Assembly (NCBI RefSeq): GCF_000091665.1
Contig: NC_000909.1
Location: 1,546,838-1,578,837, forward strand
DNA: 32,000 bases
Reading direction: 5' to 3'
DNA from: Methanocaldococcus jannaschii DSM 2661
GTDB taxonomy: Archaea > AGJL01 > Methanococci > Methanococcales > Methanocaldococcaceae
In this document: positions 1 to 32,000 of the stretch, one piece after another
Position numbering within the stretch: the first letter of the stretch is position 1
How the letters are laid out: the number at the start of each line of letters is the position of its first letter
Notes under the pieces: model-generated
Told to the model about the DNA's origin: nothing
Databases searched by the model: none
The model's input: the letters and a program-made list of their open reading frames with translations, nothing else
Program-made: the position numbers and the translations under genes

Positions 1-146
1 CATATTATGCAATGCTTTCAAGAGGATATAATGGAGAAATAAAGCACATCTACAGAGAAGAAATTAAAATTAAAGATATCGCATTTTTATTATTTTCAAT
101 AATCATAACAGCTTTACTTGTATTATTTGATAGAGGGATACTATGA
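1..146 (+). CDS. C-terminal fragment of an ECF/cobalt transporter transmembrane component (CbiQ/EcfT-like); 5' end lies outside the window
   Basis: The frame is open from the window edge (..YYAMLSRGYNGEIKHIYREEIKIKDIAFLLFSIIITALLVLFDRGIL*). It has a hydrophobic tail. Its stop overlaps the ATG of the next ABC ATPase (ATGA), as in cbiQ-cbiO pairs. Confidence 0.55.
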   Translation, partial: YYAMLSRGYNGEIKHIYREEIKIKDIAFLLFSIIITALLVLFDRGIL

Positions 147-979
147 AAGAAATATATAGACTTGTTGATGTTTCATATAAATATCCTAATGGTTCTATTG
201 CTTTGGATAATGTAAATCTAAATATATACAAAAATGAGGTAGTAGCTATTTTAGGACCAAATGGAGCAGGAAAAACCACATTATTAAAAATTTTAGATGG
301 ATTAGTATTTCCAGATAAAGGAGAAGTTTATTTTGAAGGTAAAAAATTAACTGACGAAATATTAAGAGACAAAGAACTGATGAAAGAATTCAGAAGAAAA
401 GTTGGATTCGTTTTTCAAAATCCTGATGTCATGCTATTCAATCCAACTGTTTGGGATGAAGTGGCTTTTTCTCCTCTCCACCTTTACTCAAAAGAAAAGG
501 CTATTGAAGTTACCGACAAAACATTAAAAGACATGAAAATTTATCATTTAAAGGATAGGCATCCTTATAATCTAAGTGGTGGAGAGAAGAAAAAGGTTTC
601 AATATCGTGTATATTGTCTGTTGAACCAGAGGTTATTTTAATGGATGAACCTACATCTGCATTAGACCCAAAAAGTAGGGCTGAAATTATGAATTTAATA
701 AAATCATTTAAAGAGTGTGGAAAAACTGTGGTTTTAGTTACTCATGATTTAAATTTGGCTTGCTTGGCAGATAGATGCTACGTATTAAACAAAAAGGTTA
801 TATTCGAAGGAAAAGTAAAGGATTTATTTTCACTAAATTTGGATGAGTTAAATTTAGATGTTCCTGAGATATCTAAGCTTTTTATTAAATTGAAGAATAT
901 GGGTTATAATATAAATGAAATACCAGTTACATTAGATGAAGCAGTCAATATTATTTCAAAATTATTTCAAAAATATTAG
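143..979 (+). CDS. cbiO: ABC transporter ATP-binding protein, CbiO/EcfA-like (cobalt/ECF energy-coupling ATPase)
   Basis: Walker A GPNGAGKTT, ABC signature LSGGEKKKVSIS, Walker B ILMDEPTSALD and H-loop VTHD are present. It is translationally coupled to the upstream CbiQ-like fragment. Confidence 0.85.
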   Translation: MKEIYRLVDVSYKYPNGSIALDNVNLNIYKNEVVAILGPNGAGKTTLLKILDGLVFPDKGEVYFEGKKLTDEILRDKELMKEFRRKVGFVFQNPDVMLFNPTVWDEVAFSPLHLYSKEKAIEVTDKTLKDMKIYHLKDRHPYNLSGGEKKKVSISCILSVEPEVILMDEPTSALDPKSRAEIMNLIKSFKECGKTVVLVTHDLNLACLADRCYVLNKKVIFEGKVKDLFSLNLDELNLDVPEISKLFIKLKNMGYNINEIPVTLDEAVNIISKLFQKY

Positions 980-3627
980 GAAAGTAGCTTCTCTAAAATT
1001 CTTATTGCTTGCCATTTATCTAAAAATTCGTTAAATGTTCCACACTTTGTTGAGTATATGCAGAGAGGACATCCGTCTGCGCAGTTACAGTTTTTCAAAT
1101 GCTCTAAGCTTTTATTTAGCAGTTTTTCAGCATTTTCATATAGAATCTCCGCCAATCCAAAGCCTCCCTCATTTCCGTCATAGATGAAGATAACTGCTTT
1201 ATCCTTAAACAGATTTCTGTTGAATCTCTCATAGCTGTAGCCACCAATCTCTCTGCTGTCTATATAGGTAAAGATTGGAGTTATCTTTATAATATTATGC
1301 TCTATAGCATGCAAACCCCCAGCAATGCCGTCTTTGCTATCAATAAGCTTTTTTATCTTATAGGTTAGCTCTTCAACCTTTTTAGTGTCTTTTTTAACGT
1401 TTAAGTGCTTTTTAACTCTATTTTTAATAACATTCTTTATGTAAGTGAGTTGTAGCTCCCAAGTAAATTGGAAATAGCTCTTTTCTGCTGAGTTTTCTAT
1501 CTCTATAGATTGAGATAGCTAAATCATCCTCTTCTATCTTATCCAAGAAACTCAAAGAACTCTTCATTTGGTTAACATCCCTAATATAATCTGGAAATAA
1601 CATAACCATATTCCATCTGTCTCAAAGTCTCTAATAATCTTTTTGTTAAACTTAACACTTATAAAGTTCAAGCCAAAGAAATCCTTAAATAAATCAATCT
1701 CTGCATCTAAGATGCCATTATCTTTTAGAGCTAAAAGCTCTTGATAGTATTTATCAACATCAACTCCTCTAACAATAAATCCCTCATAAATCTTCCTAAC
1801 TCTCAATCTTCCATAATAGATGTCTATATCCTTATAGCTCTTTTTATCATAAATATCTAAGATGTCAATCTCTTCCTCTTTCTTCTGCAGTGCTTCAACA
1901 TCCCAAAACATATCCAACTCATCGGCAAATATAAAATGAAATTTCCTAATACCTATCTTGTCCTTGGCTATAAACAGCTTCCCTCTTGAAAAATAGGGCA
2001 TTCCAGTAATTAGAGAGCGGTAATACTCATCTTTATCAACCTCTTCAATAACATAGCCCTTAATCTTAAGCCAATTTATAAAACTCAAAATCTCACTTTG
2101 GGTTTTATTTAACAATTTAGATTTAATCCATGGTTTATCTAAGATTAAATAATAGCTCTCATCACTTGCAGTTCTTATTGATGAATAAATAGGCTGTTTT
2201 ACATTCCTTATCTCTGTCTTGTTGGTTATTGGGTTTTTATAAATCTTTATCTTCCCTTCTCTCTCAAGTTCTTTAACTATCTCCTTCTCAAAGTCATTAA
2301 GTTCATCAAAATCCACTATTTTTAACTCAGAGATTAAATAATGCAAGTGCTTCTTAGTAACAAATCTATTTTTTATATTTACTGGCATGTATTCAATAAT
2401 TCCTTTCCTAATCCTCTCATAAAGCTCATTTAGATGCTCTTTATAGTAATAATCTAAACCGTCCTTCCTTAGAACTATGATGTTTAAAGCTTCTTTATCT
2501 CTCCTCCCAGCCCTACCAAACCTCTGAATTAATGAAAATATGCCATCTGGTGGAATACCATAGTTTATAACTGCATCTAAATCTCCAATATCAATTCCAA
2601 GCTCTAAAGCATTGGTTGTTAATAAAGCTAATATCTCCCCATTTTTAAACTTCTCCTCTATCTCCTCCCTGACATACTTTGGCAGAGTGCCTTTATAGGT
2701 TGAGAGTTTATAAAAAACCTTAGAATTTAATAAAAATCTCATCAACTTCTCTGTCTCTTTCCTTGTATCAAAGAATACAAGAGTTTTTATATTGTTATCT
2801 ACTAAATTCTCTATCAATCTTCTCAACAACTGTTTATTGTCCAAATTCTTTGGCTCTAAGATTGCTAAATACTTCCTTGATGAAGGATTGTAGCTTTTAT
2901 CAACAACCTCAAAATCTCTATTAAACAACAATTTAACAAACTCTTTTGGGTTTTTTAAAGTTGCAGAGAGGCAGAGTATCTGCAAATTGTTATTTAATCT
3001 CTTCAAAAGCTTTAACAATCTCTTAAAAACATAAACCATGTTTGTTCCAAAGACTCCCCTATAAACGTGGAGTTCATCAACAACTAAGAGCTTTAAATTC
3101 TTTAAAAGCCATAAATAGTTGTTGTGGTTTTTTAATATTTGATAGTGAAGCATATCTGGAGTTGTAAATAATACATTTGGCTTATCCTTCAAAATCTCCC
3201 TTCTTTTCTCTAAGCCCACATCTCCAGTTAATATCTCTGCTTTAACTCTCTTGTTAGTTATTTTATAAAATAGCTCATTCTCCATAGAGAATTTTTCATA
3301 TTGGTTGTTTATCAATGCCCTTGTTGGATAAATAAGCAGATACCTATCGTCAGGATTTGACAAGAAGTTGTCAAATATAGCCAATCTAAAAATCTCACTC
3401 TTTCCACTTGCTGTTGATGTTGTAACAACCACATCTTTTTTATTGTAGAGATACTTTAAAGCCTTAACTTGATGTAAATATAATTTAAATCCTAAGGCAT
3501 CAATTAGCTCATTAATCTCTTTATTTTTAAATTTGAAGTTGGAGAATCTCCCTTTCCTCTCTGGGATTTTGTAAATCTTTATAATTTCTTTTTCAATGCC
3601 TTTAAATACATCTTCCATGACAATCAT
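976..3627 (-). pseudogene. Superfamily-2 DEAD/DEAH-box helicase with a C-terminal DUF1998 (MrfA/YprA-type) zinc domain, split over three reading frames
   Basis: The 687-aa ORF (1564..3627) carries motif I TSTASGKSE, motif II VVDELH, motif III LSAT and motif VI QRFGRAGRR. The collinear ORF 1424..1609, and then a frame open from 1518 to 976, continue the protein. The last piece has the cysteine cluster NCNCADGCPLCIYSTKCG. Two frame changes are needed, near 1600 and near 1500. Confidence 0.6.
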
Positions 3628-3858
3628 CTTCTATTGAATCTTTTCCATAAACGTTATTTATACTGGGAAATAAATTTTTAATGATTAATGCTAAATAGAT
3701 TTGTAATCTTGGATATTTAATATTGGGTAAACTGGTGAAATCATTTAAAATTTAAATAACCATAAGCTACCGCTCTATAATATCCATAAAAGGAAATATG
3801 ATTATAAAACTGACTTCAATAAATTTGGAGGATAATCATAATAAAAGAAATTTTAAAA

Positions 3859-4087
3859 TATAGTGTCTTTCAAAGTTGTTAAAATTAATATTAATAATGG
3901 ATATTTGAACGCTCTCCTATAGGGAGGTGTTCATTAATGCCTTAGTTATTCCAGAAACCATAGGGCTTCGCCTATTGGTATACCCAAATCCTTCTGAGTT
4001 GCACCTCCGAGCGTAAGCGAGGAGGTGTTAGATTTTTGATGAACCTTTTACTAAAAGGTTCTTTCAAAATGTTTTTGAAAGATACTA
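3859..4087. repeat. Composite MITE-like element (family E, copy E1) with GC-rich hairpin modules
   Basis: The termini TATAGTGTCTTTCAAA (3859) and TTTGAAAGATACTA (4087) are imperfect inverted repeats. Internal hairpins are 3907-3932 (GAACGCTCTCC/GGGAGGTGTTC), 4002-4027 (CACCTCC/GGAGGTG) and 4041-4061 (GAACCTTTT/AAAAGGTTC). Blocks are shared with the copies at 17557 and 21560. Confidence 0.6.
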
Positions 4088-4107
4088 ATAAAATATAAGG
4101 TGATAAA

Positions 4108-4674
4108 ATGATTGTTATCTTAGACAACGGAGGGCAGTATGTTCATAGAATACACAGAAGTTTAAAGTATATTGGAGTTAGCTCAAAGATAGTTCCAAAT
4201 ACAACACCATTGGAAGAGATTGAAAGCAATAAAGAAGTTAAGGGTATTATACTAAGTGGAGGGCCTGATATTGAAAAAGCTAAAAATTGTATAGATATTG
4301 CTTTAAATGCTAAACTCCCTATTTTGGGGATTTGTTTAGGACATCAATTAATTGCCTTGGCTTATGGTGGAGAGGTTGGAAGGGCTGAGGCAGAAGAATA
4401 CGCACTAACAAAGGTCTATGTAGATAAAGAAAACGATTTATTTAAAAACGTTCCAAGAGAGTTCAATGCATGGGCTTCACATAAGGATGAGGTTAAAAAA
4501 GTTCCAGAAGGTTTTGAGATTTTAGCTCATTCAGATATATGTCAGGTTGAAGCAATGAAACATAAAACAAAGCCGATTTATGGAGTTCAGTTCCACCCTG
4601 AAGTTGCTCATACAGAATATGGAAATGAGATTTTGAAAAACTTTTGTAAAGTTTGTGGTTACAAATTTGAATAA
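4108..4674 (+). CDS. guaAA: GMP synthase (glutamine-hydrolysing), glutamine amidotransferase subunit A
   Basis: It is a class I GATase with nucleophile elbow GICLGHQL and FHPEV histidine. It is 188 aa, as in archaeal split GuaA. SD AGGTGA lies 5 nt upstream of the ATG. Confidence 0.92.
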
Positions 4675-4754
4675 CTAATAATAAAATTTATATAAGTTGA
4701 TATCAAACATACTAAACTATCCAAATAATTCAAATTCTTTTTTGTGGTGAAATT

Positions 4755-5324
4755 ATGTTAATGTTATTGTTAATTATTGTTGGATTAATACTTGCATTGA
4801 TTGTTTTAGGTATTGTGATTTATATTGTCTCAATATATAACAGATTCCAAACATTAAAAAATGGAGCTGAGGCAACATTGGGGCAGATAAGGGTTGCTTT
4901 AAAAAAGAGATTGGACATGATTAACCAGCTTGTTGAGGCAGTTAAAAGCTATGCAAGCTTTGAAAAGGAAACATTAACAAAAATAACTGAGCTGAGGAGT
5001 AGCGTATTGAAAGCAAACACAGCTGAAGAAATTCAAAATATTGAAAGAGAGTCAAGGAACATCTTAGGAAATATTTTAGTAGCTGTTGAAAATTATCCAG
5101 AGTTAAAAACCTCCGAGACAGTTAAAGAGTTGATGGATGCAATAAAGGAGATAGAGGATGAGATTGCAAGGCATAGATACACCTATAATAATATAGTCCA
5201 AGAGTTCAACACAAAAATAGATACATTCCCTTCAAATATTGTAGCAAATTTATTTGGATTTAGGAAGATGGATTATCTGCAGTTTGAAGAGGAGATATAT
5301 GAAAGACCTAAGATTAGCTTTTAA
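4755..5324 (+). CDS. LemA family membrane protein
   Basis: It has a single N-terminal TM helix followed by a LemA-like helical domain (..[48 protein letters not shown]). SD GGTGA lies upstream. Confidence 0.85.
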
Positions 5325-5353
5325 TTATTAATTTTAATTTTTAGGGGATTTTT

Positions 5354-7150
5354 ATGAGGGAGGAGAAGGAAATTATCATTGTCTGTCTTCTCATTTTTAT
5401 TGTGGGAGTTGTTGGAATTTTTTTGACCACATCATTTAACGGAATGAAATACACTTCTATATATATTAAAGACTATGAGGCAAATTTGTATATTGGGAAG
5501 AATTTAACATTAGAAGAAATTTACAGTTATGAGGTCTTAGAAGGTAGGAAGTACAGGATGCTATATAGAGATTGGAAAGCTCCATTGGTCTATAATGGCA
5601 GTTTAAATACCCCTTATGTAAAAGTTTTAAACCTCTCTACCTCATCAAAAGACATGGTTGGATATGTTGTTGATTATAAAGGAGACATTTTTGTATTTAG
5701 TGATGAGGACTGGATAAAAAGAAATATTGAAGAGATTGTAGATAAATATTATATAAGAAACGAAGTTGGATTCTATAACCCTCTTTACATACGCAATCCC
5801 GGAATTTATACAACAAGTTATAAGTTTGTCATATATCCTCCAATTGAGACCGACAATGTATTTTATCATATAAATTTAAAGCTTGCAGATGAACACCTCC
5901 CTTACAAAAATGTTAAAATTAATGTTATAGACGAAAATAACAGTATATTAGATTTGTTCGTCTATCCTTCAACATTCAAGGTTTATAAAACATATTTTGG
6001 TTATACTATTGAAGGAAGTAGTCCAAAGAATGACCCAATTGAAGTTGAAATGTTGTTAAAACCAAATTCAGTTAATGGATTCACAAGATATGTTTATAAT
6101 GTAGAGGGAAAAACAATATCTGCCTATAAAAAATATACTTTTGTAAGTAACATTGTAATGACTTTAAAATATCTCCTAATGGCAATAATTTTGTTATTTC
6201 CATTGATAGCTTATATCATATATTTAAAATTTGGAAAGGAGAAGTTTTATGTAGTTCCAGAATATTTAAGCTATGTTCCAAATAAAAATAGAAAACCATG
6301 GATTGTTAATCTCATATTTGCTGGAGATGCCGGATTTTTTGATAAAGAGGGATTTTATGCCACTTTATTGGACTTACATAACAGGGGCTATATAAAAATA
6401 ATGAACGGTGGAAAAATAGAGATTTTAAAAACAGATTTAGAAAATTTGGATGTATATGAATCAGATGTTATGAAGTTTTTGATGAAGTATTCAAAAAACA
6501 ATGTATTTGACCCTGAGTATATAAAATCCCTTGCTCAGAAATATAAATCTTCTAAGGATAAACTTAAGAAGTTAAAAGATGAGTTAGATAAAATTATGGA
6601 GTATCCAAGATATTCATCAAAAGTGGTAAATGCTTTCTTAGAAACAAGAGGAAAGAAGATAATTATAGCACTTTTAGTAATATCTATATTACTTGCAGTA
6701 TTCCTATATTTCATACCCAAATATTCCCAAACATTTAATGAGGTATTTTACCTCTCAATAGTATTTGTTGTCCAAAATATTATTTTGGCATTAACCCCTA
6801 CATCTCTGTTTGGAAGGTGGAAAGCCAATTATTATAAAGAAAAATTGGAGTGGGATGCGTTTAAAAACTTTTTATCCAACTTAGCGATGATTAAAAAATA
6901 TTCTCCGGAGGATATATCAATTTGGAAGGATTGGCTTATTTATGGAACAGCTTTAGGAGTTGGAGATAAAGTCGTTGAGGCGATGAAATCGTTAAACCTC
7001 TCTGAATTGGTTGCTGACTATGTAATAATTCACTCAAACTATGATTCAATGAAAACTTCTGTAGATAGTGTATATTCATCAACAACAGGCTCTGGCGGAG
7101 GATTTGGAGCAGGAGGAGGCTTTGGTGGCGGGGGAGGAGGAGCGAGATAA
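5354..7150 (+). CDS. DUF2207-like polytopic membrane protein with a Gly-rich C-terminus (usual LemA partner)
   Basis: It has an N-terminal TM helix, a large extracytoplasmic domain, several C-terminal TM helices and the tail [19 protein letters not shown]. It lies immediately downstream of lemA. Confidence 0.65.
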
Positions 7151-7216
7151 TTTTCATAAGTAAATTTTATTAATTTTGAAAGACCTACTATAAAAACAAA
7201 AACAAGAGGAGAAATA

Positions 7217-7996
7217 ATGGATAATAATAGAAAAGTTATAATTGTTGGAGCAGGTCCTGGAGACCCTGAGCTAATAACAATCAAAGGTAAAAAAGCTATA
7301 GAAGAGGCGGATGTAATTATCTATGCTGGTTCATTAGTCAATGAAAAGCTCTTAGAGTATAACAAAAAAAATGCTGAAATTTACAACAGTGCAAACATGA
7401 ACTTAGAGGAAATAATTGATGTGATGGTTAAAGCAGTTAATCAAGGAAAGAAAGTCGTTAGATTACACACAGGAGACCCTTCTATTTACGGAGCTATAAA
7501 GGAGCAGATTGATGAGCTATCTAAATATGGAATAGATGTAGAGATAATTCCAGGAGTTAGCTCCTTATTTGCAGCAACTGCTTCATTAAAAGTTGAGCTA
7601 ACTCTCCCAGAGGTTTCTCAGACAGTTATTATCACAAGACCAGAGGGAAGGACTCCAATGCCAGAAAAAGAAAAGTTGAGGGATTTAGCTAAGCATCAAT
7701 CAACAATGGCTATTTTTTTAGGCGTTTCAATGATTGACAAGGTTGTTAAAGAGCTAATTGAAGGTGGCTATAGAGAAGAAACTCCAGTGGCTGTTGTTTA
7801 TCACGCTTCATGGGATGATGAAAAAATAGTTAGAGGGACTTTAAAGGATATAGCTGAAAAGGTAAAAAAAGAGGGAATTAAAAAAACTGCACTAATAATT
7901 GTTGGAGAGGTTTTAAATCCAAAGTATTATGCATACTCTAAACTCTACGATAAGAATTTTGAGCATGAATATAGAAAAAGCCATAAAAAATTTTGA
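7217..7996 (+). CDS. cbiF: Precorrin-4 / cobalt-precorrin-4 C11-methyltransferase
   Basis: It has the tetrapyrrole methylase fold motif VIIVGAGPGDPELITIKG, then HTGDPSIYGA and PGVSS. SD GAGGAG lies upstream. Confidence 0.9.
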   Translation: MDNNRKVIIVGAGPGDPELITIKGKKAIEEADVIIYAGSLVNEKLLEYNKKNAEIYNSANMNLEEIIDVMVKAVNQGKKVVRLHTGDPSIYGAIKEQIDELSKYGIDVEIIPGVSSLFAATASLKVELTLPEVSQTVIITRPEGRTPMPEKEKLRDLAKHQSTMAIFLGVSMIDKVVKELIEGGYREETPVAVVYHASWDDEKIVRGTLKDIAEKVKKEGIKKTALIIVGEVLNPKYYAYSKLYDKNFEHEYRKSHKKF

Positions 7997-8025
7997 TGAA
8001 ACTTTTTTGAAAAGTTTCATTCTGA
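7994..8025 (+). repeat. Solo family-E-type hairpin (TGATGA - stem-loop - CTGA) at the cbiF stop codon
   Basis: The sequence is TGATGAAACTTTTTTGAAAAGTTTCATTCTGA, with a 9-bp stem GAAACTTTT/AAAAGTTTC. It is nearly identical in design to 4037-4061 (TGATGAACCTTTTACTAAAAGGTTC). The cbiF stop TGA is the first TGA of the element. Confidence 0.55.
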
Positions 8026-8090
8026 CTTTTGATAAAGATTTTGAACATGAATACAGGAAAAAGAAGTAAGAAAATTTTTATTTTTATTTT

Positions 8091-8303
8091 TTACTTATTT
8101 TTTCTCTCCTCTATTTTTTCAAGCAGTATCTTTAAATCAGTTTTTTTAGTAATGTCGGTTTCTTTCTCTAACAACTCTCTAACTTTCTGTTCAAGCTCTT
8201 CTAAGCTATTAACACTTTCTAAAAGCTCTTTAATAAACTCCATATTTGCCATATAAGGCAAAACATCAAACATCAACAATTCAATCTCTTTTCTTTGGTT
8301 CAT
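8091..8303 (-). CDS. Small hypothetical coiled-coil protein (70 aa)
   Basis: It has charged helical composition (..ELLESVNSLEELEQKVRELLEKETD..). It is co-oriented with the upstream membrane ORF and overlaps it by 23 nt. The competing + strand ORF 8029..8256 is low-complexity. Confidence 0.4.
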   Translation of the reverse strand: MNQRKEIELLMFDVLPYMANMEFIKELLESVNSLEELEQKVRELLEKETDITKKTDLKILLEKIEERKNK

Positions 8304-8655
8304 ATCTATCCCTTATAGCTATTTCTCTAACTATATGTGTTATCTGCCTTTCTAAGTTGTTTATTTTGGCATACAACCTATAAATTAAATAGAATAAGAC
8401 AACTATCGATATATATATAAGTGCATCAACTCCCCTACCAACCCCCAAAACTTCTGCAACATATCCAAAAAACTCTGGGAATACTAAAAATATTACAACG
8501 AAACCCCAGACAAAAATCCAAAATAATCCCTCATTAAAGCTTATACTTCTTCTTTTTAACTGCAACACAACCCTTGACAAGGCAAACAATGCAAATATAA
8601 CCCCAACTATTTGGATTAGTTCCATAAGTTTTTCCTCCAAAATTTTTATAAGCAT
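8281..8655 (-). CDS. Small integral membrane protein (DUF2304-like, 124 aa)
   Basis: There are three to four predicted TM helices and a basic C-terminal tail. No catalytic motifs are visible. Confidence 0.5.
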   Translation of the reverse strand: MLIKILEEKLMELIQIVGVIFALFALSRVVLQLKRRSISFNEGLFWIFVWGFVVIFLVFPEFFGYVAEVLGVGRGVDALIYISIVVLFYLIYRLYAKINNLERQITHIVREIAIRDRYEPKKRD

Positions 8656-8670
8656 GGGAAAACCCTATTG

Positions 8671-8766
8671 ACAAAGGACTTTACAGCTTTTTATACCATA
8701 TAAGGAATTTTGATGCCAAAGGCATCTTTATTCAATCATAAAATTTTATTTCTGTGAAAGTCCTGT
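8671..8766. repeat. MITE-like element, family F, copy F1
   Basis: The termini are ACAAAGGACTTTACAG and CTGTGAAAGTCCTGT (inverted). The core is GGAATTTTGATGCCAAAGGCATCTTT with hairpin GATGCC-AAA-GGCATC (8712-8726). The same core and TIRs occur at 29632-29727. Confidence 0.65.
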
Positions 8767-8772
8767 GATACC

Positions 8773-8837
8773 CTAACACCTCCTCGCTATGCCCGGAGGT
8801 GTAAATTAGCAAATTATTATCTTGAAAGACACACAAT
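8773..8837. repeat. Short family-E derivative (copy E4): one TIR plus the GC-rich hairpin module, abutting F1
   Basis: CTAACACCTCCTCGCTATGCCCGGAGGTGTAA (8773-8804) is the reverse complement of the module at 4002-4031, matching about 27/30. CTTGAAAGACACACAATA (8821-8838) resembles the family-E terminus TTTGAAAGACACTATA. Confidence 0.5.
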
Positions 8838-8915
8838 ATTTTCTCCAAAATTTTTATAAATCTTTTTTATAAATACTCTATCAAACCTCATATATATGCT
8901 TTAATAGGGATAATT

Positions 8916-9836
8916 ATGAAGCATCTAATATCAATGAAGGATATTGGAAAAGAGGAGATTTTAGAGATTTTAGATGAAGCAAGAAAGATGGAAGAGCTTT
9001 TAAATACAAAAAGACCTTTAAAGTTATTGGAAGGGAAAATATTAGCAACTGTTTTTTATGAACCATCAACAAGGACAAGATTGAGTTTTGAAACGGCAAT
9101 GAAGAGGTTAGGTGGAGAAGTAATAACAATGACTGATTTAAAAAGCTCTTCTGTTGCAAAGGGAGAGAGTTTAATAGATACAATTAGAGTAATTAGTGGA
9201 TATGCTGATATAATTGTTTTAAGGCATCCAAGTGAAGGAGCTGCAAGATTGGCAAGTGAATATTCTCAAGTTCCAATTATAAATGCTGGGGATGGGAGTA
9301 ATCAGCATCCTACTCAAACTCTTTTGGATTTATACACAATAATGAGAGAGATTGGCAGGATAGATGGGATAAAGATAGCGTTTGTTGGAGATTTGAAGTA
9401 TGGAAGGACAGTTCATTCCTTGGTCTATGCCCTATCCTTATTTGAAAATGTTGAGATGTATTTTGTATCTCCAAAAGAATTGAGACTACCAAAAGATATT
9501 ATTGAAGATTTAAAAGCTAAAAATATAAAATTTTATGAAAAAGAAAGTTTGGATGATTTAGATGATGATATAGATGTTCTATATGTAACAAGAATCCAGA
9601 AGGAGAGGTTTCCAGACCCTAACGAATATGAAAAGGTTAAAGGTAGCTATAAGATAAAGAGAGAGTATGTCGAAGGAAAGAAGTTTATAATTATGCATCC
9701 ATTACCAAGAGTTGATGAAATTGATTATGATGTTGATGATTTACCTCAAGCAAAGTATTTTAAGCAGAGTTTTTATGGAATTCCAGTGAGAATGGCCATT
9801 TTAAAGAAGCTAATTGAGGATAATGAAGGTGAATAG
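8916..9836 (+). CDS. pyrB: Aspartate carbamoyltransferase catalytic subunit
   Basis: Motifs STRTR, HPTQ and HPLPR are present, and the length is 306 aa. Confidence 0.95.
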   Translation: MKHLISMKDIGKEEILEILDEARKMEELLNTKRPLKLLEGKILATVFYEPSTRTRLSFETAMKRLGGEVITMTDLKSSSVAKGESLIDTIRVISGYADIIVLRHPSEGAARLASEYSQVPIINAGDGSNQHPTQTLLDLYTIMREIGRIDGIKIAFVGDLKYGRTVHSLVYALSLFENVEMYFVSPKELRLPKDIIEDLKAKNIKFYEKESLDDLDDDIDVLYVTRIQKERFPDPNEYEKVKGSYKIKREYVEGKKFIIMHPLPRVDEIDYDVDDLPQAKYFKQSFYGIPVRMAILKKLIEDNEGE

Positions 9837-9838
9837 TT

Positions 9839-10588
9839 TTGAGAGATGTGAAATATGTTGATGCTCACTGCCATATAGAAGATAAAGCATTCAACAAAAA
9901 CAGAGATGAGGTCATTGAGAGGGCTAAGAAAGAAGACGTTATAATAGTAACAAGTGGAGCAAGCTTAGGAGGTTGTTTGAGAGCTTTAGAGCTTAGAAAG
10001 AAATATAATATTTATCTAACCCTTGGCTATCATCCTTCGAGAGTTAAAGCAGATGATAAAGTTATAGAGAAGGTTTATAACCTAATTAAAAATAATGAGT
10101 ATGAGATTTTGGCTATTGGAGAGATTGGAATGGACATCAAAGATGAAAACTATAAGAGGCAAGAAGAAATATTTAAAAAATTTTTGTCCTTAGCTGAAGA
10201 GCTTAACAAACCAATAGTTGTTCATGCAAGAGGATTTGAGAGAAAGATATTTGATATAGCCAAAGATAAAGTTGATATTATGTTCCATTGCTATAGTGGC
10301 GATGTAGAGTTAGCTAAGGAGATTGGAAAAGAAGGGCATTTAATATCAATTTCAACATTGGTGTGCTTTTCAGAACATCATAAAAAACTTGTTGAAAGCT
10401 TAGATTTAGAGTATTTAACTACTGAGACTGACAGCCCTTATCTATCTCCAATCAAAGGAACTAAAAATGAACCAAAGAATGTTAAATTGGTTATTGAGGA
10501 GATAGCAAAGATTAAAGAGATGGAAGTTGAAGAGGTAAAAGATGTCATTTACAAAAACACATGTAAATTCTTTAAGAGGAGATTGTAA
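9839..10588 (+). CDS. TatD-family metal-dependent hydrolase/DNase
   Basis: The N-terminal sequence is DAHCH, and EIGMD and ETDSPYL motifs are present. The start is TTG at 9839, or GTG at 9848. It begins 3 nt after the pyrB stop. Confidence 0.85.
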   Translation: MRDVKYVDAHCHIEDKAFNKNRDEVIERAKKEDVIIVTSGASLGGCLRALELRKKYNIYLTLGYHPSRVKADDKVIEKVYNLIKNNEYEILAIGEIGMDIKDENYKRQEEIFKKFLSLAEELNKPIVVHARGFERKIFDIAKDKVDIMFHCYSGDVELAKEIGKEGHLISISTLVCFSEHHKKLVESLDLEYLTTETDSPYLSPIKGTKNEPKNVKLVIEEIAKIKEMEVEEVKDVIYKNTCKFFKRRL

Positions 10589-10968
10589 TGTATTATTTAA
10601 AACCCATTGGAGTTGTAGAGCAAAATGAGAACTATACAGTCCTAAATATATTTGATGAGTTTGTAGAGGGGTTAGATGGTTTAAAGGAGGGAGATTACAT
10701 TATTGTTTTGGTTTGGTTTCATAAAAACGACAGTGAAGAAAAACGAAAAATTTTAAAGGTTCATCCAAGAGGGGATATAAATAACCCATTAAAAGGAGTT
10801 TTTGCTACCCGTTCTCCCTACAGACCAAACCCTATTGGAAAATACACTGTAAAAATACATAAAATTTATAGAAATAAAATTTTCATTGACAAAATTGACG
10901 CTTACAATGAAACACCAATAATTGATATAAAAATATTTTCAGAAAAGTTGGATTGTCCAAAGATATAA
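10588..10968 (+). CDS. TsaA/YaeB (TrmO-like) family protein
   Basis: It has GVFATRSPYRPNPIG and a C-terminal TPIIDIK, characteristic of the TsaA-like beta-barrel domain. Its ATG overlaps the tatD-like stop (TAATG). Confidence 0.8.
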   Translation: MYYLKPIGVVEQNENYTVLNIFDEFVEGLDGLKEGDYIIVLVWFHKNDSEEKRKILKVHPRGDINNPLKGVFATRSPYRPNPIGKYTVKIHKIYRNKIFIDKIDAYNETPIIDIKIFSEKLDCPKI

Positions 10969-10969
10969 A

Positions 10970-11425
10970 TTAAATTTCTTTGAATTTTCCAATTATATAA
11001 TCTCCTTGCTCACTTTCAATTTCAAATAAACCTAATTTACTTAATAACCTTAATCCACTTGCATATACCTTTTTTCCAAAACTTTCTCCAATATTATCAT
11101 CTATATTCATAATACAACTTTGACGTAACACCCTATATAGCGTTTCTATTAACTCATCCTCATCTACTGCATTAAGATTTACAGCACTTGCTTTTAATTC
11201 CTTAAATTTTCCAGTTACTGACCTACAATATTCACTTTCAATCTTAAACAATCCAACTTTTGACAGCAACCTCAATCCATCAGCATAAGCAGATAAACCT
11301 CCACTCCAAGCGTAATTTTCATCATCATACCAACATTTAAGTTTTAAAACTTTGTATAATGTTTTTATGAGTTTCCATTTACTAATATCATTTTTCATCT
11401 CCATCACTTTATTTCCTATCTCCAT
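10970..11425 (-). CDS. Hypothetical protein made of two tandem ~65-aa repeats
   Basis: The internal duplication pairs TLYKVLKLKCW..YADGLRLLSKVGLFKIESE..GKFKEL with TLYRVLRQSCI..YASGLRLLSKLGLFEIESE..GKFKEI. Its start overlaps the stop of the upstream aldolase by 17 nt. Confidence 0.55.
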   Translation of the reverse strand: MEIGNKVMEMKNDISKWKLIKTLYKVLKLKCWYDDENYAWSGGLSAYADGLRLLSKVGLFKIESEYCRSVTGKFKELKASAVNLNAVDEDELIETLYRVLRQSCIMNIDDNIGESFGKKVYASGLRLLSKLGLFEIESEQGDYIIGKFKEI

Positions 11426-12341
11426 AGTATATCTTTAAAGCCTCCTCCAAACTCTTCCCTTCAATGGTTATCGCATATATTGCATTACACATCCTTATAG
11501 CGGCATCTAAAGGCTTTTGGTGGATATTTCTTCCAGTTGCATTTCCTCTTGCCCCACTAATATTAATTTGCTCCCAAATCTGTTTTAAAAATTTTTCTGG
11601 CTCTATACTTTTACCTCCAGCACATAGAACTCCAGTTCTTCCAGCGGCTAAGACAGCCTCTTTAAACCTCTCTGCTGGATTATCACACTTTGGATAATTA
11701 ACTTTAACAAAATCAGCCCCTAAGCATGCGGCAACTCCAGCAGCTCCAGCAATTAAGTGAGGGTCTTTCTCATCTTTAACATTCTTCCCTCTTGGATAGC
11801 TCCAGATTATTGCTATTAAGCCATGCTTGTGAGCTTCTAATATAACCCTTGATGCCTCTTCAAACATTATATGTTCATACTCACTTCCAGGATAGATTGT
11901 ATAACCAACCCCCAATATTTTTAATCCAGAGTTTTCTTTTAAATCAACAACATCTTTAACATGCACTAAAGCCCTACTTATTGGGTCTCTTGTTTTAACA
12001 AGATGAGTTTTTGAGTTAATCTTCACAATATAGGGAATTTTTTTATAATCCATTCCATATCTTGCTATTAATCCGAGTTGTGTTGCAAATCCGCAGATTT
12101 TCCCTTTACTTGCTATATTAAACAGATGTTCTGGAGATGCGTCATCCTTAGCTATCCCCTCCCCAAAGAAGTCGTCATTTAAATGTTCAATCTTCTGGTC
12201 TCCAGCGAATAGCATTACATTTCCAGTTCTTTTTGTTAATTCTAAGTAGTTTTTTATGTATTCTTCTTTTCTGTCTTCTGGAACTGTTAGTGGCACTTTT
12301 ACATCTCTCTTTTTTAACCTCTTTATCATAAAAATCCCCAC
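11409..12341 (-). CDS. Class I (DhnA/FbaB-type) fructose-bisphosphate aldolase family protein
   Basis: It is a TIM-barrel aldolase with GADFVKVNYP (Schiff-base lysine region) and GRNIHQ. The true start may be the internal Met (MIKRLKK..). Confidence 0.85.
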   Translation of the reverse strand: MGIFMIKRLKKRDVKVPLTVPEDRKEEYIKNYLELTKRTGNVMLFAGDQKIEHLNDDFFGEGIAKDDASPEHLFNIASKGKICGFATQLGLIARYGMDYKKIPYIVKINSKTHLVKTRDPISRALVHVKDVVDLKENSGLKILGVGYTIYPGSEYEHIMFEEASRVILEAHKHGLIAIIWSYPRGKNVKDEKDPHLIAGAAGVAACLGADFVKVNYPKCDNPAERFKEAVLAAGRTGVLCAGGKSIEPEKFLKQIWEQINISGARGNATGRNIHQKPLDAAIRMCNAIYAITIEGKSLEEALKIYYGDRK

Positions 12342-12376
12342 AATAAATATATGAAACTAACTACAAAAATAGTTAT

Positions 12377-13852
12377 GTGAGAAGGGATATTAATAATTTC
12401 CTATTTGGTGAGAGAATGGAGTTATTTGAAATATTAAAACAAAAAATTAAAGAAAAAGAGGTTATAACACCAAAGGAAATGGCAATTATTGATGATAATG
12501 CAGAGTTTTTGGGAATTCAAAAAATATTATTAATGGAGAATGCTGGAAAGGCAGTTTATGAAGAGATTAAGGATATTGATGCTGAGGAATTTATCATTTT
12601 CTGTGGAACTGGAAATAACGGAGGAGATGGGTTTGTTGTAGCAAGACATCTTGGAAAGGGAGATGTTATATTAATAGGAAAAGAGTCAGAGATAAAAACC
12701 TACGAGGCAAGAGAAAACTTTAAGATACTAAAAAATTTGGCAGAGTTTGGAAATATAAGGATTAGAGAAATTAAATGGGCTGAGGAAGTTAATGATATAT
12801 TTGAAAGGCTAAAAAATAAAAAGGCAGTTATTATAGATGCAATGATTGGAACTGGTGTTAAAGGAGAGCTAAGAGAGCCATTTAAAACCATAGTTGATAA
12901 AATAAACGAGTTAAAGCAAATAAACAAAAATATCTTTGTTATAAGTGTAGATGTTGAGACAGGGCATTTAGAAAGCGATTTAACTATAACTTTCCACAAG
13001 AGAAAGACTATAAACAAAGACAACGCCATTGTAAAAAAGATTGGCATTCCTAAGGAGGCAGAATACATAGTTGGCTGGGGAGATTTAAAAGCTCTAAGGA
13101 AGAGAGATAGCAATAGCCACAAAGGGCAAAATGGAAAAGTTTTGATTATTGGAGGTAGTAAAGATTTTTATGGAGCTCCAATATTGGCTGGTTTGGCAGC
13201 ATTAAAAATTGTTGATTTGGTGGGGATTTTGTCAGTCGGTAAGGTTATAGATAAAGTAAATCATCCAGAGTTTATTATGTATAGGGTTGAAGGGGATTAT
13301 TTAAGCTCTCAACATGTTGATTATACTCTAGAAATTGCTAAAAAGTATGATGTTGTTGTTCTTGGTAATGGCTTAGGAGCCAACAATAGAACTAAAGCAT
13401 TTTTAAATGAGTTCTTAGCAAAATATGATGGAAAAGTGGTTATTGATGCTGATGCAATTAAAGTTATTGATTATAATAACTTTGAATTCTCTGAGAATTA
13501 TATTTTCACTCCTCACAAAAGAGAGTTTGAATATATGGGGATTGATTTAGATAACATTGAAAATATAAAATCAACGATTGTGTTAAAAGGGAAATATGAT
13601 ATAATATTTAATGCCAACAATCTAAAAATAAACAAAACTGGAAATGCTGGTTTGACAAAGGGAGGAACTGGAGATGTTTTAGCTGGTTTAATTGGGGCTT
13701 TATTTGCTGTTAATGAGGCATTTTTATCAGCATGTTGTGGAGCTTTTATAAACGGCTATGCTGGAGATTTGCTGTTAAAAGAGAAAGGTTATTATTATAC
13801 CCCATTAGATTTGATTGAAAAAATCCCTAATGTCTTAAAAATCTTTCAATGA
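12377..13852 (+). CDS. nnr: Bifunctional NAD(P)H-hydrate repair enzyme (YjeF_N epimerase + ADP-dependent dehydratase)
   Basis: The N-terminal domain has CGTGNNGGDG. The C-terminal carbohydrate-kinase domain has GKVLIIGGS and GGTGDVLAG. The probable true start is the ATG at 12416 (MELFEILK). Confidence 0.85.
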   Translation: MRRDINNFLFGERMELFEILKQKIKEKEVITPKEMAIIDDNAEFLGIQKILLMENAGKAVYEEIKDIDAEEFIIFCGTGNNGGDGFVVARHLGKGDVILIGKESEIKTYEARENFKILKNLAEFGNIRIREIKWAEEVNDIFERLKNKKAVIIDAMIGTGVKGELREPFKTIVDKINELKQINKNIFVISVDVETGHLESDLTITFHKRKTINKDNAIVKKIGIPKEAEYIVGWGDLKALRKRDSNSHKGQNGKVLIIGGSKDFYGAPILAGLAALKIVDLVGILSVGKVIDKVNHPEFIMYRVEGDYLSSQHVDYTLEIAKKYDVVVLGNGLGANNRTKAFLNEFLAKYDGKVVIDADAIKVIDYNNFEFSENYIFTPHKREFEYMGIDLDNIENIKSTIVLKGKYDIIFNANNLKINKTGNAGLTKGGTGDVLAGLIGALFAVNEAFLSACCGAFINGYAGDLLLKEKGYYYTPLDLIEKIPNVLKIFQ

Positions 13853-13909
13853 AACTATTAAATTATTTATTCAAGGAAAAATATTTAAAGACAAATAATA
13901 GGAGGGATT

Positions 13910-14780
13910 ATGAAGGCAGATTTGCACATACACACAAAATATTCTGGAATTGGTAAATTTTGGAAACTTAAATTCCCTGATTCTGTTGAAGAGCCAAGAA
14001 ATATATTGAAAGTAGCTAAGAAAAAAGGCATTGAGGTTGTAGCAATAACTGACCATAATACAATTAGGGGAGGGGTTGAGACAAAAAAATTGGAGAAAGA
14101 GTTTGGAGTTGAAGTTGTTATAGGTAGCGAGATTATGACTACCGAAGGGGAAATAATTGGTTTATTTTTAAATGAAGATATACCTAAAGGTTTATCTCCA
14201 GAGGAAACTATAGAAAAAATTAAAGAACAAGGAGGATTAGCTATAGCTCCCCATCCCTACAGCCCCATCTGTAAAGCACTTGGAGACCGAATATTTGACT
14301 TAGATTTGGATGGAGTTGAGGTTTTTAATGCCTACCATAGGGATGGAATAGTTAATAATATAGCATTAAATAAGGTTATAAAGGAACTACCACAAAAAGC
14401 CTTTTGCATTTATTGGAGGGAGTGATGCTCACATAGCGAGGATGGTAGGGAATGCCTATACATTATTTGAGGGAAATTCAGCTGATGATTTGTATAAGGC
14501 AATAGTTAAAAAAAGAACGACTTATGAAGGAAAGCCAACACCTTTGTATCAAGCAATATTATGGAGTTATAAGGTTGTCTATACGTCAGAAAAGAAGTTA
14601 ATAAAATCTTTAATTTTTAGGATAGGAGATAATACAATTGATTCAATAAAACTTTATAAAAAGATTTTAGGAGTTTTTGGAGGATTTATTTATATATTAA
14701 CTCCCCTTCCAATAGTTTCCGGATTTTTAGGTAATTATTACCTTAAAAAGAAAGCAAAGGAAAAAATGAAAGAAGTTTAA
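13910..14780 (+). pseudogene. PHP-domain (polymerase/histidinol-phosphatase-like) metal-dependent phosphoesterase, interrupted by a frameshift
   Basis: The N-terminal sequence is MKADLHIHTKYSG and ITDHNT is present. ORF1 stops at 14425. The frame of ORF2 is open from 14382 and reads ..KKPFAFIGGSDAHIARMVGNAYT, the missing PHP motif. The switch must lie at or near the A5 run at 14394-14398. Confidence 0.65.
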
Positions 14781-14803
14781 TAGTTTTTTGCAAAAAACTA
14801 TTA
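14778..14803. promoter_or_regulatory. 26-bp perfect palindrome TAATAGTTTTTTGCAAAAAACTATTA between two genes
   Basis: It is perfectly self-complementary by inspection. It includes the TAA stop of the upstream gene and ends 10 nt before the next ATG. The related core TTTTGCAAAAAAC recurs at 15835-15847. Confidence 0.4.
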
Positions 14804-14813
14804 GTTTGAGAAC

Positions 14814-15539
14814 ATGATGATGGCATTGCAGATATTTATAAAGATACTTCCAATAATGTTTTTTGGAATTCTTTTAGCAAATCTTATGTGTCATTTAAAT
14901 ATCTTATACAAACTTCAAAAATATATAAAAAATAAATACTTCCCAATAATTGCTGTCTTTTTTGTTAGTTCAACATCAGGTAGCTTTTTATTAAAAAATT
15001 TATTAAAAAAAGGTGAAATTTCAGAAGAAAATCTTTTGCCAATTTACTTTTTAGGGATGTTTGTATTTGGAATCCACATAATTTTATTTTATGCTATACC
15101 AATGGCTACAAGTTTGGGTTGGTATGTTGGAGGCATCTATGTGCTAATAAAATTTTTGGTAACATGCAATTATTTGATTATAAGTGTTTTAATGCTTAAA
15201 AAAAGGAAATACAATATTGATATTGAATTTAAATCTAAGTCAGAAGGTTTATATGGAGCTATAAGAGATACGTTTAAGCAGTATTTTAGAGTTTTAACAT
15301 CATTTGTCCCATCTGTTTTGATAATAACTTATCTTATTGAGCATGGTTTATTGGATATTGTTGAGGATTTTGCTGGTTCTTTATTAAATGCTTTAAATTT
15401 ATCTCCTACTATTTTAGTTATAGTGCTTACAGGGTTAGCTACAATTTCAGGGGCTATAGGTATTGCATCTGGACTTTTAGATGAAAATATACTGTCTCCA
15501 AATGAAGTTCTCTTTTCTTTATTTCTCGCAGGTTTTTAA
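14814..15539 (+). CDS. Polytopic integral membrane protein (possibly nucleoside-recognition/Gate-domain-like); likely continues to 15691 after a frameshift
   Basis: It has six or more hydrophobic helices. After the stop, the +2 frame stays open for 51 hydrophobic codons (LNRVVLYLRKYLPIQLSIFGKIGAKLATLHLIVYEISFLIVIVVWYLFFIV*). A T5 run at 15533-15537 is a candidate shift site. Confidence 0.55.
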   Translation: MMMALQIFIKILPIMFFGILLANLMCHLNILYKLQKYIKNKYFPIIAVFFVSSTSGSFLLKNLLKKGEISEENLLPIYFLGMFVFGIHIILFYAIPMATSLGWYVGGIYVLIKFLVTCNYLIISVLMLKKRKYNIDIEFKSKSEGLYGAIRDTFKQYFRVLTSFVPSVLIITYLIEHGLLDIVEDFAGSLLNALNLSPTILVIVLTGLATISGAIGIASGLLDENILSPNEVLFSLFLAGF

Positions 15540-15701
15540 ATAGAGTTGTTCTTTATTTGAGAAAGTATTTACCAATACAGCTCTCAATATTTGGAAAAAT
15601 CGGGGCAAAGTTAGCTACTTTACATTTAATTGTTTATGAGATATCTTTTTTAATTGTAATAGTTGTTTGGTATCTCTTTTTTATTGTTTAAAGTTTATTT
15701 A

Positions 15702-15786
15702 ATAGGGCTTTCGCAGGAATAGACTTTTATAAGGAAAGTTGATTCCTAAATGCCTTATCAAATAATAAAAACTGTGAAAGTCCTAT
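15702..15786. repeat. MITE-like element, family F, copy F2 (divergent core)
   Basis: The termini ATAGGGCTTTCGCAG and CTGTGAAAGTCCTAT are inverted repeats matching the F1/F3 termini. The internal sequence differs. Confidence 0.5.
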
Positions 15787-15926
15787 TTAAATCACCTAAT
15801 TAATTTTTCTAATAGCTAAATAATTATTAGATTCTTTTGCAAAAAACTTTTTATAATTAGAAATTTTAAATAAATGTTAGCATCTATCAAAAACCATATT
15901 AAAAAAATCTAAAATGATGGAAAACG

Positions 15927-16244
15927 ATGAGAATTTCTCCACTAATAGCAGGGTTGATAGGTGGTTTCACTGCTGCAATATTGCAAGCACTGTTTAAAGT
16001 GTTCCCTCCACCAGCTTATGGTATCTGTATAGCATGTCACACAAGGGATTTAGTAAATTGGATTATTAATCATTTATTTGGGACTACATTAGGAATGGCA
16101 CTAGTTTCAAAAGCTTTTCCTGTTTTAACTGTTGTTGGTATATTTATTGGGGCTTTAATAACTACTTTTATATATAAAGAGACTGAGTTAAAGCAAACTC
16201 ACAGTCCAGTTTATTGGTTTCATATTAGGAATTTTAGTTATTAA
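15927..16244 (+). CDS. YedE/YeeE-family (selenium/sulfur transport-associated) membrane protein, truncated
   Basis: The N-terminal TM helix is followed by PAYGICIACHTRD. This resembles the conserved (G)xCxxCxxRD loop of YedE-type proteins. It is only 105 aa. A second frame open from 16192 to 16371 continues with a TM-like segment (IGFILGILVINFWPFG..). Confidence 0.55.
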   Translation: MRISPLIAGLIGGFTAAILQALFKVFPPPAYGICIACHTRDLVNWIINHLFGTTLGMALVSKAFPVLTVVGIFIGALITTFIYKETELKQTHSPVYWFHIRNFSY

Positions 16245-16375
16245 TTTTTGGCCCTTTGGGCATCATTATTCAATAAATAAAAATATTATCTGTATAAGTC
16301 CTATTAAGCTATCAAATTTACTAATAATTGTAGTTGTTTGGTATGTTTATAAATTTATAACTTTTAGGTGAGAGT

Positions 16376-17425
16376 ATGGAAAGAGGTAATGAAAAAATAA
16401 AACTAACTGAATTAGTTAAACTCCACGGATGAGCTTGCAAACTGCCCAGCACCGAGTTAGAGTTTTTAGTTAAAGGAATAGTTACTGATGATGACTTATT
16501 GGACAAAAATATCTTGGTTGGTTTAGGAGATGATGCATCAATAATTAAGAGGAATGGGTTAGTTATAGCAAAGACAGTTGATGTCTTTACACCAATAGTT
16601 GATGACCCATACATACAGGGAAAAATAGCAGCTTGCAACTCAACAAGCGACATCTATGCTATGGGACTATTGGATATAGTAGGAGTTTTAGCAATTGTTG
16701 GTATTCCAGAGAAGCTTCCAATACACGTAGTTAGAGAGATGTTAAAGGGCTTTCAAGACTTCTGCAGAGAGAACAAAACAACAATAGTTGGTGGTCATAC
16801 AATACTAAATCCATGGCCCTTAATTGGAGGAGCAGTTACTGGTGTTGGAAGAGAGGAGGAGGTTTTAACAAAGGCTGGAGTTAAGGTAGGAGATGTTTTA
16901 ATATTAACAAAACCATTAGGAACTCAAACAGCGATGGCGTTATCAAGAATCCCAGAGGAGTTTAAGGATTTAATTAGCATAACTGAAGAAGAAAGAGACT
17001 ACATCATAAATAAGGCAATAGAGATAATGACTACATCAAACAGATATGCATTAAAAGCTCTAAGAAAGGCTGAAGAAAGAGTTGGAGATAAAATAGCAAA
17101 TGCTTTAACTGACATAACTGGATTTGGAATATTGGGGCATTCAAATGAAATGGCTAAGAATAGCAATGTTTTAATAGAAATAAATTTACTGCCTTGTATA
17201 AAAAGGACTCCAGAGTTAAGCAGATTATTTGGACATGCTTTATTGGATGGTTATGGTGCAGAAACTGCTGGTGGCTTATTAATATCAGCAAAAGAAGAAT
17301 ATAAAGATAATTTAATTGATGAGTTGGAAAAAGCTAAATGCTATGCTTTTGAAGTTGGAAGAGTTGTGAAAAAAGGTGAAGGTAAAGCAGTTTTAAGTAA
17401 GGATGTTAAAGTTATTGAAATTTAA
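16376..17425 (+). CDS. selD: Selenide, water dikinase (selenophosphate synthetase) with in-frame UGA = selenocysteine at codon 19
   Basis: SD AGGTGA (16366-16371) precedes the ATG at 16376. The translation is MERGNEKIKLTELVKLHG-U(16430-16432)-ACKLPSTELEFLVKG.. and runs in frame into the track ORF (16499..17425). U aligns with the catalytic Cys/Sec of the SelD glycine-rich N-terminal loop. A SECIS lies in the 3' UTR. Confidence 0.9.
16439..16459 (+). repeat. 5' arm of a 21-nt perfect long-range inverted repeat (inside selD, 7 nt after the UGA)
   Basis: AAACTGCCCAGCACCGAGTTA is the exact reverse complement of 17447-17467. Confidence 0.9.
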
Positions 17426-17446
17426 TATCAAACATATATATGCTAT

Positions 17447-17467
17447 TAACTCGGTGCTGGGCAGTTT
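17447..17467 (+). repeat. 3' arm of the 21-nt long-range inverted repeat (selD 3' UTR, 15 nt before the SECIS)
   Basis: TAACTCGGTGCTGGGCAGTTT is the exact reverse complement of 16439-16459. Confidence 0.9.
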
Positions 17468-17481
17468 TTATAACGTTCTTA

Positions 17482-17514
17482 CGATGTGCCGAACCCTTTA
17501 AGGGAGGCACATCG
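17482..17514 (+). promoter_or_regulatory. Archaeal-type SECIS element in the selD 3' UTR
   Basis: The sequence is CGATGTGCC-GAA-CCC-TTTAA-GGG-A-GGCACATCG. It forms a 9-bp GC-rich lower stem, an asymmetric GAA/A internal loop, a 3-bp upper stem and a small apical loop. It starts 57 nt after the stop codon. Confidence 0.85.
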
Positions 17515-17528
17515 AAATCTTTGATATA

Positions 17529-17540
17529 TTTTTATTTTTT
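17529..17540 (+). terminator. Oligo-T tract, probable selD transcription terminator
   Basis: TTTTTATTTTTT lies directly after the SECIS. Archaeal termination typically occurs at oligo-T runs. Confidence 0.4.
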
Positions 17541-17556
17541 ATTTCACTGTTTTGAC

Positions 17557-17669
17557 TATAGTTCTTTTTAAAATATTTTGTAATAACTAAGGCACTGATG
17601 AACTCCTTCCATTAGGAAGGGAGTTCAAACTTAATTAATAAACTTTATTAACATTTGAAAAGAACTATA
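17557..17669. repeat. MITE-like element, family E, copy E2
   Basis: It has perfect 12-bp TIRs TATAGTTCTTTT and AAAAGAACTATA. The central hairpin GAACTCCTTCC-ATTA-GGAAGGGAGTTC (17600-17626) is preceded by TGATGA. Blocks are shared with E1 (inverted) and E3. Confidence 0.7.
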
Positions 17670-17759
17670 AATTTTTTATATTACATTGTAAGTATAAAGA
17701 TTAAAAATTAAATGAGAGTTTTAATAATTAAAATTTAAAGTTATAGCTAAGGTGAAAGT

Positions 17760-18488
17760 ATGGAGATAAAATTAGAAGAAATTCTAAAAAAACAGCCATT
17801 ATACAGTGGAAAGGCAAAGTCAATCTATGAGATTGATGATGATAAAGTTTTGATAGAGTTTAGAGATGATATAACAGCTGGAAATGGAGCTAAGCATGAT
17901 GTCAAACAAGGAAAAGGTTACTTAAATGCTCTAATCTCATCAAAGTTATTTGAGGCTTTAGAGGAAAATGGAGTCAAAACCCACTATATAAAGTATATAG
18001 AACCAAGATACATGATAGCTAAAAAAGTTGAGATAATTCCAATTGAGGTTATAGTTAGAAATATAGCTGCTGGAAGTTTGTGTAGAAGATATCCTTTTGA
18101 AGAAGGGAAAGAATTGCCATTTCCAATTGTTCAATTTGACTATAAAAATGATGAGTATGGAGACCCAATGCTAAATGAAGATATTGCTGTAGCTTTAGGT
18201 TTAGCTACAAGAGAGGAGCTAAATAAAATTAAAGAAATTGCTTTAAAGGTTAATGAAGTATTAAAGAAATTGTTTGATGAGAAGGGCATTATATTAGTTG
18301 ATTTCAAAATTGAAATTGGTAAAGATAGGGAAGGCAATTTATTAGTTGCAGATGAGATAAGCCCAGATACTATGAGATTGTGGGATAAGGAGACACGAGA
18401 TGTCTTAGATAAGGATGTATTTAGAAAGGATTTAGGGGATGTTATTGCAAAATACAGAATTGTCGCTGAGAGATTGGGATTATTATAA
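17760..18488 (+). CDS. purC: Phosphoribosylaminoimidazole-succinocarboxamide (SAICAR) synthase
   Basis: It has LYSGKAKSIY, the RNIAAGSL region and LVDFKIEIG. SD AAGGTGA lies upstream. Confidence 0.95.
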   Translation: MEIKLEEILKKQPLYSGKAKSIYEIDDDKVLIEFRDDITAGNGAKHDVKQGKGYLNALISSKLFEALEENGVKTHYIKYIEPRYMIAKKVEIIPIEVIVRNIAAGSLCRRYPFEEGKELPFPIVQFDYKNDEYGDPMLNEDIAVALGLATREELNKIKEIALKVNEVLKKLFDEKGIILVDFKIEIGKDREGNLLVADEISPDTMRLWDKETRDVLDKDVFRKDLGDVIAKYRIVAERLGLL

Positions 18489-18505
18489 AGCAATAAGGTG
18501 AAATT

Positions 18506-18757
18506 ATGTATAAGGCAACAGTTATAATAAAGTTAAAAAAAGGAGTTCTAAATCCAGAAGGAAGGACAATACAGAGAGCTTTAAACTTTTTAGGATTTAA
18601 TAATGTTAAAGAAGTCCAAACATACAAGATGATTGATATAATAATGGAAGGAGAAAATGAAGAAAAAGTTAAAGAGGAAGTTGAAGAAATGTGTAAAAAG
18701 CTCTTAGCAAACCCTGTTATTCATGATTATGAGATAAAAGTCGAGAAAATTGAATAA
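18506..18757 (+). CDS. purS: Phosphoribosylformylglycinamidine synthase subunit PurS
   Basis: It is 83 aa. KKGVLNPEGRTIQRAL is typical of PurS. It lies directly downstream of purC, with SD AAGGTGA. Confidence 0.9.
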   Translation: MYKATVIIKLKKGVLNPEGRTIQRALNFLGFNNVKEVQTYKMIDIIMEGENEEKVKEEVEEMCKKLLANPVIHDYEIKVEKIE

Positions 18758-18822
18758 TTAATTTTATTAAACTTTTTTATTAAAATTTACTTAATTTTAA
18801 AATTTTTAAAGTTGGTGATTGA

Positions 18823-19458
18823 ATGGAGAAGAAGAAAAAGCTTATTTTATTTGATTTTGATAGCACATTGGTTAATAATGAGACAATTGATGAGATTGCA
18901 AGAGAGGCGGGAGTTGAGGAAGAAGTTAAAAAAATTACTAAAGAAGCAATGGAAGGGAAATTAAATTTTGAGCAATCTTTAAGAAAAAGAGTTAGTTTAT
19001 TAAAAGACCTTCCAATTGAAAAGGTTGAAAAAGCTATTAAAAGAATAACACCAACAGAGGGAGCTGAAGAGACTATTAAAGAGTTAAAAAATAGAGGTTA
19101 TGTTGTTGCTGTTGTTAGTGGAGGTTTTGATATTGCTGTTAATAAAATTAAAGAAAAATTGGGATTAGATTATGCTTTTGCAAATAGATTGATTGTTAAA
19201 GATGGAAAACTAACTGGAGATGTTGAGGGAGAGGTTTTAAAAGAAAATGCTAAGGGAGAAATTTTGGAAAAGATAGCTAAAATTGAGGGAATAAATTTGG
19301 AGGATACTGTTGCTGTAGGAGATGGAGCTAATGACATAAGTATGTTTAAAAAAGCTGGTTTGAAGATAGCTTTTTGTGCTAAGCCAATTTTAAAAGAGAA
19401 GGCAGATATTTGTATAGAGAAAAGGGATTTGAGAGAGATTTTAAAGTATATTAAATAA
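18823..19458 (+). CDS. serB: Phosphoserine phosphatase (HAD superfamily)
   Basis: HAD motif I is FDFDSTL, motif II is VSGG and motif III is K..GDGANDI. The sequence matches my memory of the structurally characterised M. jannaschii PSP. Confidence 0.92.
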   Translation: MEKKKKLILFDFDSTLVNNETIDEIAREAGVEEEVKKITKEAMEGKLNFEQSLRKRVSLLKDLPIEKVEKAIKRITPTEGAEETIKELKNRGYVVAVVSGGFDIAVNKIKEKLGLDYAFANRLIVKDGKLTGDVEGEVLKENAKGEILEKIAKIEGINLEDTVAVGDGANDISMFKKAGLKIAFCAKPILKEKADICIEKRDLREILKYIK

Positions 19459-19485
19459 AATATAATTAATAGATATTATATTAAA

Positions 19486-20496
19486 TTATTTTCCTTTTTT
19501 CTTATCAATCTCTCTTTTTATAATTAACATAGCAATATAACCAAGGATTGTAGGGAGTATGTAAGAAACAAGTCTGTCTAATAAAGTAACTGCTGCAGCG
19601 ACTGAAGGAGGAATATTAAAAGCAGAGAAAGAAAGTATCATAACTGTGTCTGCTGTTCCAAAGCCACTTGGAGTTATAGATAAAACACCAGAGAGGAGGG
19701 TTATTAAATATACTGCAGATACACAAATAACTGAGACAACATAAGAGAGAGACAAAAATAACAGCCATAATTTTAAAATATCGAAGATATACCGCATAAC
19801 TGATAAAAATATGGCTACAACAACCTCCCATCCTCTCTTATTTTTAAAAAATTTCATACTGTTGTAAAACTCTTCAATAGATTGTAGGATTTTTGTCTCA
19901 TCATAATTATATGAGCAATATTTACAGATAAACTTTGATATTTTGGTAACCGTCTTAATTAGAAGTCCTTTATTTGCAATTAAATAGATAATTATTGCAG
20001 TTAGAGAAAATAAAAAAATCCAAGATAGTATAAGATACTCAAGATACTTAAATCCAGTAACTACAAAGTATCCAATAACAAATAATGTGAAAAATAAAAA
20101 TATCGCTGTATCTAAAACTCTTTCAACTACAACTGTAGAAAATGCCAAACCTTTTGGAATCTCTTCAAGTTTTGATAAATAATAAGCTCTAAATGCCTCT
20201 CCTCCCCCTCTCATAGATGGAGTTATATTGTTAATAAACAATCCCATTAAAACGAGTAAAAAGATATTTTTAAAATTTGCAGAATAACCTAAAATCTTAA
20301 TTATAAATTTCCATCTTGCTGAGAGAATTACAGAAACCAGTATTTGAAGTATAAAAGCAAGAATTACATATTCTGGGTTTGTATTGATAAGAACTTTTAT
20401 TATTTTATCTAAGCCAATATATGCCATTATTGCTAAAATAAATAAAAAGCTAATTATCAACAATATTGTGGATTTAGTTATCTTTATTTTCATCAA
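19486..20496 (-). CDS. UPF0104 / lysylphosphatidylglycerol-synthase-TM-region-like polytopic membrane protein
   Basis: It has about eight TM helices and the loop NNITPSMRGGGEAFRAYYL, typical of the flippase-like LPG_synthase_TM family. Its ATG overlaps the upstream gene's stop (ATGA). Confidence 0.65.
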   Translation of the reverse strand: MMKIKITKSTILLIISFLFILAIMAYIGLDKIIKVLINTNPEYVILAFILQILVSVILSARWKFIIKILGYSANFKNIFLLVLMGLFINNITPSMRGGGEAFRAYYLSKLEEIPKGLAFSTVVVERVLDTAIFLFFTLFVIGYFVVTGFKYLEYLILSWIFLFSLTAIIIYLIANKGLLIKTVTKISKFICKYCSYNYDETKILQSIEEFYNSMKFFKNKRGWEVVVAIFLSVMRYIFDILKLWLLFLSLSYVVSVICVSAVYLITLLSGVLSITPSGFGTADTVMILSFSAFNIPPSVAAAVTLLDRLVSYILPTILGYIAMLIIKREIDKKKGK

Positions 20497-21536
20497 TATC
20501 CCTTTAACTTCTTTCTAATGTAATTTAGAATTTCGTCTCCAACATCTTTTGTCTTTAAATCCCCTCCCAAGTCAGGAGTAACTTTTTTGTTTATTAAGCA
20601 GTATTTCACTGCCTCTCTAATCAAATCTCCCTTTTCTTTCTCTCCAATATAATCAAAAAGCATAGCAATACTTAATATAGATGCCATTGGATTTGCTATA
20701 CCTTTCCCAGCTATATCTGGAGCTGAACCATGAACTGGCTCAAATAATGCTTTATCATCTCCTATATTTGCTGAAGGAGCTAAACCAAGTCCTCCAATTA
20801 ATGCAGATGCCTCATCTGATAAAATATCCCCAAACATGTTTGTTGTAACAATAACATCAAATTTTTCAGGATGTTTTATTAAGTTCATAGCTGTTGAATC
20901 AACTAAATAATCATCTGCCTCTATATTATAATGTTTTTTTATTTCATTAAAAACCTCTAAGAATAAACCATCAGTTATTCTTAAAACATTAGCTTTATGG
21001 ATGCAAGATACCTTTTTCCTATTATTTTTTATAGCATATTCAAATGCAAATCTTATTATTCTCTCGCTACCCTTTCTTGTTATAACCCTCTCAGCTATTG
21101 CTGTATCATTTTCTAATCTCTCTCTACCAACATATAAATCTTCCGTATTCTCTCTTATAATAACTATATCAATATTCTTAGCATTTAAGAATTCATAATC
21201 TGCAATTTTCCCAATTAATTGTCCAATTCCAAAGTTGTTTATTGGTCTTACATTTGCATATAAATGAAACATCTTCCTCAACGTTATTATAGGGCTTTTA
21301 TAATTTTGAACTTCCCCTGGCTTTGGTGAGGTTATAGCCCCAAACAAAATAATATCTGCCTCTTTAGCTTTTTCTATTGTATCCTCTGGAAGTGCATTAC
21401 CATATTTTTTTAAACATTCTAATCCTGCCTCTCCTTTTATTATTTCAAACTCTCCCAACTCATTTAATATTTTTATGGCCTCTGGAATCACTTCTTTTCC
21501 TATTCCATCCCCTTCTATAACACACACCTTCATCAT
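20493..21536 (-). CDS. aksF: Isopropylmalate/homoisocitrate dehydrogenase family enzyme (likely the coenzyme-B pathway AksF paralogue)
   Basis: It has IRENTEDLY, the NMFGDILSDEAS region and GSAPDIAGKGIANP. I start it at MMKVCVIEGDGIGKEV (21536). The 24-codon extension in the track (to 21608) runs into repeat element E3. Confidence 0.8.
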   Translation of the reverse strand: MMKVCVIEGDGIGKEVIPEAIKILNELGEFEIIKGEAGLECLKKYGNALPEDTIEKAKEADIILFGAITSPKPGEVQNYKSPIITLRKMFHLYANVRPINNFGIGQLIGKIADYEFLNAKNIDIVIIRENTEDLYVGRERLENDTAIAERVITRKGSERIIRFAFEYAIKNNRKKVSCIHKANVLRITDGLFLEVFNEIKKHYNIEADDYLVDSTAMNLIKHPEKFDVIVTTNMFGDILSDEASALIGGLGLAPSANIGDDKALFEPVHGSAPDIAGKGIANPMASILSIAMLFDYIGEKEKGDLIREAVKYCLINKKVTPDLGGDLKTKDVGDEILNYIRKKLKGY

Positions 21537-21559
21537 AGACAGCACCAAAAACTTTTTTA

Positions 21560-21684
21560 TATAGTGTCTTTCAAAAACATTTTGAAGTAACCAGTAGCTT
21601 ATGAACACCTTCCAAAGGAAGGCATTTAAATATTTATTGTCAAATATTTATTAATAAACTTTAATTAATTTTGAAGACAGTATA
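21560..21684. repeat. MITE-like element, family E, copy E3
   Basis: The termini TATAGTGTCTTTCAAAA and TTTTGAAGACAGTATA are imperfect inverted repeats. The hairpin is GAACACCTTCC-AAA-GGAAGG. It shares TTAATAAACTTTA..TTTTGAA with E2. Confidence 0.65.
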
Positions 21685-21762
21685 GTTTAAAGATATTTTT
21701 AAGTATTAATACGGTATATTTATTGTTTCTATTTCTATTAAACGTTAATAAGAGGGATAAAA

Positions 21763-23052
21763 ATGGAATATTCGGATGTTCCAAAGTTTATTAGGGACGT
21801 TTCAATAAAACAGCACGAGTGGATGAGAGAGAGCATAAAATTAATTGCAAGTGAGAATATAACAAGTTTAGCAGTTAGAGAGGCGTGTGCAACAGATTTT
21901 ATGCATAGATATGCTGAGGGATTACCAGGAAAAAGATTATACCAAGGATGTAAATATATAGATGAAGTTGAAACACTCTGTATAGAGTTGTCTAAAGAAT
22001 TATTTAAAGCTGAACACGCAAACGTTCAGCCAACAAGTGGTGTCGTTGCTAATTTAGCTGTTTTCTTTGCTGAAACAAAGCCAGGGGATAAATTAATGGC
22101 TTTAAGTGTTCCAGATGGTGGGCATATAAGCCATTGGAAAGTAAGTGCTGCTGGAATTAGAGGATTAAAAGTTATAAACCATCCATTCGACCCAGAAGAG
22201 ATGAATATTGATGCTGATGCAATGGTTAAAAAAATCTTAGAAGAGAAGCCAAAGCTAATATTGTTTGGAGGTTCTTTATTCCCATTCCCTCATCCAGTAG
22301 CTGATGCCTATGAAGCTGCTCAAGAAGTTGGTGCTAAAATTGCCTATGATGGAGCTCATGTTTTGGGATTAATAGCTGGAAAGCAGTTCCAAGACCCATT
22401 GAGAGAAGGGGCGGAGTATTTAATGGGTAGCACTCATAAAACATTCTTTGGTCCTCAAGGAGGAGTTATATTAACAACAAAAGAAAACGCTGACAAGATA
22501 GACAGCCATGTATTCCCAGGGGTTGTTAGTAACCATCATTTACATCATAAGGCTGGTTTAGCCATTGCCTTAGCTGAGATGTTGGAGTTTGGAGAAGCTT
22601 ATGCTAAGCAAGTTATTAAGAATGCAAAGGCATTAGCTCAGGCTCTGTATGAGAGAGGATTTAATGTTTTATGTGAGCACAAGGACTTTACAGAAAGCCA
22701 TCAAGTAATTATTGATATAGAGAGTTCTCCAGACATAGAGTTTTCAGCAAGTGAGTTAGCTAAGATGTATGAAGAGGCAAATATCATTTTAAATAAAAAC
22801 TTATTGCCATGGGATGATGTTAATAACTCAGACAATCCAAGTGGTATTAGGTTAGGAACACAAGAATGTACAAGATTAGGAATGAAAGAAAAAGAGATGG
22901 AAGAAATAGCTGAATTTATGAAAAGGATAGCTATTGATAAAGAAAAACCAGAGAAAGTTAGAGAGGATGTTAAAGAATTTGCTAAGGAGTACAGCACTAT
23001 TCATTACAGTTTTGATGAGGGAGATGGATTTAAATATCTAAGATTCTATTAA
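21763..23052 (+). CDS. glyA: Serine hydroxymethyltransferase
   Basis: The PLP-lysine motif is [13 protein letters not shown]. The sequence is SHMT-like throughout and 429 aa long. Confidence 0.95.
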
Positions 23053-23063
23053 TATGCTAAAAT

Positions 23064-23536
23064 AATTTATTTTTTGCGTCATTATATATTTATATGAGTT
23101 CGTAGATATTATATTTTAGAATTTTATTATTTGGGTTTTAGGATTTTTGATTTTGTTGTTTGGTTAATGGATTGTCTTGTTGAATATGTTTGAAATTTGA
23201 AAATAAGAGTATTTAGAAGTTATTAATTAGTTCAAAGGATTTTTATTTAATTTCTAAGGGTTTGCTGGTTTGATTATTTAGAATATTTGAGTTTATTGAA
23301 TTATTCAGATTTTTAAAAATTAAGATTAATTAGGAAAGGAAATAAGATTTCTCTAACAGACAAGTTAAATTTTTGGATTTAAAAAGATAAAAATGCTTAG
23401 TTTTAGTAAAGAGATAAAATTTTAAATACTAAAAGGTTTATATTGTAAGATGGTTATTTATCCTTAGAAAAATATGGTATAGAAAAGCTTAAATATTAAG
23501 AGTGATGAAGTATATTATGTTGTGAATGATTGCCCT
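23064..23536 (+). promoter_or_regulatory. CRISPR leader 1 (long conserved leader; the LR element of the original M. jannaschii repeat description)
   Basis: About 470 bp align by eye along their length with 28203-28681. The TATA-like GCTTAAATATT lies at 23487-23497, 40 nt before repeat 1. The region is AT-rich and non-coding. Confidence 0.8.
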
Positions 23537-24119
23537 GTTAAAATCAGACCTCTTGGAGGATGGAAATGCTGTAAGCACATCTGGACTAGAAAAGTCAGAA
23601 TTTTTAACCTAGTTAAAATCAGACCTCTTGGAGGATGGAAATGTTTTTATTATCTTAATTTTTTTTCTTAAAATCAGACCGTTAAAATCAGACCTCTTGG
23701 AGGATGGAAACATAAGCACTTTTTTAGCTCTTTTACTTCATTTTCTGTTAAAATCAGACCTCTTGGAGGATGGAAATTTTTTGGTGGGGAATATGGAAAT
23801 TGACAATAACACAATAAGTTAAAATCAGACCTCTTGGAGGATGGAAACGAAATAAACCAATGTTTAACTTGTGGCTGTTTTAAGAAGTTAAAATCAGACC
23901 TCTTGGAGGATGGAAATGAAAATAAATAAACCCTCCAATGCCAAACCAAAATTTTTGCAATTAAAATAAGACCGATTCGGTATGGAAACTGGAACAATCC
24001 GTTTAAAACTTCATACTCTTCTTTTGTGGTTAAAATCAGACCGATTCGGAATGGAAACACGAAATACCATTTTCAGATACGATTTTTTAGTTAAACCGAA
24101 ATCCTTGAAAAATAGAAAT
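23537..24119 (+). CRISPR. CRISPR array 1: 8 clear repeats plus 1 degenerate terminal repeat, with two repeat types
   Basis: Repeats start at 23537, 23612, 23681, 23747, 23818 and 23887 (31 nt, GTTAAAATCAGACCTCTTGGAGGATGGAAAT/C). Repeats at 23960 and 24029 are 30 nt (..AGACCGATTCGG.ATGGAAAC). A degenerate repeat starts at 24090. Spacers are 31-44 nt and unique. The 3' ATGGAAA(T/C) tag and leader position give + orientation. Confidence 0.95.
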
Positions 24120-24179
24120 TATTGAAAATAGCATTACAATAATAATTATTTTATTTGAAAATTTTAAAAATAAATTGCT

Positions 24180-25232
24180 TTATTCTTTATACCACTCATA
24201 AAACTTATTTTCTATAAACTCCCTTATTTTCGTTGGTTCCAAATCATTAACTATACTATAAACTGCTATTCCTCCAGCCCCTACTCCTTCTTTTACTGAA
24301 CCTTTGCAATAATTTTTTAATCCCTCAATCTTTGCTTTTTCAAAATAAAACTTAGATGCTAAAACTGGAACATTTCCTATCTGCTCAACTATTCCCTTTA
24401 AATCTCCTTTTTTATCATTTAAAACAAATTCAGTTGTTCCTATGGCTATTAAGTTTTTATCTAAAACCTTTTTGTTAATCTCTTTTATAACTGCTAAGAC
24501 AGCACTCATCTGTGTTCCTCCAGCTAAAATAACTGGCTTATTTCTTTCAGCAAAACTTATAGCCAAACCAGCAACAACAGGCATCATCTTATCTCCAACG
24601 GCATTTAAAACATCAAAGACAGATGATTTTTCATTAATGCCAGCTTTCTTTAAACCCTCTCTAACAACCTTTATTTTTAACTCATGGGGGTTATTTATAG
24701 AGCCAGAGCTAACCTTTCCCTCGGCATCATATCCTAATCCTAATAAAACCCCTAATGCTGTTGTTGTCCCACCAGGAACACTCTCCCCAACAATTAATAA
24801 TTCAGCATCTAAGTTTTTACCTAAGAGATAACCTTTCATATATAATTCCTTTGAGTTATTCATTGCTTTACCTTCTTCTATTCTCCCAGTTGGCTTTTCA
24901 TCTATCTCTATAAAAGGAATCTTTGGCTTAACAAAAGCTCCCGCATCTATGTGGAGGTTTTTTATATTCTTTAGCTCAACACATGCCCTCGTTATGGTTG
25001 CAGGTGTTGGTGAGCCAGTGGCATCTATTGGAGGAGTTTTTAAAGTTAGAGATTTTCCATAAAAAACAAGCTCAACATCTGCAGAGGGTGTGTATTTAAT
25101 AACATCCCTATGCACTCCAGATATTGGAATTGATAAGGTAGTTTCTATTGATGAAATTACACAAGTAAATAAAGGATTTCTTCCTTTAATTTTATCTAAG
25201 AAGCCATTTTCATTTATTGCTATTATGCTCAT
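24180..25232 (-). CDS. CobT-like (nicotinate-nucleotide-dimethylbenzimidazole phosphoribosyltransferase family, archaeal UPF0284) protein
   Basis: It is 350 aa with GESVPGGTTTA and AGGTQM motifs, resembling the CobT/DMB-PRT fold. Confidence 0.7.
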   Translation of the reverse strand: MSIIAINENGFLDKIKGRNPLFTCVISSIETTLSIPISGVHRDVIKYTPSADVELVFYGKSLTLKTPPIDATGSPTPATITRACVELKNIKNLHIDAGAFVKPKIPFIEIDEKPTGRIEEGKAMNNSKELYMKGYLLGKNLDAELLIVGESVPGGTTTALGVLLGLGYDAEGKVSSGSINNPHELKIKVVREGLKKAGINEKSSVFDVLNAVGDKMMPVVAGLAISFAERNKPVILAGGTQMSAVLAVIKEINKKVLDKNLIAIGTTEFVLNDKKGDLKGIVEQIGNVPVLASKFYFEKAKIEGLKNYCKGSVKEGVGAGGIAVYSIVNDLEPTKIREFIENKFYEWYKE

Positions 25233-25247
25233 AAGTATCCCTCTTTT

Positions 25248-26081
25248 TTATATCTTCAATCCTCTTCTTCTCAACTCTTCATAAATCTCCTTAGGAACTT
25301 TAGGTTTTTCCAATTCCTTCTTAGCTTTTTCTTTAGATAACAAACCCAACCTAACAAGTGTAGCAATCCTATCAATCTCAAAGCTAAACCCATATTTATC
25401 ATAAAATCTCTCTAATGCAACTCCTAAAACTAAGCAGTTTGTTGTATAACCACCCAAATCTGGTTTTTTCCAAGGTAAATCTTCTAACATTTTATATTTC
25501 TCCTCTTCTTTAAATTTATAGGGTGCTAATAACCTTATCATTTTTATGCCTTCCTTCATCTCCCTTATTGCAGAGTGTCCGAAAGGTAACTCATGCCCAG
25601 TAATTATATACTTCAATCCCAACAATTTAGTAACTCTCCAAACCTCTCTCAATATAAGCCTTGAGCATCTCCTACAAGGACTTTCTCCTCTTTTTATTGC
25701 ATCTTCAAATAAATCTGTGTAATCTCTATTTAATATCATTAAATCTACTTGATAATGTTTTGTTACATTTAAAGCGTTTTCTATGGCTTCTTTAGCCATA
25801 TACTTATTATCAACCATAACACATAATGGATTTAATTTAAATTTCTCTTTTAATAATTTTAATGCTAAAACACTATCTTTTCCACCAGAAAATGCTAAAA
25901 TGCAATGATATTTTCCTCCCTCTTTTTTTAAATTATATAAAATTTCTTCAACCTCTTTTTTCATCTTCTCAAAGTTTGGAGGATATTTTAACATTGTTAA
26001 ACAATCTACACATATTGGCTTCCCTTCATAGTTAATTATCTTTTTTGTTTTTGAGGTATGAACACAGATTGAACATTTCAT
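25248..26081 (-). CDS. PP-loop (adenine nucleotide alpha-hydrolase) superfamily ATPase with an N-terminal zinc ribbon
   Basis: The PP-loop is AFSGGKDS. Cys pairs are CSIC..CVDC at the N-terminus and CRRC internally. It lies 15 nt upstream of, and co-oriented with, the CobT-like gene. Confidence 0.7.
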   Translation of the reverse strand: MKCSICVHTSKTKKIINYEGKPICVDCLTMLKYPPNFEKMKKEVEEILYNLKKEGGKYHCILAFSGGKDSVLALKLLKEKFKLNPLCVMVDNKYMAKEAIENALNVTKHYQVDLMILNRDYTDLFEDAIKRGESPCRRCSRLILREVWRVTKLLGLKYIITGHELPFGHSAIREMKEGIKMIRLLAPYKFKEEEKYKMLEDLPWKKPDLGGYTTNCLVLGVALERFYDKYGFSFEIDRIATLVRLGLLSKEKAKKELEKPKVPKEIYEELRRRGLKI

Positions 26082-26158
26082 GGTCTCACAGAATAATATT
26101 TTTATATATAAAGGATAATTTAACTACCATAGAGTTAAATTAATGTAAGGGGAGACAG

Positions 26159-26692
26159 ATGTTTTATAGGTTGTTGTTTGCATCACTTTGGTATATATTG
26201 CCAGCTTATGTTGCAAATGCATCAGCATGTATATTTGGCGGAGGTACTCCAGTAGATTTGGGAAAAAATTTTATTGATGGAAGGAGATTAATAGGTAATG
26301 GAGTAACATATAGAGGTTGCATTTTCGGAATTTTATGTGGAACGTTAGTTGGATTAATTCAGGGAATTTTAGTAGATTTTAATATTTTTAATAGCTTAGA
26401 TTTTTATGGCACTGTTTTAGACCATGTTATATTGGCTTTCTTTTTATCAGTCGGGGCTATTGTTGGTGATGCAGTAGGTAGCTTTATAAAAAGAAGGTTA
26501 AATATTGAAAGAGGAAAGCCAGCTCCGTTATTAGACCAACTTGACTTTGTTATAGGAGCTTTAGCATTTGGTTATATTGTTGCTCCAATACCCTATGAGA
26601 TGATAATTATAATCTGTTTATTTACTGTCTTTGTTCATCTACTTGGAAACATAATTGCCTATAAATTAGGCATTAAAGATGTGTGGTGGTAA
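26159..26692 (+). CDS. carS: CDP-archaeol synthase (DUF46/UPF0290 family)
   Basis: It is a 177-aa five-TM protein. It begins WYILPAYVANA and has GDAVGSFIKRR, typical of the CarS family. Confidence 0.7.
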   Translation: MFYRLLFASLWYILPAYVANASACIFGGGTPVDLGKNFIDGRRLIGNGVTYRGCIFGILCGTLVGLIQGILVDFNIFNSLDFYGTVLDHVILAFFLSVGAIVGDAVGSFIKRRLNIERGKPAPLLDQLDFVIGALAFGYIVAPIPYEMIIIICLFTVFVHLLGNIIAYKLGIKDVWW

Positions 26693-26695
26693 AAT

Positions 26696-27178
26696 ATGAT
26701 TACAATAGATATTGAGTTAAAAGACAAACCTGGAGAATTGTTGAGAGTTTTAACTCCAATTTCAAAATACGGGGCTAATGTAATAAGCATTATTCACTCA
26801 AGAGAGGAAAAAAGAGGAGGGAAAGTTCCTGTAAGGATTGTTATTGATGTTGATGATAAAGATAAATTAAAAAAGATTTTAGAAGATTTAGAAAAAGAGG
26901 GAGCTATAATTAAAAAAATAGATGGAAAAGATAAGAAGGTTTATTTAGATGTTGTTGTTATAGGGCACGTTGTTGATACCAACGTGAGAGACACAATAGA
27001 CAGAATAAATGAGATAGGACTTGTTGAAGATTTAGATTTGATTATGCCACATCCAGATAAAGAATCATCAGCAATGATGAGAATTATCGTTGATGAGGAT
27101 AAGATAGAGGAGCTTTTTTACTTATTTGAAGAGTTAGAAAAAGAAAAAGGATTGTTATTCATAAAATCCATATTTTAA
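26696..27178 (+). CDS. ACT-domain protein (probable regulatory partner of homoserine dehydrogenase)
   Basis: The N-terminal ACT fold signature is [23 protein letters not shown]. It starts 4 nt after carS and lies immediately upstream of hom. Confidence 0.65.
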
Positions 27179-27197
27179 ATAAAATTTTGGTGAGAGG

Positions 27198-28208
27198 ATG
27201 GATATAATTATAGTAGGATTTGGAGCTATAGGAAAAGGAATTGCTAAGGTCTTGTATGATAAAAAAGATTATTTAAAAAAGAACTATGAGGAATTTAAGG
27301 TTGTTGCTATAACAGATAGCTCTGGAGCTGCAATAGATGAAGATGGCTTAGATTTACTAAAAGCAATAGAAGTTAAAGAAAAAACTGGAAAGATTAAAAA
27401 TTATCCAGAGAAAGGAAGAGAGATGAGTTCAATAGATGTTATAAAAGAAGTTGATGCGGATGTTGTTGTTGAAGTAACACCATCAAACTTAGAAACAGGA
27501 GACCCAGCTAAAACTCATATATTAGAAAGCTTTAAAAATAAAAAACACGTTGTAACAGCTAATAAAGGACCGTTAGCTTTATGTTATAAGGAGTTGATTG
27601 AAGAGGCAAAAAAACATGGAGTTATTTTCAGACATGAGGCTTCAGTTGGAGGGGCAATGCCAATAATAAACTTGGCTAAAGAGACATTAGCAGGAAATGA
27701 AATTTTATCAATAAGGGGAATTTTAAATGGAACAACCAACTACATACTAACAAAAATGGAGAAAGAGGGTTTAGATTTTGAAACTGCATTAAAAGAGGCT
27801 AAAGAGCTTGGAATAGCTGAAACAGACCCAACTCAAGATATTGAGGGTTTAGACACTGCAGCAAAGATTGTTATCTTAGCAAACTCAATTATGGGCATGA
27901 ATAAAACAATAAAAGATGTAAAAGTTAAGGGAATAAGTAGAATAACTCCAGAAGCTCTATTTTTAGCTAATAAAAGAGGATACACAATAAAATTAATTGG
28001 ACAGATTAAAGATGGCTATTTAATTGTTGAGCCAATGCTTGTTCCAATAGACAGCCCATTAAATGTCAAGGGAACTTTAAACGTTGCAATGTTTGAAACT
28101 GATTTGGCAAAAGAGGTTGTAGTTGTTGGAAGAGGAGCTGGACCTATAGAAACAGCTTCAGCTATTTTAAGTGATTTAATCCATATCTACAATTCTACTA
28201 AAAAATAA
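27198..28208 (+). CDS. hom: Homoserine dehydrogenase
   Basis: The NAD-binding sequence is [29 protein letters not shown] and [10 protein letters not shown] motifs are present. SD GGTGAGAGG lies upstream. Confidence 0.93.
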
Positions 28209-28681
28209 TTTAATTTTTTGTGTTACATATTTATATGGGTTCCGTAGATATTATATTTTAGAATTTTACTATTAAGGTTTTTATGGGATTTTCAATTTTG
28301 TTAATTGATTTATTGATTGTCTTGTTGTATAAGTTTGGAATTTAGAAATGAGAGTATTTAGGAATTATTTATTTATTTAGAGGTTTTAAATTTAATTTCT
28401 AAGGGTTAGCTGGTTTGATTATTTAGAATATTTGAGTTTATTGAATTATTCAGATTTTTAAAAATTAGGATTAATTAGGCAAGTAAATAAAATTTCTCTA
28501 ACAAATAAGTTAAATTTTTGGATTTAAAAAGATAAAAATACTCTGTTTTATTATGGAAAGAAAGATTTAAATACTAAAGGGTTTATATTATGGAGTAGTT
28601 ACTTACCCTTAGAAAAATATGGTATAGAAAAGCTTAAATATTGGGAGAGTTGAAGTATATTATGTTGTGAATGATTGCCCT
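28203..28681 (+). promoter_or_regulatory. CRISPR leader 2 (paralogue of leader 1)
   Basis: It aligns with 23064-23536. The same TATA-like GCTTAAATATT (28632-28642) lies 40 nt before repeat 1. It shares the last ~30 nt ..GAAGTATATTATGTTGTGAATGATTGCCCT with leader 1. Confidence 0.8.
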
Positions 28682-29546
28682 ATTAAAATAAGACCGTTTC
28701 GGAATGGAAATCGTAAATGGTTCGTCTTTATTGACTAAAAACACAGTTTATTAAAATAAGACCGTTTCGGAATGGAAATTGGGAAATATAAGTCAGAGAT
28801 TGATGCTTTGGCAGATTAAAATAAGACCGTTTCGGAATGGAAATAAAAGATGTTGAGAGATGCATTTATTCATAAGAAATTTATTAGATTAAAATAAGAC
28901 CGTTTCGGAATGGAAATTCCTTATGAAGTATTTAACTATGACGACATGAAGTTATTAAAATAAGACCGTTTCGGAATGGAAATAAACTACCGTCTGCACA
29001 AACAGCTACCATTAATCTTAATATTAAAATAAGACCGTTTCGGAATGGAAATGATATTTCAGCAGATGTTTATCTGCTTCATTTAATTGAACCTCATTAA
29101 AATAAGACCGTTTCGGAATGGAAATTGGAGGGATTTTCATTTTTTAAATTTGATAATGTATTTGAAGAATTAAAATAAGACCGTTTCGGAATGGAAATAG
29201 TTTTCACCCCAAAAAACACTATTGTCCTTTCTTATTAAAATAAGACCGTTTCGGAATGGAAATTTTAATTAAGCTTAGATAATCTTGAATATTTTTTCTT
29301 GTAAAATTAAAATCAGACCGTTTCGGAATGGAAATACACATATTGATAAGGTAGAAGTATCAGTAAATGGACATTTATTAAAATAAGACCGTTTCGGAAT
29401 GGAAATCGCAATCATTAATAAATCCCAATACATCGATACAAAAAATTAAAATAAGACCGTTTCGGAATGGAAATAATTGTAATATAATCATCGAAACTCC
29501 AACCATAATCCCTATAATTAAAATCAGACCAATTCGGGATAAAACA
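28682..29546 (+). CRISPR. CRISPR array 2: 12 clear repeats plus 1 degenerate terminal repeat
   Basis: The 30-nt repeat is ATTAAAATAAGACCGTTTCGGAATGGAAAT. Starts are at 28682, 28750, 28815, 28888, 28954, 29023, 29096, 29169, 29234, 29306 (A9C variant), 29377 and 29445. A degenerate repeat starts at 29517 (ATTAAAATCAGACCAATTCGGGATAAAACA). Spacers are 35-43 nt and unique. Confidence 0.95.
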
Positions 29547-29631
29547 CAAAAATAATATTATTTTCTTTTTCTTCATTATATTTATATATTTAAATCTATA
29601 AATTACAAAAACTTTTTATAACATTCTTAAT

Positions 29632-29727
29632 ACAGGACTTTCACAGTCTATATATTGAGTTTGGAATTTTGATGCCAAAGGCATCTTTTTACATTAAATA
29701 ATATCTTATCCTCTGTGAAAGTCCTGT
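29632..29727. repeat. MITE-like element, family F, copy F3
   Basis: It has perfect 15-bp TIRs ACAGGACTTTCACAG and CTGTGAAAGTCCTGT. The core GGAATTTTGATGCCAAAGGCATCTTT (hairpin 29671-29685) is identical to F1. Confidence 0.75.
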
Positions 29728-29769
29728 AATATTTCAATAACAACCACAAAGCCAGAAAAGAGGGATATA

Positions 29770-30450
29770 GTGTCAAATGAAGATTTAAAATTAAAAGTAG
29801 CTAAGGAAGCAGTGAAGTTAGTTAAAGATGGAATGGTTATTGGATTAGGAACCGGTTCAACAGCAGCTTTATTCATCAGAGAACTTGGAAATAGAATTAG
29901 AGAAGAGGAGCTAACAGTCTTCGGAATTCCAACATCATTTGAAGCTAAAATGCTGGCTATGCAGTATGAAATTCCATTAGTTACATTAGATGAGTACGAT
30001 GTTGATATTGCCTTTGATGGAGCTGATGAAGTTGAGGAAACAACTCTCTTTTTAATAAAAGGAGGTGGAGGCTGCCATACTCAAGAAAAAATAGTTGATT
30101 ACAACGCAAATGAATTTGTTGTTTTAGTTGATGAAAGTAAATTAGTTAAAAAATTAGGGGAAAAGTTCCCAATCCCTGTGGAAGTTATTCCTTCAGCTTA
30201 TAGGGTTGTAATAAGAGCTTTATCAGAAATGGGAGGAGAGGCAGTAATTAGATTAGGAGACAGAAAAAGAGGACCTGTTATAACAGACAACGGAAATATG
30301 ATTATTGATGTATTTATGAACATAGATGACGCTATAGAACTTGAGAAAGAAATTAATAACATTCCTGGAGTAGTTGAAAATGGTATCTTTACAAAGGTAG
30401 ATAAGGTTTTAGTTGGAACTAAAAAAGGAGTAAAAACACTTAAAAAATAA
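29770..30450 (+). CDS. rpiA: Ribose-5-phosphate isomerase A
   Basis: It has GLGTGST, DGADE and KGGGG motifs. The GTG start is preceded by GAGGGA. Confidence 0.93.
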   Translation: MSNEDLKLKVAKEAVKLVKDGMVIGLGTGSTAALFIRELGNRIREEELTVFGIPTSFEAKMLAMQYEIPLVTLDEYDVDIAFDGADEVEETTLFLIKGGGGCHTQEKIVDYNANEFVVLVDESKLVKKLGEKFPIPVEVIPSAYRVVIRALSEMGGEAVIRLGDRKRGPVITDNGNMIIDVFMNIDDAIELEKEINNIPGVVENGIFTKVDKVLVGTKKGVKTLKK

Positions 30451-30461
30451 AAAATTAGTTT

Positions 30462-31880
<1,419 letters not shown>

Positions 31881-31893
31881 TTAGAAATATTAT

Positions 31894-32000
31894 TTATTGT
31901 TTAATCAATCTCCAGCAAATTTTTTTCTCCTCTTCAACTGCTGGTTGATTGTAGGCGTTTATATTGTAAAGCTCCCCCATAAAACCAACTTGCATCTCAT
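31894..32000 (-). CDS. pgi: C-terminal fragment of glucose-6-phosphate isomerase; 5' end lies outside the window
   Basis: The minus-strand frame reads ..EMQVGFMGELYNINAYNQPAVEEEKKICWRLIKQ*. The IN.(Y/F).QP.VE..K block is the conserved PGI C-terminal motif. Confidence 0.65.
   Translation of the reverse strand, partial: EMQVGFMGELYNINAYNQPAVEEEKKICWRLIKQ

Follow-up and report, generated by a model that had tools for sequence, protein, structure and literature searches.

Three copies of a short palindromic repeat, referred to here as family E, are found in the window, the 32,000-nucleotide stretch of the Methanocaldococcus jannaschii DSM 2661 chromosome that was analysed (C1:1546838-1578837; Table 1). 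The copies E1, E2 and E3 lie where the preliminary description placed them and have inverted TATAGTGTCTTTCAAA-type termini, which in E2 include the perfect 12-bp terminal repeats that had been reported (TATAGTTCTTTT and AAAAGAACTATA). As had also been noted, no transposase is present in the window. A hairpin had been ascribed to every copy; the central hairpin is indeed found in E1, E2 and E3, but the central stem is partly degenerate in E1, where it has G.T wobbles and a bulge, and in E3, where the lower part is degenerate and only the 6-bp top is kept.

Table 1 Features of the window and the parent-like IS of a congeneric genome (window positions unless stated otherwise; scores are those of the family-E covariance model).
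Feature	Position	Strand	Remarks
E1, whole composite	3859-4087		51 bits (minus strand)
E1 outer MITE-like element, larger part	3859-3957	-	TA, terminal repeat, central hairpin (3905-3930), arm to insertion point
E1 nested GC-rich element, 104 bp	3958-4061	+	three hairpin modules X, Y and Z; not family E
E1 insert, module X	3958-3986		
E1 insert, module Y	~4000-4031		
E1 insert, module Z	4034-4061		
E1 outer MITE-like element, remaining terminal repeat	4062-4087	-	TA expected after it is AT (degenerate)
Palindromic repeat of another family	8670-8769		CTGTGAAAGTCCTG-type ends
E4	8773-8837	-	module Y hairpin of the GC-rich class; not family E
Mini-palindrome	14779-14802	.	24-bp perfect palindrome, two fused family-E termini (TTTTTTGC type)
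Palindromic repeat of another family	15700-15788		CTGTGAAAGTCCTG-type ends
Solo terminus-like 13-mer	15836-15848	-	TTTTTTGC type
GC-rich hairpin	17448-17516		just past the stop of ORF 16499-17425
E2, intact MITE-like copy	17557-17669	+	element 17559-17667; empty site in G006 and G001; 102 bits
E2 TA duplication	17557-17558 and 17668-17669		
E2 central 12-bp hairpin	17600-17627		
E3, MITE-like copy	21560-21684	+	extra AT-rich internal hairpin; empty site in G001 and others; 45 bits
E3 TA duplication	21560-21561 and 21683-21684		
CRISPR arrays	23537-24058 and 28682-29474		two repeat types on opposite strands; DR39 minus, DR13 plus
Parent-like IS, ~1.15 kb	G011:C64, L116 ~885-2040		TA on both flanks

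E1 had been interpreted as an inverted copy with nested extra modules, and this interpretation holds: it has the orientation opposite to that of E2, and a foreign insert lies within the family-E copy, ~20 bp inside one end. The insert is composed of three hairpin modules of a second repeat class, which are found elsewhere in the M. jannaschii genome in many combinations; module X (CCATAGGGCTTCGCC(C)TATTGG type) has 21 copies, module Y (ACACCTCC...GGAGGTGT type) has 20 and module Z (TTTTGATGAAC-stem-GTTC type) has ~26. The GAACCTTTT/AAAAGGTTC hairpin assigned to family E is present in E1, but it is module Z and belongs to the second class. This class is GC-rich (42-46% GC in the insert) and is the source of the GC island in E1. 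Family E as a whole had been described as GC-rich, which is not the case for E2 and E3, both with 25% GC, which is below the genome average. As a 106-bp unit, the inserted element is repeated at 89-92% identity in the sister genomes G001 and G006. The insert is flanked by a ~12-bp direct repeat of the host element, which is readily seen in the G006 copy and has been eroded in M. jannaschii.

E4, which had been listed as a short family-E derivative, has as its hairpin a Y module that is continuous with further modules of the second class, and the family-E model does not detect E4; the sole resemblance to family E at this position is an 11-nt terminus-like stretch adjoining the hairpin (~8824-8834), which may be a solo end. 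A genuine derivative is the mini-palindrome, in which two termini are fused and which is a minimal internal-deletion form of family E. Terminus-like 13-mers outside the family-E loci of M. jannaschii were considered as the ends of an autonomous partner and rejected: they are solo ends or mini-palindromes, and the window pair at 14782 and 15836, ~1 kb apart, encloses a gene for a membrane protein (Gate domain) and not a transposase.

Upstream of E2, the GC-rich hairpin at 17448-17516 has a conserved upstream motif (AACTCGGTGCTGGGCAG) and is kept in eight congeneric genomes, in which the surrounding spacer is not conserved. It has no relevant Rfam match in a permissive scan of 17400-17560; the hairpin is a candidate for a small RNA or a transcript-end structure.

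Census and genomic setting of family E

A genome-wide search for further copies had been proposed, and an iterated nhmmer search from E2 converged on 47 family-E loci in the M. jannaschii chromosome, ~105 bp each, a number far beyond chance. As a quasi-palindrome, the element was matched on both strands at nearly all of these loci. The copies have a common order, namely TA, terminal repeat, AT-rich arm, central stem-loop, second AT-rich arm, other terminus and TA. The terminal inverted repeats are ~15-27 nt long and TAGTGTCTTTCAAAA-like, with at least three matched subtypes, such that a terminus of TAGTGTCTTTCAAAA, TAGTTTTTTGCAAAA or TAGTTCTTTTCAAAA is paired with its own complement at the opposite end; the terminal arms are 93.5% identical across 15 nt (32 copies). 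The central hairpin has a GC-rich stem of 9-12 bp (TGAACGCCTTCC / GGAAGGCGTTCA) and a loop of 2-8 nt. Between the two helices the first arm includes TAAGG and the second CCTTA, and these AT-rich arms are consistently asymmetric, so that each copy has an orientation. With a length of 100-125 bp the elements contain no ORF and hence have no coding capacity of their own. Median pairwise identity among the M. jannaschii copies is only 0.68 (maximum 0.90), which indicates that they are old. Folding z-scores range from -3.6 to -8.5.

The intergenic position of the copies, claimed from the window, is true of all 47 loci as judged by crude ORF calling, by which 21 lie in tandem, 19 in divergent and 6 in convergent spacers; one further copy is inside an 80-codon ORF that was probably created by the element itself. 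Divergent spacers are moderately over-represented (19 of 46 copies, against ~27% expected from spacer length). Orientation relative to the adjacent genes, counted by hand, is split 15 to 6, which is not significant.

Two known classes of structured RNA were considered for these elements and rejected. Box C/D sRNAs are defined by a pair formed of a C box (RUGAUGA) and a D box (CUGA); the motif TGATGA, which had been said to precede the hairpin often, does so in only ~5 of the 47 copies, where the consensus is TAATGAAC, and there is no Rfam C/D match. GC-island structured RNAs, of the kind found in the screen of Klein, Misulovin and Eddy, do not correspond to the composition of E2 and E3, as only the E1 insert stands out in GC content. 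An Rfam scan of the whole window at the gathering threshold gave nothing in E1-E4 and matched only the CRISPR repeats, while a permissive scan of E1 returned only weak, chance-level matches.

A covariance model based on 30 of the M. jannaschii copies was used to assess the distribution of family E; the counts given are model matches, and each locus is able to match on both strands. With 95 candidates scored per genome, the family was detected in 11 of the 16 other genomes of the genus, with 1 to 90 matches in each of these, and was not detected in the other five. A further 17 matches were found in one genome of another genus, which belongs to another family of the same order. The complete genome G013 holds identical copies (loci L145-L164), which indicates a recent burst, and has no cognate IS630-family transposase.

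Insertion sites and a parent-like IS630 element

Target-site duplications, which the preliminary description had suggested looking for at the copy boundaries, are apparent from pairs of filled and empty sites, and the duplicated sequence is TA. At the E2 position the sister genomes G006 and G001 have the empty site TTTTGAC-TA-AATTTTTT, and the filled site of M. jannaschii reads TTTTGAC-TA[TAGTTC...GAACTA]TA-AATTTT. At the E3 position the empty site, present in G001 and others, is TTTTA-TA-GCTTGAAG, and the filled site is TTTTA-TA[TAGTGTC...ACAGTA]TA-GTTTAAAG. The copy at C1:410671 likewise has TA on both sides and an empty counterpart in G001, and the copies at C1:1629425 and C1:515571 are missing from all relatives that can be aligned across the site. 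The same spacers have been entered more than once: in G013 a copy of another subtype has inserted independently within a few bases of the E2 site, where its sister G014 is empty, and G013 and G014 have different family-E insertions in the E3 spacer.

Of the bases that flank the 47 copies, T and A are the most frequent on either side, with counts of 28-35 at each of the four positions, and TA|TA flanks are present in 16 copies. The data fit a duplication of TA and equally an element that is one base longer at both ends and has inserted between T and A; the copy at C1:515571 fits insertion between T and T better than TA duplication. Long target duplications were rejected, since the mean flank-to-flank match of the 47 copies equals that of a mismatched-pair null, with one outlier. 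The copy at C1:1629425-1629532 has, in addition to the TA duplication, an 18-bp imperfect duplicate of the end of the upstream gene on its far side. The left copy of these 18 bp is identical to the sequence in relatives and the right copy has diverged (15/18), and the upstream gene uses the terminal TAG of the element as its stop codon. This additional duplication is not explained by IS630 chemistry.

A Pfam search of 17 genomes of the genus revealed a single DDE_3 match, at locus L116 of the draft genome G011, which is the only genome in which a candidate transposase was seen. The match lies in a parent-like IS (Table 1) with the ends TATAGTGTTTTTCAAAATGTTTTGGAAAA and, on the other strand, TATAGTTCTTTTCAAAATATTTTGGAAAA. 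The 24-mer from the left end of E2 (with Y at position 13) matches the right end of this IS with no mismatch and the left end with three, and 0 of 200 shuffles matched. The MITE-like element shares no more than its terminal 17-27 nt with this IS, from which its interior, hairpin included, is not derived.

The IS encodes two ORFs, the first a helix-turn-helix ORF of 69 residues and the second, in the -1 frame, of 288 residues. Their overlap (L116:1158-1172) contains A AAA AAG, a classical -1 slippery heptamer, in frame 0 of the first ORF, and the split into two frames is due either to programmed -1 frameshifting or to a recent frameshift mutation. The second ORF matches the NCBIfam IS630 model NF033545 with 159.9 bits (cut-off 100) over model positions 39-291 and the first ORF covers positions 3-39; as the two match adjoining segments of the model, together they constitute one transposase. 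Related proteins in the collection searched are encoded by single ORFs of ~350 amino acids and are named IS630 family transposase; the nearest named relative, a fragment, is from Methanotorris formicicus (81% identity). In profile searches, M. jannaschii and 15 of the 16 other genomes of the genus lacked an IS630-type transposase, and no remnant of the interior of the IS was found in M. jannaschii. No clean empty site was found for the IS, the region not being collinear with M. jannaschii.

Taken together, insertion at TA, empty sites in sister genomes and ends matching those of an IS630-family IS bear out the earlier reading of these repeats as non-autonomous MITE-like elements, and family E is highly likely to be a MITE of the IS630/Tc1-mariner type. 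By analogy with that family, an IS630-family DDE transposase supplied in trans would bind both ends and excise the element, which would then be pasted into a TA dinucleotide with duplication of the TA. As M. jannaschii has no IS630 transposase, its 47 copies appear to be stranded and decaying. Weighing against this reading are the detection of the transposase in a single draft genome, the burst in G013, whose complete genome has no cognate transposase, the better fit of C1:515571 to insertion between T and T, the additional 18-bp duplicate at C1:1629425 and the mirrored arm variants described below.

In this scheme E1 arose when the 104-bp element of the second class entered a family-E copy, with a target repeat of ~12 bp, and the 229-bp whole then continued to transpose on its outer ends. 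The identical nesting point is found in a composite at a non-orthologous locus of G006, and two more G006 loci hold an E1-type composite with a third element nested inside; the presence of the composite at these three other loci indicates that it has propagated as a unit on its outer termini. E1 is the sole copy of the composite in M. jannaschii, and its two flanking genes are non-adjacent in all other genomes of the genus, so that E1 marks a synteny breakpoint (window 3450-4450). The palindromic family with CTGTGAAAGTCCTG-type ends, which occurs twice in the window, is also nested in two of the G006 copies of the E1-type composite.

Palindromic repeats with compensated stems, as family E has, are also known among REP elements, which raises the alternative that the repeats are REP/PATE-like and that a Y1 transposase (IS200/IS605 or RAYT type) moves them in the form of single-stranded hairpins. 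To our knowledge REP/PATE-like elements have neither DDE-type terminal inverted repeats nor a target duplication, whereas here TA is duplicated and 24 nt of the end match the end of an IS630-family element. Movement by a Y1 enzyme is accordingly extremely unlikely.

A different alternative accepts an origin as MITEs and holds that some copies have been adopted by the host, as BRE/TATA-adjacent sequence, as a stop codon or as a transcript-end hairpin. The insertion point of E3 is at the edge of a TATA-like box, 24 bp before the ATG start of a minus-strand gene, and as a consequence the E3 terminus is now at the BRE position; a neighbouring gene has its stop codon in the terminal TAG of 6 of the 47 copies (crude ORF calling), and the enrichment in divergent spacers would also be expected. 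The same positions, however, would result if TA in AT-rich, TATA-like DNA were the preferred target and harmful insertions were purged, and the orthologous genes function without the element in relatives. Adoption by the host is therefore regarded as unlikely.

Covariation of the two arms

The preliminary description had stated that the arms differ between copies and nevertheless stay complementary. The statement was found to apply more widely than claimed, to the termini as well as the central hairpin, both in M. jannaschii and across species. RNAalifold, applied to 30 copies, predicted exactly two helices, a 12-bp terminal stem and the central stem. In these copies standard pairs occupy 95.8% of cells, compared with 86.8% after the partners were shuffled among copies; 11 of 21 pairs have changed on both sides, compared with 5.8 in the shuffles; and the covariation score is 0.272, compared with 0.114. 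None of 500 shuffles reached the observed value in any of the three measures. Sliding the partners lowers pairing to 38-53%. An anchor-based test, in which the alignment is independent of pairing, again detected covariation of the arms, also within each terminal-repeat subtype (0/2000).

Individual copies show the same coupling. There are private variants that are mirrored in the opposite arm (for example TTCATTGC/GCAATGAA and CCCCCA/TGGGGG), and in two copies one base is deleted in both termini. Across species both helices have shifted in step, as exemplified by G013, where GTTGTGTGC termini are found with a TGAATGCC/GGCATTCA stem, and by G039, where GTCAGTGAC termini are found with a TGACTACC/GGTAGTCA stem. 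The complementary TAAGG and CCTTA between the helices look uncoupled in the aligned copies, as judged by eye.

Matching termini are expected at the level of subfamilies if both ends have to suit one transposase and the elements co-evolve with its variants. Transposase binding does not account for the mirrored private changes or for the compensated central stem, which point to base pairing or to copying from arm to arm. Coupling of this kind could arise by intramolecular template switching within the quasi-palindrome (the Ripley model), or from selection on a folded single strand during mobilisation.

Covariation alone is no proof of an RNA role. The suggestion that the repeats are structured RNAs or protein-binding hairpins rather than MITEs is taken here in its RNA form: the elements or their hairpins would be small structured RNA genes or cis-regulatory RNAs of the GC-island type, and the covariation would reflect selection on RNA folding. 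Strong covariation in two helices, compensated even across genera, agrees with such a role, as do the stable predicted folds and the preference for promoter-bearing (divergent) spacers. Against it, the intact copies E2 and E3 are AT-rich, no Rfam family is reached at threshold and no C/D-box pattern is seen, and the copies are present or absent at orthologous sites in close relatives, with five genomes of the genus having none. Furthermore, the fold is equally good on both strands, the stem mismatches are mostly transitions without strand bias (42 G.T and 32 A.C), and the elements have transposon ends and a TA duplication. The suggestion is thus unsupported, and RNA genes or regulatory RNAs are a very unlikely explanation of the family.

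Compensated changes preserve the terminal stem and the central hairpin in M. jannaschii, across species and across genera, and the arms between them drift; this could be read as structure-dependent mobilisation or as an RNA hairpin. The more general proposition, that ~100-bp MITEs of the IS630 type need a folded single-stranded or cruciform form for mobilisation or act as RNA hairpins, is considered improbable, and we know of no structure-dependent step in the accepted IS630/Tc1-mariner mechanism. If it were true, the folded form could help a single transposase complex to capture, at high temperature, two ends separated by only 100 bp.

Relation to known repeats

For annotation, the preferred reading of family E as an IS630-type MITE means that the 47 loci, and many more in the sister species, should be masked as such elements and not recorded as small RNA genes; the hairpins of the family account for some of the intergenic DNA that appears structured in M. 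jannaschii. Features that may be of interest for the study of mobile elements are the candidate parent IS with its classical A AAA AAG frameshift site in a congeneric genome, the composite of two unrelated repeat classes that has kept moving as a unit, and the arm covariation, which exceeds what transposase binding alone explains.

The repeats themselves are very probably those published in 2005 and hence already known, a match made by description and to no specific group. The published set reportedly comprises 141 elements in three groups, 14.3 kb in total, and its members are said to be ~100-bp palindromes, mostly extragenic and with low identity between copies. In genome, length, palindromic form, mostly extragenic position and low inter-copy identity, family E resembles MJRE1-3 as reportedly described. 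With 47 copies of ~105 bp it fits the description of one MJRE group, and another group probably corresponds to the GC-rich modules of the E1 insert. MJRE1-3 are the palindromic repeats of M. jannaschii of Suyama, Lathe and Bork (FEBS Lett 2005, 579:5281), as cited in PMC2229807 and PMC2996958, and the repetitive DNA of M. jannaschii is also the subject of a survey in a 2007 thesis by E. Li. A literature search found no paper linking IS630, MITE and Methanocaldococcus, and in the literature searched, the content of the 2005 MJRE paper aside, no description was found of the TA duplication, the parent-like IS or the composite subfamily.

Among bacterial repeats, ERIC and Correia/NEMIS elements resemble family E as imperfect palindromes located in spacers, although family E has no sequence relation to them. 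Compensatory changes and effects on neighbouring transcripts have been reported for both. For these repeats and their kind, Wilson and Sharp (2006) is the work cited in PMC2229807.

Family E is an ordinary kind of mobile DNA, and the known systems closest to it include RUP and Stowaway. The RUP element of Streptococcus pneumoniae is attributed to IS630-Spn1, and the Stowaway MITEs of plants are of the Tc1/mariner type. Like these, family E is short and non-coding, shares its termini with an IS630/Tc1-mariner transposon, duplicates TA, has a hairpin-like fold and is present in many spacer copies. Unlike them, it is found in an archaeal hyperthermophile, its interior is unrelated to the parent and includes a central GC-rich hairpin that compensated changes have preserved across species, and most of the genomes that carry it have no such transposase.

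Follow-up and report, generated by a model that had tools for sequence, protein, structure and literature searches.

The selD mRNA of Methanocaldococcus jannaschii, which encodes selenophosphate synthetase, contains two distant segments that are perfectly complementary, one just downstream of the in-frame UGA codon for selenocysteine (Sec) and the other in the 3′ untranslated region (3′ UTR) just upstream of the SECIS hairpin, and comparison of selD sequences strongly supports a long-range mRNA helix between them that is selected at the nucleotide level. Pairing and selection are supported by covariation, by suppression of synonymous change, by the rare-codon spelling of the coding strand, and by a switch of pairing partner in a sister clade. 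The helix probably (we would put this at roughly 60%) acts as a recoding enhancer, in which the SECIS would be held by the decoding ribosome and Sec insertion would be favoured. This addresses the question of how an archaeal SECIS in the 3′ UTR communicates with a ribosome on a UGA codon up to 1 kb upstream, given that archaeal SelB shows no SECIS binding in vitro and that no SECIS-binding protein is known (PMC8211752).

The selD locus of M. jannaschii and its 21-nt complementarity

Within the stretch of 32,000 nt of M. jannaschii DNA that was analysed (the window), the selD open reading frame (ORF) is located on the forward strand at positions 16376–17425, with translation read through the in-frame Sec codon. 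The protein contains the AIRS and AIRS_C Pfam domains, and part of the SelD sequence matches, at 100% identity, the database entry 'selenium donor protein - Methanococcus jannaschii' (P0002). The Sec UGA itself (16430–16432) was recognised from the sequence and its translation in the motif HG-U-ACK, the position of which is unchanged in every Methanococcales selD locus. It is followed by a 6-nt spacer (GCUUGC, 16433–16438) and then by the 5′ strand of the helix, AAACTGCCCAGCACCGAGTTA (16439–16459), which codes for K-L-P-S-T-E-L. This segment is the exact reverse complement of TAACTCGGTGCTGGGCAGTTT (17447–17467), and the two form a perfect 21-nt inverted repeat with an inter-arm distance of 987 nt, in which the complementarity stops sharply at both sides. 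The 3′ strand lies in the 3′ UTR, separated from the TAA stop codon (17423–17425) by an AU-rich segment of 21 nt (17426–17446) and from the SECIS by a linker of 14 nt (17468–17481), which in other loci is 14–67 nt long and unconserved. The perfect match and the placement of its arms relative to the UGA, the stop codon and the SECIS had been reported in a first-pass annotation of the same DNA, and both were confirmed here, the former by reverse-complement comparison and by a listing of inverted repeats.

The SECIS hairpin (17482–17514, forward strand) was identified 3′ of the selD stop codon by its fold and motif, and has the layout CGAUGUGCC-GAA-CCC-UUUAA-GGG-A-GGCACAUCG, with a basal stem CGAUGUGCC/GGCACAUCG, a GAA_A internal loop, an apical stem CCC/GGG and the loop UUUAA. 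It has the properties of the archaeal methanogen-type SECIS, with two G+C-clamped stems, an asymmetric GAA_A loop, and a location in the UTR of a gene with an in-frame UGA. Its predicted fold is identical at 37, 65 and 85 °C, and the same motif and architecture were found in the selD 3′ UTR of 23 loci. Neither the window nor the flanking sequence of any locus contained a further SECIS, and no Rfam family matches either arm or the SECIS. Oligo-T runs act in archaeal transcription termination, and two such runs (T5 at 17529–17533 and T6 at 17535–17540, together spanning 17529–17540 of the forward strand) follow the SECIS as a likely terminator, as predicted from the sequence. Both arms and the SECIS should therefore share a single transcript, in agreement with the earlier placement of the arms on one strand ahead of an oligo-T terminator. 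A further T5 run occurs at 17465–17469, past which transcription would have to continue to include the SECIS.

The G+C content of the M. jannaschii arm is 11/21 on recounting, which corrects the figure of 12/21 given in the first-pass annotation. For any exact inverted repeat of at least 21 nt, the composition-aware expectation is 1.4e-3 for the window and 1.0e-4 for arms within 1.2 kb of each other, the latter agreeing with the earlier estimate of about 1e-4, while the chance of finding the complement of this particular G+C-rich 21-mer somewhere in the transcript is ~4e-11. Inverted repeats of at least 12 nt in 100 dinucleotide shuffles contained no more than 7 G+C, compared with the 11 observed, and the 15-nt core is present at just these two places within the window.

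The calculated energy of the duplex rises from −39.6 kcal/mol at 37 °C to −13.8 kcal/mol at 85 °C. When the complete 1.19-kb mRNA is folded at 37, 65 and 85 °C, its minimum-energy structure includes all 21 base pairs of the helix together with the SECIS each time. The RNAduplex z-score of the helix is −10.1. When the mRNAs of 12 Methanocaldococcaceae were folded at 85 °C, this was the longest helix of the minimum-energy structure in all 12.

Conservation and covariation of the helix in Methanocaldococcaceae

Loci of selD were drawn from a genome collection, from metagenomes and from contigs encoding homologues. Every Methanocaldococcaceae-like locus with sequence for the 3′ UTR as well as the post-UGA region showed the pairing; the SelD proteins of these loci, which include that of Methanotorris formicicus (L054), are 73–91% identical to the one in the window. 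In 16 Methanocaldococcaceae selD loci the helix consists of 15–23 bp of perfect complementarity, compared with a mean of ~7 and a maximum of 12 in shuffled sequences. The 3′ strand of most other Methanocaldococcaceae begins in or at the stop codon, so that UAA pairs with a UUA Leu codon. The AU-rich segment that follows the M. jannaschii stop codon is absent from the other Methanocaldococcus loci, where the 3′ strand starts between stop-2 and stop+8.

At least six haplotypes of the coding arm were found, and in each of them the UTR strand matches. Next to the jannaschii type (AAACTGCCCAGCACCGAGTTA), these are AACTTCCCAGCACCGAATT (L006 and L027), AACTTCCCAGCACCGATT (L054), TGCCCAGCACCGAGCTT (L059), CTCCCCAGTACTGAGCTT (L008) and CTCCCCAGTGCTGAGCTT (L055). 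The first-pass annotation had suggested asking whether the UTR arm follows changes in the coding arm, and it does so even where these are non-synonymous, as with the replacement of E by D in L054 and of T by A in L055. In a gap-free alignment of 16 distinct Methanocaldococcaceae sequences, representing a 23-pair helix (alignment A1), 7 of the 23 pairs are altered on both sides, and a core of 15 bp is paired in 100% of the sequences, with six covarying pairs. The covariation score of this alignment was reached by none of 500 shuffles, and sliding the partner by 1–3 columns lowered the paired fraction from 90% to 25–45%. The only conserved blocks of the 3′ UTR in this alignment are the 3′ strand of the helix and the SECIS. 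The few G·U pairs are located at the helix ends (a U·G at pair 34/64 in L024, and position 37/61 in 9 sequences) and are absent from the cores, which makes them a supportive but weak discriminator between RNA and DNA. Counts of loci overstate the number of independent events, since the loci are related by descent; the distinct haplotypes and covarying positions are the fairer measure.

Constraint on the coding strand

The part of selD that encodes KLPSTEL had the lowest synonymous-difference rate of 325 gene windows (0.052, versus a mean of 0.347) in a set of 11 Methanocaldococcus genes with a mean nucleotide identity of 84%. The M. jannaschii arm contains four consecutive rare codons ending in G or C, which are CTG (2.5% of Leu codons), CCC (5.6% of Pro codons), AGC (13.7% of Ser codons) and ACC (10.7% of Thr codons), with a joint probability of 3.8e-6, and the G+C-richest 15-mer of M. 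jannaschii selD lies inside this arm.

A different pairing partner in Methanothermococcus, and pairing in other lineages

The selD loci of the Methanothermococcus type are without a UTR arm, and their SECIS is located closely 3′ of the stop codon. In full-mRNA folds of these loci, the post-UGA site (UGA+12) instead pairs within the ORF, with a segment at stop-54 to stop-46 that codes for S/G-V/I-G-K. This helix is 10–17 bp long, for example CTTCCCAACACC with GGTGTTGGGAAG, and also displays compensatory changes: AAC to AAT together with GTT to ATT (V to I) in L009 and L010, and ACC to GCC together with GGT to GGC in L011–L013. In L029 the helix is lengthened to 17 bp, with the C-terminal peptide SGVGK changed to FSVGK. 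The alignment of this ORF type (alignment A2) has a 12-bp core that is essentially always paired, with three covarying pairs, and G·U pairs in a short flanking extension, at 33/65 and 35/63. The two clades thus keep one 5′ site paired to different 3′ partners. Across the 24 helix-bearing loci the spacer between the UGA and the helix is 6–10 nt, and the distance from the 3′ partner to the SECIS is 41–67 nt in the ORF type and 14–67 nt in the UTR type.

Duplex length follows the clades, with 15–23 bp in the Methanocaldococcaceae, 10–17 bp in the Methanothermococcus-like loci, and chance levels in the mesophilic Methanococcus loci (M. voltae, L062; the M. maripaludis cluster, L065; and L064), which have RNAduplex z-scores of ~0. 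In L064 and L065 there is a bulged remnant left, TTCCA-x-ACACC / GGTGTTGGAA, against the same GVG codons. M. maripaludis, as the model organism, thus has at most a bulged remnant, which explains how the helix has escaped notice. Duplex energies range from −10.7 to −19.6 kcal/mol at 85 °C in the UTR type and from −11.7 to −20.5 kcal/mol at 65 °C in the ORF type, and helix strength appears to be roughly constant (about −11 to −20 kcal/mol) at the estimated growth temperatures, which are presumed from the taxon names.

Complementarity to the post-UGA region was at chance level in the selD loci of Asgard archaea, Bathyarchaeota and Thorarchaeota. Some microbial-eukaryote transcripts of SPS2 do pair a site at UGA+11/12 with the 3′ UTR, over 16 bp in L044, 11 bp in L046 and 11 bp including one G·U in L047; an Rfam search of the eukaryote-like contigs gave no SECIS matches.

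A possible second flank, on the 3′ side of the SECIS, was also considered. RNAduplex comparison of the 45 nt 3′ of the SECIS with the stretch between the start codon and UGA+8 was non-significant in 15 of 18 loci, with scattered sites, and the isolated hits in L001, L060 and L008 were at differing positions. A 26-nt pair (I2) of 77% complementarity between A-rich and T-rich segments was rejected as a second flank and taken as compositional, there being no consistent flank signal.

Proposed function in selenocysteine insertion

When the UGA is in the ribosomal A site, a position about +13 from the first P-site nucleotide, where the first pair of the helix falls, corresponds to the mRNA entrance, and the same spacing is used by stimulators of frameshifting and readthrough. 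Starting 6–10 nt past the Sec codon, the helix would therefore be met at the mRNA entrance of the ribosome that is decoding it. The helix is antiparallel, and so its UGA-proximal end is also the end where the SECIS linker exits: the base pair nearest to the UGA is 16439–17467, and the linker leaves from there. In M. jannaschii, with the helix formed, the base of the SECIS is ~20 single-stranded nt from the UGA. The 1-kb ORF would be looped out, so that no more than a few tens of nt would separate the decoding ribosome from the SECIS and any factor bound to it, and the helix may also make the ribosome pause briefly at the UGA. Both tethering and slowing would tilt the UGA toward Sec insertion over termination, and two distant pieces of mRNA would in this way recreate the bacterial arrangement, with a structure directly after the UGA. 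All Sec synthesis draws its selenium from SelD, and the enhancer would act on the mRNA of that enzyme itself.

The raised efficiency of Sec insertion, and the route to it (tether or ribosome slowing), are what we infer from this arrangement. The first-pass annotation had proposed that the pairing tethers the SECIS/SelB complex next to the UGA or gates the access of ribosomes to it as a selenium-dependent autoregulation; of this, the pairing within one mRNA and its selection are upheld by the covariation and the accompanying evidence, and tethering fits the geometry, with the SECIS exiting at the UGA-proximal end, but would still be a step beyond these observations. Counted against an enhancer are the need for each translating ribosome to melt the helix, the absence of significant pairing from selD of M. 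maripaludis and M. voltae, and the results in M. maripaludis with fdhA-type flanks and with varied UGA–SECIS distances that are described below.

Comparison with known systems

The closest precedent is the SECIS in the 5′ UTR of fdhA1, which has ORF-complementary sequence on both flanks (Peiter et al., RNA Biol 2025, PMC11881835). Pairing of these flanks would set the SECIS 43 nt 3′ of the Sec codon, and bringing the SECIS near the UGA is their proposed role; they show conservation within Methanococcales and greater length in thermophiles, with 9 and 16 nt in M. jannaschii (Table S3 of PMC11881835). In the only test of this design, fdhA-type flanks engineered in the mesophile M. maripaludis left reporter activity unchanged and lowered the mRNA three-fold, the gain being seen only per mRNA, where it was two-fold (PMC11881835). 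In the same study the sps/selD SECIS served as an isolated element, and pairing was reported for fdhA1 only (PMC11881835). The same laboratory has shown in M. maripaludis that Sec insertion tolerates widely varying distances between UGA and SECIS, with no pairing needed (PMC9622424), and consequently the helix cannot be generally essential.

What selD shares with fdhA1 is that SECIS-adjacent sequence pairs with the ORF after the UGA, since in selD the strand complementary to ORF sequence 3′ of the UGA lies 14 nt 5′ of the SECIS, and that the duplex is longer in the thermophilic clades of Methanococcales. New relative to fdhA1 are the location of the SECIS in the 3′ rather than the 5′ UTR, and the use of a single continuous arm on one flank rather than both, so that the SECIS does not branch from a continuous duplex. 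The spacer is also short, with one uninterrupted duplex of 15–23 bp starting 6–10 nt after the UGA, as opposed to a SECIS positioned 43 nt downstream, and the selD helix usually takes in the stop codon and has switched partner between clades, to one within the ORF in the sister clade. The first-pass annotation took the selD pairing to be undescribed, and this held for the searchable full-text literature, in which we found no description of the helix (this leaves aside papers available by subscription, among them the 1997 M. jannaschii SECIS paper), although the closely related fdhA idea was published in 2025 (PMC11881835).

The helix also resembles local elements of the same gene family. A stem-loop termed the selenocysteine redefinition element (SRE) was reportedly described in eukaryotic selenoprotein mRNAs, that of SPS2 included, by Howard et al. 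in 2005. Both the stem and the spacer of the SRE matter for suppression of termination (PMC8704476), and local post-UGA hairpins were reported for selD/SPS2 of bacteria (bSECIS) and eukaryotes (SRE), with none for archaea, by Mariotti et al. 2015 (PMC4561486). Like the SRE, the selD helix begins 6 nt (6–10 nt over 24 loci) 3′ of the UGA, and it occupies the homologous place in the same gene family as the SRE and bSECIS. These are local hairpins, however, whereas the second strand of the selD helix is ~1 kb away (987 nt) and beside the SECIS, and in the full-mRNA folds the coding arm pairs with this distant strand and not locally. The loop of the bSECIS binds SelB directly, whereas nothing suggests SelB binding for the selD helix.

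Long-distance base pairing is needed for −1 frameshifting in BYDV and for stop-codon readthrough in tombusvirids. These plant-virus pairings are usually loop-to-bulge contacts of 5–7 nt by which a local stem-loop is activated, and they probably serve to coordinate translation with replication. As in the plant RNA viruses, an element at the recoding site of selD pairs with a distant 3′-UTR element of the same RNA (over kilobases in the viruses), but the viral pairings serve frameshifting or readthrough and not Sec insertion.

Alternative explanations for the pairing

The main rival to the recoding enhancer, which we consider unlikely though well worth weighing, accepts the helix as real and assigns it a role in control, either of mRNA half-life, as a substrate for RNases or a protection against them, or of translation past the UGA, gated by selenium or Sec-tRNA, which would amount to autoregulation. 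The covariation speaks equally for control and for enhancement, and the three-fold loss of mRNA at unchanged total activity with fdhA-type reporter flanks is a further point in favour of control. The inclusion of the true stop codon in the 3′ strand, as is usual, also fits control, as it couples the state of the helix to the ribosome traffic over the whole ORF. Against this, nothing in the sequence senses selenium, and an element for stability alone would need neither a spacing of 6–10 nt from the UGA in two clades that use different partners, nor adjacency to the SECIS. It is very unlikely that the pairing acts in trans, with a small RNA derived from the 3′ UTR, consisting of the arm and the SECIS, binding to other selD transcripts through their 5′ arm. 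Cis and trans pairing obey identical rules, so that covariation cannot separate the two; but the arm starts inside the stop codon in most species, with no separate promoter evident, the Methanothermococcus partner sits inside the ORF, cis pairing is kinetically favoured, and the region has no match to known sRNA families.

Explanations without an RNA role fare worse on the same data. The first-pass annotation had raised the possibility that the repeats act at the DNA level and mediate inversion of selD, to which gene conversion may be added; perfect inverted repeats do flank nearly the whole gene, and a perfect Watson-Crick core is also compatible with concerted evolution. We nevertheless regard this as highly improbable, and inversion found no support: the orientation is intact in 16/16 arm-bearing loci, the neighbouring genes encode PHP, YjeF/Carb_kinase, purC, purS and an HAD phosphatase, and of the properties of an invertible segment only the inverted repeats are present, with neither a recombinase nearby nor both orientations found among the 16 loci. 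Furthermore, the arms are short (15–23 bp), there are G·U pairs at the helix ends of both the UTR and the ORF type, in Methanothermococcus the partner belongs to coding sequence read in a different frame, and rare G/C-ending codons together with a length that scales with temperature are expected of RNA stability and not of recombination. A chance match or the decaying relic of a rearrangement, the latter another suggestion of the first-pass annotation, is an explanation for which one genome by itself leaves room, but to which we attach next to no probability, as the chance expectation is 1e-4 to 1e-9, at least six haplotypes retain the pairing via compensatory changes, and conservation of the UTR arm does not extend to its flanks; the compensatory changes refute the relic.

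Implications for archaeal selenocysteine decoding

The selD helix extends the single fdhA precedent to a SECIS in the 3′ UTR. Among the other selenoprotein genes of Methanocaldococcus (hdrA, fwuB, fruA, vhuD and vhuU), hdrA and fwuB likewise have a long distance between UGA and SECIS. The strong comparative support for the selD helix shows that selection in thermophiles has favoured a physical link between the UGA site and the SECIS region, and has reinvented this link with another partner in the sister clade. More tentatively, and with some doubt, pairing of a site 6–10 nt past the UGA with a SECIS-proximal segment could be a general design that has evolved repeatedly in selD/SPS2 mRNAs, as a 'split' counterpart of the bacterial SECIS or the eukaryotic SRE. 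Such a design comes in three versions here, with a 3′-UTR partner in the hyperthermophilic Methanocaldococcaceae, an in-ORF partner in Methanothermococcus, and the pairing in some microbial-eukaryote SPS2 transcripts. If it is indeed general, proximity of the SECIS to the ribosome decoding the UGA would be a selected parameter of Sec decoding outside bacteria, with its greatest importance for the gatekeeping enzyme of the whole Sec pathway.

Complementarity of post-UGA sequence to the 3′ UTR outside the archaea

Three eukaryote-type SPS2 transcripts (L044, L046 and L047), taken from metagenome or metatranscriptome contigs and carrying the KLKG-U-GCKVPQ motif, also had a segment downstream of the Sec UGA that is complementary to the 3′ UTR, in the same manner as the selD helix. 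In L044, the protein of which matched human SPS1 with an E-value of 1e-118, the 5′ arm is at UGA+12 and its partner at stop+44, giving 16 bp (GTCCCCCAAGTCGAAT / ATTCGACTTGGGGGAC). The pairings of L046 (UGA+12 with stop+28) and L047 (UGA+11 with stop+5) both consist of 11 bp, with one G.U pair included in the latter. Differences between the 5′ strands of the three transcripts were followed by their 3′ strands, and the L044 pairing was the only one to be individually significant. No such complementarity between post-UGA segment and 3′ UTR was present in the loci L043 and L045.

An in-frame TAA in Asgard selD

All ten Jord-/Freyarchaeia-like Asgard selD loci (L014, L016-L019, L022, L036, L037, L039 and L051) have a conserved in-frame TAA 255 nt 3′ of the Sec UGA. 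This TAA lies within an insertion of ~30 nt relative to M. jannaschii SelD (L017 3267-3296, for example), in which SVNLxDLHA and the stop are placed between NDVY and AIGATDVV. The insertion contains the hairpin GTAAATC-TACTT-GATTTAC, and its TAA is flanked by GCA codons. Complementarity also exists between the 3′ half of the insertion and CATGTAAAT, located directly 3′ of the Sec UGA. A mini-intron, a stop-hop and a readthrough site are possible readings of the insertion; a text search of the 2024 Asgard selenoproteome paper found no mention of an intron or in-frame TAA.

Structures and repeats around selD

In one Methanocaldococcus MAG (L001), CCTCAACCGTA, located ~28 nt 3′ of the SECIS, is able to form 9 bp (z -3.9) with CATGGTTGAGC, which spans the Sec UGA itself, and this pairing was not conserved in other selD loci. 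A T5 run in M. jannaschii (17465-17469), upstream of the SECIS, shares the last three bases of the helix 3′ arm and could cause some premature termination in this archaeon; conservation of the run does not extend to most other species. The intergenic stretch that separates purC from the selD oligo-T runs contains a strong hairpin (GAACTCCTTCC-ATTA-GGAAGGGAGTTC, 17600-17626), which occurs once in the window and matched no Rfam family.

The longest exact inverted repeat of the window is a perfect AT-rich palindrome of 26 nt (TAATAGTTTTTTGCAAAAAACTATTA, 14778-14803) between two plus-strand ORFs. CRISPR arrays are located at 23537-24058 and 28682-29474, with two repeat types recognised by Rfam (minus-strand CRISPR-DR39 and plus-strand CRISPR-DR13), which are adjacent to each other in the 23537-24058 locus.

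Open reading frames upstream of selD

Directly 5′ of selD are small membrane-protein ORFs (14814-15539, 15557-15691 and 15927-16244), the last of which encodes 105 aa with a weak Sulf_transp (YeeE/YedE-like) match (E-value 9e-4, under the Pfam cut-off). Since a link to selenium metabolism has been made for YedE-type proteins, these ORFs may form a functional neighbourhood with selD.
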